Shown here: one piece after another, positions 1 to 64,000 of the stretch
Layout: each line of letters starts with the position of its first letter
Position numbering within the stretch: position 1 is the stretch's first letter
Origin: Candidatus Saccharimonadota bacterium
GTDB lineage: Bacteria > Patescibacteriota > Saccharimonadia > Saccharimonadales > DTSZ01
Assembly: GCA_012965045.1 (NCBI GenBank)
Contig: DTSZ01000001.1
Span: 503,763 to 567,762, forward strand
Length of the DNA: 64,000 nucleotides
Direction of reading: 5' to 3'
Translations under genes and position numbers: made by a program
The notes under the pieces: generated by a model
Database searches by the model: none
What the model was told of the DNA's origin: nothing
Seen by the model: the letters and a program-made list of their open reading frames with translations, nothing else

Positions 1-3000
1 CCCGATCCAACTGTATCGAATTCAATGCCTCCTATATTACTGGCTCCTCCCGTTTTATTACCATCTATCTTAAGATCACGAACAGTAATATCACTGTTAC
101 CGCTAACTTGGTCGGAGTTTTCGATTATATTAAATCCGCTTGCGCTATTTCCGACTGTGATCACACTTCCAGTGCCTACTCCTGAAAGAGTAGTGTTGGA
201 AGGTACCGCGATTTGAGCATCAACGTCATAGGTACCAGCAAGTAGAAGAACCTTACCGCCACTTGCTGCAGTTAAGGCCGAATTAATTTCGTCTTCGTCA
301 CTGGTTCCGTCAGCTACGTAGTCAGCTGCATCTTTTTCGGCTTGGGTAGAGTCATTAGCGGCAACTATGGTGTATTCACCACTGTCTGCTTTCCATTTAC
401 CGTTAGCGTAAGTTAGTAGTTTGTCTGTTGTAGTGTCGAAGTAAACCATACCTTCGGTTGGGCTGGCTGGGCGAGATGCGGTGTTACCGCCGGTAATGGT
501 AAGACTATTGCCGGCACCAAGCACAACGTCGCCGTTGAAAGTACTTGTTCCACCGTCAGCTACTGTTAGCACTGCACTACCACCGTCTTGGACAATGAAT
601 GAACCTGTTCCAGTAATGTCTACAGTAAAGTTAGTTGCTTCACTAACAGTAAGGTCAATGTCTCCACCAGCATCGTCAGCCACAATGGTGTTGCCGCCGT
701 CGTAAGCTACTTGCAGAGTAACAGTAGAGGCAGTTAGGAAGGTAGAGTTACAACTTGCCAGTTGACCAGAGCTGTTTCGACACACCACTGCGTCGTTGTC
801 GGCTGCGGCTGCAGTGTAGCTTACTGTTCCGTTAACAGTAAGTGCACTGTTGGCTAGTTGTAATAGATCAGTATCGGCAGCGATTCCAATGTCGCCACCT
901 TCTACTTCTAGGTTGCCACTGAGTGCGGTAATTGCAGCAGTAATGTCTATTGTGCCGTTAGTGCTATTACTAATGACTTCGTCGTTTTCGAGAGTGATGT
1001 CTCCACCTTGAACGTCAAGTGCACCGGTGATGTCTACGTTCGCACCGAGGGTAATGTCGCCAGCTGGTTGGATTAGGTAGTCGCCGGTGGTTTGGTCTTG
1101 TATTTGACCGCCATAAATGGTGCCGGTGCCGCTATCGTTGATAGTCCAATCGTCGTCACCGTCACTATCCGAAACGTAGTTATCGGCAATGTAGTTGTTG
1201 TCTGAGCTAGCATTAAAAATATTAATGCCATAACAGTCAGTGTTACATTCAGTGTCTAATACACGGTTGCTAGTAATCTGGTTATTATCAGAGTTATTAA
1301 TATAGATTGCATTAAATCTGCTAGCTCCGCCGCTTACATTCGAAAGGTTGCCGGTGATGACGTTTGAATCACTGGTGTCGAGACGTATTGCTTCGTTTGT
1401 AGAGCTGTAAATACTGTTTCCAGATATAACGTTGAAGTCGTTGCTGCCAGCAAGATACATTCCACGGTTGCTACCATCTACGGTGTTGCTGCTGACGCTG
1501 TTGTTTTCTGAAGATGAGAAGTAGAGTCCATTACCCGTTACGTTTAACACCGTGTTGCCTGTGATAGTGTTGCTATCTGCATTAGCAAAATGCATTCCGT
1601 CTGTACTGTCAGCTACAGTGTTACCAGTAATAGTGTTGTTGTCAGAAGCAACGTAGAAACCTCGACTGCCACCTTCGGCATAGTTATCGGTAAAGGTGTT
1701 GCTTGTACTTGTAACAGTAACCGTATATTGGTACGTAGTGTTGTTTATAGAGGCGTTGTTCGTTATAGAGTTACTCACACTAGTGCTCGTTAGCGTAATA
1801 CCTTCAGCGTTATTAATAACTGTACTGCCCGACACACGACTGTTGTCGCTCGCAACAAGTTGGATACCGTTGTTCCTAAAGTCTTGTACGTGCACGTTAC
1901 TAATATTTGCCCCCAAACGACTACTAGCAAGATCTCCTACTCCGTTAAAATAAATACCACGTTGCGTCCCCACCGTATTCAAATCATCACGGCCATCGAG
2001 CTTTAGGTCACGGATAGTTACGCCAGTACCAGTTGTAGTGTCGCTGTTTTCAATTAGGTTGTCGGTGGCGTCTATGTCAGCTAGCTCAATGACTGTTCCA
2101 TTACCAACACCAGCCAAAGTAGTGTTGTTAGGTATAAGGATGGTTCCATCAGCTACGTAGGTACCAGCAAGTAGAAGAACCTTACCGCCACTTGCTGCAG
2201 TTAAGGCCGAATTAATTTCGTCTTCGTCACTGGTTCCGTCAGCTACGTAGTCAGCTGCATCTTTTTCGGCTTGGGTAGAGTCATTAGCGGCAACTATGGT
2301 GTATTCACCACTGTCTGCTTTCCATTTACCGTTAGCGTAAGTTAGTAGTTTGTCTGTTGTAGTGTCGAAGTAAACCATACCTTCGGTTGGGCTGGCTGGG
2401 CGAGATGCGGTGTTACCGCCGGTAATGGTAAGACTATTGCCGGCACCAAGCACAACGTCGCCGTTGAAAGTACTTGTTCCACCGTCAGCTACTGTTAGCA
2501 CTGCACTACCACCGTCTTGGACAATGAATGAACCTGTTCCAGTAATGTCTACAGTAAAGTTAGTTGCTTCACTAACAGTAAGGTCAATGTCTCCACCAGC
2601 ATCGTCAGCCACAATGGTGTTGCCGCCGTCGTAAGCACCCTGAAGGTTAAAGTTGGCAGTGCTTAGGAATGTAGAACTACAAGCCGCGAGTTGGTTAGAT
2701 GTGTTTCTACAGACCACGGAGTCGTTGTCGGCAGCGGCAAGAGTTGCTACCTGAACTGTGTCATTAAGGATAATTTCACCAGTACCATTAGCGACCACCG
2801 TTAGGTTCTCGTCGGTACCTGTAGTTATGTCCGTAACAACACCACTAATAGTCAATGAACCAGTGTCGAGTGTAAGGCTGTCTGCAGTCAGAGCATCTTG
2901 TATATCCACGTTGCCACCTGAGCTGTTGATAGTAAGATCTCCGTCGCTTGCGGTTGTAAGATCTGTGTAGTTGGCGGCTGAACCATCTGCGTCATTGTAA

Positions 3001-4616
3001 GTAAGACGCAAGTTACTGCCTGTAGCTGAATTTATTTCGACTTGGCTATCTGGGCCGTTAGTACCTATACCGACGCTTCCGCCGCCATCAATGACCAGCA
3101 CATCTGTAGTATCGGTTTGGTTGTAGACTCTAAATTTGCCGTTATTGTTTCCAAGCCTATACTCATCTCCTGCGGTGTCGGTAAATCTAATTTCTGGAAC
3201 GGTGCCAGAAAGATGAAGTAATTGCTGTGGGCTGGACGTCCCAATCCCTATCCTCTCATTAGTTGTATCTACATTTAAGATCGGTGTGCCGCCATCGGCA
3301 TCCAAGAACTGATAAGCCGTAGTTGAATCCGTTCCGTTCTGGAGCGTAAAGTTGTTGCCAGCGAAAGTCTTCGCCCCAGCAAAGGTTTGGGTGCCGGTTG
3401 AGACGAGTCCGGGGTAGGTTGCATCAGCCGTTTGCAGGAATAGTTCGTTCGCAGAAATAACGCCACCATTGGCATTCTTAGAAGCGCCATTTAAGGTACC
3501 AACTGCAGTAGCACCACTGCCCGCACCGTCAATGTTTGTGCCAACCCACACAGTTCCGTTCCAAATAAATGCTTGGCTGCGTTGACTGTTTATTGTTACG
3601 CCGTACATAGCAAAGCTTTCGGTACCGACGTTGTTAACATACACAACGCGACCACCTGTTGTGACGGTTGGATCTGGCAATGTTAGCGTTTGACCAGATG
3701 TAGTCTGATTAACATTTAGCGTACTGGCAATATCTACTGAATTTGCAGCCGTTTCTACATCGCCGCCACCGCTTACGTCGCTAATTGTGATCGCCGTAAA
3801 TAAGCTACTGCCAGCGTTGGTGAATTGGTTGCCTGCAGTTACCGACAGGTCGCCGTCAAACGTCGAATTACCAGTAACCGTTAGTACGCCCGCATTCGTA
3901 AGAGTAAGAATATCGCTACCGCCATTTTGCAGCTGAAGTAAATTACCAGTGTTAGTTTTGTTAATAAATATGCTGCTATTCGTAGTGTTGTCAGTTTGTG
4001 CGCTGCCTTGAGCCAGTTGAACGAAGTCTGTTGAATCTAAGTTGTCTAGCGTATCAGCGTTATCAGCTTGGAAGGCATACGGGCTAGCAGAGAATCTCAT
4101 GAATGGATCCATTTCGCCGTCGTAGCTGGCAGCACCACCACTGCCACCAATGTCGACAGTCAGCCACAAAGTATCTTCGGTGAAGTCGACGCCAGACAGT
4201 GACGTTAGTGATCCAAGTTGTACCGTAAAGTAACCATTTTCTACCCGAACAAGATTTCCGGTAGAGTGAGCCTCTGTCCATTCCAGTGTTTCATCGCCGC
4301 CGCCAAGATTACCGTCGCCGCCAGAATAGATTCTAAATCGAATGTGATAGTCGCCATCAGGAACAATTCCCTGCGCAGAGTTGCGTAAGCGACCCTGGAA
4401 GGTGAATTGTTCGTTAATGGCAGTTGCGGAGTGAGGGGCTAGTGCTACGAGAGCAGTCATTACAGAAAGAGCAACCAAAAGCACCCCTACACTGCCCAGG
4501 TAGCGGGCGCTTGCTACTGAGCAGTGTATGAATGCCTTAGTTTCTGAAAACGCAAAAACACTACCTTTAACCAAGGTAGTTAATGCATGTGCTAGTGATG
4601 AGAAAATTGTTCTCAT
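1..4616 (-). CDS. Giant secreted/surface protein, N-terminal >=1538 aa (3' end beyond left edge). Tail-fibre-like N-domain plus repeated Pectate_lyase_3/PbH1-type parallel beta-helix modules
   Basis: Absent from the supplied track because it has no stop inside the window. My hand translation of the reverse complement from ATG 4616 (GAGG just upstream) stays open to position 3. It starts MRTIFSSLAHALTT...VGVLLVALSVMTALVALAPHSATA (hydrophobic anchor/signal), then FTFQGRLRNSAQGIVPDGDYHIRFRIYSGG. ADGTSDEDEINSALTAASGGKVLLLAGTY follows, then beta-helix turns NNTITGNTVADS, SNTITGNTVLNV, NNSVSSNTVDGS, FNVISGNSIYSS, SNVITGNLSNV, NNQITSNRVLD. No track ORF occupies this minus frame. Confidence 0.8.
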   Translation of the reverse strand, partial: MRTIFSSLAHALTTLVKGSVFAFSETKAFIHCSVASARYLGSVGVLLVALSVMTALVALAPHSATAINEQFTFQGRLRNSAQGIVPDGDYHIRFRIYSGGDGNLGGGDETLEWTEAHSTGNLVRVENGYFTVQLGSLTSLSGVDFTEDTLWLTVDIGGSGGAASYDGEMDPFMRFSASPYAFQADNADTLDNLDSTDFVQLAQGSAQTDNTTNSSIFINKTNTGNLLQLQNGGSDILTLTNAGVLTVTGNSTFDGDLSVTAGNQFTNAGSSLFTAITISDVSGGGDVETAANSVDIASTLNVNQTTSGQTLTLPDPTVTTGGRVVYVNNVGTESFAMYGVTINSQRSQAFIWNGTVWVGTNIDGAGSGATAVGTLNGASKNANGGVISANELFLQTADATYPGLVSTGTQTFAGAKTFAGNNFTLQNGTDSTTAYQFLDADGGTPILNVDTTNERIGIGTSSPQQLLHLSGTVPEIRFTDTAGDEYRLGNNNGKFRVYNQTDTTDVLVIDGGGSVGIGTNGPDSQVEINSATGSNLRLTYNDADGSAANYTDLTTASDGDLTINSSGGNVDIQDALTADSLTLDTGSLTISGVVTDITTGTDENLTVVANGTGEIILNDTVQVATLAAADNDSVVCRNTSNQLAACSSTFLSTANFNLQGAYDGGNTIVADDAGGDIDLTVSEATNFTVDITGTGSFIVQDGGSAVLTVADGGTSTFNGDVVLGAGNSLTITGGNTASRPASPTEGMVYFDTTTDKLLTYANGKWKADSGEYTIVAANDSTQAEKDAADYVADGTSDEDEINSALTAASGGKVLLLAGTYVADGTILIPNNTTLAGVGNGTVIELADIDATDNLIENSDTTTGTGVTIRDLKLDGRDDLNTVGTQRGIYFNGVGDLASSRLGANISNVHVQDFRNNGIQLVASDNSRVSGSTVINNAEGITLTSTSVSNSITNNASINNTTYQYTVTVTSTSNTFTDNYAEGGSRGFYVASDNNTITGNTVADSTDGMHFANADSNTITGNTVLNVTGNGLYFSSSENNSVSSNTVDGSNRGMYLAGSNDFNVISGNSIYSSTNEAIRLDTSDSNVITGNLSNVSGGASRFNAIYINNSDNNQITSNRVLDTECNTDCYGINIFNASSDNNYIADNYVSDSDGDDDWTINDSGTGTIYGGQIQDQTTGDYLIQPAGDITLGANVDITGALDVQGGDITLENDEVISNSTNGTIDITAAITALSGNLEVEGGDIGIAADTDLLQLANSALTVNGTVSYTAAAADNDAVVCRNSSGQLASCNSTFLTASTVTLQVAYDGGNTIVADDAGGDIDLTVSEATNFTVDITGTGSFIVQDGGSAVLTVADGGTSTFNGDVVLGAGNSLTITGGNTASRPASPTEGMVYFDTTTDKLLTYANGKWKADSGEYTIVAANDSTQAEKDAADYVADGTSDEDEINSALTAASGGKVLLLAGTYDVDAQIAVPSNTTLSGVGTGSVITVGNSASGFNIIENSDQVSGNSDITVRDLKIDGNKTGGASNIGGIEFDTVGS
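229..707 (-). repeat. Intragenic repeat copy 1 (479 bp, identical to 2158-2636)
   Basis: Line-by-line comparison at an offset of 1929 bp. The shadow ORFs 481..705 and 2410..2634 give identical peptides. Flanks on both sides are homologous but clearly diverged. Confidence 0.85.
2158..2636 (-). repeat. Intragenic repeat copy 2 (479 bp, identical to 229-707)
   Basis: Same evidence as copy 1. Encodes ...LQxAYDGGNTIVADDAGGDIDLTVSEATNFTVDITGTGSFIVQDGG...RPASPTEGMVYFDTTTDKLLTYANGKWKADSGEYTIVAANDSTQAEKDAADYVADGTSDEDEINSALTAASGGKVLLLAGTY. Confidence 0.85.
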
Positions 4617-4675
4617 TAACCTCTTTTTACAAAAGACAGGTCAAATGAGAGCGCCCAAGGTATTATCTAAAATCT

Positions 4676-4715
4676 AAAAAAGACTACTTGGCTGGCAATA
4701 GCCAACCTCATAGTC
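4676..4715 (-). terminator. Rho-independent terminator after the PKD-protein gene and upstream of the giant gene
   Basis: On the minus strand: GACTA-TGAGG-TTGGCT-ATTGCC-AGCCAA-G-TAGTC followed by TTTTTT. Inner stem is 6 bp and outer stem is 5 bp. Confidence 0.6.
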
Positions 4716-4967
4716 TTTCCCCGAAATGATAACTCATGCGCGCCCTGCATGTGATACCTACTTTTTCTCTTTTTATTTTACTCCGCCTCAATCCGTAAAC
4801 TTTTTTTAGATTTTTGTTTATATCTTTATAAGTTTTTTATTTGGATATAAGGATGACATTATTTAAGCATATTCACTTTGGTAAAGCAATGACTTTATGC
4901 TTACTTTTCCACAGTTTGAATTTATATAGATCAAATGATTGATATCAACTTACTATAATAGTTACTT

Positions 4968-5945
4968 CTAAGCGTGTGACTGCTTGAATCCGCGGCTGCC
5001 GATTAGGTTGCCGCCATGACGTTGTTTGTGCTTGTCTGACCAGCGCTGGAAGGATCTACCGATAACAAACGCTACGAACACGCAGACGACAAGCGCGTAG
5101 ATTGGCCACAAGACGTACTGGTCACGTACCACAACATTGGCATTCGGGTCGGCCTCTTGGGTTATGCCACCTACTGCAGGGCCGTTAACAATAGTTAAAA
5201 CCTGCACAAAAGCCAATCGTCCATCTGCATCTGTCGCCTTTACAGTTACAGAATACGTGCCGGACTGATCATAGACATGAGTTGGATTGAATTCACCGCT
5301 ATCATCTAAGCTCAACAGGGTATCCTCGCTTCCGTCGCCCCAATCGATTGATATAGCGTACGGGGCAACACCGCCGCTTACTGATAACGGCCAGGTAATT
5401 TCGTCGCCGGGGTTTACACCCCGCGCACCAAAGTTAGATGTAATGACAAACGGCGATATAGTAGCGATATTTTGCCCGACATCAACACCACCATCTTGCG
5501 GTTGGTAGTTGACTATAACCGGAGCAGAATCTGGCCCCTGTTGGTTAAGAGCATCAAAGGTGCTGGCAATTATGGTATTTAATCCTGGCAGTAAGTCGAT
5601 TTGTAACTGGAAGGTACCATCTTCCAGACAAAGCACTGACCCAGCAAAGGCACCGTTACGACTGATTTGAATAATAGTCCCCGGTACACATTCACCACGA
5701 ACAGCTGTAGGAGTGGAGACAAGTACTTCTTGTTGAGAAGGTACATCAATAACTGCTGGAATATCTGGCGGCGGCCCTGGCACGGTGCCTGTTAAACCAA
5801 CTGATCCGCTTTGAGGATTTTCAACTGTCTGCGCGTTGACATTAGTGAGCGGAATAATAAAAACCCCGACAAACACTAATAGCACGAGTAGCATGTGAGC
5901 TAGCTCGTGCCATAGTTTTGTGTGTTTAGTGTATTCGTGTTGCAT
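4968..5945 (-). CDS. Membrane-anchored PKD-domain surface protein
   Basis: Track ORF of 325 aa. N-terminal hydrophobic segment MLLVLLVFVGVFIIPL, PKD-like module ISIDWGDGSEDT...HVYDQSGTYSVTVKATDADG, C-terminal TM (WPIYALVVCVFVAFVIG) plus a basic tail. Confidence 0.7.
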   Translation of the reverse strand: MQHEYTKHTKLWHELAHMLLVLLVFVGVFIIPLTNVNAQTVENPQSGSVGLTGTVPGPPPDIPAVIDVPSQQEVLVSTPTAVRGECVPGTIIQISRNGAFAGSVLCLEDGTFQLQIDLLPGLNTIIASTFDALNQQGPDSAPVIVNYQPQDGGVDVGQNIATISPFVITSNFGARGVNPGDEITWPLSVSGGVAPYAISIDWGDGSEDTLLSLDDSGEFNPTHVYDQSGTYSVTVKATDADGRLAFVQVLTIVNGPAVGGITQEADPNANVVVRDQYVLWPIYALVVCVFVAFVIGRSFQRWSDKHKQRHGGNLIGSRGFKQSHA

Positions 5946-5994
5946 TTTTGTTTATACGCTTATGCTATACAGCATACCACACTAGTAAAGTTGC

Positions 5995-6987
5995 TTAGAA
6001 TCGTCGTGATTTGTTTTGGACTTTTTTAGCATATGACTTAAGGAATAGTCGGCCGCCACCAATAATCACAATCAAACCACCGACAACACCAAGGATAATC
6101 GGCCACGGTAACACCCAAAAGGTTTCATTGACTGCAATAATATCACCACCATCACCATACGATAGGTTGCCCGCTATGGTATAGCGACCAAATTGATATT
6201 TTTCTGACAAATCATTTTCGAACCGACGAATACTGTCTGGCAGGGCAAAGCCGCGCCGAGTGTTGTCGCTATTAAACTCTACTACCTCTTTGACGTTGCC
6301 GACAAAGTTAGAAACTTCAATCCTACCAAACGGAGCTGCGTGAGTGTTACCATTATTTTGAATACGAGCAACAATTTGATCTGGGCTTGCTGTAAAGAAC
6401 GATCCCAATTCTCCATCTTTAGCTGCACCGATTTCTAGTAGACTCAGGTTCTCTACCTCTTCGCCTGCTACGTTTAGAAGAACGATAGTACCAACACTTG
6501 CTGCAAGTGTTACATCTTGATCTGGGTCTGCTTCATTGGCAGCTGTAAATCTTACAATTCCATAATGTCCGCCAGGTGTAGCGTTAGTTGGTACATCCAA
6601 GGTGACTGGGATATCTATAGTCTCGTCTGGTTGTAGCGTAAAGCTGTCAATTGGCTGGAAGTATGTTCTAATACCAAACTCATTTGGTTCTGTTGATTCC
6701 TTAACGATAATTTGCGGCGTACCACTCTCATCTTCTGATGGTAAGAAGTCATTAAAGTTAACCACTACCGTTAATGGGTTGGCTGTGACATTTTTAACTG
6801 TAATAGGGTTCTGGAGTGTTATCCTCTGCCCTGGCTCGGCTTCCGCCTCCTCGACAAGTGTCGACAGCGCAAGACCATTCCCTTGACTGTTCTGTCCGTT
6901 TGCTAAAGATGTAAATCCGAAAATACTTACTGTTGCTATCACTACCATCAACATCATTTTCTGTAGCACAGATAGACGTGAAACCAT
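5995..6987 (-). CDS. DUF916/DUF3324-like (CscA-like) cell-surface protein with C-terminal TM anchor
   Basis: 330 aa with a signal peptide. Two Ig-like halves carry PGGHYGIVRF and QFGRYTIAGNL motifs at the positions typical of DUF916/DUF3324. A single C-terminal TM (WPIILGVVGGLIVIIGGG) is followed by a basic tail KKVQNKSRRF. Assignment rests on remembered family architecture, not a search. Confidence 0.6.
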   Translation of the reverse strand: MVSRLSVLQKMMLMVVIATVSIFGFTSLANGQNSQGNGLALSTLVEEAEAEPGQRITLQNPITVKNVTANPLTVVVNFNDFLPSEDESGTPQIIVKESTEPNEFGIRTYFQPIDSFTLQPDETIDIPVTLDVPTNATPGGHYGIVRFTAANEADPDQDVTLAASVGTIVLLNVAGEEVENLSLLEIGAAKDGELGSFFTASPDQIVARIQNNGNTHAAPFGRIEVSNFVGNVKEVVEFNSDNTRRGFALPDSIRRFENDLSEKYQFGRYTIAGNLSYGDGGDIIAVNETFWVLPWPIILGVVGGLIVIIGGGRLFLKSYAKKVQNKSRRF

Positions 6988-7073
6988 TTTTCCTCCATTT
7001 TATTTATCAACTTCTGATAACTATAGCTAAACTACTTACGCTAAGCAAGAATATCAATTAATAACAGTTGGTT

Positions 7074-8174
7074 TTAAAACGTGGCCGTAGCTACATATGT
7101 AAGCGTTGTTGAATATATACCCTTTGGCTGGTTTTCGGGAATATTAACAATGTAGCTGGCTGTGAAGGTTTTTCTGTCGCTTGGGATTGGGCTGACAGCA
7201 ACAGTATCACCAGATATGAACTTATATACATTGGGTGTGTTGTAGTTACTGGCAACAGTTGCCGTACCCGGGCCAGCTGGCTCTAAACCAACGACTGGTT
7301 GTGTGTTTGCGCGAAGGTTGAGCCCAAACTGCTTCGTGCCTGTTTGACTTGCCGTCGGGGACGCCATGTTTGTAATTGTATTATTTCCAGATGTCATTGT
7401 AGTGCCAAGGACAGAAACTGCATACCCAAACTCGGCATTGGTATAGGCTAAGAATTTTGAAGTGCCAGTTTTTGTGGTGTTACTTGATAACTCACCAAAA
7501 CTCAGCTGAAATCCTGTAGCGGTACCACAATCATTGGCTAGGATTGTCGTACCAACACAAAATGTCAAAAACGGCGGAACATACGCTTGAATGTTAAAGC
7601 GAGTATTAAGCGCGAAAGCTAATCCACCTTGGTCAACCACATTACCGGTGATGCGACCATCAGTACTATCATAGGTCCGTATTCGAACATAATGAGATCC
7701 CGCTGTATCTGGATTTATCAAGTTCCCAAAATCGAAACTGGTCGTTGCGACGGTCGTATTTTGGGCGGCTACTCTATTTACAACAATGTAGTTGTTGTCA
7801 GTATATGTACCGTTATACGTACTCGGGTGAACCACAAAACTATCAGCTATAGGCTGGTCTGCCTCGCCTGATTGGTCGTCTATTGAAGCATTAGTCACAT
7901 CGATACCGCTCGGCGCAGTACAAGGTTCTGAAGGTATTGGACTGTTTGAGCAATATTCAAATTCAATTGATCCTACATTCCCCCCAAGTTCAAGGTCGAA
8001 CGTATAATCGTGGTTTACAGCTAGCTGGCTCGGCGTCGATGAAGATAGCTCTATGGATCGATCACCAATATCAGCCGCTGTGACATGTTTTGCGAAATAC
8101 GGAAACGGCACACTTGAAATCAAGAGTGCCGTTATTCCGATACTTGCTAGTGTTTGTGCAAGTCTATGTCGCAT
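7074..8174 (-). CDS. Secreted surface protein, paralog family (CSNSPIPS motif, C-terminus ...TLTYVATATF)
   Basis: 366 aa with a signal peptide. Shares RSI-x-LS...EFEYCSNSPIPSEPCTAPSGIDV with the two 450-aa paralogs and FGLNLRANT with the 248-aa protein. Ends in an aromatic residue. Confidence 0.7.
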   Translation of the reverse strand: MRHRLAQTLASIGITALLISSVPFPYFAKHVTAADIGDRSIELSSSTPSQLAVNHDYTFDLELGGNVGSIEFEYCSNSPIPSEPCTAPSGIDVTNASIDDQSGEADQPIADSFVVHPSTYNGTYTDNNYIVVNRVAAQNTTVATTSFDFGNLINPDTAGSHYVRIRTYDSTDGRITGNVVDQGGLAFALNTRFNIQAYVPPFLTFCVGTTILANDCGTATGFQLSFGELSSNTTKTGTSKFLAYTNAEFGYAVSVLGTTMTSGNNTITNMASPTASQTGTKQFGLNLRANTQPVVGLEPAGPGTATVASNYNTPNVYKFISGDTVAVSPIPSDRKTFTASYIVNIPENQPKGIYSTTLTYVATATF

Positions 8175-8186
8175 TACTATTCAATC

Positions 8187-9536
8187 TTAGAAGCTTGAAG
8201 TAGCTATGTAAACAATTGAGGTGTTATACACACCAGTAGGTGTTGTAATTGCAGCCGTACCACCAAAGTCAATTACTAACATTTCGTCGTCTAACACTGT
8301 AGAGCTTGAAGCAATTGTGTCAGCTGTTAGGTCGTTAGCAACGAATGTGTATTGAGCAGGTGTATCGTATTCTGCGTCTTCAGCTAGGTTCGAAGTCGTA
8401 CCGTTGGTTACGTCAATTGATGAAATTGTCATACCAAAGTTTTCAGTACCAGCTACGATCGCTGCTTCTGTAGCACCAACTGCGTTAATACAGCCGTTCA
8501 CTTGCGAGGCGGCGCCGTCAGTACAGTCTGCACCATTCTTAGAAAGGTAGCCGTCGTTGGTGTCGTTTGCACCACCAACACCACCACCGCCGTCGTCGTT
8601 GACGTCTTGGCCAGCGTCGGCGAAGTAGCTAATAGTTGCACCATTAGCAGCGTTGGTTCTAATCATGGCATAGGCGTTACTGTCTTCGGCTGAAGCAGTG
8701 TTAACGCTTGTTGAATCTAAGACACCCATGTCAATGTCATTGCCGCTTATGTCATCACAGTCGTTTGTGGTCGCTGCGTCAGTATCACCGACACAGAACT
8801 CTAAGACTTCCTGAACTCGAGCTGTAATAGTTAGCGTGTCAACAGTACTCATTGCGATACCGCCGTCATCTTCGTAAGAAGACGTTAAGTCTTGTGCATC
8901 AGCATCATTGTCTGCGTACAAACGAGCATAGAATGAACCAAAGTTGTTGGCACCAGCGGTGTCACTTGGGTTAATAATGTCCGCAGTTGCATCAACAGGA
9001 GAAAGAGTTATACGTACATATCGTTCAGTTGAATAGTTTGCACTTGTTGAATGTTCAATTACAAGCGTTGTTCCGTCTGATCGAAGCGTGTCAGTTATAG
9101 CTTCTTCATCAAAACTCCAGTCAGCAGAGACATCAGTTGGAGATGCAAAACCAGAGTTGTCGTCCGTTTCAACAGTTAGGGTGACGTTGTCTGACACATC
9201 ACCGTCGTTGTCGGTGTCAAAGTCCGGTACATCTAAACCTTCGGTAGCAGTACAAGCGTCAGATGGAATTGGACTGTTAGAACAGAACTCAAGCGTATAT
9301 CCTTCAAAGTCAGCCACGGTCGTTGTGTCGCCCGGGTTGAAGTAAAACTCGTGAGTATAGGTAACTCCAACCGCACTAACGCGGCTATCTGAGATCGCGA
9401 TAGATCGTTGGTCTAATTGCGCTGCGTCAACGCGTTGAGCGCTGAGCATAAATGGTGCGAAGCTAGCAAAAACTAATGCAGCTATCTGCAACCACGCAGC
9501 AACAGACGAATTTAAATTAATATTGAAGTGTTTCAT
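8187..9536 (-). CDS. Secreted acidic surface protein, tandem duplicate copy 1 (C-terminus ...SIVYIATSSF)
   Basis: The track ORF starts at 9545 (MSVMKHF...). ATG 9536 (MKHFNINL) matches the start of copy 2. Signal peptide, EFCSNSPIPSDACTATEGLDV motif, very Asp/Thr/Ser-rich. Confidence 0.75.
   Translation of the reverse strand: MKHFNINLNSSVAAWLQIAALVFASFAPFMLSAQRVDAAQLDQRSIAISDSRVSAVGVTYTHEFYFNPGDTTTVADFEGYTLEFCSNSPIPSDACTATEGLDVPDFDTDNDGDVSDNVTLTVETDDNSGFASPTDVSADWSFDEEAITDTLRSDGTTLVIEHSTSANYSTERYVRITLSPVDATADIINPSDTAGANNFGSFYARLYADNDADAQDLTSSYEDDGGIAMSTVDTLTITARVQEVLEFCVGDTDAATTNDCDDISGNDIDMGVLDSTSVNTASAEDSNAYAMIRTNAANGATISYFADAGQDVNDDGGGGVGGANDTNDGYLSKNGADCTDGAASQVNGCINAVGATEAAIVAGTENFGMTISSIDVTNGTTSNLAEDAEYDTPAQYTFVANDLTADTIASSSTVLDDEMLVIDFGGTAAITTPTGVYNTSIVYIATSSF
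8254..9536 (-). repeat. Tandem duplication block, copy 1 (1283 bp, identical to 9772-11054)
   Basis: Offset 1518 bp. The encoded proteins are identical from MKHF to ...IDFGGTA. Shadow ORFs 8502..8693/10020..10211 and 9088..9345/10606..10863 are identical. Confidence 0.85.
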
Positions 9537-9646
9537 GACAGACATGTCTCCTTATTTGTTTTTGTTTTAGCTAGGGTACTATCTAATTTAACACAAGCAT
9601 TTCACTAATAACAACTATTTATCCACAGGTACAGTAGTGAAACAGA

Positions 9647-9673
9647 AAGAACGACCAGGTCTTGGTCGTTCTT
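9647..9673 (-). terminator. Hairpin terminator between the two duplicated genes
   Basis: On the minus strand: AAGAACGACCA-AGACC-TGGTCGTTCTT (11-bp perfect stem) followed by T-rich TCTGTTTC. Confidence 0.5.
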
Positions 9674-9704
9674 GTATCCGTTAGATGGAGGTGGATATTG
9701 AAAG

Positions 9705-11054
9705 CTAGAATACTGCGGTAGCAATATACACGATAGACGTATTGTATACGCCAGTCGGTGTAGTGATGTTTGCCGTACCACCAAAGTCAATTACTAACAT
9801 TTCGTCGTCTAACACTGTAGAGCTTGAAGCAATTGTGTCAGCTGTTAGGTCGTTAGCAACGAATGTGTATTGAGCAGGTGTATCGTATTCTGCGTCTTCA
9901 GCTAGGTTCGAAGTCGTACCGTTGGTTACGTCAATTGATGAAATTGTCATACCAAAGTTTTCAGTACCAGCTACGATCGCTGCTTCTGTAGCACCAACTG
10001 CGTTAATACAGCCGTTCACTTGCGAGGCGGCGCCGTCAGTACAGTCTGCACCATTCTTAGAAAGGTAGCCGTCGTTGGTGTCGTTTGCACCACCAACACC
10101 ACCACCGCCGTCGTCGTTGACGTCTTGGCCAGCGTCGGCGAAGTAGCTAATAGTTGCACCATTAGCAGCGTTGGTTCTAATCATGGCATAGGCGTTACTG
10201 TCTTCGGCTGAAGCAGTGTTAACGCTTGTTGAATCTAAGACACCCATGTCAATGTCATTGCCGCTTATGTCATCACAGTCGTTTGTGGTCGCTGCGTCAG
10301 TATCACCGACACAGAACTCTAAGACTTCCTGAACTCGAGCTGTAATAGTTAGCGTGTCAACAGTACTCATTGCGATACCGCCGTCATCTTCGTAAGAAGA
10401 CGTTAAGTCTTGTGCATCAGCATCATTGTCTGCGTACAAACGAGCATAGAATGAACCAAAGTTGTTGGCACCAGCGGTGTCACTTGGGTTAATAATGTCC
10501 GCAGTTGCATCAACAGGAGAAAGAGTTATACGTACATATCGTTCAGTTGAATAGTTTGCACTTGTTGAATGTTCAATTACAAGCGTTGTTCCGTCTGATC
10601 GAAGCGTGTCAGTTATAGCTTCTTCATCAAAACTCCAGTCAGCAGAGACATCAGTTGGAGATGCAAAACCAGAGTTGTCGTCCGTTTCAACAGTTAGGGT
10701 GACGTTGTCTGACACATCACCGTCGTTGTCGGTGTCAAAGTCCGGTACATCTAAACCTTCGGTAGCAGTACAAGCGTCAGATGGAATTGGACTGTTAGAA
10801 CAGAACTCAAGCGTATATCCTTCAAAGTCAGCCACGGTCGTTGTGTCGCCCGGGTTGAAGTAAAACTCGTGAGTATAGGTAACTCCAACCGCACTAACGC
10901 GGCTATCTGAGATCGCGATAGATCGTTGGTCTAATTGCGCTGCGTCAACGCGTTGAGCGCTGAGCATAAATGGTGCGAAGCTAGCAAAAACTAATGCAGC
11001 TATCTGCAACCACGCAGCAACAGACGAATTTAAATTAATATTGAAGTGTTTCAT
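9705..11054 (-). CDS. Secreted acidic surface protein, tandem duplicate copy 2 (C-terminus ...SIVYIATAVF)
   Basis: 449 aa. AGGAG lies 8 nt upstream of ATG 11054. Identical to copy 1 apart from the last ~21 codons. Confidence 0.8.
   Translation of the reverse strand: MKHFNINLNSSVAAWLQIAALVFASFAPFMLSAQRVDAAQLDQRSIAISDSRVSAVGVTYTHEFYFNPGDTTTVADFEGYTLEFCSNSPIPSDACTATEGLDVPDFDTDNDGDVSDNVTLTVETDDNSGFASPTDVSADWSFDEEAITDTLRSDGTTLVIEHSTSANYSTERYVRITLSPVDATADIINPSDTAGANNFGSFYARLYADNDADAQDLTSSYEDDGGIAMSTVDTLTITARVQEVLEFCVGDTDAATTNDCDDISGNDIDMGVLDSTSVNTASAEDSNAYAMIRTNAANGATISYFADAGQDVNDDGGGGVGGANDTNDGYLSKNGADCTDGAASQVNGCINAVGATEAAIVAGTENFGMTISSIDVTNGTTSNLAEDAEYDTPAQYTFVANDLTADTIASSSTVLDDEMLVIDFGGTANITTPTGVYNTSIVYIATAVF
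9772..11054 (-). repeat. Tandem duplication block, copy 2
   Basis: See 8254-9536. Confidence 0.85.
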
Positions 11055-11175
11055 TTTGAAACTCCTTAATTTTTGTTTTTATTTTTTAAACCCACGCCTC
11101 AAAGGCATTGTTTTTTTATTTTTGCCTACGTGTAGTTACTTTTTACCATAAGTGTTTTATAAAAAGCAAATTATT

Positions 11176-11922
11176 TTAATACGTAGCTGTGGCTACTAAA
11201 ATATGATCCATTGAAAATTCTCCACCTTCTGTTAATGGACCCGCGTTTGCAATATAGCTAATTGTAAAGTCTGTTTGCCCAGTTGATTCAGTTGATTCAG
11301 CGATGGTTTCTCCAACGTTGTATCTAAATTGGTTAGCCGTACCATAGCCAGCCGCAACGGTAGCAAAACTAAAACTGGCATCCGGAACCTGAGTAGGGTC
11401 AGCGCCGAAGGTTGTTGGGCTCGTATTAGCAACTAAGTTCATGCCGAACTGCTCGGTGCCCGTAGAAGATGGCCCTGTTGATGTCATTGGGTCAAGTGTG
11501 GCTGGGCCATTGGAAGGTGGTTGGCTAAGCGTTTGCACCACCACGCCGTCGGCATTATAAGCACCAACACTAAACGTTGCTGTGCCCGTACCAGTAGTAG
11601 ATGTATCAATAAGCCCCAATCCTACTTCGCCACCGTTGACTGTAAACAACAGTGTTGGCTCAGCGTCCGTCGTAAAGCCAGCCAATAAGTTATAGCTAGC
11701 AGAGCTCGATTCGCCAGCCCCAATATCACCAAGATTACCTTGCAAGTTGTAGCCGGAGGAGTTTGCGTCACTGGTGCCAGCCGGACCAATAAAAAACTCG
11801 CCAAGATTATAGCTATTAGAGCTTGGCGCCTGTGCCAAGACGCTATTAATCGAGTTTAATGCAACTAGTAAAGCAATAAAAACGTATCTGGAAACCCTAT
11901 TAAACATAAGAACATTGTGCAT
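11176..11922 (-). CDS. Secreted surface protein, short paralog (three S-x-YNL repeats, C-terminus ...ILVATATY)
   Basis: 248 aa with a signal peptide (FIALLVALNSINSVLAQA). Contains SNSYNLGEFFIG / SSGYNLQGNLGDIG / SASYNLLAGF. FGMNLVANTSPT resembles FGLNLRANTQP of 7074..8174. Ends in an aromatic residue. Confidence 0.7.
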   Translation of the reverse strand: MHNVLMFNRVSRYVFIALLVALNSINSVLAQAPSSNSYNLGEFFIGPAGTSDANSSGYNLQGNLGDIGAGESSSASYNLLAGFTTDAEPTLLFTVNGGEVGLGLIDTSTTGTGTATFSVGAYNADGVVVQTLSQPPSNGPATLDPMTSTGPSSTGTEQFGMNLVANTSPTTFGADPTQVPDASFSFATVAAGYGTANQFRYNVGETIAESTESTGQTDFTISYIANAGPLTEGGEFSMDHILVATATY

Positions 11923-12005
11923 TGAACTGTCGAATCAATCAACCTAACTTGCAAGCTAACAGGCATAAGCAGTATTATTAATGTAATCGAGGAGTATTGT
12001 AAGAG

Positions 12006-12959
12006 GTGGCGGAAGAAGAAACAAAAACAACTGATAATTCGAATGAGCCAACTGGCGAGCAAAAACCTGGCTTAGATTCGCAGGTAGCGCTCGATTCTTT
12101 TGATAAAAAGGAAGAAAAGAAAAAGAAGGGCTTTTTAAGTAACTTTAAAACCTTTAATCCGTTCTTTATAGCAATTGGCGGGATCTTTGTCGTTGTTTTA
12201 GTTGTACTAATTATTGTTTTTACTGGCAGTGAACCAGACACTTTTATAGGAGCAGACTTAAGCGAAGACGAACTAACCTCATTGATATCTGACAGCAGCG
12301 AAAATGAATCAACCGGCCAAGTTCTGCGAATTGGCCCAGCTACAGAATTTTCTCAAGACGTATCAGTGCTCCAAGATGTCGAAATCGTTGGTAACTTAGT
12401 TGTAGCAGGTGAAATCATTAGTGCAAATTCATCGCTGGCTGGACAAAACGCCGAAGACCCAACACAGGCTGGCGGCGACGACTTGCAAGTTGACGGCGAC
12501 GCACTATTTTCTGGAAACATCGCCACTCAAGGGTCATTAACAGTTAACGGTACACTTACTGTTAATAGCTCTATAACTGCTACATCAATTACAGCCACAA
12601 CCATAAATTCTACTGGCGACGCCACATTCTCGCGCCACATAGTGTCTAACGCCACGCTGGTTGTAGTTTCAACTGGATCTGCCGCAGGTTCTGGCGGAAC
12701 AACATCTGCTAGTGGAAACGACATTGCTGGTACGGTCACAATCAATACTGGTAGCGCCACAACAGCCGGCGTTTTAGCAAACATTGGCTTCCAGCAAGCC
12801 TATGGCAGCACGCCGAGCGTAGTTATTACTCCAGTCACCTCAGCAGCCGCCTTAACAGAGTATTTTGTAACCAGAACTACCACAGGATTTACTATCCAAA
12901 CAAACATTGCACCACCTATCGGCTCTACACTACAGTTTGATTACCATATTATTGAATAA
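12006..12959 (+). CDS. Membrane-anchored hypothetical protein (charged N-terminus, one TM, Thr/Ser/Gly-rich ectodomain)
   Basis: 317 aa with a GTG start and GAGGAG 10 nt upstream. TM segment FFIAIGGIFVVVLVVLIIVF. The C-terminal ~90 aa (DIAGTVTINTG...GFQQAYGSTPSVVITP...YFVTRTTTGFTIQT...LQFDYHIIE) looks like a small beta-sandwich/lectin-like domain (inference). Confidence 0.6.
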   Translation: MAEEETKTTDNSNEPTGEQKPGLDSQVALDSFDKKEEKKKKGFLSNFKTFNPFFIAIGGIFVVVLVVLIIVFTGSEPDTFIGADLSEDELTSLISDSSENESTGQVLRIGPATEFSQDVSVLQDVEIVGNLVVAGEIISANSSLAGQNAEDPTQAGGDDLQVDGDALFSGNIATQGSLTVNGTLTVNSSITATSITATTINSTGDATFSRHIVSNATLVVVSTGSAAGSGGTTSASGNDIAGTVTINTGSATTAGVLANIGFQQAYGSTPSVVITPVTSAAALTEYFVTRTTTGFTIQTNIAPPIGSTLQFDYHIIE

Positions 12960-12960
12960 A

Positions 12961-13767
12961 CTAAATACGAATTACGCCGTAGGCGCTTAATATACCAACC
13001 GCAAAGACAACGATCACAAGCATTGTTACTTGTAGTAAGCTGCGGTATACAGCTTTTTTCGATAGAGGGTTACGACCAATAGAAACCAAAGCTGTTCGAA
13101 TAGCCCCAAGAAGCAACGCAACTGAGACAATGGTGCTAACCAAAATCAATATAACCGCACCAATAATTTTAGTCGTCGACACCGGTTTACCGGCTAGACT
13201 TTCACCAAGGCGTGTAACGAATGCCGGCAGTAAGCTCGCAGACCCTTCTGGTTGAACCTGAATCTGAATAGTCCCCAGCGCAACCTCGCGCGATGAACCA
13301 TCTTCAAGTTCGACGGTTTTACGGCTCTTTGCGTCCTCTGTGCCGGCAAAATCTTGCAAAGCAGTTCCAATACTAGCTTTATCGGTAGAAGCCCGTTGCG
13401 CAACGCCAGAGATCGGAGAAATAGACAATTGATCGCCAGCTTTAATCGGCCCGTTAGCGTCACTTACAAAGGCCATAGCTTGGCCGAGGGTCGTTACAAA
13501 TAAATTGTCATCTTGGTTTTGCAAGCGAATACTATTGTCGCTAATTGATGTCACGACTCCAAAGAGTTTCTCGGCATTGGTTGGTGCTGGTTCAACTGTT
13601 CGATCTGCTTCGTTTTTTAAAACTACAATGGTGCCGGGTGGTATTTCGGTTTCTGACTTATACGATGCTGACACATTAGCTTGAGCAACAACTAACCCAG
13701 TCGATGCCAATAGCCCAACGAGAACCAATAGGTACGGAATAGTAAACTGTTTAATATGTTTTTTCAT
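12961..13767 (-). CDS. Secreted-domain protein with a C-terminal two-TM hairpin (loop SIGRNPLSKK)
   Basis: 268 aa with a signal peptide, a ~190-aa soluble domain and two C-terminal hydrophobic helices separated by GRNP. Lies 69 nt downstream of atpC on the same strand. Confidence 0.6.
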   Translation of the reverse strand: MKKHIKQFTIPYLLVLVGLLASTGLVVAQANVSASYKSETEIPPGTIVVLKNEADRTVEPAPTNAEKLFGVVTSISDNSIRLQNQDDNLFVTTLGQAMAFVSDANGPIKAGDQLSISPISGVAQRASTDKASIGTALQDFAGTEDAKSRKTVELEDGSSREVALGTIQIQVQPEGSASLLPAFVTRLGESLAGKPVSTTKIIGAVILILVSTIVSVALLLGAIRTALVSIGRNPLSKKAVYRSLLQVTMLVIVVFAVGILSAYGVIRI

Positions 13768-13836
13768 TTTTGATTGCCTGTACCTATAGTAGCGTAAAAT
13801 AAGTGGTTGACAATAGTTATGCGTAATAAACTACTG

Positions 13837-14130
13837 TTAAACGTCGACAAAAACTGTTACCGCATTCGCATTAACATGAATCACGCCAAACTCAACGGGT
13901 ATTTTTTCTTCGTGGTCTTTGTCTTTGCGAACCAACACTTCACACGGCTCTAAAATAGATAAAAAGTTTGCATGGCCACCTAAAATATCGAACGGACCGG
14001 TTTTATTTAAGGCGCTGACGCTCTCGGCCTCACCTTCATAAAACACCTCAAATTGTGACTGCACTTTTACTTTGAGAACTGCATCAATATTTTTAGTATT
14101 TTTTTGCTCATACGCTTGGTCGTAACTCAC
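13837..14130 (-). CDS. atpC: F-type ATP synthase epsilon subunit, short form (beta-sandwich only)
   Basis: 97 aa with a GTG start. GPFDILGGHANFLSILEPCEVLV and FGVIHVNANAVTVFV match the epsilon N-domain pattern. Sits last in the operon. Confidence 0.7.
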   Translation of the reverse strand: MSYDQAYEQKNTKNIDAVLKVKVQSQFEVFYEGEAESVSALNKTGPFDILGGHANFLSILEPCEVLVRKDKDHEEKIPVEFGVIHVNANAVTVFVDV

Positions 14131-14168
14131 TGGTTAGTTCTCATTTCACCGTTTACAATTTTCATTTC

Positions 14169-14203
14169 TCTCTACTCTCTACTCTCTACTCTCTACTCTC
14201 TAC
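14169..14203. repeat. Heptanucleotide tandem repeat (TCTCTAC)x5 in the atpD-atpC spacer
   Basis: Read directly. Five perfect 7-mers fill 14169-14203. On the coding strand the unit is (GTAGAGA)x5. Confidence 0.95.
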
Positions 14204-14212
14204 TTAAGTAGC

Positions 14213-15514
14213 CTAGACTACTATTTCTTCAATCCCTTGTAAGGTTTGGTCGAGCTCAAAAAACTGTCCTTTTCGTCCGTTTAAACTTTCGGTAACAAAA
14301 AAATCTTGAGTAAAGAATTCGATTAGTTTCTTGGCTTTATTATAGTCAGCTCTGTCACCGGCACTCAGTTCGTTTTCACCGATGATGGCAATAATGTTTT
14401 TCAACGATTCATACTTTTGCAGAATGGCTTTCACTCGCCCAGCTAGCTGATAGTGACGCTCACCAACAATGTCTGGTGACAGTAGCGATGAGTTGGTTCG
14501 AATAATGTCTACCGCAGGGCGTATGCCTTGTTCGGCAACTTTACGACTTAGCACAATAACGCTGTCCAACTCGTGACTGATCATCTGTACCGCTGGGTCA
14601 GAAATATCGTCAGCTGGAACGTAAATAGTTTGTACAGCGGTGATTGATCCGTTGCTGTTAGAGCTCAAACGGTCTTGCAGTGATTTAATGTCAGAATAAA
14701 TGGTGGACTGGTAGCCACCTTGGCTCGGCACCTGCCCCAAAATGGTTGATAGCTCGTTTCGAGCCTGCACATACCGGTAAATGTTGTCCGCAAAAAACAG
14801 AATGTCTTTTTTCTCCTCGTCGCGGAAATACTCAGCCAAAGTCACAGCGGCGGTGGCGATCAATGACCGCATACCCGGGTTCTCGTTCATTTGCCCGAAG
14901 TACATGGCGGTATTTTGCAGTAGTTTTCGTTCTTTTAGGGTTTCATACAACTCGTGACCCTCACGAATACGCTCACCTATACCGGCGAACATCGCCAAGC
15001 CAGAGCCAGACTTCGACACGTTGTTAATCATCTCCATGGTAAGGACCGTCTTCCCAACACCGGCACCACCGACAATACCAATTTTTCGTCCTTTAACGAA
15101 TGGGGTAAAGAAATCAAGCACCTTAATACCGGTGATTAAGATTTCTGGTTTTTGGATACCAGCTTCACCCGACTTCCCAGTAGCTCCGTAAATAGGGCGT
15201 GTTTCGGTCATGTCGACTTCTGGGCCGTCGTCCATCGGTTGACCGAGGGCGTTAAATATCCGCCCCAAGGTGTGCATTCCAACCGGCACTTCAATGCCTT
15301 TCATGGTTCGTTTGGCCGCCATGCCTTTATACAAGGCTTTGTCGCCTTTAAGATTCAAGCAGACCGCCACGGTTTGGCTTGTAAATGACCTGACTTGTAG
15401 TGGTGGTTTTGTGTCGCAGTCGGCTTCTAGAAGTTCGTACAAATTCGGCATTTCATCGACAAATTCGACTTCTACCATTAAGCCTTTAATAGATCTAATC
15501 GTGCCTGCACTCAT
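14213..15514 (-). CDS. atpD: F-type ATP synthase beta subunit
   Basis: 433 aa. Walker A GGAGVGKTV, GERIREG, FFADNIYRY, YVPADDISDPA. Confidence 0.9.
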   Translation of the reverse strand: MSAGTIRSIKGLMVEVEFVDEMPNLYELLEADCDTKPPLQVRSFTSQTVAVCLNLKGDKALYKGMAAKRTMKGIEVPVGMHTLGRIFNALGQPMDDGPEVDMTETRPIYGATGKSGEAGIQKPEILITGIKVLDFFTPFVKGRKIGIVGGAGVGKTVLTMEMINNVSKSGSGLAMFAGIGERIREGHELYETLKERKLLQNTAMYFGQMNENPGMRSLIATAAVTLAEYFRDEEKKDILFFADNIYRYVQARNELSTILGQVPSQGGYQSTIYSDIKSLQDRLSSNSNGSITAVQTIYVPADDISDPAVQMISHELDSVIVLSRKVAEQGIRPAVDIIRTNSSLLSPDIVGERHYQLAGRVKAILQKYESLKNIIAIIGENELSAGDRADYNKAKKLIEFFTQDFFVTESLNGRKGQFFELDQTLQGIEEIVV

Positions 15515-15515
15515 C

Positions 15516-16358
15516 TTATGACTCCGCCAATCGCATAGAGTTAGTGATTTCTTTTAGGCGCTCGTCGGCAATCGCTCGTTTTGCACGAGAAAAGGTTAGT
15601 CGCAGTTCGGCTGAAGACTCTTTAGCTTTGTCGTTTGCAGCTGACATCGCTTTAAATCGCGATGCATACTGAGCCAGCTTTGATTCTAGAATAATTTGGG
15701 CTAAGGCCACACCAAGCATGGTTGACTCCAAATAACCGATTACTTCTGCCACCGATGGTTCAAAAATATAGGTTTGATCGGCGATTATATCCTCGTCGTC
15801 CTCAACATCTTCACTCAAATTCTTAACAGCAGCTTGCAAGCTTAGACGCTTAACGTCTTGAACTGTCAGCGACACATAGGTTTGGTAAAACGCGGTTGTC
15901 TTAGGGTACTTAATCACCTCCTGAATAATTGGCGTTACTTCAATGTTTTCGTCGTCTTTTGGTAGTTTCACATACTTTTCAATACTTACGCCGCGCTGCG
16001 ACAATTGCACCGCGCCGTGGTGACCAATAACGATAATGTCGGCTTTATCCTTGTCGTACTGCGTTAACATCCACTCAATAAGCTTTTGGTCAATGTCACC
16101 ACTAAAGCCACCTTCGGCCGTGATGACAATAAATAGTTCTTTTTCTTTGGTTGGTTTAACCGTAAATTCACTAATATCGTCGTCGGTTCGAAGCTTGGTA
16201 TATAGACGCCATAGATCATCAAAAAAACCCTTACTAGCTAATACTTGGTTCTTGACCTTGGCAATCTGCATACTAGCAATGGTTGAAAACACATTCGACA
16301 ATTTCGAAATGGTGCCAATCTGCTCAATCTCTGTGCCAATCTGTGCTAAACTGCTCAT
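15516..16358 (-). CDS. atpG: F-type ATP synthase gamma subunit
   Basis: 280 aa. C-terminal RFKAMSAANDKA...FSRAKRAIADERLKEI matches the gamma C-helix pattern. Located between atpA and atpD. Confidence 0.8.
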   Translation of the reverse strand: MSSLAQIGTEIEQIGTISKLSNVFSTIASMQIAKVKNQVLASKGFFDDLWRLYTKLRTDDDISEFTVKPTKEKELFIVITAEGGFSGDIDQKLIEWMLTQYDKDKADIIVIGHHGAVQLSQRGVSIEKYVKLPKDDENIEVTPIIQEVIKYPKTTAFYQTYVSLTVQDVKRLSLQAAVKNLSEDVEDDEDIIADQTYIFEPSVAEVIGYLESTMLGVALAQIILESKLAQYASRFKAMSAANDKAKESSAELRLTFSRAKRAIADERLKEITNSMRLAES

Positions 16359-17779
16359 TTTTTAACCTCTACCACGACTGCTTTAGAGATTTCTTCAATT
16401 ATTTTTTTATAGGACGCTTCATCAGTTGCTTGCGATGCTTTTTCGTTGGCCAATTTTTTGAGGTCATTAATATCTAGCAGGGTTTTTGTATCGGTGTTTA
16501 AAACAATATCCAGCATTATTTCTTGTGCCATAAGGCTATAGGCGTCGTTAATGCCCTGTGTAAACAACTCGGTTATTCGCTTACCCATCTCTAGATCAGA
16601 TTGGGCTTCCAAGGCCAACTCAGAACCAAAGTGCGCAAATTCAGCAGCTTGGTGATAGGCGGCAAGCCGTTTTAGGGCAACTGTCGCCAAAGTTTTGTGG
16701 TTTTTGGTCTGACCAAGGCCACCAACACGTGACACACTTAAACCAGTGTTCACAGCTGGCTTTATTCCCGACCTAAAAATATCCAAATCAAAAATAATCT
16801 GTCCGTCAGTAATCGACATAATGTTGGTTGGCAGGTAAGCAGTTGCGTCGCCACCTGGCACCAACACGACTGGAATCGACGACAACGTTTTGCCGTTACT
16901 AGCAACGCGCCCAGCCCGTTCTAAAAGGCTCGAATGAGCAAAGAACATGTCTCCTGGATAGGAATCTCGACCAGGGCTAACACCGGACAACAGTGAAATT
17001 TCTCGATATATTTGCGCATGAGTAGTGAGGTCATCATACATAATTATGACGTCGCGGTTTTCTTCCAGCCATAAGTGTTCGGCCATAGCACACGCCACAT
17101 AGGGGGTTAGATACGAGGTGACTAATGAATCAAAAATAGTCGACACAACAACGATGACGTTCTCCATTGCACCTTGCTCTTCGAGTTTTTGTAGCAGTGC
17201 GTCAATTTCGGCTTTTCGCTTTGCGACTAGCGCTAACACTACAATTCGATCAGTGTTTTTTTGGTTTATCGCAATTTGCGACAAAAAAGTCGACTTACCA
17301 GACTTGCTGTCACCCAAAATTGCAATACGCTGACCAAGCACCACTGGGAATAGCGTGTCAACTAAAGTCACGCCAGTTTCAAGCGGATCGGCTAGTTCTT
17401 GACGCTTAATAAGTGGCGGTGCTTCCCGAAACACCGGCCAGACTCCGTCTGGTGCAATGGCTTCTTTACCATCAAGTGGCTGACCAGTTGGCGAGACCAC
17501 TCGTCCAATAAAATCCTTACCAATTTTTGCGACAAGCTCATGGTGCTGTAGCACCACCGACATACCTGGTTTGACTGGATTAGTACCAAGATGCAACAGC
17601 ACAACGTGATCGGTTCGCACTTCGCGTACCAAGCCTTTGCTGCCATCTTCAAACATAACCAGCGCATTCAATTGAATTGGCTGTAACCCTTTTGCACGAA
17701 CCAAAAAATCCTCAACAGCTATAACTTCACCCAGGACCTTTTGACGCTCGACTAAATTTTTAAAGTGTTTGTCGCTCAT
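16355..17779 (-). CDS. atpA: F-type ATP synthase alpha subunit
   Basis: 474 aa. Walker A GDSKSGKST, PGRDSYPGDMFFAHSSLLERA, SITDGQI. Overlaps atpG and atpH by 4 nt each. Confidence 0.9.
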   Translation of the reverse strand: MSDKHFKNLVERQKVLGEVIAVEDFLVRAKGLQPIQLNALVMFEDGSKGLVREVRTDHVVLLHLGTNPVKPGMSVVLQHHELVAKIGKDFIGRVVSPTGQPLDGKEAIAPDGVWPVFREAPPLIKRQELADPLETGVTLVDTLFPVVLGQRIAILGDSKSGKSTFLSQIAINQKNTDRIVVLALVAKRKAEIDALLQKLEEQGAMENVIVVVSTIFDSLVTSYLTPYVACAMAEHLWLEENRDVIIMYDDLTTHAQIYREISLLSGVSPGRDSYPGDMFFAHSSLLERAGRVASNGKTLSSIPVVLVPGGDATAYLPTNIMSITDGQIIFDLDIFRSGIKPAVNTGLSVSRVGGLGQTKNHKTLATVALKRLAAYHQAAEFAHFGSELALEAQSDLEMGKRITELFTQGINDAYSLMAQEIMLDIVLNTDTKTLLDINDLKKLANEKASQATDEASYKKIIEEISKAVVVEVKK

Positions 17780-18285
17780 GCCGTTACCTTTGTTGATCCT
17801 GCCCGTAGTTTTTCACCAAGGGCTAATGGGGAATTGTGAAGAATTGTTCGCCACGAATGGTCGTAGCGTTGGCGGTCGGTCGTAAGCAAAAAACCACCAG
17901 CTATTTGCGGTTGGACAGAATATAAAATAATTGCTGACTGGTCGAGCTTACCACGCACCCATTCTATAAGTTCTTGCATAAAATCTGACTCAGGCTCACC
18001 AGCAAAAACGAACCGTAACACCGGCGCATGGTCAACTAAATAGCGAAGTTCACTAATGATTGCATCGATCCCGCTTTCATTCAGCTCAAGGCCTTCGTTT
18101 TCTTCTACGAACACCCGTAAACGCTCCGTTGGCTTAAGCGCCGCTACGGTTGAACCTTCAATAGACCGAGCAATAATATTTTCGCGTAAGGCTTCGACCT
18201 CACGAATCGTCTCAATAATGTCTCGTCGAGTAACGATCCGTTTAGGCAGTTTTAGTAGGGTTTTTTGTTTTGTGTTTTGGCTCAT
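17776..18285 (-). CDS. atpH: F-type ATP synthase delta (OSCP) subunit
   Basis: 169 aa. The C-terminal QPQIAGGFLLTTDRQRYDHSWRTIL matches the OSCP pattern (liGG...D.S). Operon position agrees. Confidence 0.7.
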   Translation of the reverse strand: MSQNTKQKTLLKLPKRIVTRRDIIETIREVEALRENIIARSIEGSTVAALKPTERLRVFVEENEGLELNESGIDAIISELRYLVDHAPVLRFVFAGEPESDFMQELIEWVRGKLDQSAIILYSVQPQIAGGFLLTTDRQRYDHSWRTILHNSPLALGEKLRAGSTKVTA

Positions 18286-18899
18286 CGCACGCTTCGTATA
18301 TCCTCTAGTATTGCTGCTTTTTGATCTTCAAGGTGCTGGAAAATAAACTCAGATTGACTACTCATGTCAACCTCTTCGCTTAAGGCTTCGATCAAGTAAT
18401 GGTTAACCACACTTGCCATGTCTTTATCGAGTTTTGTAAGCATTTCTTTCTTTTGTCGATCAACTTGTTCTTGCATTTCTTTCTGCAATACCGCTCGCTG
18501 CTCTTCCATGGCTTGTTGAGTCTTTGTAATCGATTCAATCGCCACCTGCTTAGCATCTTCAATAGACTTGGTGTAGGTTTTGAATTCTTCGTTTAAAGCT
18601 TTTTTAAGCGATTCACGCATATATTCGTTCAACTGACTTGCCGTTAGGTGTAAGTCTTGTTGCATAAACATAGCGTTTTCGTTAATTATTTTTTCGAAAT
18701 AAAGCCGGCCACGGTTACGCAGTTCTTCTCTAAATTCTTCAGAAAAAACTCGCTCTACTTCTTTTTTTGTCAGTTCAATTCGTGAATTATATTCACCAAT
18801 CTGAATATGCATGCGCCGCAAACTTAGCGCTAGCCACACAAAAGCCCCTAATACGCTCAACACTGCCAGTACGACAAAAATTGCTACTTGTCCGTCCAT
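18282..18899 (-). CDS. atpF: F-type ATP synthase b subunit-like (single TM plus long coiled coil)
   Basis: 205 aa. N-terminal TM VAIFVVLAVLSVLGAFVWLAL followed by a charged helical region. Lies directly upstream of atpH. Confidence 0.6.
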   Translation of the reverse strand: MDGQVAIFVVLAVLSVLGAFVWLALSLRRMHIQIGEYNSRIELTKKEVERVFSEEFREELRNRGRLYFEKIINENAMFMQQDLHLTASQLNEYMRESLKKALNEEFKTYTKSIEDAKQVAIESITKTQQAMEEQRAVLQKEMQEQVDRQKKEMLTKLDKDMASVVNHYLIEALSEEVDMSSQSEFIFQHLEDQKAAILEDIRSVR

Positions 18900-18957
18900 G
18901 AGCGAGAAATTCCCACCTGTTTATCTTACAAAAAGTATACCGCTTGTGGTTCCAGAT

Positions 18958-19578
18958 TCAAAGTGCTTCGCTTAACTGAATTGGCCTACTGTCGCCGCCT
19001 ACTAAATCTTGAGCGCCACTAATAGCGATTTTTGTGGCTTCTGTAAGCGTTAAATACCACCCTCGCGGCGTTACCCACCAGCGCGATCGGCGCCAGTTTT
19101 CGTCCTTAGCCGAGTAATTAATCTGCACGACAGATTCATCGACTACACGATCAAATTCAATCGAGGCTCGTCGCTGATGATAGGGTGATGTGACCAGTAT
19201 ATAACTGCGAATTTCTTCGCTGGCGATTATTTCAGCAACATGACGAGCATTTTCTTTGGTGTTACGCGATGTTTCATCCACAAAAATTACGTCTGGACTA
19301 ATACCGTCGGCTATTGCGAGTTGTTTCATGACTGCTGCATTTGAGGGGCTTGAAGGGTCATCGGCTGCGCCAGAAAATATCAAATAATCACCCCAACCCT
19401 CTTCGTATAGCTCAATGGCTTTTTCAAAACGTAAACCTTGGTCGCCACTAATTGCAACAATGGCGTCAGCTGGCCGCAATTGCTCTTGTGGGGCTAGCCA
19501 ATACCCAAGAATTGCCAGCCCAGCTACGCATATTAAAAAGAAGGTCCCGATTTTGTGAAATAAATGAAAAATCAGCAC
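18958..19578 (-). CDS. DUF218 (YdcF/ElyC-like) domain membrane protein
   Basis: 206 aa. N-terminal TM. AIVAISGDQGLRFEKAIELYEEGWGDYLIFSG and YILVTSPYHQRRA are typical of DUF218. Confidence 0.7.
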   Translation of the reverse strand: MLIFHLFHKIGTFFLICVAGLAILGYWLAPQEQLRPADAIVAISGDQGLRFEKAIELYEEGWGDYLIFSGAADDPSSPSNAAVMKQLAIADGISPDVIFVDETSRNTKENARHVAEIIASEEIRSYILVTSPYHQRRASIEFDRVVDESVVQINYSAKDENWRRSRWWVTPRGWYLTLTEATKIAISGAQDLVGGDSRPIQLSEAL

Positions 19579-20730
19579 TTAAACCAAACCTTTTAGGGTG
19601 TCGAGTAGGTAGTTAACATCCTCATTCGTAGTCTGTCGCCCCATGGCAATCCTAATAGTGCTTTGCGCTTCTGCTTTTGATAGACCAATTGCACTCAAGC
19701 TCTGCGATGGCTCGCCGCTAGCAGCATTACAGGCTGACCCACGGCCAAGCTCAATGCCAGCTTCGTCTAACTCCATCACTAAGCGCTCGGCGTCTACTCC
19801 ATCAAAATGGACACTGGTTAATGAAGGTACTCGTCGAGCCTTGGCGATATGCATGGTAGCGGTAGGTATGTGCTGTAATCCCTGTCGAAGCCGAGTATCA
19901 AGTTTTTCTAAACGCTCGTTCTCTGATTGTCTAGATTCTTGGGCAATTTTTAAGGACTCTGCCATCGCCACTGCCCCAGCAACATTCTGTGTTCCAGGAC
20001 GTAAGCCGTGTTCGTGCTCTCCGCCAAAAAACAACGGCGAAATCTCAGTACCACGAGCCACATATAGTACCCCGACTTGCTTCGGCCCATATAATTTTGC
20101 TGCGCTCAAGCTCATGGCATCCACACCAAGTGCAGAAACGTTAACGGATAAATAGTTAGCAGTCTGAGCAGCATCGGTATGCAGAAGCAGTGGTGTGTTG
20201 TTGCCCGATTGTATTCGTTGGTGGCGAACAGTTCGAATATGGCTAGCAATTGCTTTTAAATCTTGAATGGTGCCAAATTCGTTGTGAACATGAATGACGC
20301 TAATAGCCACGGTATTGTCGCGTATAAGTGCATGAAGTGCATCGAGTTGAATGTGGCCGTTGCTGTCGACGGGGGCAATATCAAAACTAAGCTGGCCGCG
20401 TTCTTGCAACCCTTCAATTACACCCCGCACTGATTCATGTTCGACGGCACTGATAATAAAATGGCTGTTTGGGTAGCGTAGAGCAATGCCTTGTAAGAAA
20501 ATATTGTTAGCTTCAGTAACTCCAGCTGTAAAGCTAATTGTTTGGCTTTGGGCGCCTAGCAATGCGGCAATATCATGGCGGGCCGTATTGAGGGTTTTTT
20601 TGGCATCTTGTGCCCGCAAATAGGTGGCCGATGGATTGTAAAAATCATCAACTAAATATGGCTCCATTGCCGAAAAAACTCGGCTATCGAGCGGGGTTGC
20701 AGCTGCATAATCAAAATAATAAGTTTTCAC
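19579..20730 (-). CDS. Cysteine desulfurase (class V aminotransferase, NifS/IscS-like)
   Basis: 383 aa. PLP-lysine region SLSAAKLYGPKQVGVLYV and active-site GSACNAASGEPS. Confidence 0.85.
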   Translation of the reverse strand: MKTYYFDYAAATPLDSRVFSAMEPYLVDDFYNPSATYLRAQDAKKTLNTARHDIAALLGAQSQTISFTAGVTEANNIFLQGIALRYPNSHFIISAVEHESVRGVIEGLQERGQLSFDIAPVDSNGHIQLDALHALIRDNTVAISVIHVHNEFGTIQDLKAIASHIRTVRHQRIQSGNNTPLLLHTDAAQTANYLSVNVSALGVDAMSLSAAKLYGPKQVGVLYVARGTEISPLFFGGEHEHGLRPGTQNVAGAVAMAESLKIAQESRQSENERLEKLDTRLRQGLQHIPTATMHIAKARRVPSLTSVHFDGVDAERLVMELDEAGIELGRGSACNAASGEPSQSLSAIGLSKAEAQSTIRIAMGRQTTNEDVNYLLDTLKGLV

Positions 20731-20733
20731 TAA

Positions 20734-21441
20734 TTATATTTTAGCGTACATCTCGTTTACATTGCGATAATAAGCCTTAACTGCGTCTTCGAATCGATTG
20801 AATTCTTCGCCGCGCAAAACGTTATCGGCGTAACCAACTTGTCGAGAAATGACGTACGATGGACTATCTTCAGGTTTAATTTTAAATGTAACCACCGCTG
20901 GCTCACCCACTGGGAACTGGCGTCGGAACATCCATGTGTTCTTGTCTACGCAAAAAAACGTAACTGTTTGGCCTTGAGGTTGTTCTCCAAATACTTCACC
21001 ACCAACTTCTGACTCTTTTTCGCGGAATAGAACCCGAGCTTCTGGATCGGGTATTTTTGGTTCAGAAATGTTTCTAAAACCGTTAAGAATCCTAGACACC
21101 AATGATCCTTTAGTGTAATCACGCCCACCGTATCGACTGATTGCTTCTTCGCGTTGTGACAGTACAGAATTAGCTAATAAAACAATGTCGCTACATCTGT
21201 TGGTTAGCATGGCTTCTTCAAAACTGCCATCGCTAGCGTGCTGACTTATTTGCTGTCGCAGGGCATTTTGGTGATCGGATTCAGGATCAACTAAAGCAGA
21301 TTGAGCCATTGCTTCATCTTGGCGCTGATTAACTGTGTGTGGGCTTGCAAACCTCTGCTCCACATAGCCACCGATAGGTGTTGGTTCCCGCACAACTCCT
21401 TCTTGGCTCTCTTCTGGTCTATCGATGGTTTGATTGTTCAT
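20734..21441 (-). CDS. Hypothetical protein
   Basis: 235-aa track ORF on the same strand, tightly packed between TatD and the desulfurase (4-nt overlap with TatD). No motif recognised. Confidence 0.55.
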   Translation of the reverse strand: MNNQTIDRPEESQEGVVREPTPIGGYVEQRFASPHTVNQRQDEAMAQSALVDPESDHQNALRQQISQHASDGSFEEAMLTNRCSDIVLLANSVLSQREEAISRYGGRDYTKGSLVSRILNGFRNISEPKIPDPEARVLFREKESEVGGEVFGEQPQGQTVTFFCVDKNTWMFRRQFPVGEPAVVTFKIKPEDSPSYVISRQVGYADNVLRGEEFNRFEDAVKAYYRNVNEMYAKI

Positions 21442-22190
21442 ATATTTAGTAATCTTTTGGCGTTGTTAGTTGTTGACTGCGCGATCTGCTCCCAAGATTC
21501 GTCTCGGATTTCTGCGATTCGCTGTGCCACCTCCACCACATATTTTGGCTCGTTTACTTTACCACGAAATGGCTTAGGTGTCAAAAATGGTGCATCTGTT
21601 TCTAGCAGCATTTTATCCAACGGACAGGCTTTAAGTGCAGCGAGCTGTTTATCGTCTTTTGTGAAACTCATAATTCCGTTAAAAGCGATGTATAAATTCC
21701 GTGCTAGTGCTTGATCAAGTTCAGTCTTTGTTGCCGAAAAGCTATGTATTGCACCCCGAAGTCCAGAATATTCATCAAAAATTGGCCAAAATTCAGTAAA
21801 GGCACTGCGAATATGAAACAGTAGCGGCAGGTTAGTTTCGGTAGCCAATTGCAAATGCCAGCGCAGCGCTGCTTCTTGGGCAGTTTTATCAGAATTATTG
21901 TAGTAATAATCAAGGCCGCATTCACCTATGGCAACTACAGAATCTTCATCCGTTAATGATCGAATACTTTCTTTTTCTGAGTCGCCAAACGTATCAGCAT
22001 CATGAGGATGCTGGGCAACAGCTGCCCATACGTCATGCTCAGCAGCAAATGCCGCCGCCTCCTGACTGTCTTTTGCGGTAGTTCCAATACAAACGACTGT
22101 CTGTACTCCAGCCTGAAAAGCTCGGTCTAGTACTACAGTGCCGTTTTCAAAAAACTCAGTATCGTGTATGTGGCAATGGGTATCAATCAT
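21438..22190 (-). CDS. tatD: TatD-family metal-dependent hydrolase/DNase
   Basis: 250 aa. MIDTHCHI start, GECGLDYYY, LETDAPFL. Confidence 0.85.
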   Translation of the reverse strand: MIDTHCHIHDTEFFENGTVVLDRAFQAGVQTVVCIGTTAKDSQEAAAFAAEHDVWAAVAQHPHDADTFGDSEKESIRSLTDEDSVVAIGECGLDYYYNNSDKTAQEAALRWHLQLATETNLPLLFHIRSAFTEFWPIFDEYSGLRGAIHSFSATKTELDQALARNLYIAFNGIMSFTKDDKQLAALKACPLDKMLLETDAPFLTPKPFRGKVNEPKYVVEVAQRIAEIRDESWEQIAQSTTNNAKRLLNI

Positions 22191-22262
22191 ATTAGCAATA
22201 TACTATCATTTGCTTTTTTTAGTAATTGTTCTACACTATAGTTTGTGAAATTTTAGGATCAA

Positions 22263-22706
22263 ATGGAGAATCTCAAGAAAACTACGGCAACATTGGTAGC
22301 AGCAGGTGCTATCTTAGGCGCTGGTTGTTCAGAGCCTGCTAGCAATACCAAAGACATACAGCAAATACACACCGCGCTGCATGCCAGTGGTGAGCTAAAT
22401 GCTACGTTAAAAGACAGACAATGCGAAGATCTATCAGGTGCGTATACTGCCAATAACCAAACCGAATATTACTTCCGGTCAGTAACGCCGTCTGCAATTA
22501 CCGAACTGGGCATGCTGGCAAGTACTATCACCCTTGTTACAGAGCAAATGCCTGACACTTTTGACCCTATCACGTTTAGTGAAATTGAGGAGTTTGTGAC
22601 GAGCAATTCAACCAGTACCGATTTGGGTGATGGCACGTTTTACCAATGCACCGACACTTACTATGGCGCGACAATCGAAGATATAACTATTGGATACAAT
22701 GATTGA
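22263..22706 (+). CDS. Putative lipoprotein
   Basis: 147 aa. Signal peptide ending ILGAGCSEP (near-lipobox). Confidence 0.55.
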   Translation: MENLKKTTATLVAAGAILGAGCSEPASNTKDIQQIHTALHASGELNATLKDRQCEDLSGAYTANNQTEYYFRSVTPSAITELGMLASTITLVTEQMPDTFDPITFSEIEEFVTSNSTSTDLGDGTFYQCTDTYYGATIEDITIGYND

Positions 22707-23052
22707 GAAAGCACCAAAAACTCGTGTGTCTCTGGCTGCTGCCATGCTGGTTTTAGCTGGCTGCGCTCCAAGTGCTCCCCGATCACCAGCCGAAATTGAA
22801 GCCTTGCAGTATTTAGCTGGCAGCACTGACCGTTCGGTCGAATTTGCGGGTGAATGCGGAACTGAGCAAGTTGCTCTAACAGACGACATATACGTAACCG
22901 ATCAAAACAGCATTACGTATATGGAAAATAAAATTGTCTCCGTAGGTTCAATGATAATTGCGGGCGGGATAACCGGTGAAATTACCTGCACTCAGCTAGA
23001 CGCTAATACAGCACGACTTACAGTCGGCAACTTTGGACTGGTAGAAGATTAA
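22690..23052 (+). CDS. Putative lipoprotein
   Basis: 120 aa. Canonical lipobox LVLAGCAPS. Confidence 0.6.
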   Translation: MDTMIEKAPKTRVSLAAAMLVLAGCAPSAPRSPAEIEALQYLAGSTDRSVEFAGECGTEQVALTDDIYVTDQNSITYMENKIVSVGSMIIAGGITGEITCTQLDANTARLTVGNFGLVED

Positions 23053-24509
23053 TTCCTGCTTGGCTCAGGCGTATATAGATACTTTTTAGGAAAGAGCGGT
23101 TGGTCGAGCCTTTGAACCACTCCACTGTTAAACACCGCTTTTACTTTCGCGGCTGTGTCTGGCAGCGCTGGCTCTAATAGTCGCACCGCTTGCAACAGTG
23201 AATTAACAGCGCTGGCTAGCACCTGCTGTAAATGGTCTTTGCTGTTAACTTCTTTAGAAATTTCCCACGGTTTTGTTTCTTCAAGATACTGGTTAACACC
23301 GCTAATTAAATTCCAACCAATTTCTATAGCTTGATCAAACTTAAAATTTTGCACTGCTTCGTGATACAAGCCTTCGTCATGTTCACTTTGCTGCATATCA
23401 CCAATAATTCCATCTTGGTAGCGTAGAATCATGGCACTAAGTCGCTGCACTAAATTCCCAAGATCATTGGCTAGCTCACCGTTATAGGCTCTCTCAAATC
23501 GTTGCCAGCTAAAATCACCGTCATCGGTTGTCGACACATGTCTCAGCAAATAGTAGCGCAGTGCATCCGCGCCATATTGTTCAACAACCTCCAGCGGATC
23601 GACGACATTGTCTAAGCTTTTACTCATTTTTTGTCCATCAACAGTTAAAAACCCGTTGATGATTATTTGCTTCGATGGCGGTAAACCAGCCGACAATAAC
23701 ATTGCCTGCCACATTGCACTTTGTTGACGCAGGTTGTCTTTACCGGCAATTTGGGTTCCTGGCCAAAAGGCCCTGTAGCTGTCATCAGGCCAACCGAGGG
23801 TAGAGATGTAATTAACAAGCGCGTCAAACCACACATACATAACGTGGTCTTTGTCGTGTGGCACTGGCACTCCCCATGGCATTTTTTCCTTAAGTCGTGA
23901 AATAGAAAAATCTTGTAAGCCACGTTCAACAAACGATGTTATTTCTTTCATGCGAGACTGTGGGTATACAAAATTTGGATTTTCTTGATACAACTCCAGC
24001 AGTGCTTGTTGGTATTTCGAAAACCTAAAAAAGTAATTTTCTTCTTCTTTGAATTCAATCTCTCTACCCGGGTGCAATGGACACTGACCATTAACAAGCT
24101 CTGAGTCAGTTTTTTCTAACTCACACCCAACACAATACTTAACTGCATATTCTTTTTTGTAGATATCACCATTGTCGTAGCAGCGTTTCCAAAACTCTTG
24201 AGCTGCTTTTTTATGATCAGGATTTGTGGTTCGAATAAAGTTAGTGACACTTAAATTGAGCGGTTCTTGTAGGTCAACAAACGTCTGGGCATTTGTATCG
24301 ACAAATTCCTGAGTACTAACTCCAGCTTCTTTTGCATTGTCGTGGATTTTTTGGCCATGCTCGTCGGTGCCGGTATTGAATATAACTTCATCGCCGATCA
24401 TACGATGGTATCGAGCAAGCATGTCTGCTCGAATAATTTCGAGCGCAAATCCAACATGGGGCTTCGCGTTTACGTAGGGTAGGGTGGTCGTAATATAGTA
24501 ATTTGCCAT
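23049..24509 (-). CDS. metG: Methionyl-tRNA synthetase
   Basis: 486 aa. PYVNAKPHVGF (HIGH-like region), KMSKSL, CVGCE...CPLH zinc knuckle. Confidence 0.9.
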   Translation of the reverse strand: MANYYITTTLPYVNAKPHVGFALEIIRADMLARYHRMIGDEVIFNTGTDEHGQKIHDNAKEAGVSTQEFVDTNAQTFVDLQEPLNLSVTNFIRTTNPDHKKAAQEFWKRCYDNGDIYKKEYAVKYCVGCELEKTDSELVNGQCPLHPGREIEFKEEENYFFRFSKYQQALLELYQENPNFVYPQSRMKEITSFVERGLQDFSISRLKEKMPWGVPVPHDKDHVMYVWFDALVNYISTLGWPDDSYRAFWPGTQIAGKDNLRQQSAMWQAMLLSAGLPPSKQIIINGFLTVDGQKMSKSLDNVVDPLEVVEQYGADALRYYLLRHVSTTDDGDFSWQRFERAYNGELANDLGNLVQRLSAMILRYQDGIIGDMQQSEHDEGLYHEAVQNFKFDQAIEIGWNLISGVNQYLEETKPWEISKEVNSKDHLQQVLASAVNSLLQAVRLLEPALPDTAAKVKAVFNSGVVQRLDQPLFPKKYLYTPEPSRN

Positions 24510-24563
24510 GTAGCTATGCTAACAGATGTAGGCTCGAGCTACTAGAGTTAAGTATGAAAAACT

Positions 24564-26312
24564 TTAGGGCTTTTTTAATAAGTCTTCAGCATCAACTTGA
24601 ATATCTTCATCAGCTTCGTGAACACGTACTGGCTCTTTTCGTTTTCGTCGCCAGACAATAAATCCATAGACACTAGCCGCTACGACAACCGCCAAAACAA
24701 TTGCCGGTATAAACGATAGATTTGAATCTGCTTCAGCAACAACATCAACCGCGTCATTCTGCAATAAACCTACTCCGACCGTGCTTGGACCCCAACTAGC
24801 CGAACCCAGTGCTAACCGCCAACGGGTCATTTCTTGTAGTGGAGCAAGTGAGCCTAAGCGGTAGGCGTTACCACCGTCTTCATAGCCAACACCATCCACA
24901 ACTGCACCGGCAAGCATGGTTATTGTCGTTTTTGTAAACGATAGCCCAGGAAGTAGTAAATACTTGGTTTGAGCTACCAATGGAATGAAGTCGTCGGGCA
25001 GGTCAGGTGTTTCGTTTAAAGCCAGTAGCTGTACCGTGTTATGGTTTTTTGGAGGTTTTTCGCTATCAATACCGCGGATAAATTCGGCAACATGAAACCC
25101 GTCACTAACCCCAAATTGCTCATACATTGTGTTCATTGCTGGATCAGCTGTCATCCAGCCTGTGCCCGGCAAATATACTTCCGCCCAATAATGTTGCGTT
25201 GGATTTTCTAATGCTTGAGCGCCGTTATGGGTGAGTGTTCCAGCAATTAACCGAGCAGGTAGGCCGCTAGCTCGAACATCGGCAATAAAACTATTCAGTA
25301 CATCCAGGTAGCTATCGCTGTTAGTTTGGCTTGCTGCTTCAGTCGCTGCTTCATACAGTGTTTCAATAGTTGCTTTGGCCGTGTCCTGGGTTTGTTCTTG
25401 CCCGCTAGCCCATAAACCAGTCTGAGAAACATACGCTTCAAGGGTGCCCGGGACTTCATCAACTCCACGATCGTCATCAATTGCATAGCGCACGCTCCGC
25501 ACAGTAGCAACTGCCGATGCTTCAACCTTAACGGATCGTTTTGGCCCCAAATTGTACATGGCAATTATATTGCCGTCGGTGTCTAAATGAATCGTTGTCG
25601 GCTTAGGGCTAATGTCCTCAATATGAACTACTTGCTGATTAGTGTCTGGCGCTAATACAACTTGCTTAGTTTGCCACCAAAAACTAGTGTTTTTTAGCTC
25701 TTCACTCCAGTTAAGTCGATAACTTTGGGTAGTAGCAAAATCTAATAGTACTGACGTGGTGCGGGCTTCGTCGAACCGAAAAACATAGGTCTGCATGCCG
25801 CCACCAACACTCGAATCATCGGCCTGCGTGCCTATTGCGACTGGCACTCCAAGGGTTAGTGGGGCAGTGATTTCTACCTGCTCAGTCACGTTCTGAGTGC
25901 TGTAATCTAAAGCAGCCACAGCGATGGTTTTCAATTCCCCATCTCCCAGCAACGACGTTGTGTCGTAGCTTAATTCGGCTTGCCAGCTAGCACTTGGAGG
26001 AGTGAATAAAACCTCGACAATATCGACTGTAAATGGGCCACGCTGTACTTGAGTTGCTTCAAGATCATACTCAACCGCAGTACCGTCAATCTCAACGCTC
26101 AGATTATTAGCTTCCTTCGTAGGCAGCGGAAAGCGAACCACGCCGTCTCCTGTTGATGCAGCTTCAACAGTCTGCACGACAGTCTGGGTGTCGTCTTCTG
26201 CAATAGTTATAGCAGTCGTAATATCAAGACTAGAAAGCTCAGCGGCATGCACCGATTGGTTAAAACCACCAAAAGCTAGCAGAAAAACAAAGGCCGTAAG
26301 AAATTTTTTCAT
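24564..26312 (-). CDS. Secreted, C-terminally anchored transglutaminase-like domain protein
   Basis: The track ORF starts at 26342. ATG 26312 gives MKKFLTAFVFLLAFGG (signal peptide). Core GLPARLIAGT...HYWAEVYLPGTGWMTADP. C-terminal TM plus basic/acidic tail. Confidence 0.7.
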   Translation of the reverse strand: MKKFLTAFVFLLAFGGFNQSVHAAELSSLDITTAITIAEDDTQTVVQTVEAASTGDGVVRFPLPTKEANNLSVEIDGTAVEYDLEATQVQRGPFTVDIVEVLFTPPSASWQAELSYDTTSLLGDGELKTIAVAALDYSTQNVTEQVEITAPLTLGVPVAIGTQADDSSVGGGMQTYVFRFDEARTTSVLLDFATTQSYRLNWSEELKNTSFWWQTKQVVLAPDTNQQVVHIEDISPKPTTIHLDTDGNIIAMYNLGPKRSVKVEASAVATVRSVRYAIDDDRGVDEVPGTLEAYVSQTGLWASGQEQTQDTAKATIETLYEAATEAASQTNSDSYLDVLNSFIADVRASGLPARLIAGTLTHNGAQALENPTQHYWAEVYLPGTGWMTADPAMNTMYEQFGVSDGFHVAEFIRGIDSEKPPKNHNTVQLLALNETPDLPDDFIPLVAQTKYLLLPGLSFTKTTITMLAGAVVDGVGYEDGGNAYRLGSLAPLQEMTRWRLALGSASWGPSTVGVGLLQNDAVDVVAEADSNLSFIPAIVLAVVVAASVYGFIVWRRKRKEPVRVHEADEDIQVDAEDLLKKP

Positions 26313-26356
26313 TATGTATAGTCTAAACCAAAGCACAACCAAGATAAACTAAAGCT

Positions 26357-27112
26357 TTACAGCTTTTCAGCCAAACTGCACCAATCATCTACAGAAAGCT
26401 CTTGGGCTCGAACATTTGGACCCCATCCTAAACTTTCTATTATTGTAGCTATGTGGTCTTTTGGCATGTGCAGCCCACCGCTTAACGAATTAACTAGTTT
26501 TTTACGTCGTTCACCAAAACCAGCTTTAACGACTCTAAAAAATTGTTTGTTATCAATATCATCGCGAGTGGGTTGTGGAATTAGCTGCACAATCTGTGAA
26601 TCTACTTTTGGCGGAGGAGTGAATAACCCGGCAGGGACTTCTGGACCCAAACTACAATCAGCATAAAACTGAGCGGCTACGCTCAATATCGACATTTTGC
26701 CAGGCTCAGCCACAATTCGCTGTGCCACCTCCTTTTGGATCAGTAGTCCAATTGCCGTTGGTTGATTTTTTAGCTCCAGTAAATTACGAATTAACTTAGA
26801 TGTCAGGTAGTAGGGGATATTGCCAACAACCTTAAAGTTTTTAAATTTACTAAAATCAAACTGCAAAATATCTTCGTTTACAATCGAAATATCCTCAGTA
26901 CTAAACTTTTTCTGTAAATCGGCAGCTAACATACTATCAAATTCAACAGCAGTAACTGTGGCCCCACGCGACAGTAACTCCTCGCTCAAAGTTCCTAAGC
27001 CGGGACCGATCTCAATTACCGTATCGCCAGCTTCTACCTGCCCAGCATCCGCAACAGCCCGCAAGCTTGGTTCGTCAAACAACCAGTGTTGACCAAGTGA
27101 CTTATTAGGCAT
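26357..27112 (-). CDS. rsmA: 16S rRNA (adenine1518/1519-N6)-dimethyltransferase
   Basis: LGQHWLFD, VIEIGPGLGTLSEEL, GNIPYY. The track start at 27148 is TTG. ATG 27112 (MPNKSLGQHW) is more plausible. Confidence 0.85.
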   Translation of the reverse strand: MPNKSLGQHWLFDEPSLRAVADAGQVEAGDTVIEIGPGLGTLSEELLSRGATVTAVEFDSMLAADLQKKFSTEDISIVNEDILQFDFSKFKNFKVVGNIPYYLTSKLIRNLLELKNQPTAIGLLIQKEVAQRIVAEPGKMSILSVAAQFYADCSLGPEVPAGLFTPPPKVDSQIVQLIPQPTRDDIDNKQFFRVVKAGFGERRKKLVNSLSGGLHMPKDHIATIIESLGWGPNVRAQELSVDDWCSLAEKL

Positions 27113-28067
27113 CGCCAAATTTTCCAAACCACTCTTCTGCGCGTTCAATAATCTTTCTTTGCTGCTTCATTGGTCCATCAAGTCGTTCTTTAGCTTCCTT
27201 AAACGTAAACCACAATGCTTCGTCATGCTCTGGATCAATTGGCTTATCTAAATCGTTCTGCCATTCAAATAAGTAATAGTGGGTGGACTTTATCATGGGG
27301 AATTTTTTTAAACTCAAAACTCTATCTTCCTGCGCTCCTAGATATGCTAATGGCTTTGATGATGTTGCGGTTTCTTCAGACACCTCCCTTGTGGCTGTTT
27401 GCTCAAGGTTCTCGCCGTTTTCTACAGTTCCTTTTGGTAAATGAAACTCTGGTCCCTCAATCTCATGCTTTCTCAATAAGATAGCCTCTTTGATTCCACC
27501 ATTCTCTCTAAAAACAAGCCCCCCGGCTGACACGTGAAAAGGGTTGTTTGGATCTGCATGAAGACTAATTAAGCCAGACGGTCCATTCATAGTTTTTTGT
27601 TGCCCACTTCCAAACCATTCCTCAGCCCGCGCAATAATATCTTCTTCTTGCTTTGGCTGTTTAGATAATTTTTGTATAGCTTCATCCGCCGGCAACCAAA
27701 CCACCTCATCATGTTCATCATCCATAGCATCTGCGTCACGATCTATATACTCCATTAAGTAGTAGTGAGTTGCGCGGTCGATAGTAATATGAATCGTAAA
27801 ACTCCGCTGAATTGCGCCCAAATAAGCAATTGGTTTTGCAGTTATACCTGACTCTTCTTTAACTTCGCGAAGAGCCGCTTGTTCTAGATTTTCATCACCA
27901 TCTACTCTGCCTTTTGTTAGGTTGTAGGTTTCGGTGTCTGCATCAAATTTATAGCCTCGTCGAATTAAAATTGCGTATACGCGTTGGTCGTTTTCTACTT
28001 TATATACAACACCGCCAGCATTTACTTGATACGGCCAGTCTGGTGATGCGTGTAAATTTATTGCCAC
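27105..28067 (-). CDS. Tandem double-Nudix-domain protein
   Basis: 320 aa made of two ~155-aa halves. Nudix boxes GRVDGDENLEQAALREVKEESGI (canonical) and GTVENGENLEQTATREVSEETAT (degenerate end). Both halves end in ...ERAEEWFG. Confidence 0.8.
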   Translation of the reverse strand: MAINLHASPDWPYQVNAGGVVYKVENDQRVYAILIRRGYKFDADTETYNLTKGRVDGDENLEQAALREVKEESGITAKPIAYLGAIQRSFTIHITIDRATHYYLMEYIDRDADAMDDEHDEVVWLPADEAIQKLSKQPKQEEDIIARAEEWFGSGQQKTMNGPSGLISLHADPNNPFHVSAGGLVFRENGGIKEAILLRKHEIEGPEFHLPKGTVENGENLEQTATREVSEETATSSKPLAYLGAQEDRVLSLKKFPMIKSTHYYLFEWQNDLDKPIDPEHDEALWFTFKEAKERLDGPMKQQRKIIERAEEWFGKFGDA

Positions 28068-28493
28068 TTAATCCTCTAAAGTAAGTAGCGGTAGCCCAAT
28101 TTCTGGATCAATCTGACGCTGCAACGATTTATCAAATGTTTGAATGTAGACTTCGCAGGTTCCACCGACAATCAATTCATTAATATGACCGCCGCGTGGT
28201 TTATTGTTGCTGTCGGTAACGACACCGTGTAAATGCAGCGCTACTTTATCACCAATTCGCGACACGTTACCTTGCAAACTAACCAGCTCGCGTACGTCCT
28301 TAACAGATCTAAAAATATACTTTTTCCTGCTCAAGTTGTAATAACCAACTCGTGCTTTGGTGGCTCCGCCGATGCCACTAATCCAACCCGCTTCTACACT
28401 ATTCTGTTCACAAAATTCAGTTAGTTTTTGCACTAACTCCTCACCTAATTCGAGTCTAATCATCCAGCCAGTCGGTGTTTGCGTCGATTTCAT
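28068..28493 (-). CDS. PPC (DUF296) domain protein
   Basis: 141 aa. ISGIGGATKARVGYYN...LVSLQGNVS...LHLHGVVTD...GGHINELIVGGTCEVYI fits the DUF296 pattern. Confidence 0.7.
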   Translation of the reverse strand: MKSTQTPTGWMIRLELGEELVQKLTEFCEQNSVEAGWISGIGGATKARVGYYNLSRKKYIFRSVKDVRELVSLQGNVSRIGDKVALHLHGVVTDSNNKPRGGHINELIVGGTCEVYIQTFDKSLQRQIDPEIGLPLLTLED

Positions 28494-28681
28494 ATATTAA
28501 GAAGAGTATAACAGGATTCATCCACAATCATTACTCTGCTACAACACATTCCTGCTCTTTACACAATAATTTCGACATGCTCAAAAAAATAAAAAAAACC
28601 ACTCCCCTGCCCCAGCTTGTAAAAAATTATTTTAAAATAGTTATTAAATAGTTATTAAATTATTTTAAATTAATTTTAAAC

Positions 28682-28710
28682 TTGTTTTAAAATAATTTTT
28701 TTAGTACAAT
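28682..28710 (+). promoter_or_regulatory. Sigma70-like promoter for the AbrB-like ORF, preceded by phased A/T tracts (28621-28704)
   Basis: TTGTTT (28682-28687), a 17-nt spacer, then TACAAT (28705-28710). Upstream lie repeated ATTATTTTAAA / TAGTTATTAAA units. Confidence 0.45.
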
Positions 28711-28847
28711 AGAGCAGTAGTGATGCAGGCGTGAGACTCAGGGATTACTCCCCTACTTCACACAAACAAAAACCCCGTTTGGGCGCAAAAATATGTAACC
28801 GTTTTAATCCCTATTAAGAAATTAATTGTTTAGGAGCACTTCCCTCT

Positions 28848-29015
28848 ATGGGTCGATCAACACTCGAAAACCGTAATCAACGCACGTTAACTAAAACCGC
28901 CAGCGGCAGCTATGTCCTCACCCTGCCAATCGAACTCGTCCGCGAACTTAACTGGAAAGACGGACAAAAAGTACAGGTCAGTAAATCTGGTAAAAAATTA
29001 GTGGTGGTTGATTAA
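28848..29015 (+). CDS. SpoVT/AbrB-domain DNA-binding protein (MazE/AbrB-like), 55 aa
   Basis: Below the track size cutoff and found by hand. Sequence MGRSTLENRNQRTLTKTASGSYVLTLPIELVRELNWKDGQKVQVSKSGKKLVVVD, stop TAA at 29013-29015. AGGAG at 28832-28836. Confidence 0.65.
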   Translation: MGRSTLENRNQRTLTKTASGSYVLTLPIELVRELNWKDGQKVQVSKSGKKLVVVD

Positions 29016-29033
29016 GCCAATTTCCATAAATAT

Positions 29034-29699
29034 CTAAAAAACTGCTGTCTTAGCACTGCACTTGGAAAAGTATGGTCTGCCTATTTCTTTGCATTCTAGA
29101 AAAAAGGTAGTGTCTTCATACACCCCTCCAGTTACAGATTCCAAATTACCATCATTGCAGCCATAGTAATTTCCAAGGTCACCATATGCTCTACCGACAG
29201 CACCACTTCTAAGTCTGCAAATTATATTTTTATCGTTATCTAAAACAACCAACCATGGCAAATCTTTATTATTACTATTATCTGTTTCTTGCTCCTCGCC
29301 GATGGTAATAAAACGCCTTTCAATGTTTTCGCTAGCAACTTTAATCACAACATCTTCTTTTGAGTCTTCTATGTTATTCGGGCAATAGAGGGTCTCTACC
29401 TCTGCCCCAATATTTTCTATGATGAAACAAGGATCATATAAAAAATTTTCATCAGTAGCACATCGGTACGCATCGGATCGCCCAGAGAGCAACGAACCCC
29501 AGCAAAGCTCTCCGTTCGAAAAATCACTCACAAATGAATCGGCGGCAGGTGGAGAGTAATTAACAATCTCAGTTTGAACAGGCTCTGAAAACCTAGTTTG
29601 TATTTTATTTAGTTCGTTTACTGCAGCAGGCAGTGAAACTAGAAATGCAAGTATAGCAACCGAGAAGTTGAGTATGTTAATTCTTTTTTGCGTCAACAT
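29034..29699 (-). CDS. Secreted/anchored Cys-rich hypothetical protein
   Basis: 221 aa. N-terminal TM ILNFSVAILAFLVSLPAAV and 11 Cys in the ectodomain. The stop of the RpfB-like gene lies 2 nt upstream of its start. Confidence 0.55.
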   Translation of the reverse strand: MLTQKRINILNFSVAILAFLVSLPAAVNELNKIQTRFSEPVQTEIVNYSPPAADSFVSDFSNGELCWGSLLSGRSDAYRCATDENFLYDPCFIIENIGAEVETLYCPNNIEDSKEDVVIKVASENIERRFITIGEEQETDNSNNKDLPWLVVLDNDKNIICRLRSGAVGRAYGDLGNYYGCNDGNLESVTGGVYEDTTFFLECKEIGRPYFSKCSAKTAVF

Positions 29700-29701
29700 T
29701 A

Positions 29702-30868
29702 TTACCTACACTCCCAAAGGCCAGCAGAACCATCTCGCCACATTCCCATTGTGACGTTCGCATTCGCAACAGGGTCAAACACTGAAGCACCTTCATAACC
29801 GTACTTTGCTGCACGTGCTGGCCAATAACCTTCAACATGTTGATACAAACCGGATGGATGTGTCCCTGTTGAAGGTTCCGTATAGTTATAGTTGACTGCG
29901 TAAGGATTGAATGTACTTTCACAGCGTGCAATACGAATTGCACGCTCTAAATCTATGTCGTATTTAGATGCAGCATCTTTTATGATGCGTAATATATCTT
30001 GATCCGCTCCTTGCGGGATCTTGCCACCGCGAACGATTACTTTATGCTGAACCTCTTTAACAATCGAATCCGAAACCAGCTTTCGCGATACTTCTTGGCC
30101 GTTATGCAGACTCACCTCGTAAGTTACGAGTCGAGTTCCGTTTTCGCCGGCTGATTTTTCTTCGTACAGCCCAAATGGTTTGTTGTAGTCTGTAATGGTT
30201 TTTACTTCAAACGGAATAGATTCTTCAATACTTACAACCTGGCTGCCAACCCGAACGATTTCTATGTTCATACTCTCTTTTACATGAGTACCAAGACTTG
30301 GACGAGTAAAATCTTGATCGCGCAGCGTTATACCGTATTCATCTAAAACTTGCTGGACTGTTTTAGTATGTGTACGCGCGTCAACAGTTTGGCCGTCGAC
30401 AACAATCTTAACCTGAGTTGCTTTGTCGATAGTAACCTGATTACCAGCAAAGTCATGCAGCAGAAAGTCGTCAATTACCGACGCCGTTACAATGTCTTTA
30501 CTGTGCAGGTCAAACCCAGCATGCTCCGCCACCAAGCGAGGGTTATGATATGCACTGTGCACCACTGTAGTTTCGCTCCCGTCAGACACTAAAACAGGTT
30601 TGGCTCGATAAACATTTATGTTGAATGTGGACAGGTTAATTGCGGACTCTTTAGCTGGCTCTACAAGGTCCCCTTCTTGAAGAGTAATTTCCATTTTTTC
30701 AAGCGCTTCACCAACAGTTGCTGCACTCGATACGATTGTTTCGTATTCGCCGTCGGCATAGACAGTGATAAGGCTTTTGTCGGATGCAACGAGTTGCTGG
30801 CTATTTGGGTATACAAATAAACTAATGGCAAGTGCAAACAAGCAAATCCACAGTGCAGGCGACCGCAA
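29702..30868 (-). CDS. RpfB-like peptidoglycan hydrolase (DUF348 repeats, G5 domain, C-terminal transglycosylase-like domain)
   Basis: 388 aa with a TTG start directly after an in-frame stop. G5-like ESIPFEVKTITDYNKPFGLYEEKSAGENGTRLVTYEV. C-terminal IARCESTFNPYAVNY...GLYQHVEGYW...MGMWRDGSAGLWEC. Confidence 0.75.
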   Translation of the reverse strand: MRSPALWICLFALAISLFVYPNSQQLVASDKSLITVYADGEYETIVSSAATVGEALEKMEITLQEGDLVEPAKESAINLSTFNINVYRAKPVLVSDGSETTVVHSAYHNPRLVAEHAGFDLHSKDIVTASVIDDFLLHDFAGNQVTIDKATQVKIVVDGQTVDARTHTKTVQQVLDEYGITLRDQDFTRPSLGTHVKESMNIEIVRVGSQVVSIEESIPFEVKTITDYNKPFGLYEEKSAGENGTRLVTYEVSLHNGQEVSRKLVSDSIVKEVQHKVIVRGGKIPQGADQDILRIIKDAASKYDIDLERAIRIARCESTFNPYAVNYNYTEPSTGTHPSGLYQHVEGYWPARAAKYGYEGASVFDPVANANVTMGMWRDGSAGLWECR

Positions 30869-30978
30869 ACTAGATCGAATCAGGTGTCGAATTATTGTAT
30901 CTACCCTTTTATTATTTAAGCTGTTGATGTGAGTTGGTTTTAACGTAGGATTTTTTTGTTGTACTAATCTTAGCTGGC

Positions 30979-31422
30979 TTAGCGTTTAACCTCAAGGGTT
31001 TTCATCACAACATCTACTAGTTCGTCACGGCGACGCGGAACTCCTTCAAGTTCGAACCAACGGGATTCCCTAATTTCTGTTTTATTGGCCTTATATTTAA
31101 GACTGTCGATAGCGGTGGCATAGACTACATACGACTCTTTATACAATCCGAATTGTTTTTTTTCAGTACTGAACCGCGTTAATTTGTTGTCGCCGATATC
31201 AATACTAAGCTCTTCTTGTATTTCTCGTTTAGCCGCTGTTGCTGGGCGCTCGCCTTTTTTAAGCCCGCCGCCTGGTAGTGTCCAGTTGTCATCGCCTAAC
31301 CGATTTTTTATTAGTAAAATGCGTCTTTCGCAAATAAGCGCAACCCGAACACGGCGTGTTGAAAGCGGCACAATAGATTGGGCCAACCGAACACATTTGT
31401 AGGTAATAGCATAAATACTCAT
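30979..31422 (-). CDS. Nudix hydrolase
   Basis: 147 aa. GGGLKKGERPATAAKREIQEELSI. 4-nt overlap with pcrA. Confidence 0.8.
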   Translation of the reverse strand: MSIYAITYKCVRLAQSIVPLSTRRVRVALICERRILLIKNRLGDDNWTLPGGGLKKGERPATAAKREIQEELSIDIGDNKLTRFSTEKKQFGLYKESYVVYATAIDSLKYKANKTEIRESRWFELEGVPRRRDELVDVVMKTLEVKR

Positions 31423-33584
31423 ATTTTTTGAAGGGGCGCGAAGGCAAGGTTTAATGTCTTTTTACCACCGCGGCTGAAGTTAATTGTAGCAACTTCACCG
31501 TCTAGCTCCACAACTGTTCCACTGCCAAAAACTGGGTGCATAACCGCCTGACCAGGCAAGATATCAATTTTAACTTCTGGTTCGTAGTCGGGTGTTGGTT
31601 GGTTAAATTGCGGCAAAGCTGGCGCATTGGTCTGGGCGTCAATTTCACTTAAAAAGCGTGACGGTGGATTGTGCTGCGATGTGCCATACAGCAACCGTGA
31701 AGAGGCATGAAACAGATGTAATTCTTCCTTAGCCCGAGTCATGCCGACATAGCACAAGCGACGCTCTTCTTCCATTTCTTCAACGTCATATAAAGCTCGG
31801 CTGTGCGGAAAAATGGTTTCTTCCATTCCTGCCATAAAAACCACCGGAAACTCTAAGCCTTTAGCGGCATGCAGAGTCATTAGTGTTACTGCATCGGCAT
31901 TTTCGTCATAGCTATCGATATCGCTCACTAAAGCAACTTCTTCTAAAAATCCGGCTAAGCCGAGGTCTTTATATTCGCGAGCCACAGAAATAAGTTCTTT
32001 CACGTTTTCTATGCGGTCTTGAGCTTGCACACTGCCGTCGTCTAGAAAATCAAGATAGCCCACTCTGTTTACGGTAAGTTCAACTAATTGATCGAGTGGT
32101 GTGTTTTCGGCGTGCAGAGCCTTTAAATTAGACAGTGTTTGCGCAAACCCCTCAAGGGCAGTAACTGCGCGGTTTTGTAAGCCTGGAGTCTGAGCTACGT
32201 GGTTGAGTGCCTCATGCAGGGTAGTTGGTGAGTCAAATTGCAGCCCTAACGCACCGCTGTCTTGGACACTCGAACTGTCGATCCAATTAAAAAAACGCTG
32301 CAAACTTGTTTTGCCAATGCCGCGGGTCGGGACGTTGACCACTCGCTCAAAACTGGCGCGATCGTTGGGCTGATGAATAAGCCGCAAATAGGCTAAGATG
32401 TCTTTGATTTCTTTTCGTTCATAAAAACGTGTACCGCCAACAATTCGATAGGGAATGTTATACCGCACAAACGATTCTTCTAGCGTTCTGGACTGAGCGT
32501 TGGTGCGGTATAAAACTGCATAATCATTAAGTTTTCGTGCTCCGAGATCATTGTGAGAGCGGATCATACGGATCATCATTTCACCTTCGTGGCGTTCATT
32601 CATTGCTTGGTGAACTTGCACCGGCTCACCCACTGCACCATCTGTCCAAAGCTTCTTTTTGGAACGCTGCTGGTTCTTGTCAATAATCTGATGAGCTGCG
32701 TCTAAGATTGCTTTAGTAGAACGGTAATTTTGCTCTAACTTAATGACTTCAACGTCTCTATAGTCGCGCTCAAAGTTAAGAATGTTACGAAAATCAGCAC
32801 CGCGCCAACTGTAAATACTCTGCCAGTCATCGCCGACAACACAAATATTATTGTGTGCTCGTGATAATAGTTTGGTCAGCTCATATTGGGCGCTGTTGGT
32901 GTCCTGATATTCGTCAACCATAATGTACTTAAATCGATCTTGCAGGGTGCTGAGCGTTTTTGATGATGTTTTAAGTAGTCGCACGGTCTGCATAATAAGA
33001 TCGTCAAAGTCCAGTGCGACAGCGTTTTTTAGAATTTGGGTATACACCGGAAACACCTGCGCTGCTTTTTTTTGAGTGGGTGTAGAAGCGGTTGACTCAT
33101 ATTGGTGGGCGTCGATTAATTCGTTCTTTGCTGAACTGATTAAATTACTGATTGAACGGGCGCTGTATTCTTTTTCAGATATTCCCACCACTTGCATGGC
33201 TTGCTTGATGGCACTTTGCGAATCAGAGGAATCGTAGATAGTGTAACTACGCGGAATGCCGATCTCTTCACCAAACTCACGCAGTAAACGAACACAAATA
33301 CCGTGGAAGGTCCCTAAATACGGCATAAAAGATCGCCCCATGTTTTCACTCATGCCTAAGAGTTCAGCAACTCGTTCGCGCATTTCACCGGCTGCTTTAT
33401 TAGTAAAGGTCACCGACAGTATTTGGTTAGGCTGTATGTGTTTTTCGTTGATTAAATAGGCAATTCGATGAGTAAGGGTTTTGGTCTTACCGCTCCCAGC
33501 GCCAGCTAGTATAAGCACCGGCCCTTCTGTTTTCAGGACAGCTCTTTGTTGGTCTTTGTTTAATTGACTCAAGTAGTCGTGCAT
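31419..33584 (-). CDS. pcrA: ATP-dependent DNA helicase PcrA/UvrD
   Basis: 721 aa. AGAGSGKTKTLTHR (Walker A), VDEYQDTN, QNYRST, TLHAAKGLEFPVVF, YVGMTRAKE. Confidence 0.9.
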   Translation of the reverse strand: MHDYLSQLNKDQQRAVLKTEGPVLILAGAGSGKTKTLTHRIAYLINEKHIQPNQILSVTFTNKAAGEMRERVAELLGMSENMGRSFMPYLGTFHGICVRLLREFGEEIGIPRSYTIYDSSDSQSAIKQAMQVVGISEKEYSARSISNLISSAKNELIDAHQYESTASTPTQKKAAQVFPVYTQILKNAVALDFDDLIMQTVRLLKTSSKTLSTLQDRFKYIMVDEYQDTNSAQYELTKLLSRAHNNICVVGDDWQSIYSWRGADFRNILNFERDYRDVEVIKLEQNYRSTKAILDAAHQIIDKNQQRSKKKLWTDGAVGEPVQVHQAMNERHEGEMMIRMIRSHNDLGARKLNDYAVLYRTNAQSRTLEESFVRYNIPYRIVGGTRFYERKEIKDILAYLRLIHQPNDRASFERVVNVPTRGIGKTSLQRFFNWIDSSSVQDSGALGLQFDSPTTLHEALNHVAQTPGLQNRAVTALEGFAQTLSNLKALHAENTPLDQLVELTVNRVGYLDFLDDGSVQAQDRIENVKELISVAREYKDLGLAGFLEEVALVSDIDSYDENADAVTLMTLHAAKGLEFPVVFMAGMEETIFPHSRALYDVEEMEEERRLCYVGMTRAKEELHLFHASSRLLYGTSQHNPPSRFLSEIDAQTNAPALPQFNQPTPDYEPEVKIDILPGQAVMHPVFGSGTVVELDGEVATINFSRGGKKTLNLAFAPLQKI

Positions 33585-33630
33585 TAGGGACTATTGTAGC
33601 AATTCGTATGCTATTTGGCCGTTGTAGTTA

Positions 33631-34383
33631 CTACAGTTGTGTATAAGCGTAATACGCACCCGCGATTGCACACAGTACCACTACTAGTACAAGGGTTTTG
33701 CCGAGCGGGAAGCTTTTTTGAGCACTAACATTTTTCGGCCCTTTTTTAAGTTTTTTGGGGTCGATTTTGTAATTTTTTTGGGGCACGGGTTTAGCGATTC
33801 TAGCGTTTTCATGCTCTGCAGGTTTGGCTGCTTGATCCTCGCCAGTCTTAGCTAGTTCGGCCACTGTAGGCTGTGAGTACGCAGCTGTCGCTGAGTTAGT
33901 TTCTGGCTGCTCGGCAGGCATAGATTCGTCGGGCTGAGGGTCGGCTGTGATTTCTGGAGTTGACGTAGCATCACTGACTGGATCTTCAGCTGGTTTAGTA
34001 GAAATGGGTTCGATTATATTTTTTCGTACAACTACTGGTTCATCTGTAGCGGCCTTAGTCTCTTCAGTCTCCACAGCCTCCTCAGTATCATCGCTATCAT
34101 CTTGCTCATCGGCCTCATCGACAATTATTTTCGATGACGTTTTTTTAATTTCTACTGGCTCGCTAGCCTCTACTGACGCTTCTGGTTCTGCATTCACCTC
34201 TGTATCTGTTTCAGGTGTTTTTTCGTCAGATGAATCACTGTCATGAGAGTCTAGCTGCTGGGCGGCTTGCTCGGCTAGCTCCTCAACGCTCGATTTTCCT
34301 GGCTCAATGTTCACAACTTTTTCTTGTGTCGACTCTTCGCTGTCATCAACACTTACTGTAATCTTTTTTTCTTCACTAGCCAC
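33631..34383 (-). CDS. Acidic low-complexity protein with C-terminal TM anchor
   Basis: 250 aa. Glu/Asp/Thr/Ala-rich. C-terminal LVLVVVLCAIAGAYYAY. Confidence 0.55.
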   Translation of the reverse strand: MASEEKKITVSVDDSEESTQEKVVNIEPGKSSVEELAEQAAQQLDSHDSDSSDEKTPETDTEVNAEPEASVEASEPVEIKKTSSKIIVDEADEQDDSDDTEEAVETEETKAATDEPVVVRKNIIEPISTKPAEDPVSDATSTPEITADPQPDESMPAEQPETNSATAAYSQPTVAELAKTGEDQAAKPAEHENARIAKPVPQKNYKIDPKKLKKGPKNVSAQKSFPLGKTLVLVVVLCAIAGAYYAYTQL

Positions 34384-34384
34384 C

Positions 34385-35158
34385 CTAGACCTCCTTGGTA
34401 CTTAGAATCATGTCACCAAATTGTTGATAATTTAGACTAGCGCCACCGATGAGCGCTCCATCGACACCAGAAATTTTAAGAATGTCTGCGATATTAGAGG
34501 GATTAACACTTCCGCCATATAAAACTCTTGTGTTGGTAGCAACGTGTCCACCAAATACTTCTCGAATGTTGTCTCTGATCACCCTAATTGCCGACTTAAT
34601 ATCGTCAGGTCGAGGCACAAGACCGGAGCCTATCGCCCACACTGGCTCATAAGCAACGACAAAACCATTGGCAAGATCTTGCGGTGTTAGCATGGTGAGC
34701 GCCACGTTAATTTGGCTATGGAGAACTCTGTTGGTAAAGCCCTCTTGCCTGTCTACGATAGATTCACCAACGCACAAAACTGGCACTAAGTCATGACGAA
34801 CAACCGCAGCAAGCTTTTTAGCTATTAGGTCGTCTTTTTCGCCATAAATATGTCGTCGTTCAGAGTGACCAATAATTACGTAGTCAACAATGCCCTTTAC
34901 CATTAAGCCAGATGTTTCGCCGGTATGGGCTCCTTCGTCAAATTGGCTGATGTTTTGTGCAGCAAGCTTGATGGAGCTAGAGTGAAGCTGTAATTTTAGT
35001 GGTTGCAGACTAATGAAACTTGGTGCAATTACTACCTCGGCTTCGCGCGGAAAGTGCTCTACGTACTTTTCTAATCGAATCAAAAAGTGGCTGGCTTGCT
35101 GCACTGTATTGTGCATTTTCCAGTTAGCTATAATCAATTTTTTAGGTTTGCCCGCCAT
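34385..35158 (-). CDS. tpiA: Triosephosphate isomerase
   Basis: 257 aa. IIANWKMH, IGHSERR, AYEPVWAIGSG. Confidence 0.9.
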   Translation of the reverse strand: MAGKPKKLIIANWKMHNTVQQASHFLIRLEKYVEHFPREAEVVIAPSFISLQPLKLQLHSSSIKLAAQNISQFDEGAHTGETSGLMVKGIVDYVIIGHSERRHIYGEKDDLIAKKLAAVVRHDLVPVLCVGESIVDRQEGFTNRVLHSQINVALTMLTPQDLANGFVVAYEPVWAIGSGLVPRPDDIKSAIRVIRDNIREVFGGHVATNTRVLYGGSVNPSNIADILKISGVDGALIGGASLNYQQFGDMILSTKEV

Positions 35159-35200
35159 ATCTTACCCCTAAGTGTAACTGCTTATGCTTGAATATTCTAG

Positions 35201-36376
35201 TTATTGACGAAGCGCTTCCACTGCTGGCAATTTTTTGCCGCTCAATAGTTCTAAGCTTGCGCCGCCGCCAGTTGAAACATGGCTAAATTTATGAGCAAGT
35301 CCAGCGTTATTTACAAATTCAGCAGTATCACCGCCACCTACAATTACTTCGGCATCAAGATTCGCTAGAAATTGAGCAACTTCAATTGATCCTTTAGCGT
35401 AAGCTGGATTTTCTATATATCCCAATGGCCCGTTCCAAATAACTGTTTTTGCTGTTGCCAGCCGTTGTTTGGTTTTTTCAATGCTGCGATGTCCGAAATC
35501 TAAAATTAAATCGTTATGAGCAACATGATTCACGGCAACTTCTCGACGATGAGTATCATTAACACCTATTCCTACAGCTACGTCCTGATCTGGTAGTACT
35601 AATTGTGTTTTTTGTTTACTGAGCCGTTTTTTAATGGCTGCGAGCGTAGATTCCTCGCCTTCTTCGAACACACTCGCGCCTATTTCTAGCCCACCAAAAC
35701 TACTGTCTTGCAAGAAAGTATTTGCCATTGCCCCGCCGACAACCAACAGATCCGCTTTTGCGATAAATCGTTCGATCATATCTATTTTGTCCGCGATCTT
35801 AGCTCCGCCAATAATTGCAGCAAATGGCGTAGCAGGATCATCAATGACTTGTGTGAGTGTTGTAACTTCTTTTTCTAGTAATAGGCCCCTGTAACTCGGC
35901 AAAAGTTTGGCTATAGCATCAGTGGACGCAACCTTCCTATGGGCCACCCCAAAAGCATCCTGTACAAATACCTCGCCGAGTTTTGCCAGTTGTTTTGCAA
36001 ACTCAACGTCATTGTCGGCTTCACCCGACCAATTACGAAGGTTTTCGTATAGAATAATTCGCTGCGCACTTGGCGAATTGTCAGAAATGTCTGTCCGAAA
36101 CTCGACTTTTTCCGACAAAAGATCTTCTAGTACATCTTTAACTGACCGAAGTGATTCGTTATCTGCAAGCTGGCCTGGAGTTGGTCGGCCTAAGTGAGCA
36201 ATAAGTGCTAAGCTGTTATTGTGTTCTAATAGCTGTTGTATGGTGGGTATAGCAGCTTTGATTCGAAAGTCATCTAATACCTTACCTTCTGACGAAATCG
36301 GAACATTAAAGTCAACTCGCACTAAAACTGTTGAATTTTGTACGTCCTGACAGTTTTGCATTGTGTCTGCGTTCAA
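35201..36376 (-). CDS. pgk: Phosphoglycerate kinase
   Basis: 391 aa. VRVDFNVP, HLGRP, GGAKIADKI, STGGGASLELL. Confidence 0.9.
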   Translation of the reverse strand: MNADTMQNCQDVQNSTVLVRVDFNVPISSEGKVLDDFRIKAAIPTIQQLLEHNNSLALIAHLGRPTPGQLADNESLRSVKDVLEDLLSEKVEFRTDISDNSPSAQRIILYENLRNWSGEADNDVEFAKQLAKLGEVFVQDAFGVAHRKVASTDAIAKLLPSYRGLLLEKEVTTLTQVIDDPATPFAAIIGGAKIADKIDMIERFIAKADLLVVGGAMANTFLQDSSFGGLEIGASVFEEGEESTLAAIKKRLSKQKTQLVLPDQDVAVGIGVNDTHRREVAVNHVAHNDLILDFGHRSIEKTKQRLATAKTVIWNGPLGYIENPAYAKGSIEVAQFLANLDAEVIVGGGDTAEFVNNAGLAHKFSHVSTGGGASLELLSGKKLPAVEALRQ

Positions 36377-37819
36377 TTAATTAACAGTAAACTGTTCAAC
36401 GCGGAGTCCGTCGATTACAGATTCGTTTACAGCAGCTTCCCCGCCGACTACAAACAATTGAACAGCCTTTAGTCGTTTTAGTTCTTTTGAAGTTCGGTCT
36501 GAATACGTGCTGTTGTTAACAAGTAAGATTGGTAAGCCGCCGCTTCCCTGAGATAGCACGCTAGCACTCAACATGTCTGGTGCTGAGTAACCGTTTACGA
36601 TTACGGCTGAGCCTTGGTGTGATAGGTAATTGCGGCGTGATACAGCCACGGCCGTTTCTAGTCGTGATTCACCAGCAAGTTGTGCAATATCTTTATAGCG
36701 GAAGAACTCAATACTAGACATGTCTTCACATTCTTGGGTAGTTGATGAAAATCCAGGTCGTCCTACTGGAGCGGCAATGCCTTCAAGAGCTGGAACGTCA
36801 ACCGCTTCCGGGCCACCAACCACAATCACTTTTGTGTCGTTAGTACCGAGTCGACAAATTTCATTTATTACTACGTCTTGAGCGCTGTCTTTGTCGGTAA
36901 TTAAGACTGGAACATTTGTGCCATTATTGGCAATCATTATGTCAGCGTACGATGATGCTGATGCTAAGTAGATAACATCTTGTGAGCCGTCAGATGGGAA
37001 AAGTTTTCGAGTGATTTTAGTGGCAGTTTCATAGCGGTTTGCCCCGCCCAAACGCGACTGTTTGCTGCTTGAGGTCGCCAAAGCATCGGCGGCATTTGCT
37101 TGGACAGTGACAGAGACAGCAGCAGAGCCACCAACCGTAATCAACTCTGGACTGGTATTTGCTCCAGCAATTCGCTGTAATTCTGTTCGTGTTTCTGTTG
37201 GTAATGTATCGGCCTCAACCAGTAGTATGGTCGTAGAACCGTTAGCAAAGCTCGATGCTAACCCCATATCAATCTCTGAGCCGCCATTTACAATTACAAC
37301 CCGGTCAATAGCCCCTGGGTTTGGAAATGTTTTCTTAGACACGTCGGCTGCGGTTGCATAGCGGTTTGAGCCACTGTATCGATATGGAGGGTATGCGTCA
37401 GATTCACATAAACCTTCTCGTACACAGCTGTCAAACTCGGCTATTTGCTCGGACTCGACGTCATTTACAGATGCTTCATCGGCAATATTTTGCGATACTT
37501 CAATTTCAATTTGTTCTAATCGTTCATCGGTTAAAACTGTGTCAGCATCCTCAACGTATTTTGAGGCTTGAGTCACAAGCTCGCTTGGTGCAACCGCTTC
37601 TTCAATTGTTGCATCGACAGATGCTGGTAGGTTTTCAGATAGGTTTGCATTGCTGTCGTCGGAACCACCCAGCGTAATAATGCTGACGATTCCCGCCACT
37701 ACCACAAGTGCAGCAATACCTATAACGACAAATTTATTATTCTTTTTATTTGTTGGCTCAGGACCAGACGGAACTCCACCAAAGTTCTGTGTTGGCACAT
37801 TTTGATTATTTGGATCCAT
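36377..37819 (-). CDS. Membrane-anchored protein with three putative cell-wall-binding repeat 2 (CWB2-like) modules
   Basis: 480 aa with an N-terminal TM. Three modules each open with GSNRYATAADVSKKTFP / GANRYETATKITRKLFP / GESRLETAVAVSRRNY, followed by ...VNG....D...AS. Confidence 0.65.
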   Translation of the reverse strand: MDPNNQNVPTQNFGGVPSGPEPTNKKNNKFVVIGIAALVVVAGIVSIITLGGSDDSNANLSENLPASVDATIEEAVAPSELVTQASKYVEDADTVLTDERLEQIEIEVSQNIADEASVNDVESEQIAEFDSCVREGLCESDAYPPYRYSGSNRYATAADVSKKTFPNPGAIDRVVIVNGGSEIDMGLASSFANGSTTILLVEADTLPTETRTELQRIAGANTSPELITVGGSAAVSVTVQANAADALATSSSKQSRLGGANRYETATKITRKLFPSDGSQDVIYLASASSYADIMIANNGTNVPVLITDKDSAQDVVINEICRLGTNDTKVIVVGGPEAVDVPALEGIAAPVGRPGFSSTTQECEDMSSIEFFRYKDIAQLAGESRLETAVAVSRRNYLSHQGSAVIVNGYSAPDMLSASVLSQGSGGLPILLVNNSTYSDRTSKELKRLKAVQLFVVGGEAAVNESVIDGLRVEQFTVN

Positions 37820-37882
37820 TATGTTTCCTATTTTTTAGCTTATGCTTAATAGTGTGCCAGTAATTTCTATAATTGCAAACTC

Positions 37883-39304
37883 TTAAGATAGGCGTCGGAC
37901 TTTAATGGTGTCGGTTCCGCCAATTTCGCCAGGATATTTACCAGACGTAATAACCACCACATCGTCTTTAGCAAGAATGTCATTTTTGCGAAGCCAGTCT
38001 GTCATGCGCTCCCCCACCTGTCGGCTTTGAGCTCGAACGTAACTTTTACCGCCGTAAACTAGCGCCAGTTGGTTAGCAACTTGCTGGTCGTGGGTAACCA
38101 TAATAATCGGCATATTTGGTCGATGGCTAGCAAGGCTACGGGCTGTGTTGCCGCTTGCGGTCTCGGCTACAATTGCAGCTGCTTGCACTTGGTGCGCTAA
38201 TGTCATAACAGCAGAGCTGATAGAACTTTGAATCGAATGATCTTCATCAATTAAATAGCGTGGCTCGACTGGTGCGTTGTCTTCGGTATAGCGAATAATT
38301 CGCTTCATATATTTTATAGAATCTTCTGGAAAATCACCGCTGGCGGTTTCGTCGCTTAACATAACGGCGTCTGTGCCCAAAATAACCGCCGTAGCGACAT
38401 CTGACACCTCGGCCCGGGTCGGCGACGGAGCGTCGGTCATGCTCGCTAACATTTGAGTAGCAACAATACTGACTTTGCCGTGCTTCTGACATAAACCAAT
38501 AATTTGTCGTTGCACAATCGGCACAGATTCTGGCTCGGTTTCGGTAGCTAAGTCACCACGAGCGACCATCACACCGTCAGACTCTTTTACAATTTCTTCA
38601 AGGTTTTGCGTGGCAGCTTTAGTTTCCACCTTAGTAATTACTTTAGCGTTGGAGCCAAGTTTTTTAAGTTCTTTCTTTAAAAGCCGAACGTCGTCGGCAG
38701 TTTGGACAAAGCTAAGCGCGACGTAATCTACGTCGTGTTCTTGACCAAAGCGAAGGTCTTCACGGTCTTTTTTAGTTAAAATGTCGCCTTCAAGATCGGT
38801 GTCTGGTAGGTTGATTCCTTTTCGACTACTAAATTTACCGTCATTTCGAATTTTGGCCTTTATAACACCGTTTTTTACATGCATAACTTCGGCATGCACC
38901 CGACCGTCGGCGATCAACATTCTGTCGCCAGCTTTTACTTTTTGAGTTAAGTCATATTGAATTGGAAGCTCATCGCTATCTTCAGCCTGTTCTTTTCCAT
39001 ACACACAGCTAATTGTGTTGCCAGCTTTTACTTCTATTTCGTCATTTAGTAGGCCAAAACGAATTTTTGGACCTTGTAAATCTTGTACAACTGCCACTGG
39101 TTTGCCAACAGTGCGGGCAGCGCTGCGTATCCAGGCTATTTGTTGAACTCGCTCTTGAAATGTACCGTGCGAAAAATTAAGTCGAATACCGTTTGCGCCG
39201 TTTTTAATCAGATTCTCAATCGATTTTCTGGAATTGGTTGACGGACCAACCGTGGCTAAAATTTTTGTACGTTTGTAGGAATGGATTGGTGTTTCTTTAC
39301 TCAT
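37883..39304 (-). CDS. pyk: Pyruvate kinase
   Basis: 473 aa. KILATVGPS, NFSHG, MVARGDL, typical length. Confidence 0.9.
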   Translation of the reverse strand: MSKETPIHSYKRTKILATVGPSTNSRKSIENLIKNGANGIRLNFSHGTFQERVQQIAWIRSAARTVGKPVAVVQDLQGPKIRFGLLNDEIEVKAGNTISCVYGKEQAEDSDELPIQYDLTQKVKAGDRMLIADGRVHAEVMHVKNGVIKAKIRNDGKFSSRKGINLPDTDLEGDILTKKDREDLRFGQEHDVDYVALSFVQTADDVRLLKKELKKLGSNAKVITKVETKAATQNLEEIVKESDGVMVARGDLATETEPESVPIVQRQIIGLCQKHGKVSIVATQMLASMTDAPSPTRAEVSDVATAVILGTDAVMLSDETASGDFPEDSIKYMKRIIRYTEDNAPVEPRYLIDEDHSIQSSISSAVMTLAHQVQAAAIVAETASGNTARSLASHRPNMPIIMVTHDQQVANQLALVYGGKSYVRAQSRQVGERMTDWLRKNDILAKDDVVVITSGKYPGEIGGTDTIKVRRLS

Positions 39305-39337
39305 ACTTTGTAGTCTACAAGGTAACGATTTTAGTAT

Positions 39338-39679
39338 CTAGTTAAGTTTTTTGCTTTTTACTTTTAGGTGTACGTAAGTCAACGCAATCGCTCCAAGCGT
39401 TAATGCGCTAATAGCTAGCTGAATGCTACGATCTTGCTCGGCTCTATCAAGCGTGCCGCAATCGTTTAAGGGCCTTTTTTGTTCTGAATATTCATTTTCC
39501 CAGTCAATTACGGTGTTTTCTGTCTCGCAGTTTTGAATCTCACATTCAATGGTGTCTTCTTCGCAATAAATAACACTTAGAGCCTGCGTCGGCGAATAGA
39601 TAGTGACTACAATGAGCAATGAAACGAGTAATTTAAGCATGAGGTTAGTATAGCAGCTAGCGTTTAGATGCGGGCTCAT
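39338..39679 (-). CDS. Small membrane protein, hypothetical
   Basis: 113 aa with N- and C-terminal hydrophobic segments. Confidence 0.45.
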   Translation of the reverse strand: MSPHLNASCYTNLMLKLLVSLLIVVTIYSPTQALSVIYCEEDTIECEIQNCETENTVIDWENEYSEQKRPLNDCGTLDRAEQDRSIQLAISALTLGAIALTYVHLKVKSKKLN

Positions 39680-39841
39680 ACATACAGACAGACACCTGCA
39701 CTTGGTGGTTAGAATCTTTGCTTTTTATATGTCTACTGAAATATTAAAAAATACGATCTATCCACAGATTATGTAAAGAAATCAACAGAACCTTTACGCT
39801 CAGAAGCTTATAATGGTTTTTGAAATAAAGGGGGATTTTTA

Positions 39842-40690
39842 ATGCATCATACCAATGCAGTTCGCACGAGCTGGCTTAAACTAACCGCCACTGCGACAAC
39901 AGTACTGGCTTTAATGTTATCAATGACAAACTCGGTAGGAGCAACTCATTTAATTAATTATCAGTCAGTGCCGTTTACGCCTGATGAGATTTCTAATAAC
40001 TGGGTAGTTGATCGAGCGACACCATCAGGTGGCCACGGGTCCGTTTCTTATGCTGATCGAGATAATGTAATGGAAATGAATATTGATGTTGAGAACAGAA
40101 GCGAACTTGGTGGATTCTACTTCACTGAGGGTTTGCAGCGCGACCTCGCTGACGAAACATTCGCACTCAGCAACGATCTATTTGTTGAATCCAGCTGGTC
40201 AGAAATTGATGTACGCGCTGGACTATGGGGAGTAGGAAACAATGCCGGTGATGATGTGTCAGCTTACCCAATAACAGAATTTACAACTGCAGGAGAAGGT
40301 GATTTCACTGGTTGGAGAGTATGGGACGGCGTGCTCGGAGGTTGGACAAATCTACCAGAAGTTGAATACAAATCAGATGAATGGAATAGTCTACAAATTA
40401 TATTAAATAATGACACTCTGATGTTTGATCATTACATAAATGGCGAACTAGTTGCTGCAACAACCGCTGGTGACTCTGTTGATTTCGGATCAATAATCCT
40501 AAACAACTTTAACTACGGCTCAGAAGCATCTAACTACAGCGTTCATTGGAGTGAGTTTGCATTTGCTACTGATATATATGAATCACCAGTATCAAAAAAC
40601 GAGTGTAAAAAAGGCGGATACGAAACGTTTGGATTTAGTAACCAAGGTCAATGTATTCAATACGTAAATACTGGTAAAGACAGTCGCTAA
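39842..40690 (+). CDS. Secreted hypothetical protein (jelly-roll/lectin-like, C-terminal CKKGGY...NQGQCIQYV motif)
   Basis: 282 aa with a signal peptide (ATATTVLALMLSMTNSVGA). RBS AAAGGGGGA. Followed by a strong terminator. Confidence 0.65.
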   Translation: MHHTNAVRTSWLKLTATATTVLALMLSMTNSVGATHLINYQSVPFTPDEISNNWVVDRATPSGGHGSVSYADRDNVMEMNIDVENRSELGGFYFTEGLQRDLADETFALSNDLFVESSWSEIDVRAGLWGVGNNAGDDVSAYPITEFTTAGEGDFTGWRVWDGVLGGWTNLPEVEYKSDEWNSLQIILNNDTLMFDHYINGELVAATTAGDSVDFGSIILNNFNYGSEASNYSVHWSEFAFATDIYESPVSKNECKKGGYETFGFSNQGQCIQYVNTGKDSR

Positions 40691-40708
40691 GTCGTCGCGT
40701 AACTCCTT

Positions 40709-40740
40709 AAAAAACCGAGCTAGCTAGAGCTCGGTTTTTT
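40709..40740. terminator. Bidirectional rho-independent terminator
   Basis: AAAAAA-CCGAGCT-AGCTAG-AGCTCGG-TTTTTT. Confidence 0.8.
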
Positions 40741-40889
40741 AATTGGTGACCCTAACCTGCCTGCCGGTAGGAAGGGAAAATATCTAACGATATAATCTGC
40801 GTAACTTTTCGAAGCTAGGAGGTAGCTTCTGTGAGAGCACTTGATTATCTGAACTCTAGAGTTCGTGCTCTCTTCGAGAGCTAACCACG
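40741..40889. other. Structured non-coding region between two terminators (candidate small RNA, strand unresolved)
   Basis: Contains TGGTGACCC (a copy of the tRNA-Glu 3' end), hairpin CCTGCCTGCCGGTAGGAAGG, hairpin GAAGCTA-GGAGG-TAGCTTC, palindrome GAACTCTAGAGTTC, and mutually exclusive pairings GAGAGCAC/GTGCTCTC versus GCTCTC/GAGAGC. Confidence 0.4.
40756..40775 (+). repeat. Hairpin motif copy A (CCTGCCTGCCGGTAGGAAGG+GAAA)
   Basis: 22 of 24 nt identical to 61171-61194 in the same orientation. Confidence 0.7.
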
Positions 40890-40912
40890 AAAAAACCCAC
40901 CGCAAGGGTGGG
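40890..40912 (-). terminator. Terminator of tRNA-Glu
   Basis: On the minus strand: CCCACC-CTTGC-GGTGGG followed by TTTTTT. Confidence 0.75.
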
Positions 40913-40920
40913 CATTTTCG

Positions 40921-40995
40921 TGGTGACCCCAAGGAGGATCGAACTCCTATTTTCAGGATGAAAACCTGATGTCCTAACCATTAGACGATGGGGCC
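40921..40995 (-). tRNA. tRNA-Glu (anticodon UUC), CCA encoded
   Basis: Reverse complement folds as GGCCCCA-TC-GTCT-AATGGTTA-GGAC-A-TCAGG-TTTTCAT-CCTGA-AAAT-AGGAG-TTCGATC-CTCCT-TGGGGTC-ACCA. Hand-folded cloverleaf. Confidence 0.85.
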
Positions 40996-41082
40996 AATTT
41001 ACTCGGGAAATACTATCATTTTCACCTCTGTTTCGCAAGATTAAAAATTTACAAGCCAGCGTTGTCGATTATTATGTAGGTT

Positions 41083-41640
41083 ATGAACAAAAATATAAAA
41101 CTACTACTCACTGCCAACTATTGGCATACATTTGGCTTTACTCTGCTATCGCCTCTGTATGCCGTGTACGTAACACAGCAACTAAACGGCTCGGAATTCG
41201 AAATTGGCCTGTCCTACTCGGTCTATGGATTCTCGGCAGGCATTTTAATGATTATTGCGGGCCGTGTAGAAGATTCAATCTCTAAATACGCCAAACAGAT
41301 TTTAACCTTTGGCTACGTCCTCTTAGCAATTGCTTCATTTGGCTATTTGCTGGTGGATAGCATTTACCAACTTATGTTTTTGCAAATGATATACGCAATG
41401 GCCGTTGCCATATACGTGCCTATGTCAAAAACCTTGTTCTCGAAACTGGAAGACGACGGCAAAGAGTCGTCAGAATGGGCGATCATGGATGGCGGCAACT
41501 TTTTAATTATCGGTTTCTCGTCTTTAATTGGAGGCTACTTATTGGCAAACTATTCCTTTGATGTGATCTTTATCGGCATGGGCATAAGCCAATTATTTGC
41601 AGCCCTATTAGTTTCTCGGGTGGCGCCTTCTAGAATATAA
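41083..41640 (+). CDS. Half-size MFS-like membrane protein (about 6 TM), possibly a truncated remnant
   Basis: 185 aa. Hydrophobic pattern and the loop AGRVEDSISKY resemble one half of an MFS transporter. Confidence 0.5.
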   Translation: MNKNIKLLLTANYWHTFGFTLLSPLYAVYVTQQLNGSEFEIGLSYSVYGFSAGILMIIAGRVEDSISKYAKQILTFGYVLLAIASFGYLLVDSIYQLMFLQMIYAMAVAIYVPMSKTLFSKLEDDGKESSEWAIMDGGNFLIIGFSSLIGGYLLANYSFDVIFIGMGISQLFAALLVSRVAPSRI

Positions 41641-41683
41641 AGTCGAGGCAGTAGCTAATCAGTATATATGTTGTATCTAGCCC

Positions 41684-42280
41684 TTAAGGAGTGAGTGCCT
41701 CGGCATATTCAACAATAGAACGGGCTAAGTCTTGATACGTACGATTTCGTAAATTTCTATCTGTTATATCTGGTGTAGTTATTTGCAGCTCTGCCTGCTC
41801 TAAAACTGCTCCGGTATTTAGGGGTGGCAATGCTCCATTTAATTCCGCATTTCTCAACACCATAAATTTGTCGTAGTCTACTGTATCGCCTAATCGGCCC
41901 CGAAGTTTCATGCGATTAAATTCAGTCTGTGGGTCAGGTGCATGCACCCCAACAATCACACCCCTGTCACTAATAACACCCGCTGTGTCATCAGGATCTC
42001 GTAACCCATCAACTACACAGCCAATTGCATTAGCAGCTCGGGCCTCTTTTATAGCTTGCCTGTAAATAAAATCGCTACCGCGCTCTTGTTTTTGACGTTG
42101 CACAAACTCGCGCATACTATAACGATCTCCTTGATGATGACCGTATTCTTTTAAATACTCCCCTTTTAGCCAAGTACTATCAAAAAGCTGATAGCCATGT
42201 TCAACTTGGATTGCCTTAGATAGTTCAGACTTACCCGAACCGGGCAAACCAACAACTGCAATAATTGGAAACTCGTTCAT
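41684..42280 (-). CDS. P-loop nucleotide/nucleoside kinase-like protein
   Basis: 198 aa. Walker A VVGLPGSGKSE near the N-terminus. Size and layout fit small NMP/dNMP-kinase-like proteins. Confidence 0.6.
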   Translation of the reverse strand: MNEFPIIAVVGLPGSGKSELSKAIQVEHGYQLFDSTWLKGEYLKEYGHHQGDRYSMREFVQRQKQERGSDFIYRQAIKEARAANAIGCVVDGLRDPDDTAGVISDRGVIVGVHAPDPQTEFNRMKLRGRLGDTVDYDKFMVLRNAELNGALPPLNTGAVLEQAELQITTPDITDRNLRNRTYQDLARSIVEYAEALTP

Positions 42281-42321
42281 AATAAATTATATAATATGTC
42301 AATAATCTATTCTGGTCAATT

Positions 42322-42759
42322 TCAAAGTTCGCTTAGAATTTGGCCTTTGGCAATAAATCGAAGAATCTCTTTGAAGTAATCGTAGGTATTATCAGGAAGT
42401 GACTGTTCATTAAACCAACCTATCTGCGTACACTTGTCTGGCTCGGCATTTACTACCTCGCCTTGCCAATTGGTGATTTCATAAAATAAGTCCAGTCGGT
42501 CTTCGTCAGAATCATCTACTAATCTATGCGAGACATGAACAAGGGTGATGTCGTCTTTGTTGACGCTTACACCGACTTCTTCTTGTAACTCGCGAACAAC
42601 GGCATCGCTAAAATGTTCGTCTTTTTCAACATGGCCTGACGGAACAATATATTCGTTGTCTTTATAGCCAGTATTTTGACGCAGCAACATAGGAAATGTA
42701 CCGTCTTCGCGCCGTAAAATCATATACACAGCAGCTATATGTGAGTGTCGTTTTGTCAT
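42322..42759 (-). CDS. Nudix hydrolase
   Basis: 145 aa. SGHVEKDEHFSDAVVRELQEEVGV. Confidence 0.8.
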   Translation of the reverse strand: MTKRHSHIAAVYMILRREDGTFPMLLRQNTGYKDNEYIVPSGHVEKDEHFSDAVVRELQEEVGVSVNKDDITLVHVSHRLVDDSDEDRLDLFYEITNWQGEVVNAEPDKCTQIGWFNEQSLPDNTYDYFKEILRFIAKGQILSEL

Positions 42760-42772
42760 TCTAATCTCGTTT

Positions 42773-42991
42773 CTAACTTAAACTATTTAGTTCTGTGCCT
42801 ATATCACTTGGGCCTAAATTATCTAGACCGTTTTGATGAGAACTGCCTACCTGCTGTCTTCTTTCTCGGCGATTTTGTTGTTCCATGCCCACAGCCGCAC
42901 TAAGCGCTCGTAAATCTCCGTCCGACAAATCTGGCACTGCCTCTATCGCGTCTGAAACCGACAGTATGTTTTTGTTTTGTGGTTCACCCAT
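42773..42991 (-). CDS. Small hypothetical protein
   Basis: 72-aa track ORF on the same strand, 13 nt upstream of the Nudix gene. Confidence 0.4.
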   Translation of the reverse strand: MGEPQNKNILSVSDAIEAVPDLSDGDLRALSAAVGMEQQNRRERRQQVGSSHQNGLDNLGPSDIGTELNSLS

Positions 42992-43245
42992 ATTGCTTGA
43001 ATTGTAGCAAAGCCCACAACCGCATAGCCAGGGTTTTTTTATATATGCCCTGCACCCAAAACAAATAGCTTTTTCCGCAGCTGTTATTCAATTATAATTA
43101 AGCTAAGCAATCATCCTCCGGGCCCTGTGCGCTTTTAAAACAAGCTTTAGTTTGTCTGTTTACGATAGTTCTAGCGGCGGACGGCCACGCTATCTACCAG
43201 CAAGCTCTTTTCTAAAAAATCCGTTCACCTCTACCAATCAATTCC

Positions 43246-43530
43246 TTGGAGCTTGTTTTAATGGATCCGACAATAGTTATTAATGAACGTGTTGATGTGA
43301 TCGCCCTGTACCGTAAGGGCGGTGATATCAGTGCGCTCGCGTTCCCAGCCAAAATGCGCTACAACGGCCAAGATATAGTTTTTACGAAACTCGGCATGCG
43401 CCACCCTACAAGCAAAGGCAAGCGCATGATTCATGTGTTTGACGTGTCAGACGGAGTAAACGACTACCGCCTAGAATTTGATGCCGAAAACCTAACCTGG
43501 ACGCTGGTAGCTATGATCGGGGGTGCATAG
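43246..43530 (+). CDS. Small hypothetical protein upstream of the Y-family polymerase
   Basis: 94 aa with a TTG start. Its stop lies 2 nt before the polymerase start. Confidence 0.5.
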   Translation: MELVLMDPTIVINERVDVIALYRKGGDISALAFPAKMRYNGQDIVFTKLGMRHPTSKGKRMIHVFDVSDGVNDYRLEFDAENLTWTLVAMIGGA

Positions 43531-43532
43531 CT

Positions 43533-44792
43533 ATGACACAACTTGATCTTAATACCGAAAAGCCAGCCGTAATGTGGATTGATTTAAATAGCGCGTTTGC
43601 CAGCGCCGAACAGCAAGCCCATCCGTCACTACGCGGTAAGCCCATGGGCGTGACCAATCGGCTGTCTAAAGAATGTTGCGTAATCGCTGCCTCATACGAA
43701 GCTAAGGCTTTGGGCATAAAAGTTGGTGTGCGTCGCAGTGAAGCGCTGGCTTTGTGTCCTGAATTTATTATGCTCGAAACCGACCCGCCCAAGTACCACA
43801 ACGTCTATAAAAAATTACTTAACATCCTGCTCGATTATTCGCCTCATGTAAAAATGAAAAGTATCGATGAAGGTATTATTGATTTCCATGGCATGGAGAG
43901 CTTCAACAAAGGCCAGTCGCTTCAAGACATTGGCCATGAAATTAAACAGCGTGTGTACCGCGAAATTGGCGACTACACTCGCATAAATGTTGGTATTGCA
44001 CCCAACAGGTTTTTAGCTAAAACTGCCGCTGGTCTACATAAACCAGACGGGCTTGATACCATTGACCACACTAATTTATTAGACGTCTACGGCCAGCTTG
44101 AATTGCAGGACCTAAATGGCATTGCCGACGGTTACGGCAGTCGGCTGCGTGCCTACGGAATCACTACGCCCTTGCAATTTTTAAATGCTCCTCAAAACCT
44201 TCTGCAAAAACGAGTATTTAAAAGTATTAATGGCCTGCACTGGTATCGTCGTCTGCGTGGCTATGAAGTTGACGACTACGACACGAACCTTGGCATGATT
44301 GGCCGGCAATGGGTGGTGGGAAATGTCACAAATAACGAAACGTACCTGCGCTCTTGTTTACATTTCTTAACCGAAACTACCGGCATGAAACTGCGGTTCA
44401 GAAACGTAGAGGCTCGTGGTGTTTGCGTCTGGCTGGCCTTTAATAATGGTGAGAGTTTTTACGACAAAAAAACCTATAAAACCACCTGTTATTCCAACCA
44501 AGACATTTGGCTAAGGGTATTGCGATTATTTGAAAAGCGCCCCACTCATCTTAAGGTGCGCACCATGGGGTTGTATTTGTATAATTTAGAGCCCTCTACG
44601 CGCAGTCAATTGAGCTTGTTCGAAGAGGACGCTAAAAAGGAATTTTTAACCAAAGCCGTCGATGAAATTAATGATTTTTACGGCACGTTCACGGTGTTTT
44701 CAGCCGACACGTTAACTGGTACCAAACATATTAAACAAAAAATACCGTTTGGCGGAACAGAGTATTTTAACTTACTACTAAAACGACAGTAA
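43533..44792 (+). CDS. Y-family DNA polymerase (DinB/UmuC-like)
   Basis: 419 aa. VMWIDLNSAFASAEQQAHPSLRGKPMGV, SIDEGIIDF, IAPNRFLAKTA. Confidence 0.85.
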   Translation: MTQLDLNTEKPAVMWIDLNSAFASAEQQAHPSLRGKPMGVTNRLSKECCVIAASYEAKALGIKVGVRRSEALALCPEFIMLETDPPKYHNVYKKLLNILLDYSPHVKMKSIDEGIIDFHGMESFNKGQSLQDIGHEIKQRVYREIGDYTRINVGIAPNRFLAKTAAGLHKPDGLDTIDHTNLLDVYGQLELQDLNGIADGYGSRLRAYGITTPLQFLNAPQNLLQKRVFKSINGLHWYRRLRGYEVDDYDTNLGMIGRQWVVGNVTNNETYLRSCLHFLTETTGMKLRFRNVEARGVCVWLAFNNGESFYDKKTYKTTCYSNQDIWLRVLRLFEKRPTHLKVRTMGLYLYNLEPSTRSQLSLFEEDAKKEFLTKAVDEINDFYGTFTVFSADTLTGTKHIKQKIPFGGTEYFNLLLKRQ

Positions 44793-44813
44793 TTGGACGC
44801 ATTTTGCTAAACT

Positions 44814-45452
44814 GTGGGCATGCAAATACATTTTGATTCATACTCGGATGACTTTAAAACTAAATTACAACAATGGGCGCCTGAATGCTGGAGCGAGCTT
44901 AGACAAATACTGCCTCAGCTTCCAGAAAATATTACGTTTCATTTTAATAATCAGTTTTTGATCGAAAGCATTGGAGTAGGCGGATTTGCACTCAGTGATA
45001 ATGAAATAGTCCTCGCTGCTGCAGTCGACAAACCGTTTGAAGAATTACAAAAAGAGCTACGAGCAACAATATTTCATGAAGGTTATCACCTGGCCCAAGG
45101 CTTTATTGGTAGCGACAAAGACTATGACATGACAGCCTTGCAAAACGGAGTATGGGAAGGTGCCGCTACGGTATTTGAACGAGAGTTTGCGGGCGTGGAC
45201 CATGTATGGGGCAAATACGACGATGAATTTGTGAAACTATGGCTGCCGCAGGTAATTAGCCTTGGGACTAACTGGCACGAGACTGCGGCGAAATGGAAGT
45301 TTTGGGACCCAGAAACTAATACGTCGAATATTTTATACAGACTTGGCACCTCTATTGTCGATGAAGCTATCAAAAAATCTGGCCTAAGCATATGTGAACT
45401 GGTTGATAAAAGTGCTCAAGAAATAATTGATATTTCTAAGGTAAACACCTGA
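44814..45452 (+). CDS. Putative Zn-dependent protease-like protein (HExxH, DUF2268-like)
   Basis: 212 aa. ATIFHEGYHLAQG. ATG at 44820 is an alternative start. Confidence 0.55.
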   Translation: MGMQIHFDSYSDDFKTKLQQWAPECWSELRQILPQLPENITFHFNNQFLIESIGVGGFALSDNEIVLAAAVDKPFEELQKELRATIFHEGYHLAQGFIGSDKDYDMTALQNGVWEGAATVFEREFAGVDHVWGKYDDEFVKLWLPQVISLGTNWHETAAKWKFWDPETNTSNILYRLGTSIVDEAIKKSGLSICELVDKSAQEIIDISKVNT

Positions 45453-45468
45453 TATACTCAAATAGAAT

Positions 45469-45654
45469 ATGAAAATAAATTTCGATAATCGATATACCCG
45501 TTTGTTTGTTTTATGGCTTTGCGGTGTGGCAATTTTGATGATTCCTTTGTTTTACATCGGCAAAACTATTGATGCACCGATACTTGGTCTACTTGGTTTT
45601 TCTGCACTTGTTTCGGGCATTGCTGTAAACTGGATATCGTGGAAAATATTCTAA
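45469..45654 (+). CDS. Small two-TM membrane protein
   Basis: 61-aa track ORF, strongly hydrophobic. Confidence 0.4.
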   Translation: MKINFDNRYTRLFVLWLCGVAILMIPLFYIGKTIDAPILGLLGFSALVSGIAVNWISWKIF

Positions 45655-45779
45655 AATAACGTCTGTATATATGAAACGTTCTGTGCGAAAACTAATTCAA
45701 AAAACCAAACATATAACCGCTACTCATTTTCATTTATTGGTCGTATTTTTGTTCCGTCAGTAAATAGTGAACTAAATTT

Positions 45780-45787
45780 TGTATAAT
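45780..45787 (+). promoter_or_regulatory. Extended -10 promoter element (TGTATAAT)
   Basis: TG-n-TATAAT lies ~24 nt upstream of ATG 45811. RBS AAAGAGGTG lies between them. Confidence 0.4.
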
Positions 45788-45810
45788 ACGTACATAAAGA
45801 GGTGTTTTAT

Positions 45811-46017
45811 ATGGCGAAAAAACGTAACAAAAAATACCAAGGCAAAGATGCCAAGCTTGAAAAGCCAAAAATTGTGCGATACAAGGTTGAAGACAAATCT
45901 AAGTTTCAACGATGGAAAGAAGACAACAAGCCTGAGTTAATTTTACGTGCAGTGCAGTTGGGCGGTATCGGGTTGTTAGGGTTGGTTATTTGGGGTCTTG
46001 TTTCGTTGATTTTTTAG
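45811..46017 (+). CDS. Small basic protein with C-terminal TM
   Basis: MAKKRNKKYQGK...GGIGLLGLVIWGLVSLIF. The track start at 45802 is GTG and sits inside the RBS. ATG 45811 is preferred. Confidence 0.5.
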   Translation: MAKKRNKKYQGKDAKLEKPKIVRYKVEDKSKFQRWKEDNKPELILRAVQLGGIGLLGLVIWGLVSLIF

Positions 46018-48148
46018 CTGCCCCAGCTGCCGCTAAGCTAAACCTAAATCCGAACGTCGAGCCTTTTCCTTCGGTAGACTCGTAAATCATTGATCCACCT
46101 TGGTCTTTGATGACTTTTTGTGCCATGTATAGCCCTAGTCCCGTGCCATCAGGTCGGGCACTTTTGGCATTTTCTGCACGATAAAATTTTGTAAACAATT
46201 TGTCTTTGGCGTCTTCCGGTACACCGATTCCATTGTCTGTTACTTTAAATTCAAAGCTGTCTTCATTTAAAATTAACTCTACCTCAACACGCCCCTCTGC
46301 CGGTGTGTAGTAAATTGCATTGTCGATCAAATTCATAATTACCTGCCTGGTTTTGGTTTCGTCTAGTTGCGCATCAGGGAAGCGGTCTGGGGTGCGCACA
46401 GTTAATGCCTGGCTTTTAGCCTCGGCTGCACGCTGCAACTGCTCTACCTCACTCTTAATAACCTTCGCAAGGTTTACTGTTGTTTTTTCGATGATAAATT
46501 TACCAGTAGCAATTCGTGAAACATTTAAAAGGTCGGCTATTAAATACACCATTCTCTCTGAACTAGTGTAGGCGAGCTCAATAATATTCTGTTGTTTTTC
46601 TTGTAGAGCCCCGAAGTCACCTTCTTGCAGCATCGAAAGATAGCCCTTTATAGTCGTCAAAGGGGTTCTGAGTTGATGTGAAGCCATAGAAATAAAGTCG
46701 TCTTTGGCTTGGTCGAGCTCTTTAAGTTTTAGATTCTTTAAACGAAGCTCCTGAGTGGCTTTTTCTATTTTTAGCTCAAGTGTTTTTGTGAATTGTTTTA
46801 TTTCTTCATAGCGCAGAGAGTTCTGCAATGCGATCGCTATCTCATCGCTAATAATATCGATAATTTGTAGGTCGCGAGCGCTAAAAGCATTGCCGCTTTT
46901 TTTATCACCAAAAATCAATAACCCTAATATGTTATTGTCTTGGTCCTTTAGCTTAGAAACAACAGCTACATCAGCTTGAATGAATGCATGCTTAATGCCG
47001 TTGACTTGATCCTCGATAAGATCAAGTTCAACTACTTTTTGCTGGTCGGTAAGAAACGTTTTTAAAAGGCCCTGACTTTCGGCATCTGGCTTCACCGCCC
47101 GCAAAGGATACTGCTCTAATTCTAAAAACCTAAGCTTTAACTGCGATTTCACCAGATCTATAACACCACGCTTTAACTCAACTACATCAAGTGACGAAAC
47201 TAAGATATCATTCAATTTGTCGAACAGCTCTTGAGTGTCATAGGCGTCCTGATAGAAAAGTCTATTCGTACACTTATCGAAGAAAGAGCGCAGAGGCTGG
47301 AAAATTACAGCGCTTATAACAGCAAGTGCACCGTAGAGAATGTGGGGTGTTCTTGCAGTGTCATTAGCGTCAAAGAATAGGCTACCCAGAATAATCACTA
47401 CAGCGATGTAGCCACCAAGCAACGTCACTAACAGCAAAGCATATGCAATTGACCTCGCTACAATTGCTCGGATTTCAAGCAAGCGATGCTTAATGATGGC
47501 GTATGCGGCAAAACTCGTAAATATAAGGGTGAAGCCGGGCCCAAAATTTATGAAGAAGGTAGTATTAAATATTAGAACTGCAATCAGATTTGTGGCTAGA
47601 ATTGCACTAAGAGACAGCACTATGCCGAGCAATAAATAGCGCAGTTGCAGGCGGGTCAGTCCTCGGGATTTTCTGAATTTACTAAATAATTTAAACGAGC
47701 CAAAGCCGATTAGTACCACTGTTTGTAGAAGAAAAAGCACTATGCCAGGACCGGGAATTGGCGATACTGTCTCGGTATTTGTAGCATCAATGCCGCTAAA
47801 AACCAGCGGCGTTAATGTCAGGATCGACACAAAAACTGTAAAATACAGAGCCCATTTATACTTAAACGATGTGGCGGTAGTTTTATCCGGGAAAACACTC
47901 AATGTAAAAAAAGCCATAAAGTTCAGCCAGGCTGCAGAAAACATTACTATCCGAATAGTCGTAATTTGACTAAAAATTTCGAGAGACTGAACGGATAAGT
48001 AATTTGCGATGGACCATGCGGCGAATGCAATTGTAAGTCCAAAAAAAGATTTGTTAGTTACACTGCGTGGGTTCTTTATGAAAACACCGTAGCCTAGTAT
48101 TAGGTTTACGAAAGCAGCTATAAAAAGTGATACAAGTTGTATGGTCAT
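45986..48148 (-). CDS. Sensor histidine kinase (multi-TM N-terminal sensor, GAF-like region, HisKA, HATPase_c)
   Basis: 720 aa. H-box FISMASHQLRTPLTTIKGY, N-box NLIDNAIYYT, G-boxes DNGIGV / GTGLGL. Confidence 0.85.
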   Translation of the reverse strand: MTIQLVSLFIAAFVNLILGYGVFIKNPRSVTNKSFFGLTIAFAAWSIANYLSVQSLEIFSQITTIRIVMFSAAWLNFMAFFTLSVFPDKTTATSFKYKWALYFTVFVSILTLTPLVFSGIDATNTETVSPIPGPGIVLFLLQTVVLIGFGSFKLFSKFRKSRGLTRLQLRYLLLGIVLSLSAILATNLIAVLIFNTTFFINFGPGFTLIFTSFAAYAIIKHRLLEIRAIVARSIAYALLLVTLLGGYIAVVIILGSLFFDANDTARTPHILYGALAVISAVIFQPLRSFFDKCTNRLFYQDAYDTQELFDKLNDILVSSLDVVELKRGVIDLVKSQLKLRFLELEQYPLRAVKPDAESQGLLKTFLTDQQKVVELDLIEDQVNGIKHAFIQADVAVVSKLKDQDNNILGLLIFGDKKSGNAFSARDLQIIDIISDEIAIALQNSLRYEEIKQFTKTLELKIEKATQELRLKNLKLKELDQAKDDFISMASHQLRTPLTTIKGYLSMLQEGDFGALQEKQQNIIELAYTSSERMVYLIADLLNVSRIATGKFIIEKTTVNLAKVIKSEVEQLQRAAEAKSQALTVRTPDRFPDAQLDETKTRQVIMNLIDNAIYYTPAEGRVEVELILNEDSFEFKVTDNGIGVPEDAKDKLFTKFYRAENAKSARPDGTGLGLYMAQKVIKDQGGSMIYESTEGKGSTFGFRFSLAAAGAAKKSTKQDPK

Positions 48149-48195
48149 GCTTATGGTTCTTCCCAGTTATCATAGCATGCTGATATGCTAATAGC

Positions 48196-49158
48196 GTGAC
48201 TGAAAAAATTGAAAAACTTATACAACTCGCGCGTCTTGCTCCATCGGTGCATAACACTCAACCGTGGCGCGTATTGGTCAAGGATAATACTTTGAATGTA
48301 TCCGTTCATGAGCCAAGTGTCTTAGATCACGGAGACCCGACGCTACGGGAGCTGTGGTTAAGTGTTGGTTGTTTTATGTACTGTTTAGAGCAAATTAGCC
48401 CAGAATGCGGCCTCCAACTCACGCCGCTGGAAACACAAACTAGCAACCTAAGTTCTGTAGTTTGCACCTACACAATCAAGCAAATTGAGCCCACCGCACC
48501 GAAGATAAGCATACTATTGCAAACCCGCCGTAGTGATCGACGTTTATATGCCAAAGATCCACTTTCGAAAAAAAATAAATCTTTACTACAATCGCTTATT
48601 TGCCCTGAAGGCACGGCTGTTTCAGTCGTGGATGATAAAGTCATTCTCGCTAAAGCTGCTAGCCTTACAGCCACCGGACTTAGAATGGCCTTTTCCATGC
48701 CTGACTTTCGAAAAGAACTGTCAGATTTAATTATCGCTACTAATAGTCGGCAAAATACCGGCCTCTACTACTACGCCCTCAACCGTACTAGAGTAGGTGG
48801 GTGGATGGAAAAGCTCTCTATCCGAACAGGGATCAATACCCAAAAACTCGTCCAAAATGACTATGATCGAATCCTCAACAGTTCGGCTTTGGTGTTTATT
48901 TTAAGTGATGGTGACACCCCGAAATATTGGACTTCAGCCGGCAAGACATATATGGCAGCTAGTATCAAAATAGAGGATCTCGGTCTCGCCCAGTCAACTA
49001 CAGCTGCACTGGTAGAAGCTGGAGATTTACATGAAGAAATTGAAAATTTGATCGGAACCAAAAATCGAATTCAGGCAGTAATTCGTATAGGAACACCTCG
49101 ACATAACGGTAGACCTAAAAGGACTCCTCGTTTAAGTGTCAGCGAAATTTCTACATAG
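48196..49158 (+). CDS. Two-lobed nitroreductase-family (Acg-like) protein
   Basis: 320 aa. LARLAPSVHNTQPW. The size fits a duplicated nitroreductase fold. Confidence 0.65.
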   Translation: MTEKIEKLIQLARLAPSVHNTQPWRVLVKDNTLNVSVHEPSVLDHGDPTLRELWLSVGCFMYCLEQISPECGLQLTPLETQTSNLSSVVCTYTIKQIEPTAPKISILLQTRRSDRRLYAKDPLSKKNKSLLQSLICPEGTAVSVVDDKVILAKAASLTATGLRMAFSMPDFRKELSDLIIATNSRQNTGLYYYALNRTRVGGWMEKLSIRTGINTQKLVQNDYDRILNSSALVFILSDGDTPKYWTSAGKTYMAASIKIEDLGLAQSTTAALVEAGDLHEEIENLIGTKNRIQAVIRIGTPRHNGRPKRTPRLSVSEIST

Positions 49159-50395
49159 AATCAAGTGTGTCCTGGACCAGCTTAGTGTGTTTCTTGTGCT
49201 CTTTTCTATTCTTGCGCGAAGTAGCACCTGCGAGGAGTAGATCATCGAGATTGATCGAATACCTTCCAGTTTTTAGTGGTTGCCCAAGACAGATCATGCG
49301 GACAGCGTAAGCAAGAACGCCACCAGCTCGTATAGCTGTCACCCCAAGCTGTGGCTGAGTTACAAGTTTAGTGCCAATTTTGAGTAATGACTGCTGCATT
49401 CGGAGTGGTACATTTTTTGTATTGATAATACTGGTTGCGAACTTTAACCATTCGCGCTGTGTCATGTCTTTTCTTTCAAGCACTTTCTCAATATCACCAG
49501 CAAGGCCATGAAATAGCGGTAGATTTTCGTCAGTATCGAATCGTTCAACATCTAGCATAACTGAATCACCTAAATCAGTTACCATAAGCACAGGAATGCC
49601 TCGGCGACGAGCCTCAATACGCAAACGAATTTTTGTCTCTAAATCATCTACCTCATCGACAACCACATCTAAACTCCATGGATCTTCGAAAAATGATTTG
49701 AGATTTTTTTCTGTAATGCTTGGGTAAATAATAAGCTCTTGGTATGGATTCATTTCATAGAGTTGTCGCGCAATCACTTTTGACTTAACTTCTCCAATAT
49801 CATGGACAGCGGCACGAATGCGATTAAGATTAGAACCACTAATAACAGCCCCATCTGCAATTTTAAGCTTATTAGATGTACCTTCGATAGCAATTGAGGT
49901 TGCCGCATTGCTGCCAACACTCATTCCCAGACACCCTACGCGGATATCGCTGAGTTGTTTCTGTTCATCTTGAGTTATTAAGTCCTTGTTTCTAATTGTC
50001 CTCATTTCGCCAAATAGTTCTTTGTTTAAAATATGTATGAGCTTCCCATTCCATGGAAAATACACCCAACTACCTTTTTTCCAGGAATCGACGCCATCAT
50101 AGTGCTTATCGACATATTCTTTAACTGATGCTCGTTTCACTTGGATATTCGCTCGATAAACCTGAGGATTTCTACTGATCACAAGCTCTGCAAGCTGCTC
50201 ATCGTAGTTATCATGAATAGATGTTATAGGCGTGGATGCCACAAATTTTAACAACTTTTTTTGATTTGCTTTGTCTGACACATCAAAGACGATCGGCTCA
50301 CATGATGAAGTGTTTAAGGCTGATGCTGCAGCCTTTTGCAGCTCAGACGGCCATTCTTGATAATAATCAGTTTGAGTTATTTTTTGACTACCCAC
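49151..50395 (-). CDS. ThiF/MoeB/E1-like adenylyltransferase-family protein (Rv1355c N-domain-like)
   Basis: 414 aa. IRVGCLGMSVGSNAATSIAIEG...IADGAVISGSNLNRI (Rossmann/ThiF pattern), VVDEVDDLETKIRL. Confidence 0.65.
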   Translation of the reverse strand: MGSQKITQTDYYQEWPSELQKAAASALNTSSCEPIVFDVSDKANQKKLLKFVASTPITSIHDNYDEQLAELVISRNPQVYRANIQVKRASVKEYVDKHYDGVDSWKKGSWVYFPWNGKLIHILNKELFGEMRTIRNKDLITQDEQKQLSDIRVGCLGMSVGSNAATSIAIEGTSNKLKIADGAVISGSNLNRIRAAVHDIGEVKSKVIARQLYEMNPYQELIIYPSITEKNLKSFFEDPWSLDVVVDEVDDLETKIRLRIEARRRGIPVLMVTDLGDSVMLDVERFDTDENLPLFHGLAGDIEKVLERKDMTQREWLKFATSIINTKNVPLRMQQSLLKIGTKLVTQPQLGVTAIRAGGVLAYAVRMICLGQPLKTGRYSINLDDLLLAGATSRKNRKEHKKHTKLVQDTLDSM

Positions 50396-50397
50396 TA

Positions 50398-51837
50398 CTA
50401 CTCACCTCTCTTTAGCCAGCTATGTTTCACTGTACCGGAAAAAAAATCCGAATCACCATACGGTTTTAAAATAATATGCAGGTCAGCTTTATTACCGATC
50501 GCAGTTCTTAATTTCCTATATTCAGCATTTAGTTCTACTAACCGATCAGTAACTGCACGCTTAATTAAAACCGATGTTGATTCGTTAGGGGTAGAATTCG
50601 GGGCTAGCTCTACGACCACCTCTAAGTATTGATCTTGTTGAGGTGTGGTTTTTGTTATCATGCTAAATTTTCCGGTGGTTTGCCGTGCAATTGTATTGTC
50701 GAGCAAACCAGCTTTTATATTTTCTGGGTAAATATTGACTGCATAGATAGTAGCTGTAAAGTCTTTTCGGCCATTAATTGTTACATAAGGAAGATCTGAC
50801 CAATCTTGAATATGACGCGGACTAATTTCGTTGAGTCGTGGCCCTAGCTCGGTCGCTAGCTCTTCGAAGTCAGTAAAAACCTTTCCTTTATCATGAATAT
50901 TGTATCGAATAAGCGGAATTCCAGAATTAGTCGTAAACACTAATTCTTCGTTCACCTCCTCTATAAAACGCTTCTGGGGGTAAAAATTTACTAATGTCGG
51001 TTGAATATCAGTGCCGAATACTTGTCTGCTTGTCTGTAAGTCACTTGCAACTGCTTGTCGAATGTTTACCGACAACGGTGTTTCGTGCCCGATAATCGCC
51101 GCATCTGCGGTGCCATATATATTCACACTAAACTTTTGGATATTAGTTGCTCCAACCAGCTCTGCCATATGCGATCTCCAGTCTTCACTAAAGGATTCAC
51201 CTGCAAATAAAAATTTTATTACATGATCGGTCCACTGTATGTGTTCTTGACCTTCCAAAACAATATCTCGAACAAACGGTGGATAACCAGCAATAATTAT
51301 CTGGTCAAAGTTGTGCGCTAATTTACTAATTGCGCGGATTGCATCTTTTTTGTCGATCCCAGGAGTGATAACCATAAGGTCATTGGAGTTTTTTTCTGCT
51401 ATTTTCATTGCTGAAAATAAAGTAAAAGATCCAGCAATCCACGTTCCCATTGAAAAACAAATTACAACCAGAGTACTTTTTTGATGAATATCTAGTATTT
51501 TTGTAAAGATCTGCTCATGAATCTCGGCTCCCTCTGCATGATGCTCCGCTCCACGTGGCCAAAAAAACGGCTCCCCTGAAGAACCCGAACTAACAGATAT
51601 TATTTGGTTAGTGAAAAGCTCACCGTTCCAGCACAAATCTTTTAAAGGATATTGGCGTAAATAATTATCTTTATCAACTGGTGGGACGTTTTTGAAATCT
51701 TTAAATGTCTTAATTTTTTGCGGGACTATACTCTCCCTTGAAAGAAAATCTTTGTATGCGGGTATATTGTGGGCCGCTTTGTGGAATAACTCGACGGCCT
51801 TGGCGGAAGCGATTGTATAACGTGTATTTGTTTTCAT
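50398..51837 (-). CDS. PaaK/CapK-like adenylate-forming enzyme
   Basis: 479 aa. SVSSGSSGEPFFWPRG (SSGxxGxP adenylation motif), YGTADA, overall PaaK-like length. Confidence 0.55.
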   Translation of the reverse strand: MKTNTRYTIASAKAVELFHKAAHNIPAYKDFLSRESIVPQKIKTFKDFKNVPPVDKDNYLRQYPLKDLCWNGELFTNQIISVSSGSSGEPFFWPRGAEHHAEGAEIHEQIFTKILDIHQKSTLVVICFSMGTWIAGSFTLFSAMKIAEKNSNDLMVITPGIDKKDAIRAISKLAHNFDQIIIAGYPPFVRDIVLEGQEHIQWTDHVIKFLFAGESFSEDWRSHMAELVGATNIQKFSVNIYGTADAAIIGHETPLSVNIRQAVASDLQTSRQVFGTDIQPTLVNFYPQKRFIEEVNEELVFTTNSGIPLIRYNIHDKGKVFTDFEELATELGPRLNEISPRHIQDWSDLPYVTINGRKDFTATIYAVNIYPENIKAGLLDNTIARQTTGKFSMITKTTPQQDQYLEVVVELAPNSTPNESTSVLIKRAVTDRLVELNAEYRKLRTAIGNKADLHIILKPYGDSDFFSGTVKHSWLKRGE

Positions 51838-51915
51838 GCCAGTGTTAAACTTATGTTTAAAGTATAGTAAAAACTAGCACAATACAATTAAAGCTATATA
51901 ATCAAAGCTATAATT

Positions 51916-52287
51916 ATGACTAAAATCGCTATAATCGAAGATGATATCGCAATAGTGCAGATGTATTTAATGAAGTTCGAGTCCGAAGGGTTCGAAGTCT
52001 ATACGGCTGGCGATGGCGAACAAGGTTTAACGCTTATAAAAGACAAAAAACCAGATATTGTTTTGCTGGACCTTATGATGCCAGTTATGCGCGGTGACGA
52101 AATGCTGAGCCAGCTCCGAGCAGAAGACTGGGGCAAGGATGTTCCGGTGATCGTCCTTACGAATATGGGCGAAAGTGAAGCACCTGATTCAATCAAGAAA
52201 AACGGCGTATCTGGGTTTATTGTTAAGGCCCATATGACCCCTAAAGAGGTAGCAAATCTCGTTAAAGAAAAACTAAATATTACCTAG
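51916..52287 (+). CDS. Single-domain response regulator (CheY-like receiver)
   Basis: 123 aa. IEDD..., PDIVLLDLMMP (phospho-acceptor Asp), VLTNMG, KA. Confidence 0.85.
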   Translation: MTKIAIIEDDIAIVQMYLMKFESEGFEVYTAGDGEQGLTLIKDKKPDIVLLDLMMPVMRGDEMLSQLRAEDWGKDVPVIVLTNMGESEAPDSIKKNGVSGFIVKAHMTPKEVANLVKEKLNIT

Positions 52288-52288
52288 T

Positions 52289-52696
52289 ATGGCAGACGAT
52301 AAAGTTCAAAAACTTGAAAACTCTTCACCTGGCGGACTGAAAGGCTTGATCGGTTTGATACTGCTTGGGATTTTTGTCTTTATAATTTATTTTGCTTTTG
52401 TAAGTTCAAACGAACTACCGGCGGAAGAGTCACTAACACGTAGCCAGGCAGAAATCGCAGCAATCGCCGAGTTCAAAGAACTAACTACTGAAGAAACCAC
52501 TGCCACTATAGAAACAAGCGAAGAACAGACCTGGCCAGATGGTTGTCTTGGACTGCCAGATGTTGACCAGATATGTACCCAGGCGCTGGTTGAGGGATAC
52601 AGGATAACAGTAGTAAGCGATGAACATACAGCAGTATTTAGAACTAATTTAACTGGCTCAAACATAGCGCTGGAGTCCTTCGACGAAGCAAACTAA
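52289..52696 (+). CDS. Membrane-anchored hypothetical protein
   Basis: 135 aa. TM segment LIGLILLGIFVFIIYFAFV. Tightly coupled to its neighbours. Confidence 0.5.
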   Translation: MADDKVQKLENSSPGGLKGLIGLILLGIFVFIIYFAFVSSNELPAEESLTRSQAEIAAIAEFKELTTEETTATIETSEEQTWPDGCLGLPDVDQICTQALVEGYRITVVSDEHTAVFRTNLTGSNIALESFDEAN

Positions 52697-53346
52697 TGGA
52701 ACTTGCGTTTCTGCGAAAAAGCCAAGAAGCCGAGTCAATTTGGAGTTTCTATTTTACAAAACCGCCGGCGCTGCAATTTGAAGCTGGTGATTACGTAGAC
52801 GTAGAGATCGAAACCAGCTCAGTCCTTGGCGACCGTCGGTGGCTAACCATATCGTCTAGTCCAACCGCCGACCATATTCGGTTTAGTCTTAAAGTTCCGG
52901 TTTCTACAAGCGAATTTAAGCGTGCATTAATGAACCTCAAAAAAGACGACACCATTCAGGTATCGCCGCCAATTGGTACCTTCCATCTACCTAGACGTAA
53001 AGACGCACCGATTGTTTGGGTAGCCGGCGGCATTGGTATAACCCCATTTTTATCACAATCCCAATGGTTAATTGACACTAATCAAAATCGAACTATTGAA
53101 TGCCTTTATGTAGCAAAACCGAACGAACATGTTTTTGTCGATCAGTTAGTTAAAGTTAGTGAATTGACAACTACCACAGAACGACCAGCGCAGTTAGACC
53201 ACCTTTATACTAATCTAGTAAACAAACAAATATTTTTAAGCGGACCCCAGCCATTTTGCATGCATTACTATGATCAGCTCCAAAAAATGGGGCTATCTCG
53301 GCAGCAATTACACCTTGATTATTTTCCAGGTTACCAAACTATCTAA
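52696..53346 (+). CDS. FNR-like FAD/NAD(P)-binding oxidoreductase
   Basis: 216 aa. RWLTISSSP (RxYS-like FAD motif) and VWVAGGIGITPFLS (NAD motif). Confidence 0.7.
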   Translation: MELAFLRKSQEAESIWSFYFTKPPALQFEAGDYVDVEIETSSVLGDRRWLTISSSPTADHIRFSLKVPVSTSEFKRALMNLKKDDTIQVSPPIGTFHLPRRKDAPIVWVAGGIGITPFLSQSQWLIDTNQNRTIECLYVAKPNEHVFVDQLVKVSELTTTTERPAQLDHLYTNLVNKQIFLSGPQPFCMHYYDQLQKMGLSRQQLHLDYFPGYQTI

Positions 53347-53363
53347 CTTGGTATACTAAGCGA

Positions 53364-54323
53364 ATGAACATTGCAGTATTACGCGGCGGCCACCATAGCG
53401 AGCACGACGTTTCTATCAAATCTGGACAGACAATCATAGATGCTTTAGTAAGCAACAACACTGTCATCGATGTAGTTATTTCAAAAGATCTCAAAAGCTG
53501 GAATATTGATAATCAAAAACTCAGCGCCACTGAAGCCCTGCAACTGTTAACAAAGCAATGCGACATAGTCGTGCCAGTGCTTCATGGGCCATTCGGAGAA
53601 GACGGCACCATTCAAGGGGCGCTGGAGGCTGCTGGTTTGCCATATATCGGCTCTGGTGTACGGGCGAGCGCAATCGCCATGGACAAATTCACCACTAACC
53701 ATATGTTTTCTAGCTTAAACGAATTTAATATCCCAGATTTCTGCGCCATCAATGCCGCCGATCCATTAGGATCGTATCAAAATAGTATGGAGTCGATTGG
53801 GTTTCCATTAGTACTTAAGCCAGCACGCGGTGGCTCTTCGTTTGAGACCCAGTTTGTAAATACTGCTGCCGAGGCTGCGGAATTTTTGAAAGACGCCAAA
53901 AGTGATTTTTTTATTGCGCAAAAAGCAATTAGTGGCATGGAATTAACCTGTGGAGTTGTAGAAATTAGCGGCAAAGTAACAGCCCTCGAGGTCATTGAAA
54001 TTGTTCCGCCACATGGGTCGTTTTTTGACTACGATGCAAAATATACGCCAGGGGCAAGCCAAGAAATAATCCCCGCTCGTATAGAAAAAAACACTGCAAA
54101 CAGTGTTAAGCAACTGTCAGTAGCTGCTCACAAATATCTTGGCTGCAGCGGCATCACCAGGAGTGATTTTATTGTCGATGACCAGGACGTCGTGTGGTAC
54201 TTAGAAACAAACACAGCTCCAGGTATGACGGCAACTAGCTTGGTGCCCCAAGAACTTGCATATGCAAACATTGAGCTAGCTGACACAGTACAACAACTAT
54301 GCGCTGAAAGGTTGGCACAATGA
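53364..54323 (+). CDS. ddl: D-alanine--D-alanine ligase
   Basis: 319 aa. VLHGPFGEDGTIQGALEAAGLPYIGSG, ATP-grasp region, ETNTAPGMT. Confidence 0.9.
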   Translation: MNIAVLRGGHHSEHDVSIKSGQTIIDALVSNNTVIDVVISKDLKSWNIDNQKLSATEALQLLTKQCDIVVPVLHGPFGEDGTIQGALEAAGLPYIGSGVRASAIAMDKFTTNHMFSSLNEFNIPDFCAINAADPLGSYQNSMESIGFPLVLKPARGGSSFETQFVNTAAEAAEFLKDAKSDFFIAQKAISGMELTCGVVEISGKVTALEVIEIVPPHGSFFDYDAKYTPGASQEIIPARIEKNTANSVKQLSVAAHKYLGCSGITRSDFIVDDQDVVWYLETNTAPGMTATSLVPQELAYANIELADTVQQLCAERLAQ

Positions 54324-55612
54324 AAAATAAATTTAATACATTGATTACCTACGTGCTTCGCACTCTTGCTCGTTCGCTGCTAAAAAAGCACTCCCCTAAA
54401 GTAATTGCCATAACCGGCAGTGTCGGAAAAACCAGTACTAAGCGTGCAGTCGCTGCGGTAGTCGAGCAAACCTACAGAACGCAGTACCACAGCGGGAACT
54501 ACAACACGTCCATTGGTTTACCTTTAGCAATTTATGAGATCGAACTGCCTAAAAATATTTTTAACCCGTTGGCCTGGGTATCGGTGCTAGCGCGTATGGT
54601 TATTAAACGATTCACTTGGCGCTACCCGTATGAGTTATTAGTCTTAGAATATGGTATCGACACAGTTGGCGAAATGGACTTTTACTTAGGCATAGCAAAA
54701 CCAGACATTGGCGTAGTAACGGCTATTCAGGGTGCCCACTTAGGGGCGGGCCTCGGTGATATAGACACAGTCTATGTAGAAAAAACAAAACTCGCCAAAG
54801 CCGCCAAGGTTGCCATTGCAAACGGCGATGATAAACGACTGCAAACAACCCTACTCAAAGAACTACCGCAACTAGTTTTATATGGGCAAAACTCCGCCGC
54901 TACATACCCTGCTCACTTCTCTCAAGACTCGTCTGGCTATCTAGTAATAACGTTTGAGTCGGCAATAACAGTAAAAACTCAGTTTGTTGGTATGCATAGC
55001 GGTAGCGCGTTTGCAGCCGCTTGGTCTGTTGGTCGAGAGCTGGGCATTGATGAAACAATTATGGCGACGGCTCTAGAAAATCTACAACCTTACAGTGGTC
55101 GCATGAACCTGTTGACTGGCAAAAAATCGAGCATTATTCTGGACGACTCGTACAACAACGTCAGTGTGACTGCCGCAAAAACAGCAATAGATTCCCTGGT
55201 CGCCTTCCCGGCAACTAAGAGCGGTCGAAAAATTGTAGTTTTTGGCATGATGAATGAAATGGGTCAGGCTTCGGCCGCAAATCACAAAGAACTCGCCCGC
55301 TATCTTGTTAGCCAATTAAAAAATAAGTCGCTTGATCAAGTGCTACTGTTAGGTGATCATCCAAAGAAATATATGCTGCCAATACTTGCCCAGTACGACT
55401 CCTCAACCAAAGCATTCTTGTCACCGTACGAGCTCGGTAATTTCTTGAGTCATACATTAAAAAAAGGCGATGTGGTATTGATTAAGGGCAGTCAAAATGG
55501 AGTGTTTTCAGAAGAAGTAACCGCCCTGCTCCTTAAAAACGAATCGGACCGATCAAAGCTAGTGCGTCAAACTGCCCAATGGCAAAAAATAAAACACCAA
55601 CAGTTTTCTTAA
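54320..55612 (+). CDS. murF: UDP-MurNAc-tripeptide--D-Ala-D-Ala ligase
   Basis: 430 aa. ITGSVGKTSTK, LEYGID, DDSYN. Directly follows ddl with a 4-nt overlap. Confidence 0.8.
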   Translation: MKNKFNTLITYVLRTLARSLLKKHSPKVIAITGSVGKTSTKRAVAAVVEQTYRTQYHSGNYNTSIGLPLAIYEIELPKNIFNPLAWVSVLARMVIKRFTWRYPYELLVLEYGIDTVGEMDFYLGIAKPDIGVVTAIQGAHLGAGLGDIDTVYVEKTKLAKAAKVAIANGDDKRLQTTLLKELPQLVLYGQNSAATYPAHFSQDSSGYLVITFESAITVKTQFVGMHSGSAFAAAWSVGRELGIDETIMATALENLQPYSGRMNLLTGKKSSIILDDSYNNVSVTAAKTAIDSLVAFPATKSGRKIVVFGMMNEMGQASAANHKELARYLVSQLKNKSLDQVLLLGDHPKKYMLPILAQYDSSTKAFLSPYELGNFLSHTLKKGDVVLIKGSQNGVFSEEVTALLLKNESDRSKLVRQTAQWQKIKHQQFS

Positions 55613-55812
55613 TGGCGCTCTAATGCCTCGTATTTACTTATAAGGATTTCGCCAAGCTCGCCTAGAACTTTCTGCCATTGAGCCATATCAAGCTCTCTCA
55701 CAGATTCATCAACGGCATTGTTGTATGCTTCGTTTACTTCTTCGATTGTTTTTGCATTGCGCAAGTCTGATGCATAACGCGCATACGGCGACCAGTATAA
55801 TTCGTCATTCAT
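55609..55812 (-). CDS. Small hypothetical protein
   Basis: 67-aa track ORF. No motif recognised. Confidence 0.35.
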   Translation of the reverse strand: MNDELYWSPYARYASDLRNAKTIEEVNEAYNNAVDESVRELDMAQWQKVLGELGEILISKYEALERH

Positions 55813-55842
55813 AGATTAATGACAATATGGTAAATGAAAATA

Positions 55843-56658
55843 TTAGTCAATAAATTCTGCAGTTTTTAAAACATTCTCGAATAACGAGCACACGGTTAAC
55901 GGCCCGAGCCCGCCCTTAGCAGGTGTAATTGTTAAGTCATCTCGCAGCAAGGCTGTTTGTTCAATGTCGCCCACTAGTTTGCCTTTTTCGCCAGCTACAC
56001 CGGCGTCAACCACAACCGTACCAGACTGTATCCAAGCATTTTTTATTAATTCAGGTTGCCCAGTAGCTGAAATTATTACTTCAGCAGCCTCTACTTCGGC
56101 CTGTAAATTTTTGGTGCTCTCATCCACTCGCACGACGTGTAAGCCAGATGATTCTAGCGCATCTGCGACTGGTCGGCCAACTAATCGCCCCTGACCGACA
56201 ACAACAATTGATTTCCCAGCTAGATTGACGTTGTAGCCAGCCAAAAGCCATAGAATTGCATTCGCGGTTGCTGACTCGTAGCTACTTGCAGGATTTAAGC
56301 CGTCAACATCTTTTTTAGGCTCAACGGCACTCAGCAAAACATCTGTTTGCGTAGAGTCCGCTAGCGGTAACTGAATAATTATCGCATCTGTTGCTAAGTC
56401 ACTATTGAGTTGTTTTATGACTTTTTCCGCTTGGTTTTGCTCTATGTCATATATCTCAACCTCTACGCCAATATCACTGCCGTAGCGTTTTTTTAAATTT
56501 ACGTATGTTTCAATAGTTGGGTCATCGCTGGTTTTAACAATTGCCAATCGAGGGGATCGTTTATGTTCAGCAAAAAACCGACGCGTCTGCTTAGCGTGGC
56601 GTTCTTTAATAAAACCCGCTAGTTCAGACCCGTTTAGTTGTTTTCCTTTTTTACTGAT
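55843..56658 (-). CDS. folD: Methylenetetrahydrofolate dehydrogenase/cyclohydrolase FolD, start uncertain (proposed non-canonical ATC at 56658; track start TTG at 56547)
   Basis: IIQLPL, KDVDGL, VVVGQGRLVGRPVA, TPAKGGLGPLTV. The frame stays open upstream to a TAG at 56698-56700. It encodes ...SKKGKQLNGSELAGFIKERHAKQTRRFFAEHKRSPRLAIVKT, which looks like the FolD N-terminus. Confidence 0.8.
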   Translation of the reverse strand: MSKKGKQLNGSELAGFIKERHAKQTRRFFAEHKRSPRLAIVKTSDDPTIETYVNLKKRYGSDIGVEVEIYDIEQNQAEKVIKQLNSDLATDAIIIQLPLADSTQTDVLLSAVEPKKDVDGLNPASSYESATANAILWLLAGYNVNLAGKSIVVVGQGRLVGRPVADALESSGLHVVRVDESTKNLQAEVEAAEVIISATGQPELIKNAWIQSGTVVVDAGVAGEKGKLVGDIEQTALLRDDLTITPAKGGLGPLTVCSLFENVLKTAEFID

Positions 56659-56731
56659 TTCAAATCCTTTACTGCAGTTATCTACATTGTTTCGTATCTA
56701 CGATAGCACAATATTTCTGACCGTATCGCCG

Positions 56732-57862
56732 CTAGGTACGGCGTCGAGGACCTCTTACATTATTTTCGACTGAAACTAAGGCATTACGCACTCGTGCTTG
56801 ATCGCTAATAAATTTCTTACCTTCTTCTAGAAGTATTTCAGTAAGGTCAGGGTCGTCTTCATCAAGATATAGTAATGACGAAACCAATATCTCAGCAGCA
56901 TGCTTGAATGGGTCGCTCAGACTATAAAGAAAATTAACCCTATCTGTCATGCGTGGATGCCTGTCTCGCACATGGGGAATTCGCATTACATCACCTTGGT
57001 CGCAGATGCGGTTTAGCGCCAGTACAATAAGACGACGTTGCTCATGCGCTTGCTTGCCGGAAAATCTAGCATCTTTAATATGGGCTTTTGCTAGCTGCTC
57101 GATGTCCTCTAATGTAAATTCATTCTGTTCAAATGGCAGGGTATTGATAGCTTCTCTGACGGCAGTGCTAATGGCTCCACTCGAAGGGTGGACTTCCAAT
57201 GACGAGCCTGTACGTAGGTATTTTCTTGGTGGCATTGGTTTTTTTGTTAGCACTCCTTTACGAACAAGAAAGTCAAAGTCTTGAGCGGACGCAGAGTCCT
57301 TGCTGGACTCATCTGGTTCAACAGCTTCAACTTTAGCAATACCTTCTTTATAGCGGTCTGTAAGCAGTTCTGCATACAGTCCTATCCGGCGCATGGCCAC
57401 TCCGCTAGTACTTGTACCTAAAAAATCTTTATTAGATATTCCAGAGATTTCTGCTGTCCGCAGCATTAACGCTGCGACAGCACTCGCCTTTGCAAGATCT
57501 GCCGAGGGTTGTTTTTGAACTGATTGAAGACCTTCTTCACTACCGCTAACTGCGGCTAGGCCCAGTTCTGCTGCGCGTCGATAAAACGAAAGAACTGTCT
57601 CTGGTTTTGGTATATATCCATCATAGCCTTCCCCCACCACTGCTTTGTATCTTTCAATGGTTTCAGAAGCAATGTAACTTGCTCCAGAATCGTCAGCCAA
57701 CATTAACCAGAAAATAGGTTTGTGTTCACCGCCTGTAAATAACTCAACTCTCTCTCTAGTGCCGGTATTTTCAGGCATAGGTAACTCGGGAATATTCTTC
57801 ACTAAACTAGAACCTATATTTGTCATATTATATATTATATTGTAAAAGTGAGTTATTTGCAT
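56732..57862 (-). CDS. Hypothetical protein
   Basis: 376-aa track ORF. The first 12 codons are AT-rich and promoter-like (TACAATATAATATATAAT), so ATG 57826 (MTNIGSS) may be the real start. Confidence 0.55.
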   Translation of the reverse strand: MQITHFYNIIYNMTNIGSSLVKNIPELPMPENTGTRERVELFTGGEHKPIFWLMLADDSGASYIASETIERYKAVVGEGYDGYIPKPETVLSFYRRAAELGLAAVSGSEEGLQSVQKQPSADLAKASAVAALMLRTAEISGISNKDFLGTSTSGVAMRRIGLYAELLTDRYKEGIAKVEAVEPDESSKDSASAQDFDFLVRKGVLTKKPMPPRKYLRTGSSLEVHPSSGAISTAVREAINTLPFEQNEFTLEDIEQLAKAHIKDARFSGKQAHEQRRLIVLALNRICDQGDVMRIPHVRDRHPRMTDRVNFLYSLSDPFKHAAEILVSSLLYLDEDDPDLTEILLEEGKKFISDQARVRNALVSVENNVRGPRRRT

Positions 57863-57905
57863 AACTTCTTACACAATTTCATACATTCTGCTAGTATATT
57901 TTCAC

Positions 57906-57982
57906 GCACCCGTAGCTCAGCTGGATAGAGCGCCTGTCTTCGGAACAGGAGGTCATAGGTTCGAATCCTATCGGGTGTACCA
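57906..57982 (+). tRNA. tRNA-Arg (anticodon UCG), CCA encoded
   Basis: GCACCCG-TA-GCTC-AGCTGGATA-GAGC-G-CCTGT-CTTCGGA-ACAGG-AGGTC-ATAGG-TTCGAAT-CCTAT-CGGGTGT-ACCA. Hand-folded, 77 nt. Confidence 0.85.
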
Positions 57983-57990
57983 TATTGCAA

Positions 57991-58016
57991 GTCGTCAATC
58001 GAGACGACTTTTTTTA
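57991..58016 (+). terminator. Terminator of tRNA-Arg
   Basis: GTCGTC-AATCGA-GACGAC followed by TTTTTTT. Confidence 0.7.
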
Positions 58017-58126
58017 ATGGTTATACCTAGATCACACTTAACCCGTCATGGGAGTAAACTAAATAAACTGCAGTTTCAATTTTTTACTACGTTTTTACCC
58101 CGCTTATAATTCACGCTAACTGTAGT

Positions 58127-60514
58127 ATGATTACTACTACCGTGAAGCGATATCTTAATAAACTGGTTAAACTATTAACCGACACCTACCGTGACCCTCG
58201 ATTTATTATTACGAGTTTATTTGCGCTCGTTGGGTTTTTAATAACTACTGCACAGGTTGTAGAAGCTGATGAACTCGATAATTTTGAGAAGTATATATTT
58301 GAACTGATCAACCAACTGGGCGATGGGTTATATTCATTTTTTTATATAATTACTCAGTTTGGCTCATTATTATCACTAGTGGTCTGGGCGGCTGCTATAG
58401 CTTTTTATTTTAGAAAACGAGCAGCGCTAGCCGCTGTTGTATCAGGTTTTTTAGGTTGGCTAATCGCAAAGCCTTTAAAAGCGTATATCGGGCGAGCCAG
58501 ACCAGGCGAAATTCTTGACAGCTTGAATATCTTTACAGATGAAAAATTTAGTGGATTGGGATACCCTTCGGGTCACGCCACCTTATCTGCCGCTGTTGCA
58601 ACAGCAGTTTTTTTGTACCTTAAGCCAAAAAATCGCAAGTACTTGCTTATATTTGTAGCGCTAATCGGCATAAGCCGAGTTTATCTCGGTGGCCACTTCC
58701 CTCGTGACATTATAGGTGGCTGGTTCCTTGGTGTTCTCGCAGGCTGTATTGGTTCATTTTTAATCGGCAGCTCTAGAGACGCTGCCTCTAACAAGTACAT
58801 CAAAAATGTATTAAATAAGAATGGTATAAAGGCTGCAGCAATTAAAGAGTTCAGCGGGGATGCTCGTGGGTCAAGACCTATTTTTATTACACTTGAAGAT
58901 AAAACTAAACTGTTTGGCAAAATAGTAACTAGCCAAGAGCAGGCTGCCGACTGGTTGTTTAAAACGTTTCGTTTTTTTAAATACAAGAACTTCAAAGACG
59001 AGGACCCCTACCTTAACCCAAAACGACACACCGAACATGAAGCGTTCGTAGCAGAATGGGCTCGTAAATTTGGCGTCAACACACCTCAAGTTATTAAGAT
59101 CGTTCATGTCAAAGATAGCCAGTGGTTATTAGTACAAGACATGGTAGACGCTGAGCCACTCGACAAGCAAAAAAAAGTAAGTCAAAAAACTTTAGAGCAA
59201 ACCTGGCGACAAATTTTAAAACTTCATGATGCAGATATTGCTCACCGTGATTTACGAGCAAGCAACGTACTTGTCGATAAAGACAAGCAGCCATGGATTA
59301 TAGACTTTGGTTTTGCAGAAGTGGCTGGTGATGAGATGAGGAAAAGAGTTGATATTGCCGAATTCTTAACAACCACCAGTATGCTATTTGGTGTTAAAAA
59401 ATCTCTTGCTGCTGCTCTGGCAGTTTTAGAGAAACAAAAACTGCAAGAAGCTGCTCCGTATGTTCAGCCGGCAGCTCTCAGTGGAGCCACTACTAGTGCT
59501 ATTAAAAACGACAAGCAAACTTTCGAGCAACTACAAACTGCCTTAAAAGACATGCATGATAATCAGGAAGTTTTTGAACATCAAGCCCTATTACGAATAA
59601 CAAAGAAACAAATTATAAACCTGGCCTTGGTCGCAGTGTTATTCTTCATAATTATTCCTCAATTTAATGTATTTAAAGACTCGTTCGCATCGCTATCTGA
59701 TATAAATTTTATTTACATACCAGCGGTCATAGTAGCTTCCATGACAACATATATCTTTGCAGCAGGCACCATAACTACCATTCCCTCTGTACCTGTTAGC
59801 TACCGCAAGGCAGTTATGGCGCAGTTGGCCGGTTCGTATGCAAGTAAGTTAGCGCCTCGTGGGCTTGGTTCGAGTGCGGTTAATTTACAATTTTTGCGCA
59901 AACAAGGCATGTCGCTGTCGCGTGCTACGTCTGTTATGCTAACCGACAAATTTCTTGGCTTCTTGCTGTTTGTTATTCCGTTTGGTTCGGTTGTAGTAAT
60001 TAGCGGTCAATCATCACTTTCACAGCTACTACCGGATATGAAAACGTACTACGTTTATATAGCGCTGGGGATAATTTTGGCCGGCATTACTGTATTGGTC
60101 GCAAAACGAACCTGGCAAGAAAAAATTATTCAATCGCTAAAAAAGAGCTACTTTGAAATAAAGCAACTTGCCTATAGACCGCGATCGTTGCTGCTTGCTG
60201 CTTTATTTTCTCTCGGGGTAACGGTAAGCTACCTCCTCACTTTATATTTGTGTTTCACAGCATTACAAGTCGACATATCGATACTACAAATAATCGTCAC
60301 GTATGCTGCCGCTACCTTCGCGAGTTCGGTCACACCGACGCCAGGTGGCTTAGGTGGTTTCGAAGCTGGATTAATTGCAGCAATGGTAAGTTTTGGCGTG
60401 GAACAGTCTGCGGCTTACTCGGTGGCTATCCTCTATCGTTTAGCTACCTTTTGGCTACCTATTCCTTTAGCTCTAGCCGCTTTTAAGTTTGCTAGGTCTA
60501 AAGACATTATTTGA
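58127..60514 (+). CDS. Three-domain membrane protein: PAP2 lipid phosphatase, protein/lipid kinase-like domain, flippase-like (LPG_synthase_TM/UPF0104) domain
   Basis: 795 aa. PAP2 motifs KPLKAYIGRARP / PSGH / SRVYLGGHFPRD. Kinase motifs HRDLRASNVLV and IDFGFAE. C-terminal multi-TM region with TPTPGGLGGFEAGLIAAM. Confidence 0.75.
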   Translation: MITTTVKRYLNKLVKLLTDTYRDPRFIITSLFALVGFLITTAQVVEADELDNFEKYIFELINQLGDGLYSFFYIITQFGSLLSLVVWAAAIAFYFRKRAALAAVVSGFLGWLIAKPLKAYIGRARPGEILDSLNIFTDEKFSGLGYPSGHATLSAAVATAVFLYLKPKNRKYLLIFVALIGISRVYLGGHFPRDIIGGWFLGVLAGCIGSFLIGSSRDAASNKYIKNVLNKNGIKAAAIKEFSGDARGSRPIFITLEDKTKLFGKIVTSQEQAADWLFKTFRFFKYKNFKDEDPYLNPKRHTEHEAFVAEWARKFGVNTPQVIKIVHVKDSQWLLVQDMVDAEPLDKQKKVSQKTLEQTWRQILKLHDADIAHRDLRASNVLVDKDKQPWIIDFGFAEVAGDEMRKRVDIAEFLTTTSMLFGVKKSLAAALAVLEKQKLQEAAPYVQPAALSGATTSAIKNDKQTFEQLQTALKDMHDNQEVFEHQALLRITKKQIINLALVAVLFFIIIPQFNVFKDSFASLSDINFIYIPAVIVASMTTYIFAAGTITTIPSVPVSYRKAVMAQLAGSYASKLAPRGLGSSAVNLQFLRKQGMSLSRATSVMLTDKFLGFLLFVIPFGSVVVISGQSSLSQLLPDMKTYYVYIALGIILAGITVLVAKRTWQEKIIQSLKKSYFEIKQLAYRPRSLLLAALFSLGVTVSYLLTLYLCFTALQVDISILQIIVTYAAATFASSVTPTPGGLGGFEAGLIAAMVSFGVEQSAAYSVAILYRLATFWLPIPLALAAFKFARSKDII

Positions 60515-61043
60515 CCTTTTTATAGGTTCTCTTGAGATGTTTCATAATTTTAATCTCAATAAAACTAAAAAATTTGTCAATCCCCGTTACTGGTCCAAAT
60601 TTTTCAACTGCTAAAGTTGTCATGCCTGCCTTGTTAGCTCCGTAAATGTCTTGAATGAATCTGTCGCCTACCATAATGAGTTCCGACGGAGTGTACCCTG
60701 TTTCAGCTTCAGATCGCCGGTAATAGGCGGGGAGAGGTTTTCCTTTAAGTCCTTCGGGCTGCATGGCGCCCTGAGCGCCGAGAGCCTTAACTATTACTGA
60801 CACGTCTTTCGACTTCGGCCTGTTCGTGGCAACGAAAAAAGGCAATGGTTGGTTTTTCAAGGCTTCAAACACCCAGTCTTCAACAGTTTCGGTTCCGTAA
60901 TGAACGACAGTGTGGTCAAGGTCTACTAGAAAGGCTTTGATGCCGGTTGACTGTAAATACGTAAAATCTACCTTCGAAATATTCTCTGCAATGTAATCTG
61001 GGAGTAGATTATTGGATCTCTTGCTGCTGGGTTTTTTGTACAT
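60507..61043 (-). CDS. HAD-IIIA family phosphatase (YqeG-like)
   Basis: 178 aa. FLVDLDHTVV (DxDxT) and MVGDRFIQDIYGANKAGM. Confidence 0.7.
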   Translation of the reverse strand: MYKKPSSKRSNNLLPDYIAENISKVDFTYLQSTGIKAFLVDLDHTVVHYGTETVEDWVFEALKNQPLPFFVATNRPKSKDVSVIVKALGAQGAMQPEGLKGKPLPAYYRRSEAETGYTPSELIMVGDRFIQDIYGANKAGMTTLAVEKFGPVTGIDKFFSFIEIKIMKHLKRTYKKVK

Positions 61044-61095
61044 GTTGTGGGTGGTGACCTTTCGTAACGCATATCTCTTGACTGTATAAATAATA

Positions 61096-61355
61096 TCAGC
61101 TGTATAGAGCGCCTGTCTTGAGCAACTGTTAAGGCCATAGGGGCGAAATGACTAAAAATCACTTCGCAAGCCTGCCTGGCGGTAGGCAGGGAAATTTTCT
61201 TCTAAAAGCTGGTTTTCAATAATGAAATTTAGGGTGAGACGAGCCAGTGGCTCGTTGCAAGGAGACTTTCTTCATCAAATTTTGTTTGATAGAAGGAAAT
61301 CGCGGGCTCGCAGGATGTGAGTGCAGAATGTGACCGAATCCTATCGGGTGTACCA
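61096..61355 (+). pseudogene. Split, 5'-truncated tRNA-Arg-derived sequence carrying a ~190-215 nt structured insert
   Basis: 61096-61119 reads TCAGCTGtATAGAGCGCCTGTCTT (23 of 24 nt match tRNA-Arg positions 12-35). A degenerate anticodon/variable region runs to ATAGG (61137-61141). 61335-61355 reads CGAATCCTATCGGGTGTACCA, identical to 57962-57982. The 5' acceptor strand GCACCCG is absent. Confidence 0.6.
61171..61190 (+). repeat. Hairpin motif copy B (CCTGCCTGGCGGTAGGCAGG+GAAA)
   Basis: Perfect 6-bp stem CCTGCC/GGCAGG with loop TGGCGGTA. 22 of 24 nt match 40756-40779. Confidence 0.7.
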
Positions 61356-61505
61356 CAAAGTTATCATGAGTGAGACGACTTTTTTAATTTGCGATATGAT
61401 TTGATCAGAAACACAAACCACAACGCAATATATACTGACATTTATCCCAAGTAAAAATATATAATCTTGACTTTTAATCCAAAAAACTAGTGCTATTATA
61501 TAAAC

Positions 61506-61961
61506 ATGATAAGAGCCCTAGTCGGTGTTTTCACCGTAATAATTGGTGTAGTAGCGTTATGTGTCTACTTATACCAACCAGCTGGGGTGCCCGCTCAGAT
61601 TGGAATCCTGCAAATCGACGACCAGTATGGATGGGAGAAAATAACCGGCCAAGGCAACCATAGCGAAGTTGGTAAACTGATTCACAGCAAAGCAGTTCTT
61701 GACTATGACTACGGCGAATCCGTTCGGACTGATCCTTCTGGTGATTTTGCATTAATTAGCGAAATACCGGTCGAAGGCGAAAACGGCTATACGGCACGTG
61801 TGTATGAATTTGACGACAATATTGAATTAGTTGTAAACGTTGACAGTGTAGATACTCGACTGGATGTACTGCCCCGGACCCTCTACGCTTTTGGTCATTG
61901 CGAAGACGCACAGTGCAAACAAGCAATTATTACGCTGGCAACCAACTTAAAAGAGATCTAA
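61506..61961 (+). CDS. Membrane-anchored hypothetical protein
   Basis: 151 aa. N-terminal TM ALVGVFTVIIGVVALCVYLY. Confidence 0.5.
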   Translation: MIRALVGVFTVIIGVVALCVYLYQPAGVPAQIGILQIDDQYGWEKITGQGNHSEVGKLIHSKAVLDYDYGESVRTDPSGDFALISEIPVEGENGYTARVYEFDDNIELVVNVDSVDTRLDVLPRTLYAFGHCEDAQCKQAIITLATNLKEI

Positions 61962-61969
61962 AAAGTAAA

Positions 61970-62015
61970 ACGCCAGCTTGTTGTTTCGTTCCAAAAGGAA
62001 CGGGTAAGCTGGCGT
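61970..62015 (-). terminator. Two-tier hairpin between convergent genes
   Basis: ACGCCAGCTT...AAGCTGGCGT (10 bp) encloses CGTTCC-AAAA-GGAACG. On the minus strand it is followed by TTTACTTTTT. Confidence 0.55.
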
Positions 62016-62088
62016 AGGCCCAAGAATTTCCCGGGGCTTAAATTTGAACGATTGAACTACATCACTTCCTTTCGATCGTATATCGACT

Positions 62089-62742
62089 CTAGCAAGGCTC
62101 GCCGTTGGGGCGAGTGCAGGGTGCCGGAGCAGCGCCGCAACCTCCGAGGGCACAATCGCCCGTCGAACAGCCGCGTGGGTTTGAATGTGGCCCGTACAGT
62201 CCGTATACTTCCTGCGCCGTATCAGTACGCGTTGCTGCACCAACCGTCAGGATCCACATCGAATCAGGGTTAGAACTTCCAGCTTGAATGTGGTAGTAAA
62301 TGTCGAGCGTTGCCTCTGGCGATATCTCGTTACCGAGTATATCGATGCGGCGAGCTCCACTTGCGATCAAGTCGCGCTCCATGTCTTCCGACACGTCAAA
62401 GGTGCCTGAAGCTGGACCGTCCTCGTAGGTCAGCATCCAGACCTGGCAACCGGTAGCCTGGTAGTTGGTCAAGCTCGCATAGTCTGGCCCGGAGTTGTCC
62501 TGGCCTCCATGGAGGTTCACGACAACGTGCGACGGCACGTAGGACTCGATGCTCGGATCAGATCCGAAGCCAACGAGCTTGCCGTCGTCATCGTCCCTGC
62601 AAAGCAAGCTCTGGTCGAACTCGCAGTAGTAGTAATCGCCGTCGATGGCGTTGGCCGCCCCAGCGTTACCCCAAAGGGCAAGGAACACCAGAGACAACAC
62701 AACCAAGATCGGAATGAAGTAGTTCCTGTAAACGTTCAACAT
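62089..62742 (-). CDS. Secreted Cys-rich hypothetical protein encoded by a high-GC block
   Basis: The track ORF starts at 62829. ATG 62742 has GGAGGT 4 nt upstream and gives MLNVYRNYFIPILVVLSLVFLALWGNAGAANA (signal peptide). C-terminus GCSTGDCALGGCGAAPAPCTRPNGEPC. Confidence 0.7.
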   Translation of the reverse strand: MLNVYRNYFIPILVVLSLVFLALWGNAGAANAIDGDYYYCEFDQSLLCRDDDDGKLVGFGSDPSIESYVPSHVVVNLHGGQDNSGPDYASLTNYQATGCQVWMLTYEDGPASGTFDVSEDMERDLIASGARRIDILGNEISPEATLDIYYHIQAGSSNPDSMWILTVGAATRTDTAQEVYGLYGPHSNPRGCSTGDCALGGCGAAPAPCTRPNGEPC

Positions 62743-62800
62743 GTTACCTCCTAAAGGTAAAGTGAATGAGAATTTCCCATTCAATAAACATGCTGACATT

Positions 62801-62829
62801 AAATTAACACGATTATGCTTATTTGTCAA
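62801..62829 (-). promoter_or_regulatory. Candidate promoter of the high-GC gene
   Basis: On the minus strand: TTGACA (62829-62824), a 17-nt spacer, then TAATTT (62806-62801). Confidence 0.35.
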
Positions 62830-63014
62830 TATAAGTATATAATCGGTAATCTGTTTATTGACAATAAAAAGAGCAGACTAGCTGTCTTTATTCATTATCC
62901 ACCTCACATCTTTTGGATAATAACGATTACACCCAATCCGCTCATGTCTATTTTACCAAGCCGTTATATAAAATCAACAACGCTTGTGGATAACTGCTTT
63001 GCTAGACTAGAGTA

Positions 63015-63464
63015 ATGAACGTCCATTTTATATGCCGCGGTAATGCATTTCGAAGCTTTATTGCCGAGACTTACCTTCGGTCTTTGCAATTGCCAGACGT
63101 ATCAGTTTCGTCGTCTGGTACCATCGCCGCCGACTACAAGCAGCCCAACGAAAAGTATCATGCACTTGTTGTGGCAGAGCTCGAAACCCTAGGCTACTCA
63201 GACTTTATTAACCCCAAATGGGCCAAAACAACAACCCAAGCCATGCTTGATACCGCAGACATATGCATTTTAGTTAATAGCATTGTTTTAGAAGAATTAC
63301 ACGGCAAACACTTTGCGGTCAGCAATTACCACGTTTGGGATATTGACGATTACGACGAGGGGGCGAACCGCACCGACCAGTCGCGAACACATTTGTCGGT
63401 CATTAAAAAAACAATTCCCAAAATCATTCAAAGAGTTGATGATTTTGTAGCAGATCAGCTTTAA
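63015..63464 (+). CDS. Low-molecular-weight protein-tyrosine phosphatase / ArsC-family protein
   Basis: 149 aa. N-terminal VHFICRGNAFRS (C-X5-R-S P-loop). Confidence 0.75.
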   Translation: MNVHFICRGNAFRSFIAETYLRSLQLPDVSVSSSGTIAADYKQPNEKYHALVVAELETLGYSDFINPKWAKTTTQAMLDTADICILVNSIVLEELHGKHFAVSNYHVWDIDDYDEGANRTDQSRTHLSVIKKTIPKIIQRVDDFVADQL

Positions 63465-63467
63465 AGA

Positions 63468-64000
63468 CTACAAGCTAAAACGCTCTGAATGTATTCGTGA
63501 GTCTGGAATTCCTGCCTGTCGCAATCCGTTTTCGACTGTATTCATCATCACTGGTGGCCCGCAAATAAAATATTGAGCTTTTTTAAAAGTTTTACCGGTT
63601 TGCTTTTTTATGAGCTCTGTCTTTATGTAGCCCTGCTCGTAGTTGGTGCTTTCTTCGTCGCTCAACACATGAGTAAGATTTGCTATATTTTTTTCGAGCA
63701 CATCCTTAAATGCAATGTCGTTTAGTGTTCTGTTGCCATAGAATAAATAGTCGATTTTACCCTGTTTTGCCCACCGTAAAAACGGCGTAATACCTATACC
63801 ACCAGCCACTACCACAACCGGCCTGCGAGTGTTGGCTATTTCGGTAGTAAAAACTCCGTACGGACCATCAATAAACACCTTATCACCTACTGCAAGCTCG
63901 CTATGCAACTGCCGGGTCCAATCACCCGAGGCTTTTATTGAAAAACTTAACTGTTTGGTTTGTTTGTTAACATGCGACACAGTAAATGGATGCGCTTGAC
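63468..64000 (-). CDS. FNR-like FAD/NAD(P)-binding oxidoreductase, C-terminal part (5' end probably beyond right edge)
   Basis: VVVAGGIGITPFLRWAKQ, YFICGPPVMM, SERF C-terminus. The frame is still open at 64000. Paralog of 52696..53346. Confidence 0.7.
   Translation of the reverse strand, partial: QAHPFTVSHVNKQTKQLSFSIKASGDWTRQLHSELAVGDKVFIDGPYGVFTTEIANTRRPVVVVAGGIGITPFLRWAKQGKIDYLFYGNRTLNDIAFKDVLEKNIANLTHVLSDEESTNYEQGYIKTELIKKQTGKTFKKAQYFICGPPVMMNTVENGLRQAGIPDSRIHSERFSL

Follow-up and report, generated by a model that had tools for sequence, protein, structure and literature searches.

Results

A module of five genes that is common to many lineages of the candidate phyla radiation (CPR) is most likely a new route to an oxazolone-type small molecule, with a PaaK-like adenylate-forming enzyme in place of the N-acyltransferase of every described oxazolone cluster. 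We give the biosynthetic core, as a variant of the OxzAB, TyzACB and TrzAS pathways with its three steps in some form, about an even chance of being right. A membrane sensor kinase is consistently paired with the enzymes, which suggests a system for chemical signalling.

The genes lie in a 64,000-nucleotide stretch from a Candidatus Saccharimonadota bacterium, referred to here as the window. A nitroreductase-like ORF (NTR, 48196–49158, plus strand, 320 aa), the predicted desaturase, converges on a ThiF-like ORF (49151–50395, minus strand, 414 aa), the predicted adenylating cyclodehydratase that would form the oxazolone ring, with an overlap of 8 nt (49151–49158). The ThiF start is separated by 2 nt (50396–50397) from the stop of the PaaK-like ORF (50398–51837, minus strand, 479 aa), which encodes a distant PaaK-type adenylate-forming (ANL) enzyme. 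These positions, the gap and the overlap all agreed with the original prediction. On either side are a histidine kinase gene (45986–48148, minus strand) and a gene for a receiver-only, CheY-like response regulator (51916–52287, plus strand, 123 aa). Direct reading of the two divergent intergenic regions revealed an inverted repeat, TAGCAT-N6-ATGCTA, in the 47 nt between the kinase and oxidase genes (48149–48195), where a promoter scan scored no better than on shuffled sequence, and a tandem AAAGCTATA(T)AAT repeat in the 78 nt between the PaaK-like and regulator genes (51838–51915).

The ThiF domain recognized by Pfam (PF00899) covers only aa 138–271 of the ThiF-like protein, with about 135 aa N-terminal to it. 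The NCBIfam model of the Rv1355c family, NF005901, aligned with aa 28–402 (model positions 7–354 of 722, E=1.6e-87); since this alignment spans the region before the domain, the extension is of the Rv1355c type, as had been proposed for a ThiF/E1-like protein with about 130 additional residues. The protein was 34–40% identical to proteins above the family cutoff (P0254, 751 bits; P0344, 810 bits), and matched PRK08223, a short ThiF model that we take to be the TyzB type, with an E value of only 3.5e-15. By sequence, it is placed in the small-molecule TrzS clade. Its AF2 model (pLDDT 89.6) was matched in Foldseek by AclA, ThiF, MoeB, MccB and TcdA, and also by PaaA and E1 enzymes. The NTR aligned over its full length with NF047509, the Acg-family model (E=7.6e-45, 153.8 bits, cutoff 199) and matched PF00881 and the Acg structure 2ymv (E=9e-7), in line with its earlier assignment as an Acg-type nitroreductase. 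It also matched the second half of NF005901 (positions 375–647, E=4e-16), and fusions of NTR to ThiF were found in close relatives (P0243, P0246 and P0251). Both window proteins score below the curated thresholds for the NCBIfam models that fit them best, which counts against the proposed pathway. The genes are a split TrzS-like pair, and the original prediction was right to read them as a separated form of the fused Rv1355c.

That prediction regarded the function of Rv1355c as unknown, which is outdated: Rv1355c is TrzS, an N-acyl tryptazolone (oxazolone) synthetase that performs ATP-dependent cyclization and then O2-dependent desaturation of N-acyl-Trp (PMC12856293), and TyzB and TyzC carry out the same two steps as separate proteins (PMC10404671). 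There is thus direct precedent for the chemistry of two of the three window enzymes. Nucleotide-binding residues were invariant in the ThiF alignment (G157, S159, G161, S162, D181, N189, N191, R192, K204, D247, D250 and D251), and no Cys was invariant in it, which together fit direct cyclization and not thioester transfer to a protein. Among 29 cluster-linked NTR homologues, A15, P16, S17, N20, Q22, P23, W24, R111, R115 and R312 were invariant. By homology to TrzS and TyzB, the ThiF-like protein would adenylate the free carboxylate of an N-acyl amino acid, so that the amide oxygen could close a 5(4H)-oxazolone ring, and the flavin oxidase, like TyzC and the flavin-dependent oxidase (FDO) domain of TrzS, would insert a double bond between C-alpha and C-beta. 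We consider this predicted cyclization and desaturation likely. The earlier suggestion of a pathway that acts on a carboxylate by ATP-dependent activation plus oxidation is supported. The known FDOs of oxazolone pathways require O2 and many CPR bacteria inhabit anoxic water, which counts against the proposed pathway.

The same fold could instead point to peptide or protein modification. Here the E1-like protein would activate a precursor peptide or ubiquitin-like protein at its C-terminus, with the nitroreductase as an azoline dehydrogenase, as in RiPPs of the SagB/SagC, McbB/McbC or MccB type, or with a ThiS/MoaD-like carrier. This would account for the structural matches to MccB, PaaA and E1 enzymes and for weak PADLOC E1-E2 matches over the Rossmann region (best E=4e-7), but similarity to the TrzS family is overwhelmingly better (E=1e-87 versus 1e-7 to 1e-15) and an invariant Cys is lacking. 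YcaO was absent from the Pfam-scanned window genes between 37883 and 60514 and from the pipeline-annotated genes of 11 related loci; the intergenic spaces of the window are just 47 and 78 nt; and a small-ORF scan in and around the window and 35 related clusters gave no conserved or GG-ending ORF. It had already been remarked that neither a YcaO gene nor a precursor peptide was visible, and this stands, whereas the analogy with SagC/SagB azole-forming machinery offered alongside it finds no support, given the ThiF placement and the absence of YcaO and of any conserved small ORF in 35 loci. Even taken jointly, these variants appear highly improbable.

The PaaK-like protein had no Pfam match and matched the PaaK model TIGR02155 weakly (E=1.7e-9, 36.8 bits, cutoff 646). 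Foldseek matched its AlphaFold (AF2) model (pLDDT 90.2) across the whole chain to PaaK1 (2y27), PaaK2 and BT_0428 (best E=5.5e-22; TM up to 0.68, for BT_0428), at about 16% identity to any solved enzyme; together with the TIGR02155 match, this bears out the PaaK-like ligase call. The sequence motif noted at the outset, SSGSSGEPFFWPRG, was confirmed as aa 83–96, and residues of the ANL motifs were invariant in 51 homologues: S83, S84, G85 and G88 (A3), D245 (A5), R311, Y312, D316 and G318 (A7), G356 (A8) and K471 (A10), with G242 (A5) near-invariant. The family also occurs alone, without conserved neighbours, in Chloroflexia, cyanobacteria, methanotrophs, Streptosporangiaceae and others, and therefore has a function independent of ThiF or FDO. 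In public annotations the PaaK-like and ThiF-like proteins are named phenylacetate-CoA ligase and tRNA threonylcarbamoyladenosine dehydratase, respectively.

We examined neighbourhoods in the best 80 species-level genome loci with a relative of the PaaK-like gene. A ThiF-like gene was adjacent in 35 of them, representing at least nine named CPR groups and at least four different gene orders, and 28 of these 35 also had the NTR. The set remains together although its order is shuffled, and this arrangement is far beyond chance. Several fusions were found, namely PaaK-like–ThiF (P0252), ELFV dehydrogenase–PaaK-like–ThiF (P0257), ThiF–aromatic ammonia-lyase (P0273) and ThiF–NTR–alpha/beta hydrolase (P0300). 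Within the same ThiF clade, the bona fide TrzS-family proteins P0302 and P0344 carry a GNAT acyltransferase at the N-terminal position where others have the PaaK-like domain, so the PaaK-like enzyme corresponds in position to the acyltransferase. Neither the window genes at 37883–60514 nor 11 annotated related loci showed an acyltransferase, and the remaining loci had no recurrent extra gene family of this kind. The variable genes that adjoin the PaaK-like gene encode ELFV dehydrogenases (best match, the Trp dehydrogenase ScyB), PAL or tyrosine ammonia-lyases resembling flexirubin FlxA, class I/II aminotransferases and prephenate dehydratase; all of these make deaminated acids from amino acids and would be the acid supply for the pathway. 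The cluster in the window itself has no such accessory gene. Tailoring genes (methyltransferases, alpha/beta hydrolase and M19 dipeptidase) differ between lineages.

These observations point to a first step in which the PaaK-like enzyme would use ATP to activate a carboxylic acid, probably an aryl or 2-oxo acid that stems from a hydrophobic or aromatic amino acid, and would join this acid to an amino acid at the amino group, so that an N-acyl amino acid results. It would thereby stand in for the acyl-CoA-dependent N-acyltransferase of all described oxazolone clusters. We regard this predicted activation and supply as evenly balanced between right and wrong; direct amide formation is a more tentative proposal, the alternative being passage through a thioester, and sequence cannot separate an amide synthetase from a CoA ligase. 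The protein could be an ordinary acyl-CoA ligase, with an acyltransferase encoded elsewhere making the N-acyl amino acid and ThiF and FDO acting as TyzBC. The nearest solved structures (PaaK1/2, BT_0428 and HCL) are all CoA ligases, and a tyrosine ammonia-lyase with a CoA ligase is the logic of flexirubin FlxA/FlxY, FlxY being a weak match of the PaaK-like protein (E=0.0018). Against this, the annotated loci that we examined lack the acyltransferase, direct fusions join the PaaK-like domain to ThiF at the place that GNAT takes in canonical systems, and many ANL enzymes, such as GH3, McbA and CfaL, form amides directly, so that we think an ordinary CoA ligase rather unlikely.

The conserved gene set also bears on whether the neighbourhood is accidental or purely catabolic, serving degradation of phenylacetate or other aromatic acids (through a PaaK homologue) or formation of tRNA ct6A (through a TcdA-like ThiF). 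The public annotations agree with such functions, and among solved proteins the ThiF profile has its best sequence relative in TcdA (E=4.6e-12). However, paa genes are absent and the PaaK-like protein reaches 36.8 bits on a PaaK model whose cutoff is 646, while TcdA has no N-terminal extension and its model gives the ThiF-like protein 32.8 bits against a cutoff of 304. Retention of the set through shuffled gene orders, and above all its fusion in several lineages, argues strongly against this explanation, to which we attach very little probability. The original prediction was to fall if the three genes never co-occurred elsewhere; they do so in dozens of CPR genomes, even as fusions. RiPP, ubiquitin-like and chance-neighbourhood readings were not supported.

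The kinase comprises a multi-pass N-terminal membrane domain (HisKA_7TM, PF16927, aa 8–226, E=3e-12), an unassigned middle region, HisKA (PF00512) and HATPase_c (PF02518). The receiver domain of the regulator (PF00072, E=6e-21) has no output domain. Pfam thus confirmed that two-component genes flank the cluster, as first described, but they are not mere brackets, as no other partner accompanies the PaaK-like gene as constantly as the 7TM kinase does. A multi-TM HisKA_7TM kinase was present in 34 of the 35 PaaK-like and ThiF loci and is commoner than the oxidase (28 of 35); in the other locus a partial kinase is visible where the contig stops early. Seven loci have PaaK-like, ThiF and kinase genes without FDO and three have PaaK-like and kinase genes without ThiF, so an unsaturated oxazolone cannot be the universal end product. 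Of 37 CPR-type loci, 36 had a kinase orthologue no more than 6 kb from the PaaK-like gene; all these orthologues have 6–9 hydrophobic segments in the first ~290 aa, and the TM region was homologous in distant loci (25–31% identity). A reciprocal search starting from the kinase recovered the same cluster, and in one locus (L081) the kinase is operonic, with gaps of 2–22 nt. A receiver-only regulator often accompanies the 7TM kinase in related loci. Its homologues are 53–66% identical in Saccharibacteria, divergent from the PaaK-like gene or at most two genes away, and 31–39% identical in other CPR loci, directly after the kinase.

From this linkage, we propose that the product, or a ring-opened N-acyl dehydroamino acid, may be the ligand of the adjacent kinase, which would phosphorylate the receiver-only regulator, so that the whole would work like an autoinducer synthase–receptor pair. 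CqsA-CqsS and LuxM-LuxN are such pairs of a synthase with a membrane histidine-kinase receptor; there, too, small-molecule synthesis genes adjoin a multi-pass membrane kinase without a periplasmic domain and the pair is kept in evolution. CqsS and LuxN are, however, hybrid kinases with a phosphorelay to a transcription factor, whereas the window kinase is non-hybrid, its sole regulator is receiver-only and its ligand is putative. We hold this ligand role tentatively; the linkage is also expected if the kinase merely controls the pathway or answers envelope stress. A somewhat fainter prospect is a product that is not a signal but an effector or protectant (for example a compound with antimicrobial or host-directed action, a lipoamino acid that acts on membranes, or a protectant against redox change or stress), with the kinase and receiver sensing an external or envelope cue and switching the pathway or downstream behaviour. 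Some N-acyl tyrosine derivatives have antimicrobial activity, oxidative-stress phenotypes have been linked to the tyz locus, the tailoring genes vary between lineages as in secondary-metabolite clusters, and kinase linkage alone does not give the direction of information flow. Yet the regulators are receiver-only in every locus, which makes direct transcriptional control of the cluster unlikely. The membrane domain is moreover co-conserved with the enzymes over very large evolutionary distances and the kinase is retained even where FDO or ThiF is lost, which is more like a receptor–ligand pair than generic regulation.

Discussion

Among the closest known systems is TrzAS (Rv1356c/Rv1355c) of mycobacteria and Rhodococcus (PMC12856293), which has a cyclase of the same NCBIfam family, N-terminal extension included, paired with a flavin-dependent oxidase from the nitroreductase superfamily, and which performs the ATP-dependent cyclization and desaturation of an N-acylated amino acid predicted for the window. 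TrzS is one 722-aa protein, whereas the window cyclase and oxidase are separate convergent genes, and the oxidase scores higher on the Acg-type model than on the FDO half of TrzS. The window has the PaaK-like enzyme instead of a TrzA-type acyltransferase, and its module is strictly linked to a 7TM kinase and receiver, while trzAS adjoins c-di-GMP genes. The ThiF and FDO are also split in TyzACB (Rv2336-Rv2338c; PMC10404671). The TyzACB and OxzAB tyrazolone/phenazolone pathways use aromatic amino acids and yield small molecules with a suspected signalling role (PMC10404671; bioRxiv 10.1101/2020.06.11.147165), but TyzA and OxzA are N-acyl amino acid synthases that depend on acyl-CoA or ACP, and kinase linkage is not described for these pathways.

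In the NasY–ThiF–nitroreductase clusters for N-acyl dehydrotyrosines (stieleriacines, thalassotalic and kyonggic acids; PMC12479983), ThiF and nitroreductase likewise tailor an N-acyl aromatic amino acid, and methyltransferases often accompany the pair, as they do in some CPR loci. The hallmark there is an N-acyl amino acid synthase with fatty acyl donors, in contrast to the window, and these clusters have no adenylate-forming ligase or kinase. Their isolated end products are ring-opened dehydroamino acids, which by analogy may also apply to CPR clusters carrying the alpha/beta hydrolase. The PaaK ligases and BT_0428 (PDB 2y27, 2y4o and 4r1l) share with the window enzyme a two-domain PaaK-type ANL fold that extends along the entire chain (Foldseek E about 1e-21). 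The window enzyme retains every adenylation motif as well as the C-terminal catalytic Lys, but its P-loop, SSGSSGEP, is without the usual Lys and there is no paa catabolic context. TcdA, the tRNA t6A dehydratase, is another enzyme whose ATP-dependent dehydration closes an oxazolone-type ring (PMC12596934). Its substrate, however, is tRNA; the protein has about 270 aa and lacks the N-terminal extension, and neither an oxidase nor a ligase is linked to it.

A signalling role has already been raised by the authors of the oxazolone papers. If our proposal is true, a Saccharibacteria bacterium with a tiny genome would make, and probably sense, an oxazolone-type small molecule.

Organization of the gene cluster

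When the ORF coordinates were rechecked, the positions originally predicted for the three enzyme genes proved to be exact. The nitroreductase-like ORF, a putative flavin-dependent oxidase (FDO), lies on the plus strand (48196-49158, 320 aa), and the ThiF-like ORF (49151-50395, 414 aa) and the PaaK-like ORF (50398-51837, 479 aa) lie on the minus strand. The PaaK-like and ThiF-like genes are separated by 2 nt, and the ThiF-like and FDO genes are convergent and overlap by 8 nt. A histidine kinase gene (45986-48148, minus strand) is divergent from the FDO gene with 47 nt between them, and a gene for a receiver-only response regulator (51916-52287, plus strand) is divergent from the PaaK-like gene with 78 nt between them. 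The genes around the cluster are housekeeping genes, namely Y-family polymerase, Ddl, Mur ligase, FolD and pyruvate kinase.

Both divergent intergenic regions are short and carry repeats that can be read from the sequence, an inverted repeat, TAGCAT-N6-ATGCTA, in 48149-48195 and two copies of a tandem repeat, AAAGCTATA(T)AAT, in 51838-51915, which are possible candidates for shared control sites. Promoter and terminator scanning of 45400-53400 gave no signal above that of shuffled sequence, and an Rfam scan of the window returned two tRNAs and nothing else. Downstream of the receiver gene are a membrane-anchored protein of 135 aa without a family match (52289-52696, plus strand) and a 216-aa protein (52696-53346, plus strand) with a GGIGITP motif and weak ferredoxin-reductase-like FAD/NAD-binding matches (E 0.013 and 0.02); neither gene recurred beside the cluster in other loci. 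Further away, in a 795-aa membrane protein (58127-60514, plus strand), a PAP2 phosphatase domain (aa 100-208) is joined to a protein-kinase-like domain (aa 301-403) and an MprF-type LPG_synthase_TM region (aa 496-780), an unusual combination for a lipid-scavenging episymbiont.

The ThiF-like protein and the oxidase

The ~135-aa N-terminal extension of the ThiF-like protein is of the Rv1355c type, as had been proposed from the sequence, because the alignment to the NCBIfam Rv1355c family model NF005901 spans aa 28-402 (model positions 7-354 of 722, E 1.6e-87); the Pfam ThiF domain is confined to aa 138-271. The protein is 34-40% identical to P0254 and P0344, two representatives from our ThiF-like protein search that both exceed the Rv1355c-family cutoff, and by sequence it appears to be a cyclase of the TrzS/TyzB/OxzB clade. 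NF005901 itself describes a single ThiF-FDO fusion scoring at least 476 bits, whereas the window has split genes, with 294.5 bits for the ThiF-like protein and 58.4 bits for the nitroreductase, which matched the second half of the model (E 4e-16). The nitroreductase aligned end to end with the model of the Acg-family FMN oxidoreductases, NF047509 (aa 8-318 against model positions 2-318, E 7.6e-45), at 153.8 bits, below the family cutoff of 199 bits, and its best solved relative was Acg (2ymv). It is best placed as a distant Acg-family member or a sister group. Neither the ThiF-like protein nor the FDO reaches the curated cutoff of its best-matching model. In oxazolone systems a flavin-dependent oxidase of the nitroreductase superfamily is fused or adjacent to ThiF; in the window it is adjacent, and the representatives P0243, P0246 and P0251 have the two fused.

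The AlphaFold model of the ThiF-like protein (pLDDT 89.6) matched the structures of AclA, ThiF, MoeB, MccB and TcdA, and TcdA was the best solved sequence relative of a profile built from 38 ThiF-like orthologues (E 4.6e-12). The glycine-rich loop, D181, N189, N191, R192, K204 and the acidic motif D247-D251 were invariant in the alignment. The last, the equivalent Asp motif, was located via TcdA and ThiF alignments rather than by exact mapping of the TrzS residues D217, R540 and Q651. The top structural match was AclA from Tenacibaculum discolor (PDB 9egb/9egc), a 2025 ThiF-type structure described as "in complex with substrate"; that substrate could bear on the chemistry of the window cluster.

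The original prediction treated Rv1355c as a protein of unknown function, which is out of date, as Kleetz et al. have identified it as TrzS (PMC12856293). Related systems have been characterised. De Rond et al. showed that a ThiF-nitroreductase fusion, OxzB, and the N-acyltransferase OxzA give tyrazolones (bioRxiv 10.1101/2020.06.11.147165), and Grigg et al. that TyzA (acyltransferase), TyzB (ThiF) and TyzC (FDO) of M. tuberculosis give C12:0-tyrazolone (PMC10404671). Producers of N-acyl dehydrotyrosine carry the identical triad of NAS, ThiF and nitroreductase (PMC12479983), and TcdA closes an oxazolone-type ring through ATP-dependent dehydration (PMC12596934). Judged by homology, the ThiF and FDO chemistry of the window cluster is already known and of the oxazolone-synthetase kind. 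Systems of that kind are defined by a product of the N-acyl 4-arylidene-oxazol-5-one type.

A RiPP or ubiquitin-like function, the former drawn at first from an analogy with SagC/SagB, is disfavoured. PADLOC gave weak E1-E2 matches for the ThiF-like protein, in the Rossmann region only, and no defence model matched the nitroreductase or the PaaK-like protein. However, the match to TrzS was at least 70 orders of magnitude better than that to any E1 or RiPP family, and the ThiF-like alignment has no invariant cysteine. Azole RiPP systems such as SagBCD and McbBCD have a YcaO protein and a precursor gene, but no YcaO was found among the scanned neighbours of the window and related loci. A small-ORF scan of 35 clusters and the window revealed no conserved ORF and none ending in GG, in line with the first impression that no YcaO or precursor was visible. 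E1 and sulfur-carrier systems (ThiF-ThiS, MoeB-MoaD, Bil-type defence) have a Ubl or carrier protein ending in GG, a catalytic cysteine and E2 or DUB partners; the lack of a GG-ending small ORF and of an invariant cysteine sets the cluster apart from them.

The PaaK-like protein in the acyltransferase position

The PaaK-like protein had no match in a Pfam scan. It scored 36.8 bits with the phenylacetate-CoA ligase model TIGR02155, against a cutoff of 646, and no paa genes were found among the Pfam-scanned neighbours of the cluster in the window, so that both score and context place it outside that family. Its AlphaFold model (pLDDT 90.2) superposed over the whole chain on PaaK1, PaaK2, BT_0428 and 2-hydroxyisobutyryl-CoA ligase (Foldseek E 5.5e-22, TM up to 0.68, ~16% identity). 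The ANL motifs A3, A5, A7, A8 and A10, including the C-terminal Lys471, were invariant among 51 homologues, and with its PaaK-type two-domain fold the protein belongs to the ANL superfamily.

The hallmark first enzyme of OxzAB, TyzACB, TrzAS and the dehydrotyrosine clusters is an adjacent N-acyl amino acid synthase or N-acyltransferase (OxzA, TyzA, TrzA, NasY), whereas in the window the PaaK-like gene holds this position. No acyltransferase domain was found in the Pfam-scanned window genes (37883-60514), nor an acyltransferase in 11 pipeline-annotated related loci, fusion contexts included, nor a recurrent acyltransferase gene family in the 80 loci described below. The position of the PaaK-like enzyme, the missing acyltransferase and the fusions described below suggest that it would itself provide the N-acyl amino acid, with the amide formed directly from the acyl-adenylate or via a thioester. 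Several ANL enzymes form amides directly, including GH3, McbA and CfaL. Less probably, the PaaK-like enzyme is a plain CoA ligase supplying an unlinked acyltransferase.

Conservation with a membrane kinase

A search of 185,579 species, each represented by one genome, with a PaaK-like protein alignment found 446 relatives. We analysed the best 80 loci (L001-L080), whose gene content was derived from tblastn and ORF clustering. A ThiF-like gene adjoined the PaaK-like gene in 35 of these best 80 loci. The nitroreductase was present in 28 of the 35 and a same-cluster kinase in 34; the contig of the 35th stops 1 kb past the PaaK-like gene, yet shows the kinase's first 244 residues. The 35 loci belong to Saccharibacteria and to MAGs carrying the labels Parcubacteria, Andersen-, Nomura-, Roizman-, Berkel-, Magasanik-, Niyogi-, Nealson- and Paceibacteria. 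The order of the genes varied by lineage (PaaK–ThiF–NTR(reverse)–HK, NTR–ThiF–PaaK–HK, ThiF–PaaK–NTR–HK and PaaK–ThiF–NTR–HK, where NTR is the nitroreductase and HK the kinase), and a conserved gene set in lineage-shuffled order is a classic mark of functional linkage. Together with the natural fusions, these frequencies take the triad beyond a chance neighbourhood.

No other gene is as tightly linked to the PaaK-like gene as that of the kinase. Seven loci had PaaK-like, ThiF-like and kinase genes without the oxidase (L008, L011, L013, L030, L039, L041 and L046), and in three others, on contigs of the candidate phyla radiation, a multi-transmembrane kinase directly followed the PaaK-like gene with no ThiF-like or nitroreductase gene on the contig (L034, 369-3975; L035, 8001-11267; L036, 1868-5369). 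An unsaturated oxazolone therefore cannot be the product of every such cluster, and what counts for the kinase may be the compound made by the PaaK-like enzyme itself. Whether long (~720 aa) or short (~540 aa), all the kinases have 6-9 hydrophobic segments in the first ~290 residues, and this membrane region is homologous between distant loci (25-31% identity). A word-indexed search with the kinase transmembrane domain returned 8 proteins, and in the two contexts used as a reciprocal test, look-ups begun from such relatives led back to the same cluster. Adjacency, membrane-domain homology and the reciprocal look-ups show the conserved linkage of putative biosynthetic genes and a multi-pass kinase gene that an autoinducer synthase–membrane-kinase receptor pair would have. 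The regulator was receiver-only wherever it was seen.

A monophyletic clade of stand-alone PaaK-like proteins, 37-41% identical to the window protein, was found in Chloroflexia, cyanobacteria, Methylococcaceae (methanotrophs), Streptosporangiaceae, Minicystis and Nitrospirota (L014, L020, L022, L026, L032, L033, L038, L043-L045, L055-L059, L061, L063, L064, L067-L071, L073-L075 and L077-L080). In the loci outside the candidate phyla radiation (CPR), these genes had no conserved neighbours beyond family-level synteny, and therefore gave no functional clue. Two plasmid matches were obtained by tblastn with the PaaK-like protein, with no usable annotation beneath them.

Natural fusions and accessory enzymes

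With the ThiF-like protein as query, exhaustive HMMER searching gave 897 representatives at E <= 1e-30. Three Saccharibacteria-type representatives led the ranking, followed by a mix, at 33-42% identity, of stand-alone proteins and ThiF-FDO fusions of ~750 aa. P0252 joins a PaaK-like protein (38% identical to the window protein, E 4e-111) to ThiF, and P0257 joins a Glu/Leu/Phe/Val-type (ELFV) dehydrogenase, a PaaK-like protein and ThiF. In P0302 a GNAT acyltransferase is N-terminal to ThiF, as it is in P0344, which also has the FDO and passes the Rv1355c-family cutoff with 810 bits. These verified fusions show that, within one ThiF clade, the N-terminal partner is either an acyltransferase, as in the known system, or a PaaK-like protein. 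ThiF is also fused to an aromatic amino-acid ammonia-lyase (P0273) and to FDO and an alpha/beta hydrolase (P0300). P0254, which scored 751 bits with the Rv1355c family, has an additional C-terminal domain of ~290 aa (aa ~770-1061) without a Pfam match, which might be a fused acyltransferase-like domain.

The fusion proteins are encoded in genomic contexts that reproduce the module. The arrangements, with fused genes in brackets, were NTR – [dehydrogenase-PaaK-ThiF] – hydrolase – HisKA_7TM kinase; [PaaK-ThiF] – hydrolase – kinase – receiver; [ThiF-lyase] – PaaK-like – NTR – kinase; and receiver / dehydrogenase – PaaK-like – [ThiF-FDO] – (hydrolase) – kinase – receiver. Catabolic PaaK, tRNA-modifying TcdA and a chance neighbourhood were also considered as explanations; the scores, the fusions and a gene set that is kept while its order is shuffled all contradict them.

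Several enzymes recur beside the PaaK-like gene in different CPR lineages. An ELFV dehydrogenase was found in 8 of the 80 loci, one of which is a non-CPR locus with a distant copy, and also in the contexts with [ThiF-FDO] fusions; the three tested matched the tryptophan dehydrogenase ScyB best (259-288 bits), with glutamate dehydrogenases far behind. Class I/II aminotransferases were found in 6 of the 80, a prephenate dehydratase in 3 and an aromatic ammonia-lyase in 5, with PAL or the flexirubin tyrosine ammonia-lyase FlxA (616 bits) as its best match. These four enzymes all turn an amino acid or prephenate into an acid without an alpha-amino group (arylpyruvate or another 2-oxo acid, cinnamate or coumarate), and since they make such acids we infer that the PaaK-like enzyme activates a deaminated acid of this kind. 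In flexirubin biosynthesis, FlxY activates the acid after FlxA. Methyltransferases, an SDR-like protein and an alpha/beta hydrolase were further neighbours in CPR. An M19 membrane dipeptidase was seen once, between the PaaK-like gene and the kinase in L016 (9511-10452). M19 is the renal dehydropeptidase family, and such an enzyme would fit the processing of a ring-opened N-acyl dehydroamino acid. When the ELFV dehydrogenase, aminotransferase, ammonia-lyase, prephenate dehydratase, SDR and methyltransferase were searched against the 64-kb window by tblastn, no matches were obtained; the window cluster is a minimal five-gene form.

Discussion

Homology to characterised enzymes predicts that the ThiF-like enzyme adenylates the carboxylate of an N-acyl amino acid and closes the oxazolone ring, and that the FDO desaturates C-alpha/C-beta. 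The product or its ring-opened form would, on the evidence of gene linkage, be a ligand of the 7TM kinase, which would signal via the receiver-only regulator. Authors of the oxazolone work have suspected signalling, as oxazolones are labile like many signals and trzAS adjoins c-di-GMP genes (PMC12856293; bioRxiv 10.1101/2020.06.11.147165). Alternatively, the kinase may only regulate the pathway or respond to it, and the product would then be an effector and not a signal. In its strongest form, which we put forward tentatively and consider possible rather than probable, the signalling proposal is of a dedicated chemical communication system, widely conserved among CPR (Patescibacteria), Saccharibacteria included. 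Three enzymes, an amide-forming PaaK-like ligase, a cyclase like TrzS and an oxidase like Acg, would make an aryl-acyl oxazolone or N-acyl (dehydro)amino acid independently of acyl-CoA. The cognate HisKA_7TM kinase would sense it in the membrane and act through the CheY-like receiver on an output other than transcription, such as pili, attachment or host interaction.

Our literature search found nothing on this cluster in CPR or on the function of HisKA_7TM. Relative to the literature searched, three features have not been described: a PaaK-like adenylate-forming enzyme in place of the defining acyltransferase, backed by natural fusions; the occurrence of the variant in many CPR lineages whose genomes are reduced; and its near-obligate partners, a HisKA_7TM kinase that is itself uncharacterised and a CheY-like receiver. 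ThiF-nitroreductase oxazolone biosynthesis is itself a recent discovery (2021-2025), and the PaaK-like family, with at least 446 relatives among the 185,579 species genomes, has no characterised member. The CPR lineages that carry the variant have almost no secondary metabolism, and the module points to a rare conserved small-molecule pathway in host-dependent organisms that are hard to study. It offers a testable hypothesis on oxazolones as signals and on the ligand of the HisKA_7TM sensor. If the proposal is true, it would give this sensor family its first ligand, bacterial oxazolones their first physiological role, and ultra-small episymbionts their first autoinducer-like circuit.

What the first reader, a model, noticed from the sequence alone, without database searches (positions are those of the whole stretch)
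57906..61390. 21-nt direct repeat of the tRNA-Arg 3' end plus a terminator fragment brackets a 3.4-kb lipid-gene segment
CGAATCCTATCGGGTGTACCA occurs at 57962-57982, the 3' end of the intact tRNA-Arg, and again at 61335-61355. The tRNA terminator tail GAGACGAC-T(6-7)-AAT also recurs, at 58001-58018 and ~61372-61388. Duplication of a tRNA 3' end at the far border is the classic footprint of site-specific integration into a tRNA gene. The enclosed cargo is a PAP2-kinase-flippase fusion gene and a YqeG-like HAD phosphatase gene. I saw no integrase or recombinase in the segment, so it would be a decayed or non-autonomous island. The alternative is a segmental duplication of the tRNA locus.
Basis: partly seen in the sequence, partly recalled or inferred. 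Interest (0 to 1): 0.6.

Follow-up and report, generated by a model that had tools for sequence, protein, structure and literature searches.

The report
Dead tRNA-Arg copy carrying nested inserts
The repeat is real, but it is the tail of a second, dead copy of the tRNA-Arg gene whose T loop is split by a small structured insert, so the two ordinary lipid genes in between are probably not a mobile island.

Summary
The 21-nt repeat (57962-57982 / 61335-61355) and the shared terminator tail are confirmed. The distal locus is therefore a collinear, disabled copy of the whole tRNA-Arg unit. It lacks positions 1-11, its anticodon region is scrambled, its T loop is split by about 190 nt, and its terminator is degenerate.

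The insert is a structured element of about 110 nt. A paralog sits in the T loop of a partial tRNA-Lys copy 4.4 kb downstream (38 pairs, 12 compensatory, no Rfam match). The Arg copy also holds a 21-nt palindrome, CCTGCCTGCCGGTAGGCAGGG. That palindrome is dispersed in Patescibacteria-like metagenome contigs, often in frame inside housekeeping genes, and I found one clean empty versus filled site.

The enclosed PAP2-kinase-flippase and HAD genes form a conserved Saccharibacteria pair with native composition. No recombinase is present. No close relative exists for an empty-site test.

Verdict: live gene plus dead copy, not a demonstrable island. The insert families are the interesting part, and the structured one rests on only two copies.

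The parts
57906..57982 (+). Intact tRNA-Arg(TCG), with CCA encoded. Its last 21 nt (57962-57982) are the proximal repeat.
   Evidence: ARAGORN; Rfam tRNA 70.8 bits.
57989..58018 (+). Intrinsic terminator of the live tRNA-Arg: an 8-bp stem, a T run, then AAT.
   Evidence: Terminator scan; sequence.
58127..60514 (+). PAP2 / kinase / LPG_synthase_TM (flippase-like) fusion gene, 795 aa, with its own promoter-like site at 58083-58110.
   Evidence: Pfam; homologs across Saccharibacteria and Actinomycetota; lowest codon-usage distance in the window; promoter scan.
60507..61043 (-). HAD-family phosphatase gene, 178 aa, convergent with the fusion gene and overlapping its end.
   Evidence: Pfam; orthologs at 40-43% identity in the same convergent arrangement in L008 and L010.
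61096..61119 (+). 5' block of the dead tRNA-Arg copy: D arm, 5' anticodon stem and loop up to U34 (23/24 identical to 57917-57940). Positions 1-11 are missing, G19 is mutated and the D stem is broken.
   Evidence: the repeat finder family D5; blastn; not called by ARAGORN or Rfam. A minus-strand promoter-like site for the HAD gene overlaps it at 61119-61090.
61120..61141 (+). Scrambled anticodon region (12 nt replace 9), then AGGCC-ATAGG, which is the variable loop (4/5) and the 5' strand of the T stem (5/5) of tRNA-Arg.
   Evidence: Local alignment: 13/16 over AGGCCATAGGGGCGAA vs AGGTCATAGGTTCGAA, collinear. ATAGG pairs with CCTAT at 61340-61344 as the outer helix of model R1.
61142..61334 (+). 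Insert that splits the T loop: a copy of the structured element R1 (core about 110 nt). It begins GGCGAAA and ends GCAGAATGTGAC. It carries a 13-nt tandem duplication near its 3' end.
   Evidence: Homology and covariation with the element downstream of tRNA-Lys; CM hit 142.6 bits over 61136-61345; no Rfam match at E<=10.
61165..61231 (+). Secondary insertion of about 66 nt in the loop of R1 helix 3. It is absent from the Lys copy.
   Evidence: CM alignment shows a 66-nt insert between CACUU and GGGUG; alignment A5.
61171..61191 (+). Copy of the 21-nt palindromic mini-element (CCTGCCTGGCGGTAGGCAGGG, 20/21 to the consensus).
61335..61355 (+). Distal 21-nt repeat: T loop from C56, 3' T stem, 3' acceptor strand, ACCA. 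Identical to 57962-57982.
61359..61388 (+). Degenerate copy of the tRNA-Arg terminator. The 3' arm and T run are identical; the 5' arm has two uncompensated transitions.
   Evidence: (family D6); not listed by the terminator scan.
40921..40995 (-). tRNA-Glu(TTC), the other tRNA gene in the window. It shows the same kind of downstream 3'-end repeat.
40744..40776 (-). Nine-nt repeat of the tRNA-Glu 3' end (GGGTCACCA, 40744-40752 on the plus strand), 168 nt downstream of the gene. It lies 3 nt from a second copy of the mini-element (40756-40776, 20/21).
   Evidence: The spacer is not an R1 member.

Best explanation
The window holds two tRNA-Arg(UCG) units in direct orientation. One is live (57906-58018). 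The other is dead (61096-61388). The 21-nt repeat is simply the 3' end of the dead unit.

The dead copy lacks its first 11 nt, has a scrambled anticodon region, and has a degenerate terminator. Its T loop is split between the 5' T stem (ATAGG) and C56 by about 190 nt. That insert is a compact multi-helix element, here called R1, with a core of about 110 nt. A second R1 copy sits in the same position in a partial tRNA-Lys copy 4.4 kb further on, between a 5' T-stem-like strand and C56 of the T loop.

My inference is that R1 is a selfish non-coding element that lands in the conserved T-loop sequence. On this view it persists only in redundant or partial tRNA copies, because a hit in the working gene would be lethal. 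The Arg copy was later invaded again. About 66 nt entered an R1 hairpin loop, including a 21-nt palindromic mini-element that is mobile in Patescibacteria.

The PAP2-kinase-flippase and HAD genes between the live and dead copies are ordinary chromosomal genes, not cargo.

What is shown: the anatomy, the homology, the covariation, the conserved gene pair, the native composition, and one empty versus filled site for the mini-element.

What is inferred: that R1 is mobile and targets the T loop; how the second tRNA-Arg copy arose (local duplication or an old recombination event); and that the dead copy has no function.
For: - Three collinear tRNA-derived blocks plus the terminator tail lie at the distal locus. 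No tRNA is called there.
- R1 shows collinear homology between window 61136-61345 and L003 13580-13722. All 38 consensus pairs form in both copies. Twelve pairs carry compensatory double changes, against 0-1 in slid controls. There are 9 G-U cells.
- The outer helix of R1 is the T stem of the cognate tRNA: AGG/CCT for Arg and GGG/CCC for Lys.
- The 3' flank is the cognate tRNA's own T loop to 3' end in each case.
- The fusion plus HAD pair is conserved in L008 and L010, with no tRNA-Arg or fragments nearby.
- GC is 0.40-0.44, like the flanks. The tetranucleotide rank is 229 of 304, and the fusion gene has the most typical codon usage in the window.
- No recombinase is present.
- The mini-element occurs on more than 119 metagenome stretches, against about 1 expected. 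It lies in frame in the L18, L13, TopA, Lon and GatA genes. The L18 filled and empty sites are identical over 444 nt apart from 21 nt.
- Other Patescibacteria-like contigs show dead tRNA copies with small inserts in D or T loops next to live copies (L124, L043).
Against: - The 21-nt block is perfect while neighbouring parts of the dead copy are decayed. This uneven decay fits an integrase identity block, gene conversion, or selection on the block better than simple neutral decay.
- The block starts in the T loop, as att identity blocks of T-loop-targeting integrases do.
- R1 rests on two copies, both from one genome. No further member turned up in about 1 Mb of held DNA (about 83 kb of it from this genome) or in viral contigs. 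Mobility of R1 is therefore not shown.
- Both strands of R1 fold about equally well.
- No close relative exists, so the ancestral state of the 3.4 kb is unknown.
Confidence: 0.55

Rival explanations
1. Decayed or non-autonomous genomic island. A 3.4-kb element carrying the lipid genes integrated into the T loop of tRNA-Arg by a tyrosine integrase. The proximal 21-mer is attL, the distal one is attR, and the integrase has since been lost.
For: There is an exact 21-nt direct repeat starting at C56 and ending at CCA, which is the usual extent of T-loop identity blocks. Phage Ms6 recombines in a tRNA-Ala T loop (PMC1762012 abstract). tRNA fragments are common by-products of integration (PMC9897764). 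All three tRNAs seen in about 83 kb of this genome carry a downstream repeat of their own 3' part.
Against: A collinear 5' part of tRNA-Arg lies just upstream of the distal repeat. No integrase is present in or near the segment. Composition and codon usage are native. The two genes form a conserved chromosomal pair in relatives that lack tRNA-Arg flanks. Sequence downstream of both repeats is also related, which a foreign attP arm need not be.
Confidence: 0.15
2. Integration scars. The short units made of tRNA, then about 170-240 nt, then a repeat from the T loop to the 3' end (Arg distal, Lys, Glu; also L097 and L078) are remnants of small or deleted integrative elements. R1 would be conserved att-adjacent arm DNA rather than a T-loop insert. 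The 3.4 kb would still not be cargo.
For: The same layout recurs at tRNA-Lys, tRNA-Glu, and in unrelated contigs L097 (tRNA-Gln) and L078 (tRNA-Ser). Those two share GAACGGGAAAGG and GACGAC next to the T-loop repeat. L096 has a displaced 3' two-thirds of a tRNA-Asn right after an intact one.
Against: R1 lies between the 5' T-stem strand and the rest of the T loop, so it is inside the core rather than beside it. Compensatory changes point to selection on structure, which arm-type protein sites do not need. No integrase was seen.
Confidence: 0.15
3. R1 is a functional non-coding RNA or cis-regulatory leader that uses a T arm and 3' acceptor strand as a tRNA-like module. On this view the distal locus is a working RNA gene, not junk.
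For: There is strong covariation with G-U pairs on the tRNA-sense strand. The fold z-scores are -2.6 to -3.7. The 21-mer is perfectly preserved in the Arg copy. The Lys copy lies 64 nt upstream of an ABC-F gene, and the Arg copy lies upstream of the 151-aa gene.
Against: The acceptor part is decayed in the Lys copy. The Arg copy tolerates a 66-nt insert and a 13-nt duplication. There is no 5' acceptor strand, so no minihelix can form. No promoter was called on the plus strand. Only two copies are known, and there are no homologs in relatives' loci.
Confidence: 0.1
4. The distal locus is a tRNA-Arg gene interrupted by a degenerate group I intron, as is common in Patescibacteria tRNA genes.
For: Group I introns occur in about 40% of Patescibacteria genomes. 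In tRNA genes they measure 184-894 bp and can hide the gene from standard tools (PMC13011429). The 5' homology block ends at U34 in the anticodon loop, and the gap between the 5' homology block and the 21-mer is 215 nt.
Against: There is no Intron_gpI or any other Rfam match at E<=10. The sequence after the insert resumes at C56, not in the anticodon loop. The exons cannot rebuild a tRNA because there is no 5' acceptor strand and the D stem is broken. The shared core is only about 110 nt and folds as a simple multi-hairpin junction.
Confidence: 0.05

Closest known systems
tRNA gene fragments left at the far border of integrated elements (attR repeats of tyrosine-integrase islands and prophages; T-loop sublocation class)
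   Same: There is a direct repeat of the tRNA 3' part, starting in the T loop and ending at CCA, downstream of an intact gene. tRNA fragments of this origin are documented (PMC9897764; Ms6 T-loop core, PMC1762012; the sublocation classes are from my own knowledge of Williams 2002).
   Different: The distal locus also keeps the 5' half of the tRNA. There is no integrase. The enclosed genes are conserved core-like genes with native composition. Sequence beyond the tRNA end is also duplicated.
Group I introns in Patescibacteria tRNA genes (Nakagawa et al. 2026, PMC13011429) and the T-loop intron of a clostridial tmRNA gene (own knowledge)
   Same: A structured non-coding insert sits inside a tRNA gene of a Patescibacterium and hides it from tRNA finders. 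A T-loop insertion has precedent in tmRNA.
   Different: The insert is in the T loop, not the anticodon loop. The core is about 110 nt against at least 184 nt. There is no Rfam intron match. The host copies are truncated and cannot yield a tRNA even if the insert were removed.
Rickettsia palindromic elements and REP-type extragenic palindromes (comparison for the 21-nt mini-element)
   Same: It is a short palindrome, dispersed in many copies, found in intergenic DNA and in frame inside conserved protein genes, with empty versus filled polymorphism. REP families are reviewed in PMC3733652.
   Different: It is only 21 nt, against 100-150 nt for Rickettsia elements. It is nearly invariant across very different contigs. 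GTAG is internal rather than at the end. There is no target duplication. No linked RAYT gene was found: one RAYT-like ORF lies 4.7 kb from a copy in 1 of 119 loci.
Ordinary tRNA pseudogene from local duplication
   Same: It is a collinear copy with disabling lesions and a decayed terminator, next to a working paralog.
   Different: Decay is very uneven, with perfect 21-nt and 14-nt blocks. The lesion in the T loop is a structured element with a covarying paralog at another tRNA.

Membership tests
tRNA-targeting integrated island (integrase att duplication) | Direct repeat of the tRNA 3' portion at the distal border | tested here: met
   21/21 identical, 0 expected by chance.
tRNA-targeting integrated island (integrase att duplication) | The distal copy holds only the part 3' of the crossover point | tested here: not met
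   The D arm and anticodon-stem block (23/24) and the variable loop plus 5' T stem lie collinearly upstream of the repeat.
tRNA-targeting integrated island (integrase att duplication) | Integrase or other recombinase gene inside the element, next to an att site | tested here: not met
   Only two genes lie inside: the PAP2-kinase-flippase fusion and the HAD phosphatase. No recombinase family appears in gene tables for window 9.5-64 kb plus 9.4 kb beyond.
tRNA-targeting integrated island (integrase att duplication) | Cargo differs in composition or is accessory (absent from relatives) | tested here: not met
   GC matches the flanks. Tetranucleotide rank is 229 of 304 and codon usage is typical. 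The same convergent gene pair is present in L008 and L010.
tRNA-targeting integrated island (integrase att duplication) | An empty site in a closely related genome | not testable with these tools
   The nearest homolog of the fusion protein is 41% identical. The flanking 376-aa gene is an orphan. All assemblies of this organism carry the same arrangement.
tRNA pseudogene / duplicated tRNA unit | Collinear homology to several parts of the parent tRNA and its terminator | tested here: met
   The blocks are 61096-61119, 61132-61141, 61335-61355 and 61372-61385.
tRNA pseudogene / duplicated tRNA unit | Disabling lesions, and not recognised as a tRNA | tested here: met
   Positions 1-11 are absent, the D stem is broken, G19 is changed to T, the anticodon is lost and the T loop is split. 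ARAGORN and Rfam make no call.
Group I intron in a tRNA gene | Match to a group I intron model | tested here: not met
   No Rfam match at E<=10 on either R1 copy. Subgroup-specific models were not available.
Group I intron in a tRNA gene | The flanking exons rebuild a complete tRNA | tested here: not met
   There is no 5' acceptor strand. Homology resumes at C56, not in the anticodon loop.
REP / RPE-like palindromic mini-elements (for the 21-mer) | Short palindrome dispersed in many copies with unrelated flanks | tested here: met
Information content falls to zero outside the unit.
REP / RPE-like palindromic mini-elements (for the 21-mer) | Presence/absence polymorphism at an otherwise identical site | tested here: met
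   The L18 genes of L090 and L139 show 444 aligned nt with 0 mismatches and one 21-nt insertion.
REP / RPE-like palindromic mini-elements (for the 21-mer) | Linked RAYT / Y1 transposase gene, or a terminal GTAG head | tested here: inconclusive
   One RAYT-like ORF was found in 119 loci, 4.7 kb from a copy. GTAG is internal to the palindrome. Whole genomes could not be searched.

The most novel reading that the evidence does not exclude
Two undescribed selfish elements meet in this 300-nt stretch.

(1) R1 is a multi-helix non-coding element of about 110 nt. It inserts between the 5' T stem and C56 of tRNA genes in a marine Saccharibacterium, and it survives only in redundant tRNA copies. It would be either a new kind of T-loop-targeting mobile element or an intron-like RNA.

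(2) A 21-nt palindrome (CCTGCCTGCCGGTAGGCAGGG) moves without target duplication through Patescibacteria genomes. It enters hairpin loops, dead tRNA copies and, in frame, essential genes such as those for ribosomal proteins L18 and L13, topoisomerase I and Lon.
Probability: 0.3. Interest if true: 0.75.

Novelty: new variant of a known kind. Interest (0 to 1): 0.5.

Why it matters
As an island call, this would have been a false positive. tRNA 3'-end repeats are routinely used to delimit islands, and here the repeat belongs to a dead gene copy.

What is actually there bears on how ultra-small Patescibacteria genomes tolerate selfish DNA. Dead or partial tRNA copies appear to act as safe landing sites for small structured inserts.

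If the 21-nt palindrome is confirmed as mobile, it would be among the smallest mobile units known. It is a source of 7-residue insertions in essential proteins across a large and poorly understood bacterial radiation.

R1, if it proves to be mobile or spliced, would add the T loop to the known insertion sites in bacterial tRNA genes.

Tried and rejected
- **Functional intron-containing tRNA:** rejected. There is no 5' acceptor strand and the D stem is broken.
- **Group I intron, tmRNA, T-box, Y-RNA-like:** no Rfam match at E<=10.
- **Phage attP:** the seven viral hits to the 21-mer are complete phage tRNA-Arg(TCT) genes, so the 21-mer is a generic backbone. The intergenic region has no match in phage genomes.
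- **Close relatives:** the genome-contig scan gave only two distant partial hits. Flanking genes are orphans. No empty-site variant exists in other assemblies.
- **General link between the palindrome and tRNA fragments:** not supported. T-loop-like words occur at 0.061 per kb near the motif and 0.057 per kb elsewhere. tRNA genes lie within 600 nt of 7 of about 120 copies, close to chance.
- **Target-site duplication for the palindrome:** a 3-nt flank identity appears in only 19 of 111 copies, and there is none at the empty versus filled site.
- **Homology of the window inserts to L097 and L078 inserts:** limited to the palindrome.
- **The tRNA-Glu spacer as an R1 member:** no.
- **R1 in viral contigs:** none. 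The 111 pattern hits were unrelated.
- **Terminal inverted repeats for R1:** I judged these weak by eye only.
- **My earlier reading of GGGGCGAAA as decayed tRNA T loop:** revised. CGAAA is shared with the Lys copy, whose tRNA has CGAGT, so it belongs to the element.

Full report
**1. Observation**

The window comes from a marine hydrothermal-plume Candidatus Saccharibacteria genome (scaffold of 929,678 bp).

ARAGORN and Rfam find an intact tRNA-Arg(TCG) at 57906-57982. Its last 21 nt, CGAATCCTATCGGGTGTACCA, recur exactly at 61335-61355. They occur nowhere else in the window, even with three mismatches, and none is expected by chance.

The terminator tail GAGACGACTTTTTT is also exact at 58001-58014 and 61372-61385. 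Four independent assemblies give the same sequence.

**2.

Segment 61096-61119 is a 23/24 copy of tRNA-Arg 57917-57940. This covers the D arm, the 5' strand of the anticodon stem, and the loop up to U34 (family D5).

After 12 scrambled nucleotides comes AGGCC-ATAGG (61132-61141). This is the variable loop (4/5) and the 5' strand of the T stem (5/5), in the right order.

The distal locus is therefore a collinear copy of almost the whole tRNA-Arg unit. Its lesions are:
- Positions 1-11 are missing.
- G19 is mutated and the D stem is broken.
- The anticodon is lost.
- The T loop is split by about 190 nt.
- The terminator hairpin has two uncompensated changes.

It is not called a tRNA by any tool. 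The distal 21-mer has its natural partner right beside it, not 3.4 kb away.

**3. The enclosed genes**

The segment holds a 795-aa PAP2 / kinase / LPG_synthase_TM fusion gene and a convergent 178-aa HAD phosphatase gene.

The fusion protein has full-length homologs across Saccharibacteria and Actinomycetota, the nearest at 41% identity. In two of four relatives examined (L008, L010), the fusion gene is followed by the same convergent HAD gene, at 40-43% identity. The contexts are otherwise unrelated, and no tRNA-Arg or tRNA-Arg fragment lies nearby. In L010 a tRNA-Lys gene stands where the dead tRNA-Arg copy stands here.

GC content matches the flanks. The tetranucleotide profile is unremarkable, at rank 229 of 304 windows. 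The fusion gene has the most typical codon usage in the window.

No integrase, resolvase or transposase family appears in the gene tables for window 9.5-64 kb and 9.4 kb beyond.

The empty-site test could not be done. The flanking 376-aa gene is an orphan. Every assembly that carries the 151-aa gene has the same layout. Contig breaks in two assemblies fall on the distal hairpin or repeat region, as expected for repeats.

**4. The insert in the T loop**

Just outside the window lies tRNA-Lys(CTT), at L003 13462-13538, equivalent to window coordinates 65588-65664. It is followed by its terminator and then a 5' T-stem-like strand. About 110 nt later comes CGAGTCCCTCC, its own T loop and 3' T stem, with a decayed acceptor strand.

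Those 110 nt are homologous to the 3' two-thirds of the Arg insert. The shared blocks are TTRAGGGTGA, TGCAAGG and CGGGCYCGCAGRATGTG. They are separated by hairpins whose stems differ in sequence but keep their pairing.

On the two-sequence alignment:
- All 38 consensus pairs form in both copies.
- Twelve pairs carry changes on both sides.
- Slid controls give 0-1 such pairs.
- Nine cells are G-U, so the structure is specific to the tRNA-sense strand.

The outermost helix is the T stem of the cognate tRNA: AGG/CCT for Arg and GGG/CCC for Lys. Both copies begin with G(G or GAAT)CGAAA and end with GCAGAATGTG(AC or GG), directly before C56. The element, here called R1, therefore sits inside the T loop of a dead or partial tRNA copy.

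Relative to the Lys copy, the Arg copy carries an extra 66 nt or so in the loop of one R1 hairpin. It also carries a 13-nt tandem duplication.

R1 has no Rfam match. A covariance model finds only these two copies in about 1 Mb of held DNA, about 83 kb of it from this genome, and none in viral contigs.

With two members from one genome, the structure is well supported. Mobility and function are inferences.

**5. The 21-nt palindrome**

Inside the extra 66 nt lies CCTGCCTGGCGGTAGGCAGGG (61171-61191). A second copy at 40756-40776 lies 3 nt from a 9-nt repeat of the tRNA-Glu 3' end, 168 nt downstream of tRNA-Glu.

Almost all hits matched the consensus CCTGCCTGCCGGTAGGCAGGG, with unrelated flanks.

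About a quarter of the copies lie inside long ORFs, in several frames. The hosts include the genes for ribosomal proteins L18 and L13, topoisomerase I, Lon, GatA, TilS and a pseudouridine synthase. Five of the six reading frames of the unit are open.

The L18 gene of L090 and that of L139 are identical over 444 nt, except that L090 carries the 21 nt between ...GCCATTAA and AAATAAAATC.... There is no target duplication. L18 homologs are labelled Patescibacteria or Paceibacterales. This points to a recently mobile mini-element.

I found no description of it in the paper library, either by sequence or by topic.

Across the metagenome loci it is not specially linked to tRNA fragments. In this tightly packed genome, both copies sit in tRNA-fragment spacers, probably because little other dispensable DNA exists there.

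**6. Wider pattern**

Other Patescibacteria-like contigs show live tRNA genes next to dead or partial copies:
- L097 (tRNA-Gln) and L078 (tRNA-Ser): the tRNA, then about 200 nt, then a repeat from the T loop to the 3' end.
- L043: a tRNA-Ile nested inside a split tRNA-Ile pseudogene.
- L124: a tRNA-Ser pseudogene with hairpin inserts in its D and T loops, then a small GIY-YIG-like ORF, then the live gene.
- L096 and L098: further partial copies.

Group I introns are known to be frequent in Patescibacteria tRNA genes, but in the anticodon loop and at 184 bp or more (PMC13011429). tRNA fragments from integration events are well documented (PMC9897764).

**7. Explanation and rivals**

Best supported: the window holds a live tRNA-Arg unit and a dead one. 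The dead one was disabled by an R1 insert in its T loop and by 5' truncation, and was then invaded again by the palindrome. The genes in between are native.

How the second copy arose remains open. It could be a local duplication or an old recombination event.

Points against a purely neutral pseudogene are the perfect 21-nt and 14-nt blocks beside decayed sequence, and the T-loop start of the block. These fit an integrase identity block, gene conversion from the live copy, or some use of the block.

I give the following weights:
- Live/dead-copy reading: 0.55.
- 3.4-kb island: 0.15.
- Integration-scar reading of the short units: 0.15.
- Functional RNA: 0.10.
- Degenerate group I intron: 0.05.

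**8. Verdict**

The finding is real but mis-framed. As an island it is unsupported and would rank low.

The stretch is nonetheless unusual. It holds a covarying structured element lodged in tRNA T loops and a widespread 21-nt mobile palindrome. I could find neither in Rfam or in the searchable literature.

The overall interest of 0.5 reflects that mix and the thin sampling of R1.

Noticed in passing
window 61171-61191 and 40756-40776; loci L018-L136; L090 versus L139: The 21-nt palindrome CCTGCCTGCCGGTAGGCAGGG is dispersed in Patescibacteria-like metagenome contigs: more than 119 stretches, against about 1 expected. It is often in frame inside housekeeping genes (L18, L13, TopA, Lon, GatA, TilS). 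One empty versus filled site in rplR has 444 identical flanking nt and no target duplication.
   Followed up: partly
L003 13462-13722 (equivalent to window 65588-65848, just outside the window): tRNA-Lys(CTT) is followed by its terminator and a 5' T-stem-like strand. Then comes a structured element of about 110 nt that is paralogous to the insert in the dead tRNA-Arg copy. After it comes a repeat of the tRNA-Lys T loop and 3' T stem. The unit ends 64 nt upstream of an ABC-F gene.
   Followed up: yes
window 40744-40752 (minus-strand sense), downstream of tRNA-Glu 40921-40995: A nine-nt direct repeat of the tRNA-Glu 3' end (GGGTCACCA) lies 168 nt after the gene, separated by a hairpin-rich spacer that is not an R1 member. 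All three tRNAs seen in about 83 kb of this genome therefore carry a downstream repeat of their own 3' part.
   Followed up: partly
L124 280-795: A tRNA-Ser pseudogene has small hairpin inserts in its D loop and T loop (after GGTTCG). It is followed by a small ORF of about 88 aa that looks like a GIY-YIG nuclease (judged by eye), and then by the intact tRNA-Ser.
   Followed up: no
L043 2241-2490: An intact tRNA-Ile(GAT) is nested inside a split tRNA-Ile pseudogene with a different acceptor stem. The 5' fragment is fused directly to the 21-nt palindrome.
   Followed up: no
L097 4575-4900 and L078 1630-1946: Each has an intact tRNA (Gln, Ser), then about 200 nt carrying one or two palindrome copies, then an exact repeat of the tRNA's T loop to 3' end and a similar downstream flank. 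The two inserts share GAACGGGAAAGG at the left and GACGAC next to the T-loop repeat.
   Followed up: partly
L096 4205-4350; L098 5007-5090 and 7100-7190: A tRNA-Asn is followed after 25 nt by the 3' two-thirds of a different tRNA-Asn. A tRNA-Leu has a diverged partial copy 2 kb downstream, with two unknown ORFs in between.
   Followed up: no
window 61090-61119, minus strand: A sigma-70-like site (AAGACA, 18 nt, TG-TATTAT) upstream of the HAD gene overlaps the conserved 5' block of the dead tRNA copy. This could explain why that block is preserved.
   Followed up: no
window 62089-62829, minus strand: This orphan ORF has very atypical composition: local GC is 0.57 against about 0.42, and GC3 is 0.63. 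It has an N-terminal hydrophobic segment, a Cys/Gly/Pro-rich C-terminus, and no Pfam match.
   Followed up: no
window 1-4640, minus strand: A giant open frame of at least 1546 aa runs off the left end of the window. It has the most atypical tetranucleotide profile in the window.
   Followed up: no
window 61234-61261 and 61338-61420: Contigs of two independent assemblies (Logan SRR8626143, JGI Lau) break and overlap exactly in the distal hairpin and repeat region. This fits repeat-induced graph breaks rather than a structural variant.
   Followed up: partly
L061 3033-3942: This is the only RAYT-like (HUH/Y1) ORF found in the 119 palindrome-bearing loci. It lies 4.7 kb from the nearest palindrome copy, so no link is shown.
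   Followed up: partly

What the first reader, a model, noticed from the sequence alone, without database searches (positions are those of the whole stretch)
61044..61505. Split tRNA-Arg copy interrupted by a highly structured insert that shares a hairpin motif with the tRNA-Glu-adjacent region
The 462-bp gap holds the following, in order:
- a TTGACT box at 61068-61073
- the D-arm to anticodon-loop part of tRNA-Arg (61096-61119, one mismatch; the 5' acceptor strand is missing)
- a degenerate anticodon/variable region up to the T-stem strand ATAGG (61137-61141)
- ~190 nt of foreign sequence
- the rest of the T-loop, T-stem and acceptor-CCA in perfect form

The insert sits where the two T residues of the T-loop should be. 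It folds on paper into at least five hairpins:
- GCGAA...TTCGC
- CCTGCC-TGGCGGTA-GGCAGG
- ACGAGCC-AGT-GGCTCGT
- CTTCATCAAA-TTTT-GTTTGATAGAAG
- GCG-GGCT-CGC

The second hairpin plus its GAAA tail matches 22 of 24 nt at 40756-40779, next to the tRNA-Glu 3'-end copy. Two tRNA-end-associated structured segments sharing a motif suggest a family of small tRNA-targeting non-coding elements, a tRNA-derived regulatory RNA, or a shared palindromic operator. I could not match the sequence to group I intron, RNase P, tmRNA or SRP signatures by eye.
Basis: seen in the sequence. Interest (0 to 1): 0.6.

Follow-up and report, generated by a model that had tools for sequence, protein, structure and literature searches.

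The report
Broken tRNA-Arg copy with hairpin repeat
The gap holds a dead, split copy of the tRNA-Arg gene closed around a 187-base hairpin-rich filler, built like the tRNA-linked RtT repeats of E. coli, and the hairpin it shares with the tRNA-Glu flank is a 20-base palindrome found from Patescibacteria to Bacteroidota, even in frame inside essential genes.

Summary
61096-61147 copies tRNA-Arg(TCG) positions 12-60. 61335-61355 copies its last 21 bases exactly. A 187-nt hairpin-rich segment (61148-61334) splits the T-loop. No tool calls a tRNA, tmRNA, intron or any Rfam family there.

The unit folds with the two T-stem halves as a closing helix and ends in the tRNA 3' tail. E. coli RtT/RttR repeats (RF00391) have this build, and so do 9 units I found beside tRNA genes in other Patescibacteria. 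One MAG carries the same module on tRNA-Val and tRNA-Asn ends, and the window insert shares part of that module. The tRNA-Glu flank (40743-40888) is a weaker second unit.

The shared hairpin is not specific to tRNA ends. CCTGCCTGCCGGTAGGCAGG occurs in more than 120 loci across many phyla and in 12 viral contigs, mostly in unique contexts. These include a group II intron domain V loop and 21-nt in-frame insertions (peptide LPAGRQG) in Lon, DnaE, L6, SHMT and other genes.

Best reading: non-coding tRNA-linked repeat units that also carry a selfish mini-palindrome. Transcription and function are untested. No close relatives exist for comparison. I found no description of the hairpin in the literature searched.

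The parts
57906..57982 (+). Intact tRNA-Arg(TCG), the source of the copied pieces. Its terminator hairpin and T-run follow at about 57991-58016.
   Evidence: ARAGORN; Rfam RF00005, 70.8 bits; sequence read.
61096..61147 (+). Direct, decayed copy of tRNA-Arg positions 12-60 (D-stem, anticodon arm, T-stem 5' strand ATAGG, T-loop GGCGAA). The acceptor 5' strand is missing.
   Evidence: 23/24 over 61096-61119; local alignment score 46, 0/2000 shuffles.
61148..61334 (+). 187-nt non-coding insert that splits the T-loop. It has several hairpins and no terminal inverted repeats. CGAA lies on both sides of it.
   Evidence: The insert alone has z = -3.8 against 300 mononucleotide shuffles. No match in phage or plasmid collections. 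No Rfam match at E<=10.
61171..61194 (+). Copy of the 20-nt mini-palindrome (CCTGCCTGGCGGTAGGCAGG, one change in the loop) plus GAAA.
   Evidence: family defined.
61225..61239 (+). AAATTTAGGGTGAGA, 34 nt after the palindrome. It matches AAATTTTAGGGGAGGA, which lies 30 nt after the palindrome in the tRNA-Val- and tRNA-Asn-linked module of L021, L043 and L117.
   Evidence: With the mismatches allowed, only two off-register chance matches occurred in about 24 kb searched.
61335..61355 (+). Exact copy of the tRNA-Arg 3' part, from T-loop C56 through the T-stem 3' strand, acceptor 3' strand and ACCA.
   Evidence: 21/21. In the unconstrained MFE it pairs with 61135-61142 as the closing helix.
61372..61385 (+). 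Copy of the 3' half of the tRNA-Arg terminator (GAGACGACTTTTTT). The 5' half of the stem is lost.
   Evidence: 14/14.
40743..40888 (-). Second, weaker tRNA-linked unit downstream of tRNA-Glu. It has hairpins, the palindrome in the opposite orientation to the tRNA, and ends in TTAGGGTCACCA. It lies between two terminator hairpins.
   Evidence: z = -2.56, 2/200 shuffles, 5' end pairs with the ...GGGTCACCA tail; direct copy 11/12, p about 0.01; inverted copy not significant, p 0.12-0.18.
40756..40779 (+). Copy of the mini-palindrome (CCTGCCTGCCGGTAGGAAGG, one change that breaks a stem pair) plus GAAA.
40921..40995 (-). Intact tRNA-Glu(TTC).
61090..61119 (-). Promoter-like site (AAGACA, 18 nt, TATTAT, with TG) facing the HAD phosphatase gene (60507-61043). 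It overlaps the pseudo-tRNA 5' piece.
   Evidence: This is a consensus match only.
61467..61497 (+). TTGACT and TGcTATTAT promoter-like boxes directly before the ATG at 61506. The insert therefore lies upstream of this gene's promoter, not in its leader.
   Evidence: Read from the sequence. The scan did not list it.

Best explanation
The gap is a non-coding 'tRNA-linked repeat unit'. It is a dead partial duplicate of the tRNA-Arg gene whose T-loop is split by 187 bp of hairpin-rich DNA.

The two T-stem halves can still pair. As a single strand, the unit would therefore fold into a closed bundle of hairpins that ends in the tRNA's own 3' tail (...GGGTGTACCA). E. coli RtT/RttR repeats behind tyrT/tyrV have this build, and so do units I found behind tRNA genes in other Patescibacteria. 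The segment behind tRNA-Glu is a second, more decayed unit.

Shown: the junction with the tRNA copy lies in the T-loop, as it does in nearly all other units.

Inferred:
- The units arise by DNA-level duplication or recombination at the T-loop of tRNA genes.
- If transcribed, they would be trimmed by tRNA-processing enzymes, because they mimic the acceptor/T-arm end.

The hairpin shared by the two window units is a separate thing. It is one copy each of a 20-nt GC-rich palindrome (consensus CCTGCCTGCCGGTAGGCAGG) that behaves like a tiny selfish insertion. It lands as exactly 20 nt in the D-loops of spare tRNA copies (before GAA). It also lies in loops of other hairpins and in surface loops of proteins, where only 21-nt in-frame versions survive. 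It accumulates in dispensable DNA such as these units. What moves it is unknown. My guess is a hairpin-recognising enzyme acting in trans.
For: Anatomy and fold of the window units.

Same build elsewhere:
- 8 of 10 loci (9 from the motif scan plus the window's tRNA-Glu) with a direct 3' tRNA copy 90-200 nt downstream also carry, in between, an inverted copy of the T-loop/T-stem 3' strand (p <= 0.03 each). The direct copy starts at tRNA position 54-58.
- The Saccharibacteria relative L125 shows the same arrangement.
- L021 and L117 come from one MAG and carry the same roughly 150-nt module on tRNA-Val and tRNA-Asn ends.
- The window insert shares [palindrome]-GAAA-about 30 nt-AAATTTAGGG.GAG with that module at the same offset.
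- E. coli tyrT/tyrV units show the inverted T-arm copy plus a 19-nt direct 3' copy. The Rfam RtT consensus has exactly this closing helix.

Palindrome:
- More than 120 loci in many phyla, plus 12 viral contigs.
- 86 of 151 copies have unique flanks.
- Filled versus empty sites in L026, L061 and L097 show an exact 20-nt insertion at A^GAA.
- One copy lies in a group II intron domain V loop.
- 18 of 22 clear coding cases are on the same strand and in the same frame.
- SHMT carries a 21-nt insertion relative to an 87%-identical empty homologue.
- The host ORFs are real genes.
Against: - No relatives closer than about 40% protein identity carry the locus, so conservation of the window units cannot be tested.
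- The Arg unit is atypical. Its left arm is a direct copy of the tRNA 5' part rather than an inverted copy, and it lies 3.3 kb from the intact tRNA with two vertically inherited genes in between.
- The Glu unit's tRNA copy is only 12 nt and its inverted arm is not significant.
- RF00391 does not match any of these units. The likeness to RtT is architectural only.
- Similarity of the insert to the L117 module outside the palindrome is short, at 15-16 nt.
- No mobilising enzyme was identified for the palindrome.
- The motif search required exact matches, so conservation and flank statistics are biased.
Confidence: 0.55

Rival explanations
1. Plain decaying tRNA-Arg pseudogene. A duplicated tRNA gene was hit by one or more random insertions, and the rest is filler with no family relationship. 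The hairpins are incidental.
For: - No acceptor stem, a degenerate anticodon arm, and no tRNA call.
- The sequence is identical in all four available contigs and absent in distant relatives.
- Variant palindrome copies elsewhere show broken stem pairs, as expected for neutral decay.
Against: - Identity is mosaic (23/24, 21/21 and 14/14 blocks separated by unrelated sequence) rather than uniformly decayed.
- The insert is more structured than shuffles.
- The break lies in the T-loop, as in 8 of the 10 loci measured, although it starts at position 56 rather than 57 as in the units read by eye.
- The module is shared with L021, L043 and L117 at matching offset.
Confidence: 0.2
2. Attachment-site scar or miniature integrative element. 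A tyrosine-recombinase element that crosses over in the T-loop integrated at tRNA-Arg and tRNA-Glu. The perfect 3' copies are attR, the structured DNA is the arm region (possibly an attC-like folded site), and the integrase acts in trans or is lost.
For: - The direct repeat runs exactly from the T-loop to the 3' end, and each copy is followed by its own terminator or a remnant of one.
- The same module is joined to two different tRNA ends in one MAG.
- From established knowledge, not tested here: T-loop crossover is a classic sublocation for tRNA-targeting integrases.
Against: - No integrase or other mobile-element gene lies between or beside the repeats.
- The two genes between tRNA-Arg and the copy (the 795-aa PAP2-kinase-LPG-synthase fusion and the HAD phosphatase) form a pair that is kept in the distant relative L130 and are therefore not cargo.
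- In a normal attR the inverted core site abuts the crossover. Here 60-190 nt intervene.
- The E. coli RtT repeats with the same build are usually read as tandem duplications.
Confidence: 0.15
3. Functional small RNA or tRNA mimic. The unit is transcribed and processed like a tRNA at its acceptor/T-arm-like end. It then acts as a regulator or decoy, as was proposed for E. coli rtT RNA in amino-acid starvation.
For: - Closed multi-hairpin fold with a 3' NCCA tail.
- The architecture recurs across distant lineages and in the Rfam RtT consensus.
- Hairpin positions are kept while their sequences differ between L006, L097 and L029.
Against: - There is no convincing + strand promoter for the Arg unit.
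- The Glu unit lies between two terminators.
- The left arms are true reverse complements of the tRNA 3' strand (A opposite U70 in the tRNA-Ala unit of L012). This points to DNA-level copying rather than selection on an RNA.
- No covariation data exist for the window units.
Confidence: 0.1
4. Shared palindromic operator. The CCTGCC...GGCAGG hairpin is a binding site for one regulator that controls the neighbouring genes.
For: It is a near-perfect inverted repeat, and it occurs twice in intergenic DNA of the window.
Against: - The same 20-mer lies inside coding regions of unrelated housekeeping genes, in an intron ribozyme loop, in terminator loops and in viral contigs of 33-70% GC, across phyla.
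- No common neighbouring gene was seen.
Confidence: 0.02

Closest known systems
RtT RNA / RttR, the 178-bp repeats of the E. coli tyrT-tyrV operon (Rfam RF00391)
   Same: - It is a non-coding unit of about 130-180 nt attached to a tRNA gene.
- It ends in an exact copy of the tRNA's last roughly 19 nt, starting in the T-loop and including CCA.
- An upstream inverted copy of the T-stem/acceptor pairs with that copy as a closing helix around internal hairpins.

I verified this in E. coli K-12. The same build appears in 9 Patescibacteria units and in the predicted folds of both window units.
   Different: - There is no sequence similarity, and RF00391 gives no match at E<=5-10.
- The Arg unit keeps a direct copy of tRNA positions 12-60 instead of an inverted arm, and it is not adjacent to its tRNA.
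- Terminators separate the tRNA from the unit, whereas the E. coli units are co-transcribed (the latter from my own knowledge).
- Processing and function are untested here.
attL/attR duplications made by tRNA-targeting tyrosine integrases (T-loop sublocation)
   Same: A direct repeat of the tRNA 3' part that begins in the T-loop, with the intact tRNA on one side and the partial copy on the other.
   Different: - No integrase and no foreign cargo. The intervening genes are vertically inherited.
- The distance is only 110-270 bp in most units.
- An extra inverted arm and hairpins lie between the core half-sites.
REP/BIME elements (including the GTAG- and CGTC-tagged superfamilies, PMC3733652)
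   Same: A short (20 nt) GC-rich imperfect palindrome in many copies, mostly intergenic, often inside or beside other hairpins and terminators. Some copies occur in inverted pairs (L107).
   Different: - The same sequence is shared across phyla and in viral contigs rather than being species-specific.
- No terminal GTAG or CGTC tag lies outside the stem.
- It occurs frequently in frame inside genes.
- No RAYT-type gene was examined or found.
Rickettsia palindromic elements (RPE), yeast mitochondrial GC clusters and byp elements
   Same: Selfish palindromic DNA that inserts into protein-coding genes without destroying them and is read through as a short tolerated peptide. These are GC-rich hairpins in AT-rich genomes.
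   Different: - RPEs are about 100-150 bp. This element is 20-21 nt (7 codons).
- The host range is far wider.
- This comparison rests on my own knowledge of those families, not on a test here.
Archaeal split or intron-containing tRNA genes (model of disruption by integrating elements, PMC3293823)
   Same: A tRNA gene interrupted at a loop by foreign DNA.
   Different: - This is a bacterial genome, and there is no bulge-helix-bulge motif.
- The 5' acceptor strand is absent and the anticodon arm is degenerate.
- An intact tRNA-Arg(TCG) exists 3.3 kb away, so no splicing or trans-joining is needed or possible.

Membership tests
Functional tRNA gene (including intron-containing) | A cloverleaf with a 7-bp acceptor stem, detectable by ARAGORN or the Rfam tRNA model. 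| tested here: not met
   There was no call in default, intron or tmRNA modes. At 70-80% thresholds only spurious calls appeared in the AT-rich stretch at 61360-61557. No RF00005 match at E<=10. The acceptor 5' strand is absent from the sequence.
Group I intron, group II intron, RNase P, tmRNA, SRP, 6S and other Rfam families | A match to the family covariance model. | tested here: not met
   Whole window at gathering score: only the two tRNAs. 60900-61600 at E<=10: two chance-level hits elsewhere in the gap. 40600-43600 at E<=1: nothing relevant.
RtT (RF00391) tRNA-linked repeat | The unit ends in a copy of the 3'-terminal ~19 nt of a tRNA, beginning in the T-loop. | tested here: met
   Arg unit: 21/21, from C56 to CCA. 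Glu unit: only 12 nt, 11/12, starting at position 64.
RtT (RF00391) tRNA-linked repeat | A closing helix forms between an upstream complementary segment and the tRNA 3' copy, enclosing hairpins. | tested here: met
   The unconstrained MFE pairs 61135-61142 with 61339-61347. The Glu unit pairs its 5' UGGU..GCUCU with AGGGU..ACCA. The Rfam RtT consensus is shown.
RtT (RF00391) tRNA-linked repeat | The unit lies directly downstream of its tRNA in the same operon. | tested here: inconclusive
   Glu unit: yes, but a terminator hairpin lies between the tRNA and the unit. Arg unit: no; the intact tRNA is 3.3 kb upstream.
RtT (RF00391) tRNA-linked repeat | Sequence and structure match to the RF00391 model. 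| tested here: not met
   The model finds four copies in the E. coli control.
RtT (RF00391) tRNA-linked repeat | A discrete processed RNA product. | not testable with these tools
   No expression data are available.
Integrated element at a tRNA gene (att sites) | A direct repeat of the tRNA 3' part flanking foreign DNA that encodes or once encoded an integrase. | tested here: not met
   The repeat is present. However, the flanked genes are a conserved pair also found together in L130, and no integrase is among the called genes.
MITE / transposon insertion (the 187-nt insert) | Terminal inverted repeats plus a target-site duplication. | tested here: inconclusive
   CGAA lies on both sides, but no inverted repeat joins the insert ends (and inspection).
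REP-type palindromic repeat (the 20-nt hairpin) | A short imperfect palindrome, in many copies per genome, mostly extragenic. | tested here: met
   It has an 8-bp stem including one G.T pair and a 4-nt loop. Several copies occur per MAG (for example Bacteroidales metabat2.99, Omnitrophica RIFOXYB12, ELA570). Most copies are intergenic. The copy number in the window's own genome is known only for 64 kb: two copies.
REP-type palindromic repeat (the 20-nt hairpin) | A conserved GTAG or CGTC tag at one end, and association with a RAYT transposase. | not tested
   No conserved flank was seen beyond R at -1 (G 63%, A 33%). GTAG lies inside the stem. RAYT genes were not searched.

The most novel reading that the evidence does not exclude
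CCTGCCTGCCGGTAGGCAGG is the signature of an undescribed, trans-mobilised hairpin element of only 20-21 nt, among the smallest mobile DNAs known. On this reading:
- It has spread across bacterial phyla, a bin labelled Nanoarchaeia, and viral contigs.
- It inserts before GAA in single-stranded loops: tRNA-like D-loops, ribozyme tetraloops and terminator loops.
- It survives in essential proteins as the peptide LPAGRQG.
- RtT-like tRNA-linked units, here found in Patescibacteria for the first time, are among its landing pads.
Probability: 0.3. Interest if true: 0.8.

Novelty: new variant of a known kind. Interest (0 to 1): 0.58.

Why it matters
For this window it settles the annotation. There is no hidden tRNA, intron or known RNA gene in the gap, and the shared motif is a dispersed repeat rather than a regulatory link between two tRNA loci.

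Two leads beyond the window are worth a specialist's time.

First, units built like E. coli RtT repeats sit behind about a fifth of the tRNA genes sampled in ultra-small Patescibacteria genomes. Either they are continually regenerated by a T-loop-specific process, or they are useful. RtT itself has never been explained.

Second, an identical 20-nt palindrome is shared by organisms as far apart as Saccharibacteria, Omnitrophota, Bacteroidota, Scalindua and a Nanoarchaeia-labelled bin. It is inserted in frame into Lon, DnaE, ribosomal protein L6, SHMT and release factor genes. This points to a very small, very promiscuous selfish element with an unknown mobilising machinery. It is also a practical source of 7-residue indels in protein alignments of these lineages.

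Tried and rejected
Known RNA families. Rfam at gathering score and at permissive E-values, and ARAGORN in default, intron, tmRNA and lowered-threshold modes, found nothing in either unit.

Comparative genomics of the gap.
- The flanking HAD protein has only a 72% relative on a 1-kb contig and a 36% relative without synteny.
- The four contigs that carry the locus are 100% identical.
- The 795-aa protein's nearest relatives are 37-41% identical. Only L130 keeps the gene pair, and it has no tRNA or insert.

Genomic-island reading of 57983-61334. Rejected, because the two genes are a conserved vertical pair and no integrase is present.

Public DNA collections.
- The insert has no blastn match in the phage or plasmid collections.

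Literature. Exact-sequence and peptide searches, plus three keyword searches and one failed call, found no description of the hairpin or of tRNA remnants in Patescibacteria. The old rtT papers are not in the library.

Search for an autonomous partner. ORFs between paired palindrome copies in L038, L116, L136 and L137 are ordinary genes.

GAAA as part of the element. Rejected as obligatory, because additional copies and all viral copies lack it.

Specific association of the palindrome with tRNA genes. Only 8 of 149 copies lie within 130 nt of a tRNA. That is a modest enrichment, explicable by shared preference for intergenic DNA.

An inverted tRNA-Arg arm in the gap. None found.
Full report
**1. 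What is there**

The window is about 43% GC. The genes I read in 36-64 kb include housekeeping ones such as pgk, pyk, ddl, murF and folD.

The same sequence lies on a 929,678-bp scaffold from a hydrothermal-plume metagenome. One source labels its proteins Candidatus Saccharibacteria.

ARAGORN and Rfam find two tRNA genes: tRNA-Glu(TTC) at 40921-40995 (-) and tRNA-Arg(TCG) at 57906-57982 (+).

- 61096-61119 matches the tRNA-Arg D-arm and anticodon 5' part at 23/24.
- 61335-61355 matches its last 21 bases exactly.
- 61372-61385 repeats the tail of its terminator at 14/14.

A local alignment shows that the 5' piece is a direct, decayed copy of tRNA positions 12-60, running through ATAGG (61137-61141) to GGCGAA (score 46; 0 of 2000 shuffles reach it). 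CGAA of the T-loop therefore flanks a 187-nt insert (61148-61334).

Three of the five hairpins are in the minimum-energy fold, the other two stretches pair differently there, and the unit folds better than shuffles (z = -2.94, 0/200).

**2. What it is not**

- No tRNA, tmRNA or intron-containing tRNA is called, even with relaxed settings.
- No Rfam family matches at E<=10.
- The acceptor 5' strand does not exist, so this cannot be a working or spliceable tRNA.
- The insert matches nothing in the phage or plasmid collections.
- The promoter-like boxes for the 151-aa gene lie between the insert and its ATG, so the insert is not that gene's leader.
- A promoter-like site for the HAD gene overlaps the pseudo-tRNA 5' piece on the other strand.

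**3. No close relatives**

All four contigs that carry the locus are identical.

The next relatives share 36-41% protein identity. One of them (L130) keeps the 795-aa PAP2-kinase-LPG-synthase gene and the HAD gene as an overlapping convergent pair, but has no tRNA or insert nearby.

Two things follow. The 3.3 kb between tRNA-Arg and its partial copy is not island cargo. And conservation of the gap cannot be tested.

**4. The shared hairpin is a dispersed mini-palindrome**

*Distribution.* The 24-mer occurs exactly twice in the window, with 0 expected. The record titles name Patescibacteria of many classes, Omnitrophota, Bacteroidota, Bdellovibrionales, delta-proteobacteria, Scalindua, Nitrospirota, a Nanoarchaeia bin and one Phyllobacterium isolate. 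The 20-nt core alone occurs in 12 IMG/VR contigs of 33-70% GC.

*The core is the repeated unit.* After masking the core, 86 of 151 instances share no flanking similarity with any other instance. The core forms an 8-bp stem (one G.T pair) with an NCGG loop. The single changes seen at position 8 or 13 turn the wobble pair into a Watson-Crick pair, while other variants break pairs. The base before the core is G (63%) or A (33%). GAAA after it is common but not obligatory.

*Contexts.* They include the tetraloop position of a group II intron domain V (the Rfam RF00029 match spans it), loops of terminator-like and MITE-like hairpins, and coding regions.

*Filled and empty sites.* In three loci, a spare 5' copy of a tRNA carries exactly the 20-nt core between A and GAA of its D-loop. 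The real tRNA 70-100 nt downstream is uninterrupted (L026, L061, L097).

*Coding cases.* In 18 of 22 clear cases the core is on the sense strand in one frame, giving LPAGRQG. Pfam confirms that the hosts are real genes: Lon, the DnaE HHH domain, a class-V aminotransferase, ribosomal protein L6, the TopA zinc ribbon, a pseudouridine synthase, a release factor and a T9SS-sorted protein. Adenylate kinase carries it in the other open frame.

*The SHMT test.* I compared the carrier with its homologues:
- Relative to an 87%-identical empty homologue, the insertion is 21 nt, between GGG and GGA-AAG.
- A 77%-identical homologue has the perfect-palindrome variant at the same site.
- Another homologue has a different hairpin (CCCCGCC-AAA-GGCGGGG).
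- Others have unrelated 7- or 11-residue inserts there.

*Literature.* Exact-sequence, peptide and keyword searches found no description.

**5. The tRNA-derived unit belongs to a recurring architecture**

*In the loci brought in by the motif scan.* 8 of 45 tRNA genes have an exact copy of their 3' part 90-200 nt downstream. I measured ten loci: nine from that scan plus the window's own tRNA-Glu. The copy starts at tRNA position 54-58, that is, in the T-loop, in eight of the ten. Eight of the ten also have, in between, an inverted copy of the T-loop/T-stem 3' strand, sometimes extending into the acceptor strand (p <= 0.03 each). A Saccharibacteria relative shows the same arrangement behind tRNA-Arg(CCT).

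*Predicted structure.* The inverted and direct copies pair, closing two or more hairpins.

*Evidence for spread within a genome.* L021 and L117 come from one MAG and carry the same roughly 150-nt module, including the mini-palindrome, joined to tRNA-Val and tRNA-Asn ends. L043 has the module without a nearby tRNA.

*Link to the window.* The window insert shares [palindrome]-GAAA-about 30 nt-AAATTTAGGG.GAG with this module, at offset 34 versus 30. Only two off-register chance matches occurred in about 24 kb.

*The E. coli parallel.* The same build exists behind tyrT and tyrV: an inverted T-arm copy, hairpins, and the 19-nt 3' copy AATCCTTCCCCCACCACCA. This is Rfam RtT (RF00391), whose consensus structure is exactly that closing helix. 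RF00391 does not match the Patescibacteria or window units, so the likeness is architectural only.

*The two window units.* Both fold in this way:
- Arg unit: 61135-61142 pairs with 61339-61347.
- Glu unit (40743-40888, minus strand): the 5' end pairs with AGGGU..ACCA (z = -2.56).

The Glu unit is weak. Its tRNA copy is 11/12 (p about 0.01) and its inverted arm is not significant.

The Arg unit is atypical. Its left arm is a direct tRNA copy, and it is not next to its tRNA.

**6. How it most likely works**

Shown:
- The tRNA-derived arms, the T-loop junction and the predicted closed fold.
- Recurrence beside tRNA genes in other genomes, and the same module on two tRNA ends in one genome.
- The palindrome's exact 20-nt (non-coding) and 21-nt (coding) insertions.

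Inferred:
- The units arise by DNA-level duplication or recombination at the T-loop.
- The left arms are true reverse complements of the tRNA 3' strand. For example, A lies opposite U70 in the tRNA-Ala unit of L012. This points to DNA copying rather than duplication of the tRNA 5' strand.
- If transcribed, the acceptor/T-arm-like end would be handled by tRNA-processing enzymes, as is assumed for rtT RNA (my own knowledge).
- The palindrome is a selfish insertion moved in trans by an unknown hairpin-recognising activity. It accumulates in dispensable DNA and in tolerant protein loops.

I put 0.55 on this combined reading.

**7. Rivals**

| Reading | Confidence | Main point against |
|---|---|---|
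| Isolated decaying pseudogene with random filler | 0.2 | Mosaic identity, excess structure and the shared module |
| att scar or miniature integrative element | 0.15 | Fits the T-loop repeat, but no integrase and the genes between are vertically inherited |
| Functional RtT-like small RNA or tRNA mimic | 0.1 | Open; promoter and terminator layout do not favour it |
| Shared palindromic operator | 0.02 | Contradicted by the motif's distribution |

**8. Limits**

- Taxon labels are those of the MAG records.
- Both metagenome scans returned nothing, so the family could not be enlarged.
- No expression data exist.

Noticed in passing
L006 128-255; L012 1026-1213; L021 2880-3051; L026 4655-4844; L029 2058-2211; L097 1236-1363; L117 1129-1339; L125 9841-9997: Behind many Patescibacteria tRNA genes lies a 110-210-nt unit. 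It runs: terminator, inverted copy of the T-loop/T-stem 3' strand (sometimes with the acceptor), GAAAGG, hairpins, then a direct copy of the tRNA 3' part starting in the T-loop. This is the same build as E. coli RtT, but RF00391 does not match.
   Followed up: yes
L026 5616-5663, L061 5766-5820, L097 2822-2870: Partial 5' copies of tRNA-Met and tRNA-Ile lie 70-100 nt upstream of the real genes, apparently inside the tRNA leader. Each carries the 20-nt palindrome exactly between A and GAA of the D-loop.
   Followed up: partly
L039 1199-1225; L143, L144, L145 (SHMT genes): The PG|GK loop of Patescibacteria SHMT is a hot spot. Different homologues carry the palindrome, its perfect-palindrome variant, a different GC hairpin (CCCCGCC-AAA-GGCGGGG), or unrelated 7- or 11-residue inserts. 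Most have none.
   Followed up: partly
L002 1440-1590, L042, L068, L098, L102, L110: Six loci from different Patescibacteria- and Bdellovibrionales-labelled bins share a conserved context around the palindrome: GGTATT..ACC..TTTTACCGGCACTGCG.CTCG[core]GAAA-hairpin-TTTCGCTCGCTTCGTTTGGTAATAAA. This could be a larger repeat or an undescribed RNA. In L002 it lies between metal-binding and copper-ATPase-like genes.
   Followed up: no
L004, L014, L023, L040, L074, L099: MITE-like elements of about 120 nt with terminal inverted repeats TGTCATTTCGAC.../...GTCGAGATGACA carry the palindrome near their left end. The repeats are nested.
   Followed up: no
L038 625-1998 (-): The pyruvate:ferredoxin oxidoreductase alpha gene of a Nanoarchaeia-labelled bin contains another GC-rich insert (peptide ...GPSRQGSACLAADSSRRAEAGEAD...). 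It is flanked on both sides by identical repeats that carry the palindrome.
   Followed up: no
L125 9815-9840 and 9880-9902: The T-stem 3' strand plus the start of the acceptor strand of tRNA-Arg(CCT) reads CCTGCCTG, the left arm of the mini-palindrome. Its inverted copy downstream reads CAGGCAGG. This may be coincidence or a hint at the palindrome's origin.
   Followed up: no
window 58127-61043: A 795-aa fusion protein (PAP2 phosphatase, protein-kinase-like domain, LPG-synthase transmembrane domain) overlaps convergently by 8 bases with a HAD phosphatase gene. The pair is conserved in the 37%-identical relative L130, and the fusion also occurs in Actinomycetota.
   Followed up: partly
window 61261 and 61420 (ends of contigs L123 and L124): Two independent assemblies of the same organism break inside the gap, one at the ACGAGCC hairpin region. 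This suggests that repeats or hairpins there hinder assembly.
   Followed up: no
window 40707-40742: A 15-bp-stem hairpin flanked by A- and T-runs (TTAAAAAACCGAGCT-AGCTAG-AGCTCGGTTTTTTAA) looks like a bidirectional terminator. It closes both the 39842-40690 gene and the tRNA-Glu-side unit.
   Followed up: no
window 42760-43532: A 770-bp stretch without ORFs of 100 aa or more, upstream of a Y-family polymerase-like gene. It holds small ORFs (for example 43263-43532, 89 aa) and a GC hairpin at 43300-43323. No Rfam match.
   Followed up: partly
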